64,000 bases of DNA from Okamejei kenojei (lineage: Eukaryota). The stretch lies in assembly GCA_035221665.1 (NCBI GenBank), contig CM069131.1:158472001-158536000 (forward strand). The letters are read 5' to 3'. Positions 1 through 64,000 of this stretch are shown piece by piece (the first letter of the stretch is position 1; the number at the start of each line of letters is the position of its first letter). The translations under genes and the position numbers were made by a program. The notes beneath the pieces were generated by a model. That model had not been told where the DNA came from, did not search any database, and worked only from the letters and a program-made list of their open reading frames with translations.

Positions 1-240
1 GAATGTTAAGTTACAGTTGTACTAGATGCAGGTGAGGCTGCATTTGGAGTATTGTGTTCACTTTTAACTATTCTGCTATAGGGAGCATGTCATTAAGTTG
101 GAAAGAGGGCAGAGATGATTTACTTGAATGTTACCCAGGTCATGAAGGCCTGAGCTTTAGCGAAAGGTTGGGTAGGCTCGGACTTGATGCCTACGAGCGC
201 TGGAGGCTGAAAGGTGATTTTACTGAACTGTATAAAATCA
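1..240 (+). mobile_element. CR1 (HER1-like) LINE fragment, C-terminal ORF2; continues at 1056-1362
   Basis: Decayed coding for VR.HLEYCV and L..LGL...E.WRLKGD.TELYKI, same as younger CR1 copies in this window; interrupted at ~241. Confidence 0.85.
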
Positions 241-1053
241 TCAAGTATCAAGTATCCTTTATTGTCATTCAGACTTCTCAGTCTGAATGAAATTTCGTGC
301 CTTGCAGTGATAACATAGAATAACAATAACAAAACACACAATAAACACAGATTTAACATCCACCACAGTGAGTCCACCAGGCCCTCCTCACTGTGATGGA
401 AGGCAAAAGTCTTAAGTCCTTGTCTCTTCCCTCCTTGGTCTCCCTCAGCGTTGATGCGATCCAAGCTTCCGATGTTATGACCCCACCGGGTGATGGTAAG
501 CTCCACGGCGGAATCCGAGCTCCGCAAACGTTCGAACTCCTGGACGGGGCGGTCGAAGATGCTGAAGCTGCCGCCCTCCAGTCCAGCGGACGAAGCTGTT
601 GTTGCGGGAGCTCCGGAAAAACAGGTCACCAACCTGGGACCTTCGAGCTCCCGACGATGTCGTCCACTGGGCCCGGGGCCGAGCCTCCGAGGCTCCGAAG
701 TCGGGTCGCCGCCGCCGCAACGCCGCCACAGCCCCGAAGTTGGCCATCCTTGCGTTGGTAAGTCCTGACTGGCTCTGCCTCCGGAGCCTCGAGGTCGATC
801 CCAATTGGAGGCCGCCAGCTCCGCCATTAGGCCTCAGCGCAGACGGAGACAGGGGATATGACATGAAAAGGTCGCACCCCCCCCCCCCGAAGGAAGAGAC
901 TAAAACATTCTCCCCCCCCCCCCCCCCCCCACATACACAAATAAAATAAAACTGAAACAAACTGTGACAACGGGACGAGAAAACAGAAAAAAAAGAAAAA
1001 AACAAATGGACTGCAGGCGAGCTGCTGCTGCTAGGGCAGCGTCGCCACTTCCG
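241..1053 (-). mobile_element. GC/CpG-rich non-autonomous retro-element with Rex/L2-type 3' tail, inserted in CR1
   Basis: Minus strand starts GGAAGTGGCG and ends AATAAAGGATACTTGATACTTGA; CR1 resumes on the other side; shares its 3' region and a hairpin with 44620-44897 and 60856-61333. Confidence 0.7.
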
Positions 1054-1055
1054 GA

Positions 1056-1362
1056 GGAGAATAGATAGGTTAATTGTGCAGAGTCTTTAAACCAAAGTGG
1101 GCGAATCAAGAATCAGAAGACATGGGTTTAAGGTGAGAGGGGAAAGATTTTATAGGAACCTGAGGGACAGGTTTTTCACACACAGTGGTGGGTATATTGA
1201 AGAATATACTGCAAGAGGAGGTAGTTGAAAAAGGCTTGGATATGTACATGGATAGGAAAGATTTAAGAGGGCTATGCATGAAACGTGTGCAGATAGGACT
1301 AGCTTAGGCAGCATGGACCTGTAGAGCCATAGGTCATATTTCCATGCTGTATGACTGTATGA
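1056..1362 (+). mobile_element. CR1 LINE 3' end
   Basis: GGTTTAAGGTGAGAGGGGAAAGATTT... ending TTCCATGCTGTATGACTGTATGA tail. Confidence 0.85.
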
Positions 1363-1394
1363 GAGATTGTTGCAAAAACACTCAGAAACGTGTA

Positions 1395-1660
1395 TTTTTA
1401 TCTTTCTCCTACATGCTGACTCATCACCAATGGTAATTCAGCCAACAGCAGTGGTATTGTTATGACTTTTTTGATGGCATTGCAGCTGGGCTTCGCCACA
1501 CAGTCATAGGTATAACGAGAGTGGAGCAGGGGGCTACGCACACCCCCTTGAGGTGCCCCTCTGTTGTTAGTGTTAATGTTCCGCACTGGTAGAAATCTGC
1601 CAGTGAGGAGGTCGAAGATCCATTTGCAAATCCATGTGGTTTAATATCAGAGGTGCAACC
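1395..1660 (-). mobile_element. Rex1/Babar-like LINE RT fragment
   Basis: ORF 1398-1586: GAPQGGVRSPLLHSRYTYDCVAK, a decayed [16 protein letters not shown] motif. Confidence 0.75.
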
Positions 1661-2390
1661 TTTCTACAAACAATCACAAGCATGTGGGAACAGTGCAGAT
1701 AGGACATGTTGGTCCGTGTGGGCAGAATGGTCTGTACCACACTGTATGACTCTAAGATACCACTTTTACCATTTAATAGCTGACCAATATGGTTGATACC
1801 AATGTGGTTCAAACCAAACGTTTGGCATCCATTTTATTTCCAGATGTTCACGATGTACTCTGATCTGGGACCTTTCAAGAATTAGGAAGTGGCCTCGTGT
1901 TAATATTCAACAAAAGCAAAAACAAACAGAAGAAATCTAAAGATGGCATTTTCAATTTGCTCCTACAGAGATGTACTCAGCGAACAACCCTAAGATAAAC
2001 GCGCTAAGTTACAGAGTATTAACTAGAATAACCCATAAATTGAAAACCCACCGACTTGGAAATTCTCTGAACTTTCGCTACATTGATTGCACTACACAAT
2101 GGAATGTTATCAGAAATCTGTTAGCTAATTGTGCACAGATATTTGGAGTGCCAGAGGATGACTTCCAGACTTTGAAATGCATACGCTTGGAGGCTGTTAA
2201 ACCTCTGGAGTGAGGTTAAAGGGTGCACAGTGCTGATTTTCACACCAAAGTGCAAATTGAACCATGCATGGAAGAGCACATGAATGGCACTCATCTCAAA
2301 TATTGAAATAGGTTTTAATCATTAAATAGTGAGACCTGATTTAAGTTTACATAAAGAGCCTTTCTATTACATGTAGAAAGTATTTTATTA

Positions 2391-2922
2391 GGATGCATCA
2401 CAGCTTTAGTTTGGCAACAGCTCCATCCAAGACCGCAAGAATTTGCAGCAAATTGTGGACGCAGCCCAGACCATCACACAAACCAACCTCCCTTCTGTTG
2501 GCTCCAATTTATACCTCACGCTGCCTTGGCAAGACAAGCAGCATAATCAAGGATTATGCTGCTTGCCTTGGAGTCGCACCCTGGTCAATCCCTCTTCTCC
2601 CCTCTCCCATCAGGTAAAAGATATAGAAGTGTGAAAACGCACACTTCCAGATTCAGGGACAGTTTCTTCCCAGCTGTTTTCAGGTAATTAAATCATCATA
2701 CCACAACCAGAGAGCAGTGCTTAACTACTAACTACCACTTTGGTAAGCCCCTGACTATCCTTGATTGGACTTTGCTGGCTTCACCTTGCTCTAAACATTA
2801 TTCCCTTATAATGCATCTATAAATGGCTCGATTGTAATGTCTTTCTGCATGCAACAAATAGCACGCAACAAAAACTTTTCACTTTACCTCGGTACATGTG
2901 ACAATAAACTAAACTGTAAACT
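2391..2922 (+). mobile_element. Rex1/Babar-like LINE 3' end
   Basis: QQIVDAAQTITQTNLPS and YTSRCLGKTSSIIKD coding remnants; tail ACATGTGACAATAAACTAAACTGTAAACTG. Confidence 0.75.
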
Positions 2923-3782
2923 GGAATGCCCCACTTATCAGGGCTGCTATTAACTAATCGACCCAAGTTAGTCTCCTTCTCACCGCCATTCTCTGAAAAT
3001 TCCCCTCCTCTCAATCATCTTACTAGCAAAACCTCCTTCACCATCATATCACAGACTAATACCGGATAGTCCACACCACCACCTGACCCTAATTTTAACC
3101 TAAACTTCTCTCTCCCTCTTACCTGCTGACAAATGACGCAGCCCAGGATCCTCACATAAAATAGACGGGTACCCCTCCACAGCATTATTTTTAATGTAGG
3201 CTTTTCACACGAGTTTAATTTCGTTGAAAGGAAAGTCATAGAGCCATTTAGTTATCGAGGGATACCAAGCAGAAACATGTCATTCGACCCTCCAAATCAG
3301 CATTGATTATCAACCCTTTTTTGGCACTAAACCTATTGGTGATATTCTGCAAATTATTTTCTTCTTGTTTAAGGTCCGTGACTGGCTAAATTGATGGTCA
3401 CACTGCTTGTGATGGTCTGTGCATGACTTGCAGTGACTAGTGGAAATCTGCATTTTTCACAGTTCCTTTTTAACTAGTAAAATATCAAAACACAATAGAG
3501 ATAGGGGAAGAATTAAATTCAGTGGCAGGAACTAATAAAAAATGCATTCTTTCAATAAAAAAAGGAACTGCGTAAACTTTTCTGTGGTAAATTATCAGGA
3601 ATTGTGTAATGCAAAAGATACTTCTGGCAAATATTTAGACAATAAATGAATGGATTTGTGCTTTTTTTTAATACATCAAAATAAGTCCCTGAATGATGTT
3701 TATTCATGGTTTTGATAGTGTGATCAGTTTGAACCAAATCCAGATTACATATAGTAAAAGAAAGCAGAACCTGCCTTGATGT

Positions 3783-3916
3783 GGAGACACAAGAGCTGCA
3801 GAATACTGGAATCTTGAACAAAATACAAAGTACTGGAGGAACTCAGCTGGTTTGCCAGAAGCTTGGTAGAGAATATATGGACAACTTATTGGCCCGAGAC
3901 GCTTCTTCAGACTGAT
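3783..3916 (-). mobile_element. Penelope-derived terminal repeat, degenerate
   Basis: Similar to 22005-22158 family; minus strand CAGTCTGAAGAAGCGTCTCGGGCC. Confidence 0.55.
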
Positions 3917-4869
3917 TGCCTTCAGAATAGCATTTTATTCTGCTCAGGAAGCCAATGTATTTTCGGTGTGGGGGGGGGGGGGGGGGGGGAGAGAACAATG
4001 GAGGTTCTGGCGTGGGGGGACCACCGTGGGGGAGGGGGGGGGGATGAACAATGGGGACCTGGCATGGCGGGGGGGGAGAACAAAAGGAGGAGCCAGCGTG
4101 CTTTGAAACTTTGTCAGCGCCGTATGTAGATGGCCGCTATTTGTATATACATTGGGTATACAAGCAAATAATTTTACTGTGCCCTGTCACATGTGACAAT
4201 AAAGTATTGCATTCCATTCCATGTTCCATTCCATAATTGTAAAATAAAAAGAAGTCAAGACCAAAAATAAACAGCTTGAAATCATTTCCGGAGACCAAAT
4301 GAACAGACACTGAAATTGGCTCAAAAATCAAAAGCTGAATAGTGATTTTCATTGAGAGCTATTAATATCAGACCCTAATAAAAGGCTATGTGAAATCTGG
4401 ACGCAACCCTGGGTTGTGTAGAGCCACATAAAATCTGCTGAAGGAAGTCAATAGATCAGGTAGCATCTGTGGAGGGGAATGAACAATTGATGTTTTGGTT
4501 CAAGACCCTTCCTCTGGACAGAATGAGTGGAGGGGGTGATGGCCATCATAATTAGGTGAGGCTGGGGCAAGAACTGGCATATGATAGATGGATCTAGATG
4601 TGGTAGAGTGAAATGATAGATGGAGTTGTTAATTCTGGCCAAATTGGAGATGCCAGGACACTAAAATTGAGTAAAGGATTCTGGGCTGCTAGGCCATTTG
4701 GTCAATTTAAATGTGCCGTCTGCAGAAATGGGACAAGCTGCAGAATGGTGCCAGTTTGTCTAGAGCCTAGATAAGAGCTGCATGAAGAGAATGGAACATC
4801 TGCAGATTCTGACAATTAGGTGCAAATTGCATGGAATGGATTGGATGAATGCAAACCAGAAATACACAT

Positions 4870-5378
4870 TGTAAATAATGTTGAAAAGCTTTACTTTGCT
4901 AGATGTTGATTGGATTAAGTGTTGAGCCTTGTCTGGGTTTCTTGAATAAATAGACACATGTTGCGATGTTTGCTTCCTTTCAGAAGCTCAGTTTGAATAC
5001 ATTGTATTAGTCACTGTATTATTGGGTTGGGCAAATGTCTATCATGAACTGAGTTAATCGATATCTGTTATTGGACTGTAACCATGTGGTTCGGCCCCTC
5101 AAGGTTCGGGGAACTATAAAAGGCCGCTCCCACGAGGTCCTGTGTCGATCTTCTGGGAGAACACTTGGGAGTGCATGACTTTCTGGAGTGTCTCTGTTTG
5201 AACAAGGCTAATAGGGCTTGGCCAGGCAGATACAAGGATCAAACCCGTGGTGGTTAGGTACAGTAGTGGGAACTGTTATTGTGCTTTTTCAAAAATAAAG
5301 TATAGTTGCACAAGTGCTTGACTCAGTGATTTTTGACTGAAACTAGACTGGGAGGAAGCTTACAATGAGCTATTTACA
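4870..5378 (+). mobile_element. 5' LTR (509 bp) of an LTR element, probably an endogenous retrovirus
   Basis: Perfect 8-bp terminal inverted repeat TGTAAATA (4870-4877) / TATTTACA (5371-5378); TATAAA 5115-5120; AATAAA 5294-5299; PBS directly downstream. Confidence 0.85.
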
Positions 5379-5379
5379 T

Positions 5380-5397
5380 TGGGGGCTTGTCCGGGAT
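5380..5397 (+). promoter_or_regulatory. tRNA-Pro primer-binding site
   Basis: TGGGGGCTTGTCCGGGAT, 17/18 match to the MLV-type PBS-Pro TGGGGGCTCGTCCGGGAT; the mismatch is a CpG>TpG change. Confidence 0.9.
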
Positions 5398-6020
5398 CTC
5401 AACGGACCCCCAAACACAAGTTTGCGATCAAGAGCTGTTTCGAATGCTAGTGCAGAAATCGGGCCCACTGTGCGGTTTTTGTATTGATTTTCTGCACTTT
5501 GCTATTCGGAGCAGATCGACCATTCGCAGGCTTGGGAGAACACTCCTTTGGGATAGGGGCCCATAAAACAGGGCGAAGAGTGGCCCAAAACCTGGTCGTA
5601 GTTTGCAGACTGCAGCTGCTTAACGAGAGCCTATGCACTTCGAGGGTGAGGGGTGGCCCATTGTCCAGATGCGGTATCCAATTGGTGGGGTATTGAAACA
5701 CAAGTCTGGTCTACCAATTGATTTATCTTTGCTGGGAGCGCTGATTGGAATGGTGGGTTCCGAAAATCAGCATCGACTGCCGGCGCGAAGAGGCTAGGCG
5801 CTGAGCTCCCGGTGCCAAGCAGAGAGGGGTGTCTGTATGAAGATATCTGAGTCCCTCCCTGACGTGACGGACGAGGAATCTCATAAAGGCACTGGGCTCG
5901 GTGGCTCGAGTATGGATTGGCTGGGAATATGCTTGTCCATTCGAGATTTCATTGGGCAATTTGAATTTGAGAGCCCGCTCGATGGTGTTGTGGTCAATAT
6001 CCACGATGGACCGGGCAGTG
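5398..6020 (+). mobile_element. Leader region of the LTR element, truncated before pol
   Basis: CpG-rich unique sequence after the PBS; splice-donor-like AGG|GTGAGG at 5646; ends at an old Rex fragment. Confidence 0.6.
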
Positions 6021-6576
6021 TTCACTTTTTGTAATCTCCTTCATTCCTAGGAGTTCCTGGGGAACAGGCATGATGCAACCAGTCAATATGTTCTCTACCA
6101 TACATCAGTATTCAAGAGAGTATTCATCAAAGTACCAAAACTCCTCAATCTTCTAAAGAAGTAGAGCCATTGATGGGCTTTCTTTATGATTGCATCAATG
6201 TGCAGGGTCCAGAAAGAGATCTTCAGAGATATGCAAATCCATGAGTGAGTGTTTCATGTATTTTGTGGGGGGTTTTGAGTGTTGTGTGTGTTTTTTGTGT
6301 TTTTTATGACTGTTGGCAAATTAATTTCCCTCTTACAAAGTTCTTTGTATTGTATCATATCATATATTGGGCTTAGTAAGGGACTGTGAAAGCATCCTCA
6401 TGGGGAAGCAGTGTGGAGATTTATTGTGGAGGAGGCGTTCTCATCTTTTCTCATTGATTGTGGTCTGTGGGTCAGAAAGTTGAGTATCCAGCGGCAGATG
6501 GAAGTGCTTATTCCTATGTTCAGGGGTTTGGAGATGAGTTTGGATAGGATCATAGTGTTGAAGGCTGAGCTAAATT
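6020..6576 (-). mobile_element. Old Rex1/Babar LINE, 3' part (continues at 10490)
   Basis: EFSSAFNTMILSKLISK..WILNFLTHRPQS motif (ORF 6398-6586); a short + strand tail fragment sits inside at ~6245-6360. Confidence 0.75.
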
Positions 6577-8387
6577 CAAGATTCAAGATTCAAGATTCAA
6601 GTGAGTTTATTGTCATGTGTCCCTGATAGGACAATGAAATTCTTGCTTTGCTTCAGCACAACAGAACATAATAGCCATTTACTACAAAACACATCATTGT
6701 ATCCATATACCACTATATAAATATATACACACATGAATAAATAAACTGATAAAGTGCAAATAACAGATAATGGGCTATTAATGTTCAAAGTTTTGTCCGA
6801 GCTAAACTTAATAGCCTGATGGCTGTGGGGAAGTAGCTATTCCTGAACCTGGTCGTTGCAGTCTTCAGGCTCCTGTACCTTCTACCTGAAGGCAGCAGGG
6901 AGATGAGTGTGTGGCCAGGATGGTGTGGGTTCTTGATGATACTGCCAGCCTTTTTGAGGCAGCGACTGCAATAGATCCCCTCGTTGGAAGGGAGGTCAGA
7001 GCCGATGATGGACTTGGTAGTGTTTACTACATTTTGTAGTCTTTTCCTCTCCAGGGCGCTCAAGTTGCTGAACCAAGCCACGATGCAACCGGTCAGCATG
7101 CTCTCTACTGTGTACCTGTAGAAGTTAGAGAGAGTCCTCCTTGACAAACCGACTCTCCGTAATCTTCTCAGGAAGTAGAGGCGCTGATGTGCTTTCTTAA
7201 TAATTGCATCCGTGTTCTCGGACCTGGAAAGATCTTCAGAGATGTGCACAGGAATTTGAAGCTCTTGACCCTTTGATACAAACGGGACTATGGGTCCTCA
7301 TCCTACTCCTTCCAAAGTCCACAATCAGTTCCTTGGTTTTGCTGGTGTTGAGGGCCATGTTATTGTGCTGGCACCATATGGACAGTTGCTCGATCTCTCT
7401 TCTATACTCTGACTCATCCCCATCAGTAATACGTCCCACAACAGTGGTGTCGTCAGCGAACTTGATGATGGAGTTCGCACTATGACCGGCTACGCAGTCA
7501 TGAGTATAGAGTGAGTACAGCAGGGGGCTGAGCACACAGCCTTGAGGTGTTATCGAGTGTTATCGAGTCTGACACATTTCCACCAATACGAACAGACTGT
7601 GGTCTGAGAATGAGGAAGTCAAGGATCCAATTGCAGAGGGATGCGCAGAGACCCAGTTCTACGAGTTTGGTAACCAGCTTGGAGGGGATGATTGTATTAA
7701 ATGCTGAGCTGTAATCAATGAATAACAGCCCGACATATGAGTTTTGTAGTCCATGTGGTCCAGAGCAGAGTGGAGAGTCAGCGAGATCGCACCCACCGCT
7801 GATCTGTTGTGGCGGTAGGCAAACTGCAGTGGGTCCAGGTTTTTGTTGAGGTAGGTGTTGATTTGCGCCTTGATCAACCTCTCAAAGCAATTCATCACCA
7901 CAGACGTATTCGTTCAAGTCCGTTGCTGAATCCTTGAACATTGCCCAGTCTACAGACTCCAAATAGTCCTGTAGTTGTTCCTCTGCCCCCCCCCCCCCCC
8001 CCCCCCAACCAGCTCTGTACTCTCCTCACATCTGGGGAGTGCGAAGCAGCAGCACCGTGGTATGGTTGGATTTACCAAAGTGAGAGCGAGGGATGGAGCG
8101 ATAGTCATTCTTGATGGTGGTGTAGCAATGGTCGAGGGTCTTTGGTCCTCTGGTGCAGCAGCAGACATCTTGGTGGAAGCTAGGGAGTGATTTCATTAGG
8201 TTTGCCTTATTGAAGTCCCCAGCAATGGTGGTAAATGCCTCGGGGTAAGACGTCTGGTGTTTGTCGACCATGGCGTGCAGCTCCTCCAGTGCCAGACGGA
8301 CGTCTGCCTGGGGTGGGATGTAGACTGCGGTCAGGATGATGGAGGCGAATTCCCTTGGGAGGTAGAAGGGATGGCACTTCACTGCCA
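6577..8387 (-). mobile_element. Younger Rex1/Babar LINE (part of EN, RT, 3' tail), frameshifted
   Basis: YLPREF..TAVYIPP..AGDFN (EN), [27 protein letters not shown] (RT), KKAHQRLYFLRRL; (TTGAATC)n tail at 6575-6600. Confidence 0.9.
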
Positions 8388-10489
8388 TGGAAACATAGAA
8401 ACATAGAAAATAGGTGCAGGAGTAGGCCATTTGGCCCTTCAAGCATGCACCGCCATTCAATATGATCATGGCTGATCATCCAACTCAGTATCCTATACCT
8501 GACCTCTCCATGCCCCCTGATCCCTTTAGCCACAAGGGCCACATCTAACTCCCTCTTAAATATAGCCAATGAACTGGCCTCAACTACCTTCTGTGGCAGA
8601 GAATTCCAGAGATTCACCACTCTCGGTGTGAAAAATGTTTTTCACATCTCAGTCCTAAAAGATTTCCCCCTTATCCTTAAACTGTGACCCCTTGTTCTGG
8701 ACTTCCACAACATCGGGAACAATCTTCCTGCATCTAGCCTGTCCAACCCCTTAAGAATTTTGTACGTTTCTATAAAATCCCCCTGCAATCTTCTAAATTC
8801 TACCGAGTATAAGCCGAGTCTATCCAGTCTTTCTTCATATGAAAGTCCTGAAATCCCAGCAATCAGTCTGGTGAACCTTCTCTGTACTCCCTCTATGGCA
8901 AGAATGTATTTCCTCAGATTTGGAGACCAAAACTGTACGCAATACTCCAGGTGTGGTCTCACCAAGACTCTGTACAACTGCAGTAGAACCTCCCTGCGCC
9001 TTTACTCAAATCCTTTTGCTATGAATGCTAACATACCATTCGCTTTCTTCATTGCCTGCTGCACCTGCATACCTAGTTTGTGTACCATGACATCCAGGTC
9101 TCGTTGGATCTCCTCTTTTCCTAATCGGCCACCATTCAGATAATAGTCTACTTTCCTGTTTTTGCCACCAAAGTGGATAACCTCACATTTATCCACATAA
9201 TACTGCTTCTGCCATGCATTTGCCCACTCACCCAGCCTATCCAAGTCACCTTGTAGCCTCCTAGCATCCTCCTCACAGCTAACACTGCCCCCCAGCTTCG
9301 TGTCATCCACAAACTTGGAGATGTTGCATTCAATTCCCTCGTCCAAATCATTAATACATATTGTAAATAGCTGGGGTCCCAGCACTGAGCGTTGCGGTAC
9401 CCCACTAGTCACTGCCTGCCATTCTGAAAAGGGCCCGTTTACTCCTACTCTTTGCTTCCTGTCTGCCAGCCAGTTCTCTATCCACATCAATACTGAACCG
9501 CCAATACCGTGTGCTTTAATCTCTTATGTGGGACCTTGTTGAAAGCCTTCTGAAAGTCCAGATATAACACATCCACTGGTTCTCCCTTTTCCACTCTGCT
9601 AGTTACATCCTCGAAAAGTTCTATAAGATTCGTCAGACATGATTTACCTTTCATAAATCTGTGCTGACTTTGTCCAATGATTTCACCACTTTCCAAATGT
9701 GCTGCTATCCCATCTTTAATAACTGACTCTAGCAGTTTCCCCACTACTGATGTTAGACTAACTGGTCTGTAATTCCCCGTTTTCTCTCTCCCTCCCTTTT
9801 TAAAAAGTGGGGTTACATTAGCTACCCTCCAATCCTCAGGAACTACTCCAGAATCTAAAGAGTTTTGAAAAATTATCACTAATGCATCCACTATTTCTGG
9901 GGCTATTTCCTTAAGTACTCTGGGATGCAGCCTATCTGGCCCTGGGGATTTATCGGCCTTTAACCCATTCAATTTACCTAACACCACTTCCTGGCTAACT
10001 TGGATTTCAGTCAGTTCCTCCATCTCATTTGACTCCCGGTCCCCTGCTATTTCCGGCAGATTATTTATATCTTCCTTAGTGAAGACAGAACCAAAGTAGT
10101 TATTCAATTGGTCTGCCATGTCCTTGTTCCCCATGATCAATTCACCCGTTTCTGACTGTAAGGGGCCCACATTTGTTTTAACTAATCTTTTCTCTTCACA
10201 TATCTATAAAAACATTTGCAGCCATGTTTTTATTCCCTGCCAATTTCCTTTCATAATAAATTTTCCCTTTCCTAATTAAGCCCGTTGTCCTCCTGTGCTG
10301 GACTCTGAATTTCTCCCAGTCCTCTGGTAGGCTGCTTTTTCTGGCTAATTTGTATGCTTCATCTTTTGTTTTGATACTATCCCTGATTTCCCTTGTTATC
10401 CACGAATGCACTACCTTCTCTGATTTATTCTTTTGCCAAACTGGGATGAACAATTGTTGTAGTTCGTCCATGCAGTCTTTAAATGCCTT
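8388..10489 (-). mobile_element. CR1 (HER1-like) LINE, 5'-truncated
   Basis: KSPGPD, NYRPVSLTS, YLDFQKAF, SGVPQ, SKFVDD, LVRPHLEYCVQFWSP; (TTTCTATG)n tail. Confidence 0.95.
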
Positions 10490-12160
10490 ATAAATAGCAG
10501 TGTGTTGTAGGTGTCATTGTTGTGTTGCATTGATGGGTTTAGGGCCAGGGGGATGGCATCCGCTGCGGGCTTGATGCAACGGTGGTCAAGTCTGGCTGGG
10601 AAGCTGGAGTTAATGTGAGCAATCACCATATCTCTAAGCTTCAGTATCTTGAAGCACGTCATGATGGTGGATGTCAGAGTGACTGAACGGTAGTCATGAA
10701 GGCACATTGCCTTACTTTACTTTGGCACCAGGATGAAGCAAGTAGGGATCTTAGAATGTACTAGTGAGAGGTTATGAATGTCTGTGAATGTTTCTGCCAG
10801 CTTGTCTGCACATGTAGTGGCCAGGGACGACAGCTGGGCAGCTGCTTTGCATGATTCACCCTTAGGATGGCTGATCTTAAATCTTCCTCTGTTCCGCAAG
10901 CACAGGTGCACTTGGCACGGGTGGTGATGGGGCGGTAACATTCCTCCAGCGACCTTCTGTTCAAAGTGGGCGCAGAATGCATTCTCATCGTGGGGAGATC
11001 ATGAATGAGCTGTAGGACGGCATTGTGGCACAGCGGTAGAGTTGCTGCTTTTCAGCACCAGAGACCCGGGTTCGATCCTGACGAGTGGTGCTGTCTGTAC
11101 AGAATGTGTATGGTCTCCCTGTGTCCACATGGGTTTTCTCTGTGCACGCCAAAAAATACAAGCTTGTGAGTTAATTGGCTTCAGTAAAACTGTGAAATTG
11201 TTCCTAGTGTGGCAGATGTTGTCAGTGTACAGAGCGATCGCTGGTCCGCGCAGACTTGATAGGCCGAAGGGCCTATTTCCGCGCTGTATCTTTGAAGTCT
11301 CAAGTCTTAAGAAAAGCTATTAGAACCAGAAGTGCAAAATAGTCTTAAAAGATAATAGGAAGCAGGCAAAAAAAGATACATTATGAACAGATCGGAATAT
11401 GATAGATTTCTTACATCGCTCGAGATTGTTTGACTTGAACATGGATTTCACCTGAGAGTTGTCCTCGCGGTTCATCCATGGTTTCTGCTTGGGACATGTG
11501 TCGTCTTCTTTTATACACAGTCCTCCACAGATATGCCAATGAAGCTGTGACAGCAGTAGCATATTCAATCTGGGTTAGCTGCAGGTTCCAAGAATATGGA
11601 CCAGTCCACAAATTCAAAACAGTCAAGAAGGATCTCCTCTGTTTCCTCGGACTAGCACTGCACGATTTACTGTACTGTATGCTCCTGCATCAGATTGTGC
11701 TTGTAAACAAGGGGTAGCAGCACAGCATGTTCAGTGTGTGGTCTGAGAATGGCACAGAATGCGCTTTGATGGTTGGGTACAAGTGGTCGAGCATGTTTGG
11801 TCTTCTGGTTTAGATGGATACATGCTGATACTATTTTGGCAACACACTCTTGAGGTTAGTCTGAATGAAGTAACCGAATATTATAAACAAGGCCTCGAGC
11901 TACTACGATTCAAGGCTATTGGTGACTGTGTAGTTGATAAAGTGCAAGCTTAGCATCGGCCTGGGGTGGGATGTAAACTGTTGTCAGGATAGCCAAAGTG
12001 AATTCCTGTGGCAGGTAGTAGGGACAGCACTTCACCAGAAGTCTTTTTTTCCCCAGAAGTTTAAGACTGGAGAGCATAGGTTTAATATGGGAGAGGAAAG
12101 ATTTCAAGTGGATCAATATTGAAATACATACCTATAGCCCTCCCTCAGAGGATGTCAAGA
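10490..12160 (-). mobile_element. Old Rex1/Babar LINE, 5' part, interrupted by a SINE and a templated insert
   Basis: DYRSVTLTSTIMTCF, QKPWMN and CCPYYLPQEF..VYIPPQAD remnants. Confidence 0.75.
11015..11310 (+). mobile_element. tRNA-derived V-SINE (HE1-like)
   Basis: A-box TGGCACAGCGG, B-box GGTTCGATCC, V-domain-like core and CR1-like tail GGGCCTATTTCCGCGCTGTATCT. Confidence 0.85.
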
Positions 12161-12384
12161 AAGGCTTGAGAGTAAAGATGAGTTTTGTCTCGACTTAAAA
12201 GTGAGACTTACAGTGATAGACTTACAGGTAGAACAAATAGACTTACAGGAAGAAATTAGTTTTTAAAAAGTAGAGCAATGGTATTGGATGATGGTAGATC
12301 CTCCTCTGGGAAGAGCACGCTAGGAGTTGCCACACTCTAGCACTATCTTGCAGAATCTATGGAATAGACAGGGTGATGAAGACA

Positions 12385-13200
12385 CAGGGCGTAAGGCATG
12401 CTTGTCTTCATCATCTGGCATTGAGTATATGAGGTGGCATGTCATGCTGCAATTATAGAAATTGTTGGTTGACCACATTTGGAGCATTATGTGTGGTTCT
12501 AGTTATGAGACCATCGGAATGACACCGTTAAACTAGAGAACGTGAAGATTCTAAAGCGTCTTGCCTGGACTGGAGTGCTTGAGTTATAAGGTGATGTTGG
12601 ATAGACTGAGCCAAAGAAGGCTGGAGAGAGGTAACCTTCTAATGGCCTATAAAACCATGAGGGGCAATAGCTACCCATAAAGTATACAGTCACAGCCTTT
12701 TTTTCCCCAGAAGTTTAAGACTGGAGAGCATAGGTTTAATATGGGAGAGGAAAGATTTCAAGTGGATCTGATATGCACATTTTCACACAGTACATGCAAG
12801 ATAGTGGGTGCATGGAATGAGCTGCCAGAGTTTTAGTTTAGTTTATTGTCACGTATACTGGTGTACAGTAAAAGGCTTTTGTTGCAAGCTATCTAGTCTG
12901 CCGAAAGACAATACATAATTACAATCGAACCATTTACAGTATATAGATCGATGATTAGGGAATGCTTTAGTTCAGGTAAAGCCAGCAAAGTCCTATCAAG
13001 GATAATCTGAAGGTCACCAAAGAGGTAGAGATTAGTTCAGCACTGTTCTCTGGTTGGTAGAAATAGGTATAGTTATAATCTTTAAAAAGCATTTAGACAG
13101 GTATAGGGGTAAGACAGATTTAGAGAGATAAGGCAGGCAAATAGGATCATTTTAGATAGGAATCTTGGTCAGCATGGATGAGTTGGGTCGAAGGGTCTGA
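12385..13200 (+). mobile_element. Old CR1 3' fragment with a nested Rex-type tail (~12830-13060, minus strand)
   Basis: Decayed LV.PHLE..V.F coding and CR1 3' UTR. Confidence 0.75.
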
Positions 13201-13881
13201 TTATGTAAACAAATCTGGGATGTCACTGCACCTGCTTATACTGTATGCGCTATTTGGAGCAACAGTATACTCCAATATAAGCAATCAGCATCGATTTAAA
13301 AACCATGGAGTAATTGTATAAAACTGAGTTTAAAGTAAATGGCTCGATCCTTCTTAAATATGCAGCAGATATCCACATCAATGCTGAGATCGCAGATAAA
13401 TTATTTATTTTATATTACTTTATGCTCATTGATGTTTACTATAGTGTTGATGAATGAAACAAGTATTCCTAGAATAGATACAGTACAGATCAGGTAGACT
13501 TCACACCAAATGCACAGTAAAGTTCACTCTACTCACCTTCAGCCTTAGCTGTTCTGGTCCTTTCAAGTTCAATTTGAAAATGGAGTATGTTTTTTGTGAT
13601 AAACGTTAAGCAACCAATAAATATTCCCCAGGACAGGAATAGAGAATCCTTGACCCCAATTTATAGTCTGGAGAGAAAGGCTCATTTCATCTAACAGAGA
13701 ATGGAGATTTGCCCATCAGTCACGGCCCAGATATAAGCGATGACAATTAAATCATTCAGCAGAGTCTGACTAGGAACCAGTAAAGTGTGAGAGCTACTTA
13801 CATGTAGATGCTTACATGTTAAATGTACAAAATCATTCTTAAATCTGATTGGAATTCACTTCTTGGAATAATCCTAGTCCT

Positions 13882-14020
13882 TCTTCTTCTTGCGTATGGC
13901 GTGCACAGCCTAAAGTTGTAGGACAACTTGTTCTATTTGATCTTATTTGATTGTGCACGCCAGGTTGATTGCATTTGTCGAAACAGGGCGGACCACGTTA
14001 AGGTTGCAATCTTCCACCCC
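13882..14020 (-). mobile_element. ~140-bp SINE-like retro-element: HDV-like ribozyme head, hairpin and (AAG)n tail
   Basis: 11-bp TSD ATCCTAGTCCT at 13871-13881 and 14021-14031; AAGAAGAAG tail; second copy at 48819-48887. Confidence 0.9.
13967..14020 (-). ncRNA. Minimal HDV-like self-cleaving ribozyme motif (54 nt)
   Basis: P1 GGGGUGG/CCGCCCU with G1-U wobble; J1/2 AA; P2 GAUUGCA/UGCAAUC; P3 ACC/GGU; L3 UUAACGU; G; P4 U-UUCG-A; J4/2 CAAA. Confidence 0.8.
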
Positions 14021-14758
14021 ATCCTAGTCCTAAATATCTTCTTAGCCAATTTTATGTCCCTGCACCTATTTTGTTGTTTCATACAAAACATGGCCACAAG
14101 AGGTCAGGTTTTCCCATTTGAAAAATGAAAGTCGACACATGGTTAAAAACGTCAGATGTTAAATCTTCCATTAAAACACTCTCAAATTCCCTAGATATTT
14201 TTTGAATGAATTCAGATCAACCTGACCCAAAGTTGTTTCAGTTATATTTCTTTATCAGTTCCGTGATGTTTAAAATGGCCTTGAATTCCAAAACCATCCT
14301 TTTATCCATATAGAAGTTTACAAACAGGCTAGCTCTTGGCTCAAAAAGTATTGCGTTTATGAACATGGTTTCAAACATTTTCTTTCAATGTCACAATACT
14401 TTAAATTAGGTGGATTGTTTGTATTCTGTATTGTTTTCTGCAATTGTTTAACTCACTCGCGTTGTGTTATCAACATCAGCTTGTTCTTTGAATCGACCAT
14501 CACAGATATTTGACCACTTATTTATGGTATGATATCATCATAATTCCGTTACTAATTCCATGTTTTTTTTTCTTCCCACTTCTCTGACCATAACTTCCAC
14601 TGCACTAGGGCTGCTTGGAGAGTTGGCATCAACATAAACATTGTTTGTTCGGATCACTCTTAAATCAGTTATAACCTCAGTACCAAAATGCTTTATCCAT
14701 GAGAAAAATCATTAGCATGATCATGTAAATAATTATCCACATTTGGAGATCTATTATT

Positions 14759-15908
14759 TAACTAGACCAAGTGTGGACCCGTTGGCTCCCGTTCCCCCAA
14801 TGCAATATTTCACCAATGTGCATCTGCGGCCTGACGGGTTCCCGTTGTGAAACCAGAGATCCCTGTTGTGACACGAGTCACGGCAACCGTCCCCCAACTG
14901 CGAAGGCGCGGCCGGCAAGTGGAAGTGTGACTGCAACGTTTTTAAAGTTTAAAATGGCAATAACTTGTAAAATATAAGATCAATGTGAACGCACCTCACT
15001 CTCCCTCTTCAGTCCCCTATTCCCCTCCTCCATTATCCTCCCTTTCCCCACCCTCCACCAACCCTTCTCTGCTTCCTCCGCTCACCGCCTCCCTCCTCTC
15101 CCCTCCTCCTCCCCTTCTCCAATACCTCGCCATCCCTCTTCCTACCACTATCCTCCTCCATTCCCCCTCATCCCCCAGCACTTCCTCCCCATCCTCACTC
15201 TTCTTTCCCCTGCTCCTCCCCTCCCCACTCCCTCCCTCACTCTCTCTCCCTCTCCTTTCCCCTACCCTCAGTCACTCCCTCCCTCCCTCCCATCCCTCTC
15301 CCATCTGTACCCCCATCCTCTCCCTCTATCCCCTCCTCTCCCTCTATCCCCCTCCTCCCCCACTGCTCACATCCCCCCTATCCCACCCCCCCACTCCCTC
15401 GCCTCCACCACTGCCCTCCTCTCCTTCTATCCCCCACTCCCTACCTCTCCCACTCCCTCCCTCCTCTCCCACTATCCACTCTCCTCACCTCCCCCTTTCC
15501 CCTCCCTCTCCTTCCCTCTCCCTCCCTACCCTCTCCTCTCCCTCAAGCCCCCTACTCGCCCCCCTCACCTCCCTAGGATCTCAATGTAAACTACCATTGG
15601 CCCCGTTTTCTCTACCACTGCCTCATCACTGGCACCATTGTCAATTGTGACATGGCTGACAGGCCTCCCCCAAATGCACAGTCATGGCGGGCATGTGAGG
15701 GCACTGTATCAAGTTGTTTAAGTTTTAAATATCAATAACTTCTAAAATATAACATCAATCTGAACAAAACTTGTTTCATTTACATCGCAGGACAATGGTG
15801 AGTAAGATGCGCCAAAAATTGTAGCGCTATCATGTACAATTTTTGCGGAGTTTTGGGAACACACACATATACAAACGAACAAACAAGATGAGAGTTTTAG
15901 TAATATAC
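14759..15908 (+). mobile_element. Non-autonomous Helitron/Helentron (DINE/HINE)-like element with a C/T-rich core
   Basis: Starts ACTAGACCAAGTG..GACCCGTTGG; ends with (ACAA)-like microsatellite then AGTTTTAGTAATATA; same termini as 61813-63446; no TSD seen; class is inferred. Confidence 0.55.
14995..15575. repeat. Polypyrimidine/polypurine low-complexity tract
   Basis: Almost only C and T on the + strand over ~580 bp. Confidence 0.95.
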
Positions 15909-15957
15909 TAGACCAAGTGCACTTGGTCTAGTATATTACTAAAACTTTAATCTTGTT
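15882..15957. repeat. 76-bp palindrome with a perfect 54-bp core (15893-15946)
   Basis: AGTTTTAGTAATATACTAGACCAAGTG|CACTTGGTCTAGTATATTACTAAAACT. Confidence 0.95.
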
Positions 15958-15964
15958 GGGTCGC

Positions 15965-16610
15965 ATCACATTGGGTCTGCTCCCCCAATGCTCTCATTCC
16001 CTACCCGTAGTCCCCGTGGCAGGTGTAGTCCTCCAACTCAAGCCGTTCCCGAATGTTAGATTCCAGCACTCCCCTGACTCCCTCAGCAGTGGGCTTAAAT
16101 AAAAATTCCAATTGCACTGGCCCTGCATGTTGCAATAGCAATTCGCCCTCACCCTCCTGTGTGGTGAAAAGTTCAGAGTGTTCATGTGTCGCAACATTGT
16201 ATTGAAGTGTGTTGGAAGCTGGCAGGAATGATTTTAACAGTAAAAATCTTGTGAAAGTTGGCATTTTTAAAGCTTTCATCGCGAATAACGTGAACTTAAT
16301 CAGTAATATTGATGAATAAAGCATAAAATGTTCAGTGAATGTGCTCTCTGCCTAGAGGGGAAAAATGTGAATCAGAATATGTAAATATCTTGTGAAAGTT
16401 GAAATTTTTGAAGCTTTAATCACGAATAACGTGAAATATAGCATGAAATCTTCAGTGAAGCTGATCACTGCTAGCTGAGCCATTGTGACATCATCAATTG
16501 AAGCTGGTCATTTTAAATTTAAAGTCTTTTGATTTTTTTAAACTTTAATCAGTAATAAGTTGAGAATGTCGAGAAATAAAGCATAAAATGTTCATATGAT
16601 AGATAGATAT
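15965..16610 (+). mobile_element. Second Helitron-like unit of a related family with internal direct repeats
   Basis: TTGGGTCTGCTCCCCCAATGC resembles the head at 14780; ATCTTGTGAAAGTTG..CGAATAACGTGAA repeated at ~16245 and ~16387; ends GATAGATAGAT. Confidence 0.4.
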
Positions 16611-18534
16611 TGAGAGTGATGGCCAGTTCCTGAATAGCTTACCGTAAACAGTGGCATACCAAGAGCCTCTTCAAATAACTAGCTTAAACTTTTATGGAAG
16701 CAACAATATATTATCCAAGCTGAACACTTTATTTCAATCCGTACAGAGATTTATAATCTTGATTATGTTATTTTTTTAATGATTAAGAAACCCATTTCTC
16801 GCCTGGGTACTCTGCTCTTTTTTACTTCTTGTGATATGGATAAGATCAGGAAAGGCAATTGGAGATGCAATTGGATTTTCCAATATAATATCATTTTGTA
16901 TGTTCATTTTCACAGTCATTCTGTAAGATGTTTGCACTAGAATTTCTGCATTTAATTCAGATTCACAAGTAACAATGGTGTAAATTCAACACACATCATG
17001 TATCTTAAGTCATAACCTCAGGCATAAAGTTCAAAATCAACATTTGAAGGTCGGACATTAATTGACTTAGGGATTGATCTACTTTTGATGTAGCACGTTT
17101 ATATGAAATTTATATTTGTATTTCTAGAATGGATTATTCTCACTTAGGTGTGGATCAGTTTGGAATAAATGTCTAGATTGGAATAAATTTCAATTTTCCA
17201 CAAATTCGCCCTAAATAATCCAATTGAATTGGTCTGAGACTAGTTTAGGTTCAAACAGGTCATGTTTTCTGCTTCAAACAGCCCAGTTATATTAATTTAA
17301 TACACAATTGTTTTTAACCTATCAGGTAGCATATCGCCTATTTATATCACAATGTCCTATCCCATCCGTTTGTTTTGTTCTTTCTTTTGCTCTCTATCAA
17401 GCAGCTACAGTAATTTATCAATGCCGCATTGTTAGGATCAGCTGTGGTATTCTGACCATTCTCCATACCATCATTCCCCCCCACCCCCAGCCATTAGACT
17501 CAATATTAAATCACAGACATGCAATGTGAGAAAACTGTCACTGATCATGGTAAAAATAGTTATTTCTTGTAAAATAATTTGGCATTAAACTAAATGACCA
17601 CTTCACAGTTCAAATCCAAAAAGTTATGCTCATGTTGATGATACATAGCGTGAAGATCAACTGTGCTCTGCCTCACATTGGCAGTTTGGAAAACACTGGA
17701 ATGTTGTCTAAAGGACGTGATAGTAAACAGCTGGAAAAAATTGACAGAGCACAGTCGAGTATAAAAGGAAATTTGTTTTTCTGGTGCAGTTCATTGAGGA
17801 TGTATCTGGATGAGTAGATGAGACAGAACCAATGGAGGTGTTGTACTTGGATTTAATGAGGTACCACACAGGAGATTGGTGAAAACAGACAGAATATTTG
17901 GAATTGGGGTATTATATTAGAATGGATTGGGTGTTGGTTAACAGATAGAAATAAGTGGGTCCTTTTTGGGTTGGCAGGCTATGAGTTGAGGAGTACCACA
18001 TGGATTAGTGATGTGTCCCAATTATTCACAATTTTTATCAATGATTTGGCCGAGGAGTTGTGCAGCAGCAAGTAAGAATTTAATTGTTCTATCTGGGACA
18101 TATGACAATAAAACACTCTTGACTCTTGACCAAATGTAACATTTCCAAGTTTGCTACAGTCAAGAGATTAGGAGTGGTGATGAGGATGCAGACACATCTG
18201 TGGAATATAGACAAACCAGCTCAGTGGGGAACAGCTGCCACAGAAGTTCAATCGGTAGAAGAGAGAGGCTATCCATGCTTGTAGAAGACACGAGAAGACT
18301 GATTATATTTAAATGGTGGCAGATTGATTGTTGATGTTAAAAGAGATCTGCTTGTATTTGAGCACATGTTACTGACAGCTAATATGCAAGTGAAGCAGGC
18401 AATTAGGAAGATAAAAGACTTGTAAGTGGATTTGATCCCCAGAGTGGGGGATGTTTCCCTACAATTATATAGGGCCTTAATGAGACCATGTATGGAATAT
18501 AGTGTGCACTTTGTGTCCTGTTGGTGTACTTAAT

Positions 18535-18900
18535 CATAATAATAATAATAATACACTTTATTATCATTGTAAATACATATAACAAAATTTCAGGCGCACT
18601 GCCGGAGCGGAGCTCCAACGTATCAGATAAATAATAATGACAATGGAAACAACAAAAACAGCAAGAAAAATGTCAAGTTAAGTCAGAATGTGCAAAATTG
18701 TGGCAGTACAAAATATTGGCTATGGGGGGGGGTGTGTTCAGTGCAGAGTTCAGAGTGGTGATGGCCTTGGGGTAGAAACTGTTTGTTAATCTTGTGGTGT
18801 GTGATTTGATGGACCTGTAACGCTTTCCTGAGGGCAGAAGGGCAACCAAGTGATGTGCGGGATGAGATGAGTCCTTTAGTATGCATGATGTCCTCAAGTT
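18535..18900 (-). mobile_element. Rex1/Babar 3' end with (TAT)n tail
   Basis: ILKDSSHPAHHLVALLPSGKRYRSIKSHTTRLTNSFYPKAI. Confidence 0.85.
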
Positions 18901-18919
18901 AAAAACCTGTTAGATGAAC

Positions 18920-19300
18920 AAGATGTGGCCGCAATGGCTGCCACAGTGTACTGCTCCTTGCTGTTTTGTCTGTGTTTGTTCATTTGTGTCATCTATGGAA
19001 ACTCATTAACACTTGACATTCGGTTCCTTGAAACATTGTTCCGGATTTCTCTCACTCGCTAGATTATTTGGATATATTTGTCGGGGGGGCTGTGGTTTTG
19101 CCCAAGACCGCGAGACTTAGGAGGACCCGGGGGAAGCGCTCTAGAGCACACGTCTGACTCCGGCAACGAGGATTTTTCACACTGTTCCCGAGTATATTCT
19201 TGGAAATCTATGTATCTCAACAACAAAGTGGATGAACTGCAAACAAAACACCATCAAATTCCTTGTATGTATGTATACTTGGTCAATAAAAGTATTCAGA
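18920..19300 (+). mobile_element. Internally deleted Rex1/Babar derivative (5' UTR, start of EN, 3' tail)
   Basis: Head shared with 24962-25268; decayed LFPSIFLGN..LNNKVDEL then AAATTCCTTGTATG..TACTTGGTCAATAAA. Confidence 0.65.
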
Positions 19301-19734
19301 TTTTGGTTTCCTCACCTAAGAAAGTATAGACTACCTATAGAGGAAGTGCAGTGAATATTCATCCGACAGGTTTGCAACATGAGGACAGATTGAGTACACC
19401 AACAGGACACAAAATACTGGAGTAACTCAGCAGGTCAGGGATCATCTTTGGAGAAAATGCATAGGTGACGTTCTGGGTCGAGATTCCTCTCCTTGCCTCT
19501 CAGTTCATCACGCAAGCCTATGCAATACGATTATGCCTCCTGCAAATGTTTGTTATCAGCTTAGAACTCTGTTGGGAGAACACTTCCCCGGTTAAAAGCC
19601 ATCAATTCTACTTTAGGATCAAGAGAAAGATTGCTGGTTAATGAACGACAATCTGTGATCACTGATTTAATAATAACTATATTGCCTTAAGCAAAACCCT
19701 TTTAGATTTAGGTTTAGGTTTATTATTGTTACTT

Positions 19735-20025
19735 TAGTTTAGTTAAATTTGGTTTAGAGATACAGTGTGGATACAGGCCTTTCGACCCACCGAGTCCATG
19801 TCAATCATCAATCATCCATACACTAATTTTATCTTACCCACTTGGGATCATTTACAAAAGCATAAAAGCCAATTAACTTACAAACCTGCATGTCTTTGGA
19901 ATATGGGGGGGAATTGGAGCACCCGGAGACAACCCGCGCTGTCACAGGGAGAACGCATAAACTCCATACAGCCATCAGCTGTCGTCGGGATCGAACCCCG
20001 GTCTCTGAAATGTATCACTGCGCCA
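19735..20025 (-). mobile_element. V-SINE (HE1-like) nested in a Rex-type 3' fragment (~19705-20360)
   Basis: Minus strand GACCGGGGTTCGATCCCGAC B-box, V-domain and (CTAAA)n tail. Confidence 0.8.
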
Positions 20026-20559
20026 CTGTTTACGTGTAGTTTTGAATGCTATCCAAACAGATCAGATATGTAGACATGAATACAAACTCAAGTACAATAG
20101 ATGGAGCAAATGGAAAGATACAGAGTGCAGAATATAGTTCTCACCATTGTGGTACATTGTAACTTATCAATTCCATAGACAAAGTCCAATGTTCACAATT
20201 AGATGAAAATGACATTGCCCTAGCTTATGAAAGTACGGTTCAGAAGCCGAATAACAGAGGGAAATATGCTTTTTCTGAGTTTGGTGATGGCGCAATCAAG
20301 CTTCTCTACTTTTTGCCAGATGGGAGCAGGAAGAAGAGGGAATGGCCCGGGTGGGAGAAGTTTTTTAGCAACAAATTCATTTTTGCGGAGTAGTTACAAT
20401 CTGAACCTGTTCCATTCTGCGTTTGGAAAGAGTTAAATGTTCAGTGTTTGTCAACAGCGAGGCTCCAGTTTGGAATGCGCATTGGAAGCAGTCTCTTCTG
20501 GTTCGGTTCCACAAATGCAATAAATTAACCACTACCATTCGAAGTAGGGATTCATTCAA

Positions 20560-21321
20560 ATTGCTAAACAAGCGGCCGGTCAGCGGGGAGCTGCCTTACC
20601 GATAAAATGAGCAGGGCAACAAAACGTAGTTCAAAGCAAAACACTGGGCTTTAAAAATAATATGTGGTTTCATTTGTATTGTTGCAGACAGGGAGGCGGT
20701 TGCATCTAAAATTAAACAAGGCTATGAAAACAATGCTCCTTCCAATTTACCAGTAACAGATTGGATAAGTGATGTTAGCCAAGTGCAAACAGATCTTACT
20801 TTCCACTGTGGAGAATGTGATATGCAGAATTAAGGACGGGGGAAATTTGAAAGGAATCGAAAACGACACGTTCGTTTAAAATGCAGAAATACACGCATCC
20901 ATACCTGCAAACAGAACTCACGCGTAGAAAGACTGACACTCGTAAACTAACACAATCACATCCATCATTCGTTACACACGCACTCCCATCCAAGTTCCTC
21001 CCCTCGCCTCTCACTTGCGCGCCCGACCCCGTGCAATATATTGGGTTTTTTTTAGTTTATCTAAACTAAATAACAGCCGCCGTCGGCTGAGCCAAAAATC
21101 TTTCAGTATTGACAAATGCCATCTCAGCGCCAGTGTCCTTAACCCTGCCGCGGAGTCAATTGCAGTAAAGGCGAAATGAAGCAAGGCAGCTACACCTCCC
21201 GGTCGAACACTCTCTGATGAAATTCTCCAAACCTTTGGAAAGAAAGTTCGCAGAGTGATTGTGTTCTGGTAATTCTGCCGGGGAATCTTTGGACCGTGTC
21301 AGGCCAGTGACTGCGGAGAAG
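20560..21321 (+). promoter_or_regulatory. Candidate promoter and 5' UTR of the CCBE1-family gene
   Basis: Repeat-free stretch with visibly retained CpGs directly upstream of the ATG; TSS cannot be placed. Confidence 0.5.
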
Positions 21322-21428
21322 ATGTATTACACAAGCATTGAGAATTTGCTGAGGGCTGCCTTATTGTTTTGTCTGATGTCGTCAGGATTTCCTTACTCTT
21401 ACTTTTCTATATCAGAGCAAGATGAAAG
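21322..21428 (+). CDS. CCBE1: CCBE1-family gene, coding exon 1 (signal peptide MYYTSIENLLRAALLFCLMSSGFPYSYFSISEQDE-R)
   Basis: GAGAAGATGT start context (A at -3); hydrophobic core; phase-2 donor AAG|GTACAG (alternative CAG|GTTTGT at 21435) joins exon 2 in frame; ortholog vs paralog unresolved. Confidence 0.8.
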
Positions 21429-21679
21429 GTACAGGTTTGTCATTAATATTTCATTTCTCATTCTCCCACCCCACGCCACCAACATCACTACTTCCAATAG
21501 CAATGTCAATTATATTACAAGGTTTTGGGGGACATCTGCCCTCCCAAATTCACGATTAATTAAATTTGGGAAGTTATTAAAGGCGCTTCCAAGTCCAAGG
21601 GAAGGCACGGATATTTGGTTCTGTAAATCATTTTATTTGCCACCTGAAACACGACGTTTTTTTTTAAATCTTCAAGCAG

Positions 21680-21760
21680 AGAGACATGCCCGGAAACCAA
21701 AGTAATCACAACCGAGTATCCATGTCGGAAGGGCAATGGAGAATTGGCGACCTGTTTCAG
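21680..21760 (+). CDS. CCBE1: CCBE1-family gene, coding exon 2 (R-ETCPETKVITTEYPCRKGNGELATCF-R)
   Basis: T-rich acceptor ..TTCAAGCAG|, donor CAG|GTAAGC, 81 nt, phase 2-2; aligns without gaps to human CCBE1 [28 protein letters not shown] as recalled from memory; not in the ORF track. Confidence 0.9.
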
Positions 21761-22004
21761 GTAAGCACCTTCAATCGGTCCCTTTCTTGAAATGCTACTT
21801 CCCTGCCTTGCGATTACAATTGTTTATCCGATTGGTATGTTTTATCTTCGACTATGTTGCTTCTGAGTCAATGCCTCTGATCGCTATCCGATTTAAAGTT
21901 AGGGGGCAAATGACAAGAGTTCCATTCCTAATTAACAATATGCGAACAAAAAGTCGTTAAAAAGGTCACCATGTGTGGGAAGGAACCTGGAGATGTGGTA
22001 TGCG

Positions 22005-22158
22005 CCGAAGATAAACGCAAAATTCTGGAGTAACTCAGCGGGACCGGCAACAGCTCTGCAGATTCAGTCTGAAGAAGGGTCTCGACACGAAACGTCACCC
22101 ATTCCTTCTCTCCAGAGATGCTGCCTGTCGTGTTACTCCAGCATTTTGTGTCTATCTT
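22005..22158 (+). mobile_element. Penelope-derived inverted terminal repeat pair with minimal hammerhead motif
   Basis: CTGAAGA (22069-22075) A GGGTCTCGACAC GAAA CGTC; flanks are reverse complements of each other. Confidence 0.7.
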
Positions 22159-24689
22159 AAAAAAAGTCAACCATATGTATTAAACTGTCAACAGATTCCT
22201 GCATTTTCATCGTAAGATGTTAATTTTTTTTCAAAAAGCACTTTTATTTGTAAAGGAATTGTCATCATTGTAATTGTGCTGCATTGCTCCTGATGCTCAT
22301 CCACCCGACATACCAATCTGACACTGGTACATGGGGTGATGCAGGACCTTCCTGACTCAATTGTACAATTTGCTGTGGATTCCACCCCAGTGAGATGAAG
22401 CAGAGACCTGTGCATGGAATGTATCTGGAACAGATGCCACACCAACATGCGGTTTGCTCTAAATGCAGAGCTGTACAATGTATTTTACATCTGTGTGATG
22501 CCAGTTATTCTGTATCAATGCAAACTCTGGAATCCTATAGTAAACACATCAGTTCTGGCTGGATTGGGTGCCACTGCTTCATTACATCTGAATTCAGTTG
22601 GAACCCTCTTTTAAATTTGGGTGAAAACTGAGATCCTTATTTTGCGAAAGATAACTGGTTTTGGACCAAAGTGATAATAGAAAGCATCTGCTTTGCAAAA
22701 GTGGTGCTTGTAAGTAGAGAGAATGTCAGTATGCAATTGGTAGTGTTCACATCTTATACATATTAAGTAGTCCAGACAGATACTACTGATTTATTGAAAA
22801 TAATGTTTCATTTTATTTCTTAATAATTACTTTAAAAGATTAACAGTATACATGAAATCCTTTCTATGTGGTGTTTTATTGGTTTATCAAAAGCTCAGTG
22901 TGCTGTCCCTTGCTGAATTAATGGAAATGGGAGTTATATTTTGTGGATTTTATGGTTTGATGAATGGAGGGACATTCTCAAAGGGCCAGATGGTCTACTC
23001 CTGCCTCTATTTCTAATGTCCCTAATATACATATACTGTTGTAACAAAACCAAATAAGCTTTGCAATTTTGCTGACTTTGTGGAAATTGATAACTACATG
23101 CTGGCAGCAAGTCTTCCGTGACTAACAATGCACTTCAATTGAAGCTAATTCAGCCATTCTGCTCCCCAGCCTTTCAAACCCGTCAACTCTTTCTTTACTC
23201 TCCCAGAAATCACACTGGCACTTTGAAGTATGAATATCTGCAGTGTTCTGCCTTTGTTGATTGAGAAGCAAAGTACATGAAGAGTCTATCCGTTTGCTGA
23301 AGCTACTCTTAGAAATGCATCCATCTGTTGCATTGCAACTGTGAATTATTTGCAAATTTGGGACGGGGCTATGCTGAAGGGGGAAGGGTAAACACAGCTC
23401 GAGTCACTTCTAACATGATTTAATTGCTTTTTGGTTTGTCAGCATTTTTACATTTTCACTTAAACAATTTAAGGAATCTGCTAATCCATAAATGATGAGG
23501 TTGGAGCAATTCCATGTGGCTTCCCAAACCTTGCTGATATTTACTGAAAGATTGTATTAACATTGCTCTGAAGCCAATTCTTCCCGGTGATAAATTGCAA
23601 TGGTACAATAACTTCCTTGGCTGTGATCTATCTGCCTTTTCGCTCTTCCCCAATGTAATTCTTCACACTAGAGAAAGCAAGAATGATAACAGAGATAAGC
23701 TATGTCATTAATAGGAGTTGTCATGCATTGCATTCCAAGCACTGAGAATGTTTTCAAGACCTTACACACACAGACCGCCACCTGCAGCAACTCAGTGTTG
23801 CATTCAGTCTGTAACTGCTAGACCACAAAATACTCAAAACCATTTATCTTAGACTGGACAGCAATCATTCATTGTGCCCCCATAATAGGGAATGGGCAGT
23901 ACAGTCAGAATTCCTGGTTTTGATCACCATCCAGAAATCTCTACTGGAAAAGCACTTTGGTTTAAACATTGTATAAACATAGGGCTCTGAAGTCCATGAT
24001 TCAAAAAACGTCAAATGGCCATTTGTCTCTGCTTACTCACAAATAACTATTCTTCAGGATAAAATAAAGCTGTTGTTTTCCATTAAACTGCAGTAAAGAT
24101 ATGAAGATAAAATTGGTAAATAAATTCTTGGATCTGGTTAGATTCAGAAAAATAATTCCTCAAGGTTTTATATCTGGCTAAATTGTAAATGTATTCATTT
24201 AGAATTCCGAATTAGTCTGATTTACTTTGCTGAGTTTGGGACCATTCTGAAATTGAACTTATTCAACATTGACAATGAGATATTTAACCCCAATTCCAAA
24301 TAGCAACCACAACTCCTGTGCCAATCAAACAAATCACAGCTGATCTGGATTTCAAAAATATTTACTTCCCTTTGTTCCATATCTTTTGACATCCTTATTT
24401 ATGCCGTTCTTTAAAATCAAGAAAATAAGATTTTTTTTTTAAAAACGTGTATCTATGTACTTGAAATAGATTAGGTGGTACATTTTCCACTTTATAAATT
24501 GACACAAAGTGCTGGAGTAACTCAGTGGGTTAAGCAGCATCAACTGGAGATTTAAATTGCTGTGATATTAATTAACAGTAAAGGCTGGTAAGGTGGATCA
24601 AGAAAAAGGAGCTCTACAAATTACAAAGGATTCATTTCAAAATGAAGATGTTAAATGTCTAATGCGAGATAATTCATGATTAGATTTAC

Positions 24690-25224
24690 AACATAGAACA
24701 TAGAACAGCCCAGGAACATATCCTTTGGTCCACAAATGCCAAACATAATGTCAGGGTAAACTAATCTTCTCTGCCTGCACATGATTCATATAAACGTCAT
24801 TCCCTGCATATCCACGTGTCTTTCTAAAAGCCTTTTAAATGCTACTATCATATCTGCCTGCACCACCACTCCTGCCATGCATTCCAGGCACCCATCACTC
24901 TGTTTTTAAAAAAAGGCCCTACATATATCCATGAAACATTATCCCTCTCACCTTAAACCTAGCTTGCAGTGTAGCTTCTTGCAGTGTAGCTGCTTGCTGC
25001 TGCTGGCGCCGACAATGGAGGCCATGGTGTACTGCTCCTTGCTGTTTTGTATGTGTTTGTTCGTTTGTGTCATCTGTGAAAACCCTACAAAGATTCATTA
25101 ATGTCTTATAATTATTAATGTTTAGTGTTTTCTGAGTCATTCATAACCGTCACTGTATGTCATGTTGTTACTTGTGGGCGGAGCACCAAGGCAAATTCCT
25201 TGCATGTGAATACTTGGCCATTAA

Positions 25225-25267
<43 letters not shown>

Positions 25268-25486
25268 AACTATACCTTCTAGTCTTTGACATTTCCACTG
25301 TGAGCAAAATGTTTAGACTGTCTACCATATCCCTGCCTTTCATAATTTAACATATTTATATCAGGTCCCACTCAACCACTGGTGTTCCAGAAAAAACAAT
25401 GAAAGTATGTACGTTTTTCTTAGAATTAATACCCTCTAAGCCAGGCAGCATTCTGGTAAATAACCTCTGAACCCTCAACAAAGCCC
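24690..25486 (-). mobile_element. CR1 3' fragment split by an insertion
   Basis: ACATAGAACATAGAACAG tail; CTCTCACCTTAAACCTA..CTAGTCTTTGACATTTCC continuity across 24962-25268. Confidence 0.8.
24962..25268 (+). mobile_element. Short bipartite Rex-type non-autonomous element with (TTAC)n tail
   Basis: Head GTGTACTGCTCCTTGCTGTTTTGT shared with 18920; AAATTCCTTGCATGTGAATACTTGGCCATTAAAC(TTAC)n. Confidence 0.7.
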
Positions 25487-25914
25487 CTATCTTGTGATGG
25501 GAAATAAGTGAGCATTGAAAGAGGAGTAGGAAATGTATGTGAAAATGTTAACAGAGAAGAAGAAAAATGTAATGAAAAACCAGGTTAATGGATTGGCGGA
25601 GGCAAATAATAGAACCTCTAAAATGAGATGAGCAATTACATAAACAAATATTGTACAACAATAATGGGAAGTATTTAAAACATTTTTAATTGAGCACAGG
25701 ATAATAAAATCTAATAAAAGTGAAGAACAAAGTGAACACATAAAATTTCAAAGGCAAATAATGTTAATAAAAGGAACATTAGGACAGGGATAGTTCCATA
25801 TGTTTAGTATAAGGATAGCCGAGGAATGTACAGTAAGATAGAACTTGAAAGGATTAGAAAATAAATGTTAAAACATCCAAGTGAAACTATGAAGCAAATT
25901 TATCAAGAACAAGA

Positions 25915-26450
25915 TTTTTGGTCATCCAGTATAGGAAATGTGTTGTTAAAGTGGAAAGGGTGCAGTGAAGATTTATGAGGAAGTTACTAGGTCTGAGCTA
26001 TAGGAATAGGTTGAGCAGGCTAGGACTTTATTCCATGGAGTGTAGGAGGATGAGGGTGGTCTTATAGAGGAGAACAAAATCATGAGATAGGGTAAATGCA
26101 TAGACTCTTAGATGCAATAGATAGGGTAAATGCATTGACTCTTTTACCCAGAATAGGGGTGTCAAGAATCAGGAAACATAGATTTAAGGTGACAGGAGAA
26201 AGATTTAATAGGAACCTTAAGGGCAACTTTTTCACGCAAACAGTGGTAAGTATTTGGAATGAACTTGCAGAGGAGGTACTTGAGGCAAGTACAATCACAG
26301 AGTTAAAAATAAACATTTGGACAGATACATGGCTAGGATAGGTTTAGAAGGATATGGGACAAATGCAGGCAGGTGGGACTAGATTAGATGGGGCATATTG
26401 GTGAGAGTGGGCAAATTAGGCTGGAGCCCATTTCCATTCTCTATGTATGA
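25915..26450 (+). mobile_element. CR1 3' fragment inside an older AT-rich CR1 remnant (~25490-28250)
   Basis: SRIRKHRFKVTGERFNRNLKGNFFTQTVVSIWNELAEEV. Confidence 0.85.
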
Positions 26451-26689
26451 CTTTCAAATAGTGAAATAAATAAAATAAGATTAGTTAAATTAAGAAAGGG
26501 GAGATTAGGATTAGATAGGATAATATCAGTAGAGAAATGGCAGAAATATATATTTACTTTGCTCTGGTATTTACCAAGGAGATTCAACAGATGGGACTAG
26601 GGGAAAACAAATGGTTGGCACGGACTGGAAGGGCCGAGAGGGCCTGTTTCCGTGCTGTAATTGTTATATGGTTATATGGTTATAGTAGG

Positions 26690-27997
26690 CGTGACAAAGT
26701 CAGCATGGATTTACGAAAGGTAAATCATGTCTGACAAATCTTATAGAATTTATTGAGGATGTAACTAGTAGAGTGGAAAAGGGAGAACCAGTGGATGTGT
26801 TATATCTGGACATTCAGAAGGCTTTTGACAAGGCCCCACATACGAGATTAGTATGCAAACTTAAAGCACATGGTATTGGGGGTTCAGTATTGATGTGGAT
26901 AGAGAACTGGCTGGCAGACAGGAAGCAAAGAGTAAGAGTAAACGGGTCCTTTTCAGAATGGCAGGCAGTGATTAGTGGGGTACCGCAAGACTCAGTGCTG
27001 GGACCCCAACTATTTACAATATATATTAATGATTTGGATGAGGGAATTGAATGCAACAGCTCCAAGTTTGCAGATGACACGAAGCTGGGGGCAGTGTTAG
27101 CTGCGAGGAGGATGCTAGGAGGCTGCAAGGTGACTTGGATAGGCTGGGTGAGTGGGCAAATGCATGGCAGATGCAGTATAATGTGGATAAATGTGAGGTT
27201 ATCCACTTTGGTGGCAAAAACAGGATAGTAGACTATTATTTGAATGGTGGCTGATTAGGAAAAGGGGAGATGCAACGAGACTTGGGTGTCATGGTACACC
27301 AGTCATTGAAAGTAGGCATGCAGGTGCAGCAGGCAGTGAAGAAAGCGAATGGTATGTTAGCATTCATAGCAATATGATTTGAGTATAGGAGCAGGGAGGT
27401 TCTACTGCAGTTGTACAGGGTCTTGGTGAGACCACACCTGGAGTATTGCATACAGTTTTGGTCTCCTAATCTGAGGAAAGACATTCTTGCCATAGAGGGA
27501 GTACGGAGAAGGTTCACCAGACTGATTCCCTGGATGACAGGACTTTCATATGAAGACAGACTGTATAGACTCGGCTTGTACTCGCTAGAATTTAGAAGAT
27601 TGAGGGGGGATCGTATAGAAACTTACAAAATACTTAAGGGGTTGGACAGGCTAGATGCATGAAGATTGTTCCCGATGTTGGGGAAGTCCAGAACAAGGGG
27701 TCACAGTTTTAAGGATAAGGGGGAAATCTTTTAGGACCGAGATGAGAAAAACATTTTTCACACAGAGAGTGGTGAGTCTCTGGAATTCTCTGCCACAGAA
27801 GGTAGTTGAGGCCAGTTCATTGGCTATATTTAAGAGGGAGTTGGATGTGGCACTTGTGGCTAGAGGGATCAGGGGGTATGGAGAGAAGGCAGGTATGGGA
27901 TACTGAGTTGGATGATCAGCCATGATCATGTTGAATAGCGGTGCTGGCTCAAAGGGCCGAATGGCCTACTCCTGCACCGATTTTCTATGTTTCTATG
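26690..27997 (+). mobile_element. CR1 (HER1-like) LINE, 5'-truncated
   Basis: [30 protein letters not shown]; tail TTTTCTATGTTTCTATG; close to the 8388-10489 copy. Confidence 0.95.
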
Positions 27998-28864
27998 ACA
28001 TTGTATGATGAATCAAGCAATGAAGCCCAAGCATTTAAGAGAGAACAAAGAAATACATTAAATAATAGAAACTAGCACAGAGATTGAAGCCCTAGGTCCA
28101 GATGGATTGCATCAACAATTTTAAACGGATCACGGGAAGAGATAACAGAGCCAATATTACTCACATTTAATAATTTGTGAGAAAATTCCAAATTTAGGGG
28201 GACTGATGGAGAACAGAAGTGGAAAAGAATATATCTTGGAATAAGGACGATGTCTGTGATATTTGAGGTTAATCACCCCCGTCCTGGAACATCACTGCAG
28301 GAGTTCCTTAGGGCCGTATCATCCAATGAATGTGCAATGTTCAATTCTATTTGTGCCTCCTCGCCAAAGAGGCAGGGCTGGGAGAACTTTGCAAAAATAC
28401 ACTATTCCAAAATTTTAAGTGCCTGCTGTAGTTGCTCATTGCCTCTTAAGTGCAAAAGAGGAATGGTTCTCAGCAAGATCAAATAAATAGCAATCGATGT
28501 CTTATGTAAAAATTGAGTTTATTAGGTCCTGAATTAAATTTAACATCTGATGACAAATGATGAGTAGGTCCCACATTTTGCTCCAGTGACCCTCTTACAT
28601 ATAAGGTTTTCTTCACTCACGTCTCTTTCTTCCTGTCTCTCTTTGTAATCCTGAAGAGTTTGTGAATCTTTCTTCCTCCATTTTGGCATTACTCTGCAAT
28701 CCTCAGAAAAAGTCCATTAAAAAATGTCAATGTAAGATCTTGAATGGCATCCTTTTGATTTCATTGACCAGTGAATAAAAATGTTGTTGTCTCTTAAGAC
28801 CATTGACAAACAGTCTAGGACCTGAAATGTTAACTCTTTTCATAGAAGCAGCCTGACCTCAATG

Positions 28865-29205
28865 AGTTCAATGATTCAATGATACTTAATTGTCACATGT
28901 ATCTAGATACAGTGAAATGCTTTGTTTTGCATACGACAAAGTTACAAAAGATCACCAAACAGTCCTATCTTCCGCCTGCCATTGCACGTGGCAGCAGGCG
29001 GTCCCCCCGCCGGGTGCCCCTTCATTCTCGGCAACTGCCGCCGAGTCCCCACTTCCCCCTCACCACCCCACTGCCCGAGTCTCCCCTCATTCTCGACGGC
29101 CCCCCCACCGGGTCTCGCGTTCATTCTCGGCGGCCTACCAGCAGGTCACCACATCATTCTCAGCGGCTCACCGCTGGGTCCCTCCTGACTATTTCCAATA
29201 TCCTC
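28865..29205 (-). mobile_element. Non-autonomous element with Rex-type tail and degenerate GC-rich tandem units
   Basis: CATTCTCGGC-type motif repeated about four times; minus tail ACATGTGACAATTAAGTATCATTGAATCATTGAA. Confidence 0.55.
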
Positions 29206-29214
29206 TGTTATTAT

Positions 29215-30510
29215 AATTGACCTGGGTTACTTCAATGAAGAGACATACAGAATAGTGAAGGGCTTAGATAGAGTGGATGTGGAGAGGGTGCTTCCGACCC
29301 TTTAGTCAGAGGATGGTGAGTCTGTGGAATTCTTTGCCACAGAAGGCTGTGGAGGCCTAGTTAGTGGATATATTTAAGGCAGAGAGAGATAGTCTTTCTT
29401 AGTACAGGTGTCAGAGGTTATGGAGAGGAGGTAGGAGAATGGGGTTATGAGGGAGAGATAGGTCAGCCATGATTGAATGGTGGAGTAGACTTGATAGGCC
29501 TAATTCTGCTCCTATCACATGATCTTATGATCTAATGCATAATTATTTTTGCGCATCTACTGCTTGTCCTCAGATAATTATAAGATTAAAGATCCTTACT
29601 GAAATTAATATCAACACAAAATAATATAAATACTACCTGTAATGTGTTGCCAGAGGAAGTAGTTGAGGCAGGTAGAATAACAATTTTTAAAATACATTTG
29701 GATAGGTACATAAATAGGAAAGGTTTTGAGGAATGAACATAGAACAGGACAGCACAAGAACAGGCTCTTCAGCTCACAATGCCTGTGCCGACATGATGCC
29801 AAGACCACCACTTATTTACCTGCATATAACCCATATCCCTCTATTCCAAAAGAGTCTGAAGAAGGGTCTCTACCCGAAACGTCACCCATTCTTTCTCTCT
29901 AGAGATGCTGCCTGTCCCGCTGAGTTACTCTAGCATTTGGTGTCTATCTTCCCTCCATTCCCTGCCTATCCAAAAGTCTTTAAAATGCCACACACATATC
30001 TGCTTCAACCATCAACCAGGCAGCACATCCAGGCGCCCTCGGTGTAAAAAACCTACCCCACGCTCTCATTTAAATTTTAGCCCCATCGCCTCAAAGCTAT
30101 TCTATCTAGACTTTGATTTTTCCATCCTGGGAAAAAAATTCTGACTGTGTACATTTTCTACGGCTCTCATAATTTTATATACCTCTATTGGGTCTTCCCA
30201 TAATGTCTGGCGTTCCAGAGAAAACAATCCTGTAGCTAATATCTCCCCAATCAAGGCATCATTCTGGTAAAATTCCTCTGCACCCTTTTCAATGCCTCCA
30301 CATCCTTGCTGTAATGGCGCAACCAGAACTGCACACAGTACTCTTAGTGTGGCCAACCCAAATAAAACTGCATCATGACTTCTGGACTCTTATACTCAAT
30401 GACGGCCCATGAAAGCAGGCTTACCATATGCCATCTTTACTGCTCTGTGGTTCAAATGTGGGCAAATGGGATAACTTAGATGGGCATCTTGGTCAGCATG
30501 ATCTCTATGA
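29215..30510. mobile_element. Cluster of nested CR1 3' fragments on both strands
   Basis: + fragments ~29215-29535, ~29640-29735 and ~30450-30510; minus fragment ~29735-30450. Confidence 0.75.
29852..29950 (+). mobile_element. Penelope-derived repeat with minimal hammerhead motif
   Basis: CTGAAGA (29856-29862) AGGGTCTCTACCC GAAA CGTC ACCC. Confidence 0.7.
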
Positions 30511-31592
30511 CCGGCATAAAGATGTTTGCATATGAACTACTCAATTCTTTAACATTTAGCCTATTAGTAAAGCTTCCTACTTTGGTTTATAATTAATTTT
30601 TTTAATATCTATAACAGAATAAAAGTTCAAGAAGAAATAAACAATAGGTATATATGTGACAGTATAGAAGCAAACAGCACAAGAGGTGATGTTGGATGAC
30701 ATACTCAGCTGCCCAATAGACCTTGAACCTAATGGCCAGATTGAGAGCATGACTTTCAAACACACTTTTCCTCAGATGACCAAAGACTGTTCACGCATGT
30801 TGAAGGTGGTGATTAATTTCATCACTGATATCAGCGATGTCTTTGAAAGCTATGGAAAGTGATATATATCTGAAAAAGTGATATATTCCAGAGCTATGGA
30901 AAGTGATATATATCTGATATATGTGATGTATATCTGGTCATCATAATCTAGAAAGGTTATGGAGGCAATGGAGAAGGTGAAGGGGCAAATTGTCACAAGG
31001 CAGCTGAAATGCAGGCCTGTACATGTCTGGAAAGGAAATACCAAGTGGCTTTCTTGTTTCTGAAGAAAAATGATGAGTTAATAGATGTCTTGACAAATAT
31101 GGAAGGATATTGAAAAATTGGGCACAAGGAGAATGTATCTACCTCTGTGGCAAGGTATAACTAGAAGGCATAATTACAATTACATAATGTCTGAAGGGTC
31201 TCGATCTGAAACATCACCCATTCCTTCTCTCCAGAGATGCGACCTGTCCCGCTGAGTTACTCCAGCATTTTGTGTCTACCTTGGTATAATTACAAAATAG
31301 GTATCAAAAAATCCATTCAAGAATTCAGAAGCCACAGCTTGACCCAAAGACTAATAAGAATGTGAAAATCAGCACCACAGGAAGATGTTGAAGTGTGCAG
31401 GTTAGATGCATTGAAGGGCTGGACAAGCATATGATGAAGAAGAGAATAGAAGGCAAATATTAAAGAATTAGATGAGAAAAAGATGGAAGGATATACAGGT
31501 CCAGCATAATGCTGACATGAACTGAATGGCCTATATATCAAATCAAATTCTATTACATGTTTGTTTCATTGTGAGCAGTGAAAAGGCAGTAA

Positions 31593-32348
31593 TGGGCCTG
31601 TCCCACTTAGGTGACATTTAGGCGACTGCAGGAGACTATGCAGTTGCCACATGGTCGCCACATGTTCGCGGGTAGTTGCCGGGGAGTCGCCTTCATGGTG
31701 AAAAATTAGCGGCGACTAGAATGAAGCCGCCACGGAGGGTAGCGAGAATACACGTGCCATAGGTGGGTCGCCAGGAGGTCCTAATGGGTTACCAGGAGGT
31801 CGAAGGTTCTCAGAGGTTCTCGTAGGTTGTAGCCAGTGCTGATTGGTGAATTTTGTTGGCTCATTAGGAAAAAAAAGTTAAGCAGTAGTTTTCAGAACCA
31901 AGGATAACCGACCGGTAATGTTAAATGTCCACCGGGCTTCACAGCCGTACATCTCTAGCTTCTTAGAAGTTGTCTCCATTCCTTCTCCCCCCCCCCCTTC
32001 TCTCCCATTCTCCCCCCCTTCTCCCCCCTCTCCCCCCCCCCCCCTTCCCCCTCTTTTAAATGACTTACCGTACACTGTGCTTTAGCTGTCTTTAGTGCCA
32101 ATCTTTCCTGTTCATCGGATGTGTGTCTGTATCACCTTGGCTTTGCACCGTGTGAATGTTTTAGACAGCTCTCCCCCGCTTGCCCTGTCCACCGCCTGCA
32201 TAACGGGCTGGTGAAGGAAGTGATGTGTTTGTGTGCGTATGGGCCACTCTGACAGTCGTCGTTCCAGTTGCCGGCTTTTCAGGCGACTGCTGGCAACATG
32301 ACAGTCGCCGGCAGTATGCTGAAAAATCGCCGAAGTGGGACAGGCCGA
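31593..32348. mobile_element. MITE, PIF/Harbinger-like
   Basis: TIR GGGCCTGTCCCACTT / AAGTGGGACAGGCC; TAA/TTA flanks; no coding capacity. Confidence 0.8.
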
Positions 32349-32919
32349 TTAGTCTCATAAAATCCTGCACTCGGTAAGTAGTTTTGAGCTGACTGAAATG
32401 CATCAGGAATTAAAATATTTAAAAGACGTTTGGACAGGTTCATGGATAGGAGAGATTTAAAGGAACATGGGCCAAAAAGCAGGCAGATGGGACAAGAACA
32501 GGGAGGTACCTTAGTTGGACTGAAAGGTTTGTTTCCATGCTGTGTAATTCTTTAAATCAAACTCTATGAATTTGAGGATGCTATTTTCATCGTGGTGAGT
32601 TGAGCATTAGCATGTTTCATTTAGGCCATGTCCAGCAGTGAGTTGAATGAATTAGACTAAAGCCTTTGTTGCACGGTCAGAAGGTCAGAATTGGGATAGA
32701 TATTAATTCCTATCTCACCACATGAGAAGCCAGCTAAAGATGAGCTGGCTGGATAGATTCTGTTACCTGGGAACCTATTATGACAGAATTCCAGTCACTC
32801 ACTTCTGTTTGCTGAGAAAATAAATAACATTTTCTTTGCAAGTGAAGGAATGCTCAGAGTTTTGTGTTTAATTAAGGCTTTATTACCTGGTGCATAGTAG
32901 GGTAATCGGTGATATTATT

Positions 32920-33290
32920 GAGGAGTACTAAATTATGAAGGTAATTGATGGGGTGAATGTACAGAATCTTTTTACTCAGGATTGGGGAAATAAAGACCCA
33001 GAGGGCATAGATTTAAGGTGAGAGGGGAAAGATTCACTAATAACCTGATAGACATTTTTTTCACTCAGAGAGTGGTGGATGTATGGAACAAGCTGCCGGA
33101 GGAGGAATTGGAGGCAGGTACAATAACAACATTTAAAAGGCACTTGGACAGGTACATGGATAGGGAAGGTTAAGAGGGATGTGGACCAAATGCGGGAAAA
33201 TGGGACTAACTTAGATGGGGCATCCTGGTTAGCATGAACAAGTTGGGAGTGAGTGGCCAATTTTGCTACTGTATGACTCTATGATTCTAA
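32920..33290 (+). mobile_element. CR1 3' fragment
   Basis: GGGCATAGATTTAAGGTGAGAGGGG.. ending CTGTATGACTCTATGATTCTA. Confidence 0.85.
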
Positions 33291-34399
33291 TGATGTGAAA
33301 GATGAGATTGCTATGTTTGGAACAAGCAACACATATTAAGAGTTGAGATTTATGCACATGCTAACTTTCTTTATCAAAAGGACCAAGATCTTGGTGAGAA
33401 GTGGCTGGTCAGACATTAAATCATGTAATATGTAAGTTGCTGTGTGAGTCCCCTGTAAGAATGTTGTGCAGTATTAGTATTCCAGAGTGAGAATCATGGA
33501 TAGCAGGGAGAGAAAAGTATAAGGGAGGCGAACTGAAGGTTCCTTATACAGCTTAGCGTGCCCTCCTTCTCGCCCAACCCATAAAACATACCTATTTTTA
33601 TTGTAACTGTACTTTTTCGGTTTCTTCGTATCCTGGTAGATTTAGCCTGCTGTGAACATCATCCCTGCGGCACCACTCCAGTGTTATAGTAGCTAAGTTT
33701 ATGAAATCCTGTTCCCAGCATGGAACTTCACCTTCCATCCAGTTAATAACGAAACTGTGCATGGAAATACCTTTGTAATGAGCGGGATTCAACATCTGTA
33801 ATCATTTCTGGCAATATATGTAAGTAACAAAAGACCACAATGTAAAATTAGTTGGCCGGATGGGGAAAGAAAGGGGTGAGAAAGTTTCTTACGCCATTCT
33901 GCTGTGCCATGCCTTGCTCAAACAATGGAGGGCATCTATATGTAGAATAGAATAGAATGAACTTCCAGCAATTTCTAATTGATAAAAATACATCTAGTGT
34001 TTCTCCTGAACACATCATCAGTGATGTAACCTGGGGTCATTGGGTGTTCGGATCTTTCAACATCAGACACCCTCACCCAGGCGACCCAGCCGTGGTTGAT
34101 CAGACTACGACTTGTGTTCTCAGCAATAATTTTTCTAAAATTTGCTGAATTCTGTTGGTGGAGTTCATTCCTTTTACAGAAAAAAGTACTTCACTTGTTT
34201 GTCGTATGCACATTTAAATGGCCCAAACTTCCACATACTGATAATAAATTAAAGCAGCCCACCGTAAGGTCACAACCAATGCCAGCACTATGGAATACAC
34301 TTGTAAAAACTTGAGAAAGTAACTTCGAGGCATATCTATATGAAGAGTAAACTACTGCAGAGTGAGACACCTATTGCAGGGCTAGAGGAATTGCGCATA

Positions 34400-34922
34400 G
34401 TCCCATAAGGTCATAAGGAATAGGAGTAGACTTTGGCCATTCGACCCATCAAGTCTACTCCGCCATTCAATCATGGCTGATCTATCTCTCCCTCCTAACC
34501 CCATTCTCCTGCCTTCAACCCATATCCTCTGACAGCTGTACTAATCAAGAATCTATCTATCTCTGCCTCAAAAATATCCATTGGTCTCCACAGCCTTCTG
34601 TGGCAAAGAATTCCACAGATTCACCACCTTCTGACGAAAGAAATTCCTCTTCATCTCCTTCCTAAAAGAACGTCCTTTAATTCTGAGGCTATGACCTCTT
34701 GTTCTAGATTCTCCCACTAGTGGAAATATCCTCTCCACATCTACTCTGCCCAAGCCTTTCACTATCCTGCATGATTTAATGAGGTCCCCCCTCATTTATC
34801 TAAACTCCGGCGAGTACAGGCCCAGTGCCGACAAACGCTCATCATAGGTTAACGTACTCATTCCTGGGATCAGGCTTGTAAATCTCCTCTGGACCCTCTC
34901 CAGAGCCAGCACATCCTTCCCT
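34400..34922 (-). mobile_element. CR1 3' fragment
   Basis: MRGDLI..SRTRGHSLRIKG..VVNLWNSLPQ; CATAAGGTCATAAG tail. Confidence 0.9.
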
Positions 34923-35394
34923 TCACATCTGCTTCATCCCAGATAGCATTGTCCCTTTCCTCCTATCTGCTCTGGTATTTTGTTGTGCTGCATACATTGT
35001 TAAAGCTTGGGATGCGGTCAACTCTCCCCAATGCAACACTACATTAATTCTGAACAACGCACATTCATGCCAGAGGGATTATAATGTAATTCATTTTCAT
35101 GCAAGTTTTTCAACGCTCTGATTTCTATCATCAAAAATAAATTCCTTTGGAAAGTTTATCTAGAAAATCTGAGCAACATTCAGGAATAATTAACTAATAT
35201 TTAGTGGAAACTAAAAATTTCTCAGTAACCAACTGCAAATGATTTCCTCTGACAATAATCTTTCCACAAGGTTTGTTATGTAGCGGTGATGCAGAATGCA
35301 TAGGTAGTGAGTTTGTGCACTGACAGCCTTTGTTGATGTAAACCTGAGTAAATGCTGAATAAATCCACCACACATAATTAACTATGTATATGTT

Positions 35395-35585
35395 GTGACC
35401 TCAGGATGTGCCAAAATGCTTTACAGCCAATGAATTAACTTCTCAGGCATGGTCACTGTTATTAAGCACAAAAGCGTGGCAGGCAATCTGCTCACAGTAG
35501 AGTCCCACAAATGGCATTGAGACAAATAACCCGATGATGCACTGCTGTTATTTGAGGGGAAATAGTCAGGCCCACTAGGATAGTT
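35395..35585 (-). mobile_element. Ancient Deu-domain SINE remnant (AmnSINE1/SacSINE1-like)
   Basis: GCTTTACAGCCAATGAA..GTCACTGTT..GGCAGGCAATCTGCTCACAG..TCCCACAAA resembles the Deu-SINE reverse complement as recalled. Confidence 0.6.
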
Positions 35586-35729
35586 TTCAAATGAAACGTT
35601 TTTTTTTCCTACAATGTCCCCTTTTCATTACTCCTAATGTATATGGCTGCAGAAATTCTCTAGTCGCCAAAGTAGCTATTTTTCATGTAAGCAAGAAAAT
35701 GGACATGGAGTTGAGGCTCGAGTGTTGCG

Positions 35730-36388
35730 AACTTAGGTTAGGTTTATTATTGTCATGTGTACTGAGGTACAGTGAATGTCTTTGTTTTGCATGCCATCCA
35801 ATCAGATCAGATAATACAATACATAAAGACAATCTAGTCCAACACAAGTACAATATGTAGAGTAAAAGGGAAGATACAGAGTACAAATATAGTTTTCAGC
35901 ATTATAGCACACTAGTTCTGTAGACAAAGTACGATGTCTGTGAATTGCAGACATTGGACGGTAGAAGTGAATTGCACAGCACTCTAGCTTATGGAAGGGC
36001 CATTTAGAAGCCTGATAACAGAGCAGAAAACTGTTCCTGAGCCTGGTGGTGCATGCCTTCAAGCTTCTGTATCTTCTGCCCAACCGGAGCAACAAAGAAG
36101 AAGGAATGACAGAGGTAGGCCATGTCTGTTATGTTGGCTGCTTTTCTGAGGCATTGTGAAGTGCAAATGGAGTCAATAGTTGGAAATCAAGTCTGTGTGT
36201 GATGTACTGGGCTACATCCACACCTCTATATAACTTCTTGTCAATTTGGTCTGAGGTGTTCCCAAACCAAGCTGTGATGCTACTTGACAGTATGCTTTAT
36301 TTGGTACATCTGTAGTTGTTTGTAAGAGTCATTGGAACCATGTTGAATATCCTCAGTCGGCAAAGAAAGCAGAGGCATTGGTATGCCT
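35730..36388 (-). mobile_element. Old Rex1/Babar LINE 3' part (continues at 38989)
   Basis: GRRYRSLKACTTRLRNSF and AATAATAAACCTAACCTAA tail. Confidence 0.8.
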
Positions 36389-38988
36389 TAGAAACATAGA
36401 TAGAAACATAGAAAATAGGTGCAGGAGGATGCCATTTGGCCCTTCAAGCCAGCACCACCATTCATTGTGATCATGGCTGATCGTCCGCTATCAATACCCT
36501 TGCCTGCCTTCTCCCCATATCCCTTGACTCCACTAGCCCCAAGAGCTCTATCCAACTCTCTCTTAAATCCATCCAGTGATTTGGCCTCCACTGCCCTCTG
36601 TGGCAGAGAATTCCATAAATTCACAACTCTCTGGGTAAAAAAGTTTTTTCTCAGCTCAGTCTTAAATGACCTCCCCTTTATTCTAAGGCTGTGGCCCCTG
36701 GTTCTGGACTCACCCAACATTGGGAACATTTTTCCTGCATCTAGCTTGTCCAGTCCTTTTATAATTGTATATGTTTCTATAAGATCCCCCCTCATCCTTC
36801 TAAACTCCAGTGTATATGCCTAGTCTTTTCAATTTTTCCTCATATGACAGTCCCGCCATCCCAGGGATCAATCTCGTGAACCTACGCTGCACTGCCTCAA
36901 TCACAAAGATGTCCTTCCTCAAATTAGGAGACCAAAACTGTACACAATACTCCAGATGTGGTCTCACCAGAGCCCTATACAACTGCAGAAGAACGTCTTT
37001 ACTCCTATACTGAAATCCTCTTGTTACGAAGGCCAACATTCCATTAGCTTTCTTCACTGCCTGCTGTACCTGCATGCCAACTTTCAGTGACTGTTACAAG
37101 GACACCCAGGCCTCGCTGTACTTCCCCCTTACCTAACCTAACCCCATTGAGATAATAATCTGCCCCCTTGTTTTTGCCGCCAAAGTGGATAACCTCACAT
37201 TTATCTATATTATACTGCATCTGCCACGCATCTACCCACTCACTCAACCAGGTCCCCCTGCAACTTCCTAACATCCTCTTCACAGTTCACACTGTCACCC
37301 AGCTTTGTGTCATCCGCAAACTTGCTAGTGTTGCTCCTAATTCCCTCTTCCAAATCATTAATATATACGGTAAACAGTTGCGGCCCCACTCGCCACTGCC
37401 TGCCATTCTGAAAAGGACCCGTTCACTCCTACTCTTTGCTTCCAGTCTGCCAACCTTTCCATCCATGTCAACACCCTACCCCCAATACCATGTGCTCTAA
37501 TTTTAGTCACCAGTCTCCCGTGCGGGACCTTATCAAAGGCTTTCTGAAAGTCTAGATACACTACATCCACTGGCACCCTTTCATCCATTTTACTTGTCAC
37601 ATCCTCAAAAAATTCCAGAAGATTAGTCAAGCATGACTTCCCTTTCATAAATCCATGTTGACTTGGACTAATCCTTTTACTGCTATCCAAATGCTGCGTT
37701 ATTACCTCTTTAATAATTGACTCCAGCATCTTTCCCACCACCGAAGTCAGGCTAACTGGTCTGTAATTCCCCGTTTTCTCTCTCGCTCCTTTCTTGAAAA
37801 GTGGGATAACATTAGCTATCTTCCAATCCACAGGAACTGATCCTGAATCTATTCAACATTGGAAAATGATCACCAATGCGTCCACTATTTCTAGAGCCAC
37901 CTCTCTGAGGACCCTGGGATGCAGACCATCAGGCCCGGGGGTTTTTCATTCTTCAGTCCCATCAGCCTACCCAATACTATTTCTCGCCTAATGCAAATTT
38001 CTTTCAGTTCCTCTACCCCCTTAGATCTTCTGTCCTCCAGTGCATCTGGGAGATTGTTTGTGTCCTCCTTATTGAAGACAGATCCGAAGTACCTATTCAA
38101 CTCTTCTGCCATTGCCTTGTTGCCCATAATTATTTCACCCGTGTCTGCTTTCAAGGGACCCACATTTGACTTTGCTACTTTTTTTCCCTTAACATATCTA
38201 AAGAAGCTTTTACTGTCCTTCTTTATATACCTGGCCAGTTTCCCCCCATACTGCATCTTTTCAGCCCGTATTGCCCGTTTTGTTTCCTTCTGTCGTCCTA
38301 TGAAAGTTTCCCAATCCTCTGGCTTCCGGCTACTCTTTGCTGTATTATACATCTTTTCTTTTAGTTCTATTCTATCCCTAACTTCTCTCATCAGCCACTC
38401 CCCTTAGAATATTTCTTCCTTTTTGGAATGAAATGATCCTGCGTCTTCCGGATTATGCCCAGAAAGTCCTGCCATTGCTGTTCCACCGTCATTCCTGCTA
38501 GGATCCCTTTCCAGTCTACTTTGGCCAGCTCCCCTCTCATGCCTTCATAGTCCCCTTTGTTCATCACTCCCGATTTAACGTTCTCCTTCTCAAATTGCAG
38601 ATTAAAACTAATCATATTATGATCACTACCTCCAAACGCTTCCTTTACCTCGAGATCTCTTATCATATCTGGTTCATTGGACAACACTAAATCCACAATT
38701 GCCTTTTCTCTGGTCGGCTCCATTACAAGCTGCTCTAAGAATCCATCTCGGAGGCATTCTACAAACTCTCTTTCTTGGGGTCCTGAACCAACCTGATTTT
38801 CCCAGTCTACCTGCATATTGAAATCCCCCATCACCACAGTAGCATTACCTTTGTTACATGCCAGTTTTAACTCCTGTTGCAACTTACACCCTACATCCGG
38901 GCTACTATTTGGGGGTCTGTAAATAACACCAATTAGTGTCTTCTTGCCTTTACAATTCCTTAACTCAATCCACAGTGACTCTACCTTC
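36389..38988 (-). mobile_element. CR1 LINE with partial APE endonuclease and RT, frameshifted
   Basis: GVIYRPPNS, MGDFN, DLVLSN, SDHNMI (EN); NYRPVSLTS, YLDFQKAFDKVPH (RT); (TTTCTATG) tail. Confidence 0.95.
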
Positions 38989-39540
38989 TTGGTTGATAGA
39001 TTGTTGGTAATATTAATAGCAAGGAACTTGAAATTCTCAACCATTTTCATTTTGGCACAATTGATGCTGTTTGGACCATGTATTCCTCCATGCTTCCAGA
39101 AGTTGATAACTAGCTCCTTCATCTTGCTAACATTGAGGAAGAGCTTGTTATCCTGACAACATGTGACTAAGTTTTCTATCTACCTCCTGTATACTGTCTC
39201 ATCATTGTTCGTGATTCAGCCCACCTCAGTGGTGTGATTGGCAAACTTGCAGATGGAGTCAGAATGGAATTTGGTTGCACAGCCATGAGTGTATGGGGAG
39301 GATAGTGTAGGACAGAGAATACATCCTTGTGGGGAATTAATCTTGAGAATTATTGTGGGGGAGGTGTTGTCACCGATTATGGTCTATGGTCAGAAAGTCA
39401 AGGATCCAGTGGCAGAGAGGGGAGTTGATTCCGAGGTCCAGGGGTGTGGAGATATCCATGGATGAGACTATTGTGTTGAAGGCAGAGCTGTAGTTGAAAA
39501 GTAGCAGATGAACATAGGAGTCCATGTTGCGGGCTAAAAA
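38989..39540 (-). mobile_element. Old Rex1/Babar RT fragment
   Basis: KELVINFWK..VENFKFL.INITNNL and decayed PQG / KFA motifs. Confidence 0.75.
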
Positions 39541-40339
39541 GCGGGCATAGAATGCATAGAGCTCATCGGGGAGGGACCCATTGTTGCCACTGATACTGCC
39601 ACCTTCGCTTTGTAGCCTGTTACTGCATACAGTTCTTGCTTCAATCTATTGGTGTCCAAGTCATTGCCTTGGGTCTCCAGCTTGGTTGGGAATTCCTTAT
39701 TGGTATCTTTAATGACTGCATGGGTCATAGATATATTTATTGCTCAAAGCAGTCAAGAATGATCTCATCTATTTCCTAAGGCTTTCTGTACCAGATCCAA
39801 CTTCTCAGCTAAGTTTATCCTCATTCAAATCCACATACAAAGTAAAAAATACATCAATCGCCATCAACTGAAAGCTAATTTCATACTTCATGGGTCAACA
39901 TTTATGTCTTTATGTACTAAAGGTTTTTGTGGGATGTGATCTCATAACATTGGCAAGGATCCTGGAACAGTGAATGTTATTAATGACTCAACTATCAATA
40001 ATTCAATTGTAACCTTGACCACTTGTCATCTTTTAATTTTCATTGAGACAAATTTATTTTCATGCTCACTCTCACCATGATCATTGGCCTGATGAACCAC
40101 TCATCTCCACTCCCTTCCAAGGCCAGGTGAATAATCAGTTATAATCAGTCTCTGGATGGGTTCCGACCCGAAATATCACCTATTCCTTTTCTCCAGAGAT
40201 GCTGCCTGACCCGCTGAGTTACTCCAGCATTTTGTGACTATCCATTATAGACCAGCATATGCAATTCCCTCCTACAAGTGAATAAACTATTTATTGCCAG
40301 ATCTGGCAGGACCAACTAACCTAATATTCACAGAGTAAC

Positions 40340-42090
40340 TGAAGAGGCAATGATGAAGATTACTGGACCCTTGAAAGAGATTATTATATCCTCTTCAGCC
40401 ACAGGTGAGGTCCCAGATGACTGGAGCATTATCAGTGTTGTTTATTTGTTTAAGAAGATAAATTGAGGTAATCCAAGAAATTCTAGGGAGATGAACCGTA
40501 CGTCAGTAATAGGGACACTGTTGGAAGAGATTCTTAGAAACATGATTTACGAGCATTTGACAAAGCATAATTACTAGGGAGAATCAGCATGGGGGAGTCT
40601 GGTTTCACAAATTTGATTGTTTTTTTTGACAAAGTGATGAAAATGATTGATGAGATAGGGCCCTGGATGTTGCCATCATGGGCTTTAATAAACAATTTGA
40701 CAAGGTCCCTTGTGGAAGACTGGTGCAGAAGATTAAGTTACATGGAACCTATGGTAAATTGGATACAATGTCAGTTTGGTCATAGAGGACAGACAGCAGT
40801 GGTTGCTGGGTATTTCTCTGACTGAAGGTCTGTGACCAATGGTGTTTTGCATGGATTAGTACTGGGACCTCTGTGGTTTAATGTATATGTATAAATAATT
40901 TGGATGAAAATATAGGTGGTCTAATTGATAAATTTGCAGATGACATGAAAATTGTCAATTGCAGCAGTGGATAGTGAGGAAGATTGTCCAAGGATATAGC
41001 AAGGTATAGATCAGTTGGAAATTGGAGGAGGAGAATGGAACATGTGGCCAGGGGCGGTGGTGTTTAAGAGGCTTTTAGATGGGCACTTGGATATGTAGGA
41101 GGTGGAGGGATATGGATCACAACAGGCAGAGGCGATTAGTTTTAAATTGGCATTACGTTTTGCACAGGCAGAGTTTAAACTGGACAAATGTGAGATGATG
41201 CATTCCTGCAGTAAATGGCAGGAACCTTAGGTGCATTTATATACAGAAGTATCTATGATGCAAGTCCACAGGTCCCTGAAAGTGGCAACACAAGTGAAAA
41301 CACAAGTGTTAGGTATTAAAGTTGGCAAGGCTAGTTGCAGTTGTGTAAACATTTGGTTATGTTACATTTGGAGTACTGTGTGCAATTCTGGTCACTACCT
41401 GATATGACAATAGACAATAGACAATAGACAATAGGCAATAGGTGCAGGAGTAGGCTATTTGGCCCTTCGAGCCAGCACCGCCATTCAATGTGATCATGGC
41501 TAATCATCCCCAATCAGTACCCCGTTCCTACCTTCTCCCCATATCCCCTGACTCTGCTATCTTTAAGAGCCCTATCCAGCTGTCTCTTGAAAGCATCCAG
41601 AGAACCTGCCTCCACCACCCTCTGAGGCAGAGAATTCCACAGCCTCACCACTCTCTGTGAGAAAAAAAGTGTTTCCTAGTCTCCCTTCTAAATGGCCTAC
41701 TCCTTATTCTCAAATTGTGGCCCATAGTTCTGGTCTCCCCCAACATCGGGAACATGTTTCCTGCCTCTAGTGCGTCCAAGCCCTTAACAATCTTATATGT
41801 TTCAATGAGATACCCTCTCATCCTTCTAAACTCCAGAGTGTACAAGCCCAGCTGCTTCATTCTCTCAGCATATGACAGTCCCGCCTTCCCGGGAATTAAC
41901 CTTGTAAACCTACGCTGCACTCCCTCAATAGCAAGAATGTCCTTCCTCAAATGAAAGCTTTGGTGGGTTTAGAAACGGTGCACAATTGTTTTATCAGTAA
42001 GTTGCCTGGATTGCATTGTTGATCAAACTTGGACTGTTTTTTCTGGAATATCAAGTACTGAGGTGTGACCTGAGATGTTTATAAAACCAT
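40340..42090 (+). mobile_element. Old CR1 RT remnant, rearranged, hosting a younger minus-strand CR1
   Basis: TGEVPDDW, TNLIVFFDKV, KFADD and HLEYCVQFWS remnants. Confidence 0.75.
41405..41950 (-). mobile_element. CR1 3' fragment with (TTGTCTA)n tail
   Basis: RKDILAIEGVQRRFTRLIPG..; GACAATA repeats at 41406-41440. Confidence 0.9.
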
Positions 42091-42119
42091 AATTTTTTTT
42101 TGTAATACAGCTTCTCTTC

Positions 42120-42925
42120 TTAGTTTTAGATTAAGGTTTAGTATTTTCATGTGTCCCAAGGTACAGTGAAAAGCTTTGTTTTGCATGCTATCCTAACAGA
42201 TCAGATACACTGTACATAAATACAATCAAGTCAAACATAAGTACAATAGATGGAGCAAAGGCAAACACACAGAATGCAGAATACAGCGCTTATCATTGTA
42301 GAGCATCAGTTCTACAGGCAAAGTCCGAGGTCCCCACTGGAGTAATGGTGAATCGGACAGCAGCCTAGCTTATAAAAGAACCATTCATAAACCTGATAGA
42401 AGAAGGGAAATAAGTTGTCCCTGAGTCTTTTCTGATAAGAGGCTCACTTTCAGGCTTCTGTGCTTTCTGTCAGATGGGTGCAGGGATGAGAAGGAATAAC
42501 CAGGGTTGGATACGTTTTTGATTATGTTGGTAGAATTTCTGAGGCAACGTGAACAATAGATGAAGTCATTGGTGAGAAGTCTGGTCTGTGTGATGAACTG
42601 GGATACATATACAACTATCCATAATTTTGTGTGGACTTGAGCAGAGGTGTTCCCAAGTCAAGCTGTGATGCAATCTGACAGTATGCTTTCAATGGTGCAT
42701 CTGTAGAAGTTAGTAACATTCATTAAAGACATGCCAAGTTTCCAGAGTCTCCTCAGGAAGTAGAGATGTTGGTGCACCTCTTGGCTGTCACATCAATGTG
42801 GTTGGTCTACGACAGATCGTTGGTAATATTAATGCCAAAGAACTTGAAGCTCTCAGCCATTTCCGCTCCAGCACCATTGTTGCTGATGGGGCATGTACTC
42901 CATACTTCCTGAAGTCGATAGCTAG
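42120..42925 (-). mobile_element. Old Rex1/Babar LINE 3' part
   Basis: Collinear with 35730-36388 and 19705-20360. Confidence 0.75.
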
Positions 42926-44259
42926 TATCATTTTACGCATATTGTACTCTATTTAAACCCATCATGATCTTGCACAATATTAAACCTCCTCTCAGCCTTC
43001 TTTGCAGCAAGATGGTATGGACCTCTGGTGTGATTTCATGAAGAGGAGAGAGCATTGAGTTTACATTGCAAGGCCTAGACGTTGCAGCAAGTTATTTATC
43101 CTTTTATCTTTGAAATGACGGTATGGAGTCAGCCCAGAATCATTAGCTGCCATTTGATTGAAATAAATTTGAGTAATCTCAATTCAGTTCCACATGGGCT
43201 TGGACTCAAACCAGAACTACATTGGTATCTTGGCAACTTGAGGATACAGAAGGATGGCAGACATAGGAGGAGGAAATGCAAAAGGAGACTGAAATTAAAA
43301 AGTGCACATTGATGGCTGAGAAAATAGTTGTTTTGCTCTACACCGACACTGTTATGACCGATTTGACACTGCTTACCTGAAAAGGGACATTTCTGAAATG
43401 GAGCTCATCGTACAATTGAACAGTGAAGATTAGGACTAACCAAGACAAGGCTGAGGATTTTCACAGCAACCATGCATTCCTTATGACATTGAGCAAGTCT
43501 ATTTAGCTCATCACATTCATGCAGGCTCTCAGATCAATTCCATTCTCCCACTGACATATTCCCTTACACATTGATTTGCCTACCATCCCCCTGCGAGAGG
43601 GGTAACATATAGTAGCCAATTAACCTTTCAATCAGAAGTACATGCAAACTCCAACAGGTCAAGATCATATGTAGGTCACAGGAATTGTGAGGCAACCGCT
43701 GTGTCACCCAACCCTGCCACATCTTCCAGAGTAAGGTGCAGAGTGGACTATTTAGTGGGAAGGGGGGATTGAAGGAACAGGAGGTGGATCTCATGGCATG
43801 AGGAGCTCAGAAAGGGCATGAATGTGATAGGAGTGTAATTAGAAAAAAAGATGCAAGTTCATACTGTGTGGGGGAAAGCAATGGGGAAGTTTAACCCACT
43901 GGGCTGAAATAAGGAGGAAGGGGTCAGTGGCTGCAGAAGGAAGCTTAAATGAATGCAGCAAGTCCACAAACGTTATGCACTTGCGTTGTGAGTTCAATGA
44001 GAAACAATGTAGATTGATTAGAGGAACATCGTTGTCAGGTGAGAAGGGATGCCAGGGGATCGTATGTGAATGCAAAGATAATCATGGAATATTCAGCAGT
44101 GTTACCATAAACTTGAGATATGAAATGATTTCATCATTATTTTCAAGATATTAGGGGGAACTAGCAATGTATTTTGACCATTTGGAGTCATTGAGGACTA
44201 GAGAGCAAAATCAAAAGTTAAGAGCCAAGCTAATTAAGAGTGAAATAGAAATAAAAAAT

Positions 44260-44540
44260 ACAATACACATCTGTCAGGTCAAGCAAAATCAGTGGGGGAT
44301 GATAAACAGAATTAATGTGGAGGTCTGAATTGGGAAGTTCTAATGAAAATTGGAAATGTGGTGAACTAAAAATGAGTAAATTGAATGTAAAATCCAATTG
44401 ATGAAAAATATGAGATGCTGTTCCTTGAAATTACATTATAATTCATTGGAACAGTGTATGAGGTCAGAAAAAGAGGTCCTGGATGGGGGATTAAAGTTCA
44501 TTGGGAGTGAAGTTGGAAAATGTTAAATGTGTGGACAATT
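44260..44540 (-). mobile_element. Penelope-like GIY-YIG C-terminal remnant
   Basis: Minus strand AAGGAACAGCATCTCATATTT (KEQHLIF) followed by a degenerate terminal repeat. Confidence 0.45.
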
Positions 44541-44619
44541 TATAACATACTTCCCTGTCAATGCAATAATTGCAATAATTAGTGTTATTTATCACATTGT
44601 AGCTTTTGAAAGATTCAAG

Positions 44620-44897
44620 CGGGTATCAGACACTTTCTAAGGGCTGAATTGGCCCGTTCGTGGGGCCTGTCATCACCCGGTGCAGCCTCAAAGGCCCCCG
44701 AACACGGGTGAATAAAGAGGAAGATGACTGAACTTTATTGCCTTCCATCACAGTGGGAAACGTTGATTCCGCTGTGGTGGATGTTAATGTTAAACTCTAT
44801 CGTTTATTGTGTTCTTTTTATTTGTATGGCTGTATGGTAACTCAAATATCAGTGTACCAATTGGTGCATGTGACAATAAATGTGAACTTGAACTTGA
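44620..44897 (+). mobile_element. 3' part of the GC-rich non-autonomous family (cf. 241-1053, 60856-61333)
   Basis: Hairpin CCATCACAGTGG..CCGCTGTGGTGG (44745-44780); tail AATAAATGTGAACTTGAACTTGA. Confidence 0.7.
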
Positions 44898-45101
44898 CCT
44901 GCGCGGGTTTTCTCCGCGATCTCCGATTTCCTCCCACACTCTAAAGACATACAGGTTTGTAGGTTAATTGGCTTGACATGGTGTAAATTGTCCCTAGTTT
45001 GTGTTGGTAACACAGTGTTACCTTGTCGGTGCAGATCAGTGGGCCGAGGGGCCTGCTTCCGCACTGTATTTCTAAACTAAACTAAACTAAAACTAAACTA
45101 A
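44898..45101 (+). mobile_element. 5'-truncated V-SINE
   Basis: GGGTTTTCTCCGCGATCTCCGATTTCCTCCCACA V-domain; (CTAAA)n tail. Confidence 0.8.
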
Positions 45102-45416
45102 AGATGAACGCATGAGTAGATAAGGTGGTGAAGAATGTATACAGGATTCTCTGCCTCATTATTAGCTAGGGCATAAAAATTAAAAGCTGAGAACATATTT
45201 TACATGAACACAGTGGGCCAAAAGGTGCATGTAATAGAAACTTAACTTTAAACTTTCAGCCCTTTAGAATCAAAATATTCTGATTATCACCTTCTCCTGT
45301 TTATATCACATCTAAACCTCCCGTTTTGCACATTTACTTACCCCAATGATTCCCCTTTTATTTGTATCACTATCCATTAATTATCCTCTGCTGTCTTCTT
45401 TCTTGCTGCAGACCTT

Positions 45417-46173
45417 TCATAGAAACATAGAAACATAAAAAAAATAGCTGCAGGAGTAGGCCGGCCATTTGGCCCTTCGAGCCAGCACCATTCAATATGA
45501 TCATGGCTGATCATCTCAAATCAGTACCCCGTTCCTGCTTTTTCCCCATATCCCTTGATTCCTTTAGCCCTAAGAGCTAAATCAAATTCTCAATGGAAAC
45601 AACCAGTGAATTGGCCACTGTCTTCTGTGGCAGCAAATTCCACAGATTCGCTACTCACTGGATGAAAGAAAAGTTCCTCATCTAGGTCCTAAATGGCCTA
45701 CCCTTTATCCTTAAACAGTGACACCTGGTTCTGGACTCCCCCAACATCGGGAATATTTTTCCTACATCTAGCCTGTCCAATCCCTTAAGAAATGTTTATG
45801 TTTCTATGATCCCCTCTCATCCTTCGGAATTCTAGTGAATACAAGCCCAGTTGACCCATTCTTTCATCATGTCCATCCCGCCATCCCGGGAATTAACCTG
45901 GTGAACCTATCTCAAATTGGGAGACAAAAATTGCACACAATACTCCAGGTGCAGTCTCACCAGTGCCCTGTAGAACTGCAGTAGGACCTCCTTATTTCTA
46001 AACTCAAATCCTCTCGCAATTAAGGCCAACATGCCATTGGCTTTCTTCACTGGCTGCTGTACCTGTATGCTTACTTTCAGTGACTGATGTATAAGCACAC
46101 CCAGGTCTCGTTGCACCTCCCCTTTTTCTAATCTGACACCATTCAGATAATAATCTGCCTTCCTGTTCTTGCC
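45417..46173 (-). mobile_element. CR1 LINE 3' part (continues at 48403)
   Basis: QRDLGVL..ANGMLA..LVRLHLEYCVQF; (TTTCTATG)n tail. Confidence 0.9.
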
Positions 46174-48402
46174 TCTGCACCAGGCCCTAATGGTGTTCCG
46201 TATTGTGTCTACAAGAATGCCCCAGATATTCTGAAATTCCTCTGAAGGAACATGAGGGTTGCGTGGGAAAAGGAAGTCATCCCCAAAGCCTGGCGAAGAG
46301 CTGATCCCAAAAGAAAAAAAAATCTTCCACCATCGAACAGTTTCAGCAAATTAAACTTCTTAAACATAGAGGGCAAGATCTTTTTCAGTGTGGTGGCAAA
46401 AAGACTTACAAAGTATCTGAAAAAACCATTTCATTGATACGTCAATCCAAAAGGCTGGCATAGCATGCTTCTCGGGATGCCTTGAACATACCAGCATCAT
46501 ATGGCATCAAATCCAGACTGCTAAGAAATAACAAAATAATCTGCATGTCTTGTTCCTCGATCTGGCCAACGCCTATGGATCAGTTCCTCATTCGCTACTG
46601 TGGACTGCTTTTGAATTCTTTCAGGTGCCTGCAATAATATCAAATCTGGTAAAAACCTACTTCCAGGATCTGCAATTTTGTCTCACAACATCAGACTTTA
46701 CCACAGTGTTCCAACCACTGGAAGTAGGCATTATGGTGGGGTGCACCATCTCCCCATTGACCTTCACTAGGGCAATGGAGCTCATTAGCAGAGCATCAAA
46801 ATGGGTTGTGGGAGGAAAACGGCTACAGTGTGGTCAGTGATTGCCACCGGTACGAGCCTATATGGACGATATAACAACACTAACAACTATACCCTGCACC
46901 AAGAGACTTCTGGAAAAACTTCATCAAAACATCACATGGGCAAGGATGAAGATTAAACCCAACAAGTGCAGAAGCATCTCCATTGTCAAAGGTCAAATCA
47001 AGGATCAAAGATTTCATATTGACGGAATACCTGTTCCAACTGTTTCAGAAATGCCAGTGAAGAGTTTGGGCCGATGGTATGATGCAAAGCTCAAGGACAC
47101 CAAACAGTTTGAACAACTGAAAAAGGATACCATCATGCACATAGCTCGCATCAACAAGACCTTGCTACCAGGAAAACTCAAGCTGTTGTGCTTCCAATTT
47201 GGCATACTACCAAGAATCATGTGGCCTTTAACTATGTATGAAATCCCCATCAACAAAGTGGAAAAGCTGGAAAGAATGATCAGCACACATGAGAAACAGT
47301 GGCTTGGACTTCCACGATGCTTAAGTGCTGTCGGACTGTACGGGAGTGGCAAATTGGACCCTCACTGAATCTGAAGATACTGTTATTCGAACAGCGGCCC
47401 CCCGTGTGGCAACGGGGAGGAAGTGGGCCCCATCTGAAGCCGTTCAGAGTGCTAGGTCTGCTCTTCATTTCCGGGATGCGGTTGGCCAAGTCCAACACGG
47501 GAGAGCCGGACTCGGGCTCATCCCAAAAGCTCCTCAATGGCACAAGGCAACATCAGTGCAGAAGACACAGCTCGTGGTGGAGGAGGTGAGAAGACGGGAG
47601 GAGGCAGAACGACATGCCAAGGCTGTCTCAATGGTCAAGCAGGGCCAATGGACTAACTAGGAGAGCCTGGAAAAGAGGAAACTCAGCTGGCGTGACATCT
47701 GGCAAATAGAAGGATCTCGGCTAAGTTTTGTCATCAGAACCACTTATGATGTTCTACCATCACCCCAGAACCTGAAGCAGTGGTTCGGAGAAGACCCTGC
47801 TTGCTCCCTTTGCCAAGCACCTGGATCACTAAGGCACATTTTAACAGGATGCACTATGAGCCTCGGCCAAGGGCGTTACACTTGGCGGCATAACCAAGTT
47901 CTCAGACAGCTGGCATCAATCACAAATGCTTCCCCACCAACATCGGTAGGAAATGTCCACCACAACATTTTTACCAGCAGGACAACCTCCAGTGCACCAG
48001 ATATGCAAGCATTCTGTAACCTGCTCGGGATTGGAAAATGGAAGTGGACTTAGAAAAAAGGCTTGTGTTTCCCCAGACATTGTGGCTACAACACTCCGGC
48101 CAGACATGGTCCTGTGGTCCACAACAGCCAACTTAGCATACGTTGTGGAATTGACAATTCCATGGGAAGATGGTGTTGAAGAAGCATATGAGAGGAAAAA
48201 GACCAAGTACTCTGAACTGGCAACGTTGAGTCCTCTGGAGATGTTGTGGGCTTATCAATGAAACGTCAAAGAAGGAGGGTGCCCACCTGATGACCCCGAA
48301 GACGTACCTACCCTACCTTTCACCACTCCAATCCCACTGCAAATAGCAAGAGTGCCGACTTATTACAGGGATTGAAACATCAAGTCCTATTAGCTCTACT
48401 AA
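46174..48402 (+). mobile_element. HERO-clade (restriction-like endonuclease) non-LTR retrotransposon, 5'-truncated, decayed
   Basis: FLDLANAYGSVPH, GCTISPL, AYMDD (RT); CxxC..H..C zinc knuckle; GRYTWRHNQVL; RPDMVLWS..VELTIPWE..AYERKKTKY (RLE); candidate TSD TTGCC at 46169-46173 and 48403-48407. Confidence 0.85.
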
Positions 48403-49515
48403 TTGCCACAAAAGTGGATAACCTCATATTTATCCACGTTATACTGCATCTGCCATGTATCCAACCTATCCAAGTCGCCCTGCAGCCTAGTAGCATCCTC
48501 ATTCCAGCCTACACTGCCACCCAACTTTGTGTCATCTGCAAACTTCGAGATGTCACATTTAATTCCCTCGTCTAAATTGTTAATATATATTGTAAATAAC
48601 TGGGGTCCCAGCATTGAGCCTTGCGGCACCCCACTAGTCACTGCCTGCCATTCTGAAAAGGAGCCATTAATTCCTATTCTTTGCTTCCTGTCTGCCAACC
48701 AGTTCTCTATCCATGTCATACCCTACCCCCAATAACATGTGCTCTAATTGTGCACACTAATCTCTTGTGTGGGACCTAGTCAAAGGCTTTTTGAAAGTCT
48801 AGATACACAACATCCACTAAATAAGATCAAATAAAACAAGTTGTCCTACAACTTTAGGCTGTGCACGTCATACGCAAGAAGAAGAAGACCACATCCACTG
48901 GCTCTCTGTGATCCATTCTACTGGTTACATCCTCAAAAAATTCCAGATGATTTGTCAAGCATGATTTCCCCTTCATAAATCCATGCTGACTTTGACCTGT
49001 CACTGCTTTCCAAATGCGCTGCTATAACATCTTTAACAATCGACTCAAGCATCTTCCCCACCACCGATGTCAGGCTAAATGGTCTATAATTCCCCGCTTT
49101 CTTACTCCCTCCTTTCTTAAGAAGTGGAGTTACATTAGTTACCCTCCAATCCACAGGAACTGATCCAGAATCGAGAGAACATTGGAAAATGATCACCAAT
49201 GCATCCACAATTTCTAGGGCCACCTCCTTGAGTACTCTGGGATGCAGACTGCCCTGGAAATCCATCTGCCTTCAGTCCCAACAGTTTACATAACACCATT
49301 TCCTGACTAATGTGGATCCCCTAGTATTTCTGGGAGATTGTTTGTGTCTTCCTTAGTGAAGACAGAACCAAAGTACTTGTTTAACTGTTCTGCCATTTCC
49401 TTGTTTCCCGTTATAAATTCACCTGTCTCTGATTGTAAGGGACTTACATTTGTCTTCACTAACCTTTTCCTTTTTATGTATCTAAATAATCTTTTCCTTT
49501 TTACATATTTAACAT
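48403..49515 (-). mobile_element. CR1 LINE RT part
   Basis: SGVPQGS.LGPQLF, SKFADD, NYRP.SLTS. Confidence 0.9.
48819..48887 (+). mobile_element. 5'-truncated copy of the HDV-ribozyme SINE (tail only)
   Basis: Near-identical to the reverse complement of 13882-13948; TSD ACAACATCCACT (48807-48818) / ACCACATCCACT (48888-48899). Confidence 0.9.
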
Positions 49516-50228
49516 ACGATTTTCCAGTTGTTTCCTTCTCTTTGTACTTGATCACATTCTGATGATCTCTAATGCTTCCCACTTAGAAGGATGATCAATA
49601 TTCCCAAGTTTAAAATTCCATAGGTCACTTAAATTTTAACTCCTTTTCTCTCTCATTGAAGTGTATCTGTGGAGTATTTCTCTCCTTTTCATTTCCTATT
49701 TCAAGTTTCCAGAAGTTGTAATATTTTAGCTGTTCATAGCCAGCTGTACAAAATTATTTCCAGTGGGATTAAAGTGGATCAAGCATCAGACCGTGTATTT
49801 TGTTTTACTTTATTTGATTTGAGACAATGAAGTTTATAATATTTGATTCGGAACATTTATTCGCACTTTAAGAAATGTTTTCCGCACAGTGTCCAGTGGG
49901 GCTTTGGCAGGACAAGACTTTCTGGTGATACAAACATGGATTTTGATATTAAGGGTGCAATTTATATGCTGGTGATTTTGGCACCATAGGAGGAACTAAG
50001 GAGAGGTCAAAAATATACATCACACAGTTATTCCTTTCTTTATTGAGACTTCAGGTTGCTATACAAGGGGTGTAACTAGACTTGTATCTAGATTCATGTG
50101 AATGTGGCAAATCAGATTATTTTTCTCAATGCCAATAGAATGATCATGGTAGACTCATTATGGTCAGCACAGCACCTGACTAAATACAATTAAAAATGTT
50201 TAAGAAAGAACTGCAGATGCAGGAAAAA

Positions 50229-50412
50229 TTGAAGGTAGATAAAAATGTTGGAGAAACTCAGCAGGTGAGGCAGCATCTATGGAGCAAAGGAATAGGCGAC
50301 GTTTCGGGTCGAGACCTGAAGAAGGGTCTCGGCCCGAAACGTCGCCTATTCCTTCGCTCCATAGATGCTGCCTCACCCGCTGAGTTTCTCCAGCATTTTT
50401 GTCTACCTTCAA
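50229..50412. mobile_element. Penelope-derived palindromic element with hammerhead motif
   Basis: ~88-bp inverted arms around an 8-nt spacer; CTGAAGA 50316-50322, GAAACGTC 50336-50343. Confidence 0.75.
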
Positions 50413-50574
50413 ATAAAATTTAAAGATGTTTTCGGGATTCAATGTTAAATGGAGGTATAATCTGCCTTTGGGATTAACAGATTTTCCAAACTATTGAGTG
50501 CTCCTTTTGTTAATACCAAACAGATTATATTTCATTGTTTTACATGTTACACTGCAATAAATATATTTTGTGTC

Positions 50575-51200
50575 AGAAGGAACAGCAGATGCAGGTTAAT
50601 GCCGAAGATAGACACAAAGTGCTGGAGTAGCCCAGCGAGTCAGGCAGCATCTTTGGAGAAATGGAACAGGTGACGTTACGCATCGGAACCCTTCTTCAGG
50701 CTGAAAGTAGCAGGGAGGGGGGTGGGGGGGTTGGGGTTTGGGGAGAACCTAAATTTAAACCTAATGAATGATTCCGGTCCTGGACCATCAGGACTTCCAA
50801 ACAATTGAATGCCGGATTATCGGAGGTTCATTGTATTGTGTAATGTTGACACTTTAAGGAGGAGGTCATTAAAACATAGAACTGATGGATGAAAACTATC
50901 TGATTTTTTATCTGTACGTAAACATTTCAGAGACTTCAGGGAGACACTAATTGGTACACAAATCAGTAATGGGAGATAATATATAGTAAGGAACTGCAGG
51001 TGCTGGTTTGCACTGAGGATAGACACAATATGCTGGAGTAACACAATGGGACAGGTAGCATCTCTGGAGAGAAGGAACGGGTGACATTTTGGGTCGAGTC
51101 TTCAGTCTGAAGAAGGGTCTCGTCCAGAAATGTCACTCATTCCATCTCTCCAGAGATGCTGCCTGTCTCGCTGAGTTACTCCGTATTTTCTGTATATCTA
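50575..51200. mobile_element. Two more Penelope-derived terminal repeats (50575-50705 minus; 50985-51200 inverted pair)
   Basis: Same GATAGACACAA..GCTGGAGTA..GCATCT.TGGAGA core. Confidence 0.7.
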
Positions 51201-52374
51201 CGAAAGATAACATAACCAGTTACATGGAAAAACATTTTTTTTTGTGACATTTCACTTTGAAATGTGGCAGAGCTGTTATATTTAGTTTAATATATACTCT
51301 ATTAAACTGTCTTTATTTCTGTGCTGCTTATTTATCAAATCCATTTGTTGGTTTAAAATCAAACTTCATATACCCACAACAACAAATCGATGTTTTAAGG
51401 TATATTCAAGGAACAAGAAATCTGTATATATAATATCTTTGTGTATTTTCAATATTTGGAATTGAGTGATTTCATGTTCCATTAATTAAAAGCCAGTGGA
51501 ACTGTTTCAATTTGAATTTTTGGCAGATGCTTATATACGATATGACATGATAAAGAATGTTCATCCCCAGAGAGAAATTGGTCTGCCGACAGTCACAACA
51601 CACAAGGTTCCCAAAAACTTGAAAATTAAAAGTGAAAACAAAAAGAAAAAAGGCAAGCGAATGTTGGCTGGTTGTTGTGTGCACAGCGCCTTCACCAGAA
51701 CAAATGAACAAACAAACAAACAATGCAGACTTATCCCCTGGACGGAGGATTCTAAACTATAGTGCCCCCCCTCCCCCTTTGTTCTCCCACCGTCCCTCAT
51801 GGCGGGCTCCCCACATGGGTCCCCATTGTTCTTCACGCTGGGCCCCCCACACTGGAGAGGGCTCAGCTTCCCTAAGCCAAGATGACCATTGATAGTATTG
51901 ATACTGTTTAAGATGATTTCTGTGTGGGTTTGGCCAGCTCCCAAGCCATAGAACTGTTAGAAAGATTTGGGTATCCTGTAAAGCATTAACACCTTGGTGA
52001 CATGACACTTTGAAAGTACACGCACATATAGGAGCAGCCGAGATATGTCTGTGAGTTTGTATTTAATATGATAGAAACACTCAGGAAAGTCATCCTTATA
52101 TGGGAATGATTCACAAACAGGAGCAATATTTACCCTACAAAGGTTTTTCACAGTATTCAATTTCTAGAGTTTTACTTAAAGTGAAAATTGTCATGAATAA
52201 TGACTGAGTAAGATCTCAATCAAATGACATTTCAGTAATGCTAATCTGACCAGAGAGATTGTGGGAATGATGTGCTTCAAGCAGAGATTAGTACAGATTA
52301 CAAGCGATGCAGTGTTGCATGCATGATGAGTCTGAAAAAGGGTCTCGGTCCAAAGTATAATCTATCCAAGTTCA

Positions 52375-52957
52375 TAGTCGCAAGTTATGGGAGTAGAATT
52401 AGGCCATTCAGCCCATCAAGTCTACTCCGCACTTCAATCATGGCTGATCTCTGCCTCCCAATTCAATTTTTCTGCCATCTGCCCATAACCCTTTACACCC
52501 ATTCTAATCAAGAATTTGTCCATCACAACATTAAAAATATCCAGTGACTTGGCCTCAACAGCCCTCTGTGGCAATGAGTTCCACACATTAACTACCCTCT
52601 GACCAAAGAGGTTCCTCCTCACCTCCTTTCTAAAAGAGTGCCCTTAAATTCTGAGCCTATGACCTCTGGTCCTAGACTCTCCCACCAGTGGAAACAACCT
52701 TCCCACATCCACTCTATCTTTGCCTTTCATTATTTTGTAAGTTGCAATGAGGTCCCCCCTCAACCTAAACTCCAGTGAATAGAGGAACAGTGCTGTCAAA
52801 CGCTCATCATATGCTAACCCAGTCATTCCTGGAATCGTTCTTGTAAACCTCCTCTGGGCCTTCTCCAGAGCCACCACAACCTGCCTCAGATATGGGGCCC
52901 GAATTTGCTGACAGAACATCAAATGCGGCCTGACCAGCACCTTATAGAGCCTCAGCA
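52375..52957 (-). mobile_element. CR1 3' fragment
   Basis: LRLYKVLVRPHL..SRTRGHRLRI; VVNVWNSLPQ. Confidence 0.9.
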
Positions 52958-53019
52958 CTGCAAGTTCATAAGTTCACAAATTATAGGAGTAGAATTAGCC
53001 ATTTGGCTAATTCGTTAGA

Positions 53020-54480
53020 ACCTTATTCTAAAATGGATTAAATTCATTTTTAAAAATCATCAAAAAATATAGTACCCCAGAATAAAGAAGCGAAAACAGG
53101 TGTTTAGAAATGTTTGCATGAATTAAAAAGAAATAACTAAAATATCACATTTACATAAGTATTCAGAGCCTTTGCTATGACACTCAAAATTGAGCTTAGG
53201 TTCATCCTATTTCCATTGATTATCCTTGAGATGTTTCTACAACTTGATTGGAGTCCACCAGTGGTAAATTATATTGATTGGGCATGATTTGGAAAGGCAC
53301 ACACCTGTCTATATAAGGTCCCTATAGTTGACAGTGCATGTCAGAGCAAAAAACAAGCTATGGAGACGAAGGAATTGTCCGTAGACCTCCGTGACAGGAT
53401 TGTGATAAGACACAGATCTGGGGAAGGGGATAAAACAATTTCTGTAGCATTGCAGGTCCCGAAGAGCACAGTAGCCTCCATCATTTTTAAATGAAAGAAC
53501 TTTGGAACCACCAGGACTCTTCATAGAGCTGGCCGCCCGGCCAAACTGAGCAATCAGGGGAGAAGGGCCTTGGTCAGGGATGATCACCCTGACAGAGCTC
53601 CAGAGTTCCTCTGTGGAGATGGAAGAACCTTCCGATGGAAGCCGCTCCTCAGTAAAGGGCACATCACGGCCCGCTTGGAGTTAGCCAAAAGGCATGAGAA
53701 ACAAAATTCTCTGGTCTGATGAAACCAAACTTGAACTCTTTGGCCTGTATGCCAAGTGTCGTGTCTGGAGGAAACCAGGCACCGCTCATCACCTGGCCAA
53801 TATCATACCCACGGTGAAGCATGGTGGTGGGAGCATCATGCTGTGGGGATGTTTTTCAGTGACAGGTACTGGGAGACTAGTCGGGTTCGAGGGAAAGAGG
53901 AACGGAGCAAAGTACAGGGAGATCCTTGATGAAAACCTGCTCCAGAGCATTCTGGACTTCAGACTGGGGCGGAGGTTCACCTTCCAACAGCGCAACAACC
54001 CTAAGCACACAACCAGGAGTGGCTTCGTGACAAGTCTGTGAATGCTCTTGAGTGACCCAGCAAGAGCCCAGACTTGAACCTGATCGAACATCTCTGGAGG
54101 GACCTGAAAATAGCGTATCGATGCTCCCCATCCAACCTGGCAGAGCTTGGGAGGATCTGCAGAGAAGAATGGAAGAAATTACCCAAATACAGGTGTGCCA
54201 AACTTGTAGCATCATACCCAAGAAGACTTGAAGCTGTAATCGCTGCCAAAGGTGCCTCAACAAAGTACTGAGTAAAGGGTATGTAAATGTGATCTTTCAG
54301 TTATTTCTTTTTAATTACTTTGCAAACATTTCTAAATGCCTGTTTTCGCTTTTTTATTATGGGGTATATAAAGTGTTGATTGATGATTTAAAAAAATAAT
54401 TTAATCCATTTTTAAATAAGGCTGTAAGGTAACAAAATGTAGAAAAGGTGAAGGGATCTGAATACTTTTTGAATGTACTG
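53020..54480 (+). mobile_element. Tc1-like DNA transposon relic (IR/DR type), outer part of 5' TIR lost
   Basis: Transposase ~53360-54271: [28 protein letters not shown] (catalytic D lost), DLNLIEHLW, IAAKGASTKY; right TIR ends GTACTG|TA; DR AAGTATTCAGA. Confidence 0.9.
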
Positions 54481-55598
54481 TAAATGCTAGCATTGAATTT
54501 GCCTTCAATATTCCACATGGAATCCACGTTTTCCAGAGATGATGCGTGACCTGCTGAGCTGCTCTGGCACTTTGTGTCCTTTTGCTTACATGTTTCCTGC
54601 TGCAGCTGGAGAGTGTTAGATTTAGCTCTTAGGGCGAAAGGAATCAAGGGATATGGGGGAAAAAGCCAGAATGGGGTGCTGATTTTAGATGATCAGCCAT
54701 GATCGTTGAATGGCCTACTCCTGCACCTATTTTCTATCTGTCAGGTGGAATCTGTGGAGGGGACTGAACAGTTGAGGTTTCAGATTGAAATCCTTCATCT
54801 AGACTCTGGACATTATTATTGACTACGTTTTTATAGGCTGCTTACCCAAGGCTTCATTCGTGATTATCTCTTGCAATCTTCTCTAGCTTTTTTCACTGAA
54901 TGAGGCAATTGTGGGAACTTCCACAAGCAATTAACTAATTGCTATCCTGTCTAAAGGCATAGTTTGACCTTTAAGATTGATTGCTTCTCTTTAAGTGTGG
55001 TGGTCTTTTGAAATGGTGCTGAGACTTCCACCACACCCTCCTGATGGACAGAAATACCACAAAATATATTGATTTGTAATGTGGAATTTAACACTGCGGA
55101 AGATGATGGATATGACTTTCTGTGCAAATAGCGTTCAGCCCACAAGTTGTTATTATGAGAAGAGCAGCTAACAATCAGGTGATTGTCAGTTATCCTGACA
55201 CGGGAACTACTTGTATAGATACTATGAAATGGAAAACATCAAGAAGTCACAAGTTGTAAAGGAGCATCTTTTAGAGCATTTGCCACAGAATGCTCTTTTC
55301 CTTAGAGTCGTTTTCCTTAGGGTCATAGTGTCGTTTCAGGGGAAGTGAGTTGCACAGCTAACACTGACCTTTGTGCTTTTTACTGCCATGGCTATTGAAT
55401 CAGCAGCACTAATGAGATATTTACGGTGACATCCAGCCCCTCCTACACTACCTACACTGACAGCTCAAGGGCAAGCATGGGTTCACATCCAGTGATTTCA
55501 AACACATCCCCTTGACTACTTTTCCTTTACAAATAATTCCTTTGGTGAATACACCATGGAACAGGGTCTCATTGATCTCATTGATGCTGAACAATAAT

Positions 55599-55914
55599 GG
55601 GGCTGTCCCACTGTATGAGCTAATTCAAGAGTTCTACCGAGTTTCCCCTAATTCGAACTCGGAGAATTACGGTTATAGCCGCTCGTAGGTACTCGGGGCT
55701 CTCGTGGACATTTTTCAACATGATGAAAAATCTTCACAAGTCTTCCCAAGCTTACCGTGTTTCCAGAGTACCTGCTGTTAGCGTTACGAGCCGCGAAGGG
55801 ACGTCCCGAGCTCCGATGTACCCACTACATGCATTCTACGAGATTACCACGAGTTTGATTTTTTTTTTAGACTCGAGAGAGCTCTTGAATTAGCTCGTAC
55901 AGTGGGACAGGCCC
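55599..55914. mobile_element. MITE, PIF/Harbinger-like
   Basis: ~33-bp TIR GGGGCTGTCCCACTGTATGAGCTAATTCAAGAG / CTCTTGAATTAGCTCGTACAGTGGGACAGGCCC. Confidence 0.85.
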
Positions 55915-56145
55915 TTAACGAAAGAGCAGGTGAACTTTCTCTCAAACAGCTAGAGTAGACTGTAACATTTGCCCCATTTATGTTGGCCCTGAATTCTGAT
56001 TAGCTGGTCTTTAAACAAATCCCACTTGTCAGATGTGGACTTCTCAATAAAGGTCGCTATCAATCTATGCTCCTGATTTCTTGCTAACTGTTGTAATTAG
56101 CCTTCCCCCAGTTTTGTTATTTCCTATAAAATCTAATCTTATCCT

Positions 56146-57115
56146 TGTCCCCACAGGGGACGGTCCTCTCTTCCTTCCTGTCTACCATCTACACCTCGGA
56201 CTTCAGATATAACTCTGTCTCCTGCCACCTGCAGACATTTTCAGATGACTCTGCAATTGTGGGCTGCATGAGTGAAGGGAGGAAAGCTGAATACAGAGGT
56301 GTAGCTAACAACTTTATTGAGTGGTGTGGGCTGAATCACCTGCAGCTCAACACTGACAAGACTAAGGAGTTAGTGGTGGACTTTGGGAGGAGAAGGACAC
56401 CCCTGTCCCCTGTCTCCATCAATGGAGTGGATGTGCAGTTTACCAAGGGGTACAAATACCTTGGAGTGTACCTGGACAGTAAACTGGACTGGTCCAGGAA
56501 CGCTGAGACCCTGTACCAGAAGGGACAGAGCCGGCTGTAGTTTTTGAGAAGACTCCACTCCTTCATCATCTGCAGTGAGATGCTGCAGATGTTCCAGTGA
56601 GATGCTGCAGATGTGGTAGGCAGTGCCATCTTCTTCACTGCCGTGTGCTGGGGCAGCAGGGCGAAGGCCACGGACGCCAATAGCATCAACAAACTCATCA
56701 GGATGGCTGGCTCCATCCTGGGGGCAGAGTTGGATTCATGGGAGGTGGTCAAGGAGGGGAGGATGCTCCTCAAACTGCGGAGCATCCTGGATAATATAGC
56801 TCACCCCCTCCATGACACACTGGTCAACCTGAGGTGCATCTTCAGCAACAGACTGGCTCCACCAAAATGCAGGTCAGAACGCCCCAGGAGATCCTTCTTC
56901 CCTGTGGCTATCAAACTTTACAACTCCTCCCCCTTCTGTCGTGTGGTAGACTGAGACCCCATTCCCTCCCCTCCCAAATCTTTGCACATCCCCCAAGCCT
57001 TTCCACTTGTAACTTTAATTTCATATTTCATGTATTTTTTGTGTTTTGATGACAGTTGGCAGAACAATTTCCCTCCTGGGATAAATAAAGTTTTATCGTA
57101 TAGTGTCGTATCGTA
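56146..57115 (+). mobile_element. Rex1/Babar LINE, 5'-truncated
   Basis: PQGTVLS.FL.TIYTSDF..FSDDSAIVG, YKYLGV.LDSKLDW, KGQSRL, RSFFPVAIKLYN; AATAAAGTTTTATCGTA tail. Confidence 0.9.
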
Positions 57116-58236
57116 CATTATTATCATAAAACCAGAGGAGTTATTGACGTTCATCCTAGAATGCTCTCCTACTAAACTCCAATCACCTGGCCTAGCCTAT
57201 TTCCCCCATACAAGATGTAGATTGTCCCTTTCCTGGTGAACTATCAAAATAATGTTCCGAGAATCCCTTCAGGATGCACCAACCACATTGTGCACCATCT
57301 AGGCCTCTGTCACAAAGAAACTCCCATTCAAAATAGGGAAATTACAGTCACCCCCACAACAAAAAAAGACACAAAGTACTGGAGTAATTCAGCGGGTCAG
57401 GTAGCATTTCTGGTGAACATGGATAGGTGGTGTTTCAGGTCAGGACCCACTAAAACCATTTGTTTTTTATCAGATATGGCACATTTTCGAACTATGGTGT
57501 AGTTTATTGTCACTTGTGCCGAAGGACACTGAAAAGCTTTATTGGCATGCTATCAAGTCAGCAGAAAGACAATACATGATTACAAATAACCCATTTACAG
57601 TATATAGATACCTGCACCATGTAGGACCCCATGATGCAACTGTCTCGCTGCTCCAGCAACATAGACTTCGAACTCTGACCTCGAGCACTCTCTGCATGGA
57701 GTTTACATCATTTTGTAGCTCTCCTGGAATTTCCGGTTTCATCTCGCATCCCATTGACATTCTGGTTAGTTGGTCAATGTAGGCCGCCTCTATGTCTGTG
57801 TGAATGGTAGAATCCAAGGAGGAGATCATGGGAATATGCTGGAATACAATGGGTTTAGTTTAGTTTATTGTCATGTGTTCCGAGGTACATTGAAAAGCTT
57901 ATTGGTTGAATGCTATTCAGTCATCGGAAAGACTATACTTGATTACAATCAAGCCATCAACAGTGTACAGATTAGTGTACAGATAAATGTTAATGGGTGC
58001 TTGTTGATCAACATTCACTGGATGGCTGAATGGCCAGTTTCTGAACTACATGATTCCATGATTGTATGATTCTCTGAGAGGAAATACACTTTTCCAGACA
58101 GTGTTAAGGTATGTAAGACTAATAGATGCTTATTCAGATATAATCAGGACTTCACAGAATGATTCAATCAGAGTAGTCCATGGTTATTCATGCAGAGACC
58201 CTTTCATCAATGCAGTCACACACACTGCTATTTTAA

Positions 58237-58862
58237 CCCCTTGTCCCACTTAGGTGATTTTTTTCGGCGACTACAGGTGACTATGCTGTCACCACATGGT
58301 CTGTATGGTCGTGCGTAGTCTCCTCAAATTGCCTAAAGAGTCGTAACATTTTTCTGGTTGCTGGATTTTTAAATTTTCAAACGTTTTCGGAGACTTGTGG
58401 GCTTGACGTAGCTTGTCTTCTCCTGTCATAGGTGCTGTCGTAGGTTGTTGCCAGGATGACGCAGGTTGTCGCCAGGTGACGTTGGTTGTCGCCGGGTGCT
58501 GACTTCGGTGAATTCCATTGGCGACTACCTGCGTCAACCGGCGACAGGTACCGGAGACTGAATTGTCTTCAGTTGTCGCCGACACGGTCATAGCTTGTCG
58601 CGGGTGGACGTGGGTTGACTTTAGTTGCAGTAGGTTGTTGTCTGTGTGGTCCTAGGTTGTCTTGAGTGTGGTCGTAGGTGGACATCCTAATGGATCGCCA
58701 GTTGTCAGTAGCTTGCCGTTGCTTGACGTCGACTAGGTGGTAAGTTGTCGTAGCTTGTCGTAGACAATGTCGTTGGGGGGGTGGGGGTCCAGTCGCCGCA
58801 TTTTCGGTGACCTGCTATTACTGTGACAGTCGCCGAAAAAATCGCCTAAGTGTGACAGACCC
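58237..58862. mobile_element. MITE, PIF/Harbinger-like, with degenerate GTCGTAGGTT units
   Basis: TIR TGTCCCACTTAGGTGATTTTTTTCGGCGACT / AGTCGCCGAAAAAATCGCCTAAGTGTGACA. Confidence 0.8.
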
Positions 58863-59246
58863 TTTAGCCATCATGTGATGGGCATTCATTGCTCCATCCC
58901 ATCACACAGGGTCAACGATAGAATGCTATTTCCCTTACTATTCACCCATTCAAAGCCAACAGTTAATTTTATTATTAAACAGATTTTACTAAAAAAAAAA
59001 TAGCAAGGAAGTTAGTACTGATGACAATCATTTCATCCGTTATTACCTCCAATCATATTTCATCCGTCACCACTCCATTTGGCATTACAAGTAATTTGTA
59101 ACTGTCACCACTAACCTTTTAATTAGAAACATTGGCACAGGTAATGTGCACACAATTTGAGTACTCAGTGTAACAGAATGAAATTAAACTCACTTGATGG
59201 GGATGATCAAGAAGTTGTGAACTGTACCTATTATATATTTGACATC

Positions 59247-59562
59247 GGGTGGCACGGTGGTGCAGCGGTAGAGTTGCTGCCTTACAAAACTTGCAGCGCC
59301 AGAGACCCAGGTTTGGTCCCGACTGTAGGTGCTGTCTGTATGGAGTTTGTACGTTCTCCCAGTGATCGCATGGGTTTTCTCCGATATCTTCAGTTTCCTC
59401 CCACACTCCAAAGATGTACAGGTTTGTAGGTTAGTTGGCTTGTGGTTGTATACTTGTGCTGGTATACTTGTGTTAGTGTGGGGGGATCGCTGGTCGGCAC
59501 GGACTTGGTGGGCTGAAAGGTCCATTTGCGCGCTGTATCTCTAAACTAAACTAAACTAGACT
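59247..59562 (+). mobile_element. Full-length tRNA-derived V-SINE (HE1-like)
   Basis: A-box TGGTGCAGCGG, degenerate B-box, V-domain GGAGTTTGTACGTTCTCCC..TTTCCTCCCACA, (CTAAA)n tail. Confidence 0.9.
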
Positions 59563-60099
59563 GGAAGGAAAAGGAAATTGTAGAATCTCAATGAATATGC
59601 ACAATGAACAATTTTAGTCAACGTGCAAATTCTGAAGTAATATAATGCATTATTTCCAGAATGGTTTAAGACATTAAGAATAGAAAGAAACATTAGTGTA
59701 ATGACATTCTTTCCACAGAATTCACTTTCTTGTACTCTTCATTGTTCTCATTTTATGACCCAGTGGAAACCGTCTTTCAGATTATTTATATGAAAATTAC
59801 GACAATTAAGGATATTGAAATGAAATACCAATTTAAGGAAATTATGGTGTCTCGTGAAGAATTAAGGATGAACAACACAGTGACAATTTGGAAAGAATAT
59901 TCATCTCCAGCTTTGCATGATGCTGGAGCCAGTACAAAGTCTATGTTGCCCCACAAACCACACATGTTTTTTTTTTTTACTCGCATTCACCGTTTTTCTT
60001 TTCTCTACTTATTGATTGTGGCCACCAGGTTTTCAGGTGGTTTTATTTAACTTAAACATCATTAATTCTAAATTAACCTCTGGCATTTTCCATCAGAGA

Positions 60100-60410
60100 A
60101 AGACACAATGTACTGGAGTAATTCAGTGGCTCAGGCAGCATTCCTGGAGAACATGAATGGGTGACGTTACGGGTCAGGACCCTTCTTCATGATTTCTTCT
60201 GTAAGTTCCTGGTTCCTCCCACATCCCATTGACATGTTGGTTGAAGTCTGAAGAAGGGTCCCGACCCACCCTGACCCATCTGTAAAAGGGTCCAAACCCA
60301 CAACGCCATCTATTCATGTTTTTCAGAGATGCTACCTGACCTGCGGAGTTATTTGAGCATATTTTGCCTTAATTTGGAAACCAGCATCTGCATCTCTTTG
60401 TGTTTCCATT
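60100..60410. mobile_element. Penelope-derived inverted terminal repeat pair, degenerate
   Basis: GACCCTTCTTCA then GTCTGAAGAAGGGTCCCGACCC with reverse-complement flanks. Confidence 0.65.
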
Positions 60411-60855
60411 TTCCTTCAGAGCTTTGCCATGGTTACTTCTTGCAGTTTTCTGATTTAAATCTTGATTTAGCATATATTATTTTATGAATCTACTGGCTAA
60501 CTTGAAACTGCTATGATTTTCAAAAATATTGTACTCTGCTTATGGACAAAAAGAGAAAGATATTACACTGCTTACTAAAGCTGGACTGATATTAATCAAT
60601 CTGTATCTTCATTGGAAAATTAGGTGTATCATTTCAGTTGACTTCAATGGAAATTCTTTGTGTTAGTCAGTGCATCTAATAAATAATTTTTTTGAGACAA
60701 ATTGTTTCTTCAGAAGAAAGTATCCTAAAAGGAATCACCAAAATGTTTTTATTACTCATGTGAAGTTTAGTGGACATATCTGAAGAGATGGTAGTAGATG
60801 GCAGGGTCTATGCACTAAAAGTGCTGTTAAGTGGGCTATTCCAGACTGTTAACGG

Positions 60856-61333
60856 CAAGTTCAAGTTCACATTTATTGTCACTAAACCAATTGAGGCACA
60901 GTGACATTTGCGTTACCATACAGCCATAGTAAGTGAAAGGAACACAATACACACATAAAATAAAATTTAACATAAACGTCCACCACAGTGGAATCAACAT
61001 TCCTCACTGTGATGGAAGACAATAAAGTTCAGTTATCATCCTCCTTTGTTCACCCATGGCCGGGGCCTTTAAAGCCTCCACAGATTGACGCTATAGACGG
61101 TCTGATGTTCAGGCCCTCTCGTCGGGATGATTGAAACTCCGACGTCAGGACAGATTGGAACACTCCGTGGCAAGGAGTTCCCGAGTCGGCCGCTTCTTAC
61201 CAGAGACCTCGGCTTCACAATGTTAAGTCGATAGGCCCTGCGGTCGGAGCACTTCTTCTGGCGATCCTCGGCAAAGGATCGCAGCTCCGCGATGTTAAAG
61301 TCCGCGCTGCAGCTTGAAGCTGCAGGCCAGTCT
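60856..61333 (-). mobile_element. GC/CpG-rich non-autonomous retro-element (family of 241-1053)
   Basis: Hairpin at 60980-61015; minus tail GACAATAAATGTGAACTTGAACTTG. Confidence 0.7.
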
Positions 61334-61555
61334 CCAGGAAAGGCCGCACCATTGTACATTCTCCCTGTGACCATGTGGGTTTCCTCCGGGTGCACCGGCT
61401 TCCTCCCACATCCCAAAGAATTGTAGGTTTATCGGTTAATTGGACAGTATAATTGCCCCTAGTGTGTAGGATAGAACGATTGTACAGGTGATCACTGATT
61501 GGCTTGGACTCGGTGAGCCAAAGGGCCTGTTTCCATGCTGTATCTCTAACTAACT
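61334..61555 (+). mobile_element. 5'-truncated V-SINE
   Basis: GTACATTCTCCCTGTGACCATGTGGGTTTCCTCCGGGTGC V-domain; CR1-type tail. Confidence 0.8.
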
Positions 61556-61812
61556 AACAGTATTGTCTCCAGTTTGGAGACTTTTCAGGGTTGGTATTCC
61601 TACTGCCCCAGCCGAGCTAAACAGTAAAGCCCATGGATTTGAGAAGTGTTGTCGAAGAACGGCGTATTCTACAGCCACTGTGTGCCAGAAAGGGGTGACT
61701 GAACATTTAGGATGGTTGCTTAAGGGGATCACATGGTCTTCATTTTCCCTGGAGTGTAGTTGTAATTGTTTTCATGTTGGCACCCAGTGAGTATTCCTAT
61801 ACATTTCTGCAA

Positions 61813-63446
61813 TCAATATTACTAAAAGTCTAATCTTGACCACTTCCTGTTGTTCTGTATATTGATTTTAGAAAAAACGCTGCCACTTACGGCTGTGATT
61901 TTTGGGCATCCTACTCGGAGTGCCCCTCCGCTGCGCAGGACAAGAGGATTTTTCCCATCAATTAAAAATAAAAGAGTTATTAGTGTTTAATAAATGTTGA
62001 GATCCTCTCTCCTGAAGGCCACGCCCCTTCCTGAGGGACTATAAAACCCGGAAGTGTTGAGAGCCTCAGTCAGTCTCTGCAAGATGGGGGAAGCGAGAGG
62101 GTCACGTCTCTCAGTCTGAGCTGTGAATAACACTGAACACATGTCTACTAAACTGTGAGTGCGGTTTTACTAACCTTGAGTGCCTTTAATGTGGTTTGAA
62201 AATGAAAATGTGGTTGGTTTGAAATAAAGCACAGCAAATGATTGTTGGTAGCTGTTCGTTTGGAATAAAGCACAGTGAATGGTTGGTGGTGGTTGGTTCG
62301 AAATAAAGCACAGCAAATGGTTGTTGGTGGCGGTTGGTTCGTAATAAAGCACAATTAATGGTCTAAACTTGACAACTTCCTGTTTGCACTGTATATTGAT
62401 TTTAAATAAAACGCTTCCACTATGACTGTCATTTTTGGCCATCTTACTCAGTCCCCCTCTGCTCATCAGGGGCAGAGGATCCTTCCCATTAATGACAAAT
62501 AAAAGTGTTATTAGTGTTTAAAAAATGTTGACAATCTCTCGCATGTCAATTACGCCATGAAGGCCACGCCTCTTCCGGTGGGAGAGGGAGGGATTATAAA
62601 ACCCAGAAGTGTGGGTGTGGCTCAGTCTCTGCAAGATGGGGGAGGGACAGGTCATGACTCTGTCTGAGCTGTGAATCAACTGAACACACTGAATGTCTAC
62701 TGAACTGTGAGTGTGATGTTTATGTGATGTTTTGTGTGGTTTTATGGTGGTTTCATCCTGCTTGAAATGGTATGACACTGCATTTGAATGTAGTGGCCTT
62801 GTACCCTGCATGAAATGGTATAAAACTGCATTTGAATGCGGTGGCCTTGCACCCTGCATGAAATGGTGTTAAACTGCATTTGAATTTGGTGGCCTTGCAC
62901 CCTGCTTGAAATGGTATGAAACTGCACTTGAATTTGGTTGTCTTGCACTCTGCTTGAAGTGGTATGAAACTGCACCTGAGTTTGGTGGCCCTGCACCCTG
63001 CTTGAAGTGGTTGGAAACTACACTTGAGTTTGGTGGCCCTGCACCCTGCTTGAAGTGTTAAGAAACTGCACTTGAATTTGGTGGCTTTGCACCCTGCTTG
63101 AAATGGTAGGAAACTGCATTTGAATTTGGTGGCCTTGCACCCTGCTTGAAATGGAATTTCAAGGAATAGCCATGAGTCAACTGCCAGCCCACCAGCCATG
63201 AGTTAGCTGCCAGCACATCATGCTTGAGTGACTGAGCTGCCACCTAAGAATCCAGTTGGCCCACAGTGTCCATGCTAGCCCTCTGGAAACCAGTCCCTTC
63301 AGCCCACAACACCCATATTAGTGCTCCAGAACCTCCCCCCCCCCCCCCCCCCACTGGCCACTAACATTGTAATTGGTGGAGAGGTGGAAAATTGTTCAGG
63401 GGACCAGCCCTCCCACATGAACATGGGACCCAACGGTAGTCTAGTA
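61813..63446 (-). mobile_element. Helitron/Helentron-like non-autonomous element with internal duplication and minisatellites
   Basis: Minus termini TACTAGAC..CCGTTGGGTCCC and CAAGATTAGACTTTTAGTAATAT match 14759-15908; ~61840-62165 duplicated at ~62375-62710. Confidence 0.55.
62757..63154. repeat. 48-bp minisatellite, about 8 copies
   Basis: Unit CCTGCTTGAAATGGTATGAAACTGCATTTGAATTTGGTGGCCTTGCAC; 16-aa periodicity in the overlapping ORFs. Confidence 0.95.
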
Positions 63447-64000
63447 CTTTATAAATCGTGGAATAACCCTTGTGGCTATGCATTAATGTGGCTGCTTTAG
63501 TTGAGTTTTGGTCTGTGGCTGTTGATGGGTGAAGGCAGAGTGATTTTGCAATGGGAATTCTGTTGAATGCCAATGTGAGATCATTTGCCTTGCAAACTGT
63601 AAACAATGATTGCATAAGATTTGGACCATATGTATTTTATTATCCACTAATTGTCCCAAGCTCAACATTGTCTAGCTATTTCAATAAGTGGATATGGATT
63701 CATTCTAACTTGAGGAATTAAGAACAGAACGGAACAAACCTTTCTCCATCTTTGTTGTCTGAACTTCTAATACCCATCCTCAAACGAGGCATACATGACT
63801 GGGATGTCCTTTTCTTTTTTAATAGAGATTATACAGATATTGAATCTGTTCATAAAGCCATACCAGCAATAAATAGTTATAAATGTTTCCATATTTGATA
63901 TAAAATTATATATTTTTTAAATTCCTTAATTAAAACAACATTACTTTAATAATAACTTTAAAAATAGGATATTTGGTGGACTCAAGGAAGACCGCTGCAT

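Follow-up and report, generated by a model that had tools for sequence, protein, structure and literature searches.

The window is a 64,000-nucleotide stretch of contig CM069131.1 of Okamejei kenojei. Its minus strand carries a 139-nt non-autonomous retroelement, which is framed by an 11-bp target-site duplication (TSD) and opens with a predicted HDV-like ribozyme (Table 1). Every feature listed by an earlier reading made from the sequence alone (hereafter the sequence-only reading) is present where that reading had placed it, in minus-strand orientation with G1 at 14020. The filler between the LINE-derived segments matches neither LINE end; by eye, most of it repeats in tandem the LINE bases just before it. 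The 11-bp stem (13962-13952/13907-13897) displays perfect complementarity and encloses a 7-bp hairpin (13929-13913). The tail of the window copy is (AAG)3. An ATG at 13974-13972 overlaps J4/2 and P2, and in LINE copy L154 it shares the reading frame of the endonuclease start; in the window copy the frame closes after 13 codons, and coding capacity is absent.

The second family copy of the window sits within a CR1-like RT remnant. A long palindromic stretch at 15863-15977, which scored far under the cut-off with plant miRNA hairpin models, is probably a MITE-like element.

Table 1. Features of the retroelement and of a second family copy (positions of the window; nt, position in the element)
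Feature	Position	Strand	Remarks
Non-autonomous retroelement, 139 nt	13882..14020	minus	bipartite derivative of a Vingi-like LINE
TSD, 5′ copy	14021..14031	minus	11 bp, adjoining G1
TSD, 3′ copy	13871..13881	minus	11 bp, exact
LINE 5′-end-derived segment	13940..14020	minus	nt 1-81
Junction filler	13927..13939	minus	13 nt, between the LINE-derived ends
LINE 3′-end-derived segment	13882..13926	minus	ORF stop, short 3′ UTR, (AAG)n tail
11-bp stem, 5′ arm	13952..13962	minus	nt 59-69
11-bp stem, 3′ arm	13897..13907	minus	nt 114-124
Predicted HDV-like ribozyme	13967..14020	minus	54 nt (nt 1-54); predicted cleavage 5′ of 14020
P1, 5′ strand	14014..14020	minus	nt 1-7; partner nt 30-36, 13991-13985
P2, 5′ strand	14005..14011	minus	nt 10-16; partner nt 48-54, 13973-13967
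P3 and 7-nt L3	13992..14004	minus	P3 nt 17-19/27-29; L3 nt 20-26
P4	13978..13983	minus	nt 38-43; a single U-A pair that closes UUCG, as in the LINE
J4/2	13974..13977	minus	nt 44-47, C-N-A-A
Second family copy, 5′-truncated	48819..48885	plus	nt 73-139, without ribozyme; ~9-bp TSD

A high-copy family and its partner LINE

A genome search with the element yielded 40 scored copies with 89-100% identity. Exact matches genome-wide numbered 6,791 for a 27-nt pattern of the 3′ end and 8,744 for a 26-nt pattern of the 5′ end, and the reversed-pattern controls gave 0 in both cases. We sampled the first 100 matches listed for the 3′ pattern, all on contig 1 and chosen by their 3′ end only. Since 48 of these 100 also carry the 5′ pattern, the family numbers no fewer than 8,744 copies, and about 18,000 by a rough estimate in which old copies are under-counted. 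The start lies at nt 1-3, within 2 nt of G1, in 92 of the sampled copies. TSDs of 8-16 bp flank 76 of these 92 full-length copies, compared to 1/92 flank-swapped controls, and in 62 of the 76 the TSD ends no more than 1 nt from G1. Tails hold 0-6 AAG units, with a mode of 3-4. Variable TSDs, simple-repeat tails, and occasional 5′ truncation are hallmarks of TPRT. The exact-pattern counts against zero controls and the TSDs against flank-swapped controls indicate that the family is not a product of chance, and they bear out the sequence-only reading of a high-copy retroposon that begins at G1.

That reading had also seen no Pol III head, and the family agrees. ARAGORN detected no tRNA in the window copy, Rfam returned no tRNA, 5S, 7SL, or ribozyme match to it at E ≤ 10, and among the 100 sampled copies a B box occurs in none and an A box in one. 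The element is thus not a SINE in the strict sense, with a tRNA, 5S, or 7SL head and Pol III boxes. Subfamilies differ at nt 8, 32, 45, and 58-61 and in the middle of the element, with no two-sided compensatory change. In assembled contigs from four runs (four organisms), the family is present with the same boundaries; contigs cannot show RNA starts, and these four sets, one of which is probably DNA, cannot prove transcription of the family.

In L115, L116, L101, and L163 the 5′ part is inverted; the breakpoints fall on the P2 inverted repeat, close to it, or deeper in the LINE, possibly via twin priming or template switching at P2. The TTA just before the 3′ stem arm is interrupted in about 17 of the 100 matches listed for the 3′-anchored pattern described below, as counted by eye (e.g., L117, L118, L155). 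These insertions duplicate the TTA and end in short terminal inverted repeats, and we take them to be Harbinger-like.

A 3′-anchored pattern that omitted the short element's upstream letters had 127 genome matches, and 3 of the 100 listed run into a different shared sequence. One of these three, L101, is a decayed APE+RT element of ~2.9 kb with an inverted 5′ part, the endonuclease region of which has 35 matches in the genome. In LINE copies that retain their 5′ end, the ribozyme pattern of the short element, down to the one-pair P4, comes first and an ORF follows. Between G1 and the tail, copy L152 measures 3,045 bp. Two parts of the short element, nt 1-81 and nt 95-139, align to this LINE, and the 3′ segment is identical to LINE copy L163 at 42 of 44 positions. 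As the sequence-only reading had anticipated, an autonomous LINE common to both ends is found, in the form of a decayed 3.05-kb APE+RT element. No intact ORF occurred among the 20 LINE copies examined, in which the longest was 414 aa; genome copies reach 3.05 kb but are broken.

Because the LINE shares both ends, the element is no true SINE but an internally deleted LINE, and its predicted ribozyme is the 5′ end of that LINE itself. Its 5′ and 3′ ends stem from one LINE, the middle is deleted, and it is non-coding; the label SINE given by the sequence-only reading therefore yields to that of a bipartite non-autonomous LINE. Six LINE copies display 86.5% pairwise identity and the short copies 87.1%, so that the two are of equal age and were active together. 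Of 9 LINE copies whose head is in forward orientation, 5 begin at nt ~10-14, not at G1 (L151, L153, L155, L156, L157), and are without the P1 5′ strand, compared to 2/100 short copies.

A family of ~122 nt with another junction accounts for about 14 of the 100 listed 3′-anchored matches (by eye), and further junctions occur in single copies. The deletion therefore occurred more than once, with at least two independent junctions and probably more, and every deletion retains the ribozyme head. The 5′ region and the 3′ UTR of the LINE, 3 kb apart, are already complementary over 8 bp, which the 139-nt subfamily extends to 10-11. This end-to-end pairing may have guided the internal deletions.

Three other searches led elsewhere. 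Among the matches listed for a 5′-anchored pattern that excluded the short element (100 of 625, contigs 1-3) were only indel variants, truncations, and inversions. A pattern that assumed a junction at nt ~108, ahead of the first endonuclease motif, had 0 matches; the real junction is at nt 81/95. A partner search with Pfam PF14529 recovered mostly CR1/L2-like elements and a two-ORF LINE, presumably I/Nimb-like, and none of 50 loci matched the element ends. One young two-ORF, presumably I/Nimb-like LINE, L081 (G000:C2:28.22-28.23 Mb), has an open second frame of 1,276 codons and an (AAG)n tail, with copies up to 99.8% identical.

The nearest database protein to the partner, P0002, is 75% identical; it is 1,019 aa long and contains only RVT_1 and two APE Pfam families, with RNase H absent. 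Most of 120 listed relatives share this APE + RT build without RNase H. In an RT tree (LG+G4, 22 of 43 rows) with no named RTE or Vingi reference among its tips, the partner falls into a 100/100 clade of ~1000-aa RNase-H-less ORFs. This clade stands apart from the RTE stand-ins, from CR1/L2-like and two-ORF I-like elements, and from an Ingi-like group that includes an element with RNase H and PHD (L268). The RTE stand-ins are two elements of this genome bearing DUF6451, a domain that we take as marking RTE. According to a 2026 review, Vingi is defined by a compact single ORF without RNase H (PMC13708176). The build deduced via P0002, a single compact ORF with APE and RT and no RNase H, fits this definition, and for this reason we call the partner Vingi-like, a placement made without a named Vingi reference.

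The predicted ribozyme and its counterparts in related LINEs

The head of the family follows the full HDV order P1-P2-P3-L3-P3-P1-P1.1-P4-J4/2-P2 with all helices paired. In the window copy, P1 includes the G1-U wobble and one further U-G pair, J1/2 consists of 2 nt (nt 8-9), and P2 of 7 Watson-Crick pairs. C13977 (C44) is the predicted C75 equivalent, that is, the catalytic C. At 13999 the window copy has A, where 87 of 92 copies have C (nt 22), the P1.1 partner of G37 (13984). The C22-G37 pair is kept in 85/92 copies and is absent from the window copy. The A-form L3 pattern has 20 matches genome-wide versus 8,744 for the C form, so that the A is a rare point mutation; the sequence-only reading had rightly expected C in the family. 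We rejected the A as a subfamily marker, suggested by the closest matches, on these counts and because those seeds are biased. Without the C of its sole P1.1 pair, the window copy should show poor cleavage at best.

Across the 92 full-length copies, the commonest core letters are U20 (90 copies), C22 (87), G25 (86), G37 (90), the catalytic C44 (86), and A47 (88). At each of 17 P1-P3 positions the commonest pair is kept in 74-91 copies; the G1-U36 wobble at the element's 5′ boundary occurs in 74 and an A17-C29 mismatch in P3 in 5. All 18 core pairs plus U20, G25, C44, and A47 are intact in 38 of the 100 sampled copies. Within the ribozyme, subfamilies differ in J1/2, in the N of C-N-R-A, and at one pair-preserving P1 site. 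The C-type copy L044 aligned to Rfam HDV_ribozyme in the expected register, with C44 on the J4/2 C of the model, at 22.9 bits (E 0.24), which is below the gathering score of 50 for this HDV-type family. LINE copy L154 had no Rfam ribozyme match at E ≤ 1. Single-strand folding of the element gave a z of -1.9, by a method that cannot show a pseudoknot. Three traits speak against the predicted ribozyme: the one-pair P4, the one-pair P1.1, and the 2-nt J1/2. Another HDV-like ribozyme, with a 1-nt spacer, is described as having little activity (PMC4908430).

Among the 92 copies, the only covariation was U5-G32/U5-A32, as few masters and neutral decay would leave. Since copies of one family cannot show covariation, we compared related LINEs. 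HDV folds lie 160-240 nt upstream of the endonuclease motif in two other families of this genome and in several metagenome relatives, and they differ in P1, P2, P3, and P4 sequence. An HDV descriptor matched upstream of 16/34 related ORFs, with different paired bases in P1, P2, and P3, compared to 0/34 reverse complements, 0/34 internal stretches, and 0/340 shuffles. This descriptor had been loosened after a first pass matched 5/21 metagenome loci, and its pair table is a fitted one because the descriptor selects for pairing; L204, L211, and L252, with too little upstream sequence, were left out of the scan. Several of the misses are 5′-truncated or visibly mutated loci. The covariation of P1, P2, and P3 predicted by the sequence-only reading is missing among the family copies and appears across related LINE families. 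Collectively, these data support an HDV-type structure conserved at the 5′ ends of the partner's clade, as judged from sequence comparison, the cleavage of the 54-nt version being a separate point. A fold that is kept while P1, P2, and P4 sequence changes across families points to an RNA-structure function.

By eye, the 5′ region of the Vingi-like relative L203 resembles an HDV variant with an L3 insertion and that of the relative L219 a variant of other layout, both missed by the descriptor. L186, L193, and L199 belong to a further Vingi-like LINE family of this genome, and L188-L190, L194, and L196 (G000) to a second; each family has its own HDV-like head with a long P4.

An Rfam scan of the relatives' heads covered 16 loci. 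L245 matched CPEB3_ribozyme with 55.6 bits (cut-off 35; E 2e-12), L240 reached 27.7 bits, and L201 and L212 scored ~30 bits against HDV-F-prausnitzii (cut-off 44). The CPEB3_ribozyme match, at L245:2188-2271 (same sequence in L244), is the 5′ end of a decayed Vingi-like LINE on a metagenome contig, and outside P4 this head is nearly identical to the mammalian CPEB3 consensus. The CPEB3 ribozyme may have originated from such a head, or the two may have converged on a constrained core. The CPEB3 ancestral paper, searched by term in its available text, gave no mention of origin or transposition.

Propagation of the element and alternative explanations

Given the size of the family, its sharp 5′ boundary, its TSDs, the two LINE-identical ends, the equal age, and an HDV sequence pattern common to the element, to its LINE, and to related LINE families, we consider it probable that the element arose from a 3-kb Vingi-like LINE by internal deletion and spread on the LINE's endonuclease and RT, with a predicted 54-nt ribozyme cutting at G1. 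The LINE copies that begin short of G1 and the broken LINE ORFs weigh against this. A master copy would be transcribed by Pol II, via read-through, as the sequence-only reading had supposed for a promoterless element, or via an internal promoter, and the ribozyme would trim upstream RNA at G1, leaving unit-length RNA. The LINE protein would then bind the shared 3′ ~45 nt and prime reverse transcription at the target nick. The short RNA would be copied in full, giving mostly full-length insertions. Because the RNA is short enough for full copying, most new copies would carry the ribozyme.

The predicted ribozyme likely sets the element's start, but an internal promoter would be just as able to produce a sharp start at +1. 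We see a small chance that in this same bipartite element the head acts mainly as an internal Pol II promoter, with cleavage secondary and starts at G1 without read-through. Pr77 of L1Tc/NARTc is a promoter and a ribozyme at once (PMC3383444), Kojima 2018 views bipartite LINEs as Pol II-transcribed with 5′ ends responsible for transcription (PMC5786205), and insertion dispersed over ~18,000 sites means that there is no fixed host promoter. Across LINE families, however, the head changes its paired sequence and keeps its fold, and the roles of promoter and ribozyme are not mutually exclusive. Somewhat less credible is a LINE-inherited fold that no longer cleaves in the short element and that, as a stable 5′ structure or protein site, aids RNA protection and full-length insertion. 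The minimal P4 and P1.1 and the weak Rfam score fit this, as does the cap-like protection that the review ascribes to the R2 ribozyme fold (PMC13708176); moreover, the younger 139-nt subfamily lengthened the separate 5′-3′ stem, not the ribozyme. Yet the catalytic core, taken by the commonest letter of each position (86-90 of 92), is compatible throughout with an active HDV core, and subfamily changes in the ribozyme are limited to the three places given above.

We give very little credence to the partner that the sequence-only reading had proposed, an RTE-clade LINE mobilising a SINE. TSD length and the trinucleotide tail are compatible with RTE, and RTE elements carry HDV-like ribozymes and yield bipartite derivatives (PMC5786205, PMC6765202). 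The LINE that shares both ends, however, groups by its RT with the RNase-H-less Vingi-like elements, apart from the two DUF6451 stand-ins for RTE. Nor is the (AAG)n tail diagnostic of RTE, because the two-ORF I-like LINE of the same genome carries it too.

Relation to known elements and implications

The kind of element is already known, since NARTc, RIME, and the R2 SIDEs are its closest counterparts. Like NARTc (from L1Tc) and RIME (from ingi) of trypanosomes, it is short, non-coding, and built of a LINE's first and last nucleotides (~77 and ~30 there), with an HDV-like ribozyme at +1, the cleavage of which is known in those elements and predicted here, and a TSD of 11-12 bp (PMC3383444). 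NARTc has its first 77 and last 30 nt in common with L1Tc and an active ribozyme, and the same 5′ 77 nt serve as ribozyme and internal promoter (PMC3383444). Unlike NARTc, which is 263 nt long and ends in poly(A), our element has 139 nt and (AAG)n. It also differs from NARTc and RIME in its animal host, ~18,000 copies, an RNase-H-less partner, and an almost absent P4. Drosophila R2 SIDEs likewise combine a 5′ ribozyme and a LINE 3′ end via internal deletion and are moved in trans (PMC3414825), but they are rare, rDNA-site-specific, and cut from a 28S co-transcript, whereas this family is dispersed and abundant, with an APE-type partner. Bipartite, ORF-less, and internally deleted elements also include the non-autonomous Vingi-1_EE derivatives (hedgehog) as well as Bov-A and RTESINE, both of RTE (PMC5786205). 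Further literature in this comparison is PMC4035085, PMC3391268, PMC5753468, and PMC13635239.

The predicted ribozyme shares its L3, single-pair P1.1, and 9-nt P1-to-P3 spacing with the Rfam CPEB3 consensus, and differs from CPEB3 in having 54 nt, a 1-bp P4, and thousands of copies versus one intronic copy. The human microbiome has reportedly been studied as a source of minimal HDV-like ribozymes.

Within the bipartite non-autonomous LINEs (Kojima 2018, PMC5786205), the family stands out by its Vingi-like partner, its unusually small predicted ribozyme, and its very high copy number. Among the full-text papers searched, judged by title, abstract, and passages, none describes a ribozyme for Vingi elements or for this family, which may already bear a name elsewhere. 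In the available text of Kojima 2018, Vingi is one of four clades producing bipartite non-autonomous LINEs and the sole one of them not listed with a ribozyme, and it is left open whether such elements stem only from ribozyme-bearing clades (PMC5786205). The available text of the 2026 review mentions no ribozyme in Vingi UTRs (PMC13708176). A ribozyme-headed Vingi-like LINE would fill this gap.

If active, the head would be among the smallest natural HDV-like ribozymes. Extrapolated from the 38 in 100, core-intact copies amount to ~2,600 among the 6,791 3′-pattern matches. Genome-wide there would be at most ~7,000, since the sample favours well-kept copies. With active ribozymes, these copies would cleave transcripts on a large scale in nature and would serve as a ready-made collection of mutants. 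From the element one can also read the minimal cis ends (~80 + ~45 nt) of a Vingi-like LINE; the Vingi clade is now in use for RNA-templated gene insertion. As the related LINE L245 has a CPEB3-class match at its 5′ end, an origin of the mammalian CPEB3 ribozyme from such a LINE can be put to the test.

Taken further, and as a tentative view that we consider less likely than not, HDV-like ribozymes may be general at Vingi 5′ ends, so that all four clades producing bipartite elements would be ribozyme-bearing and self-trimming would be what enables mini-elements. Thousands of intact 54-nt ribozymes would then cut host transcripts in this genome, and the mammalian CPEB3 ribozyme would be a domesticated 5′ end of a Vingi-like LINE.
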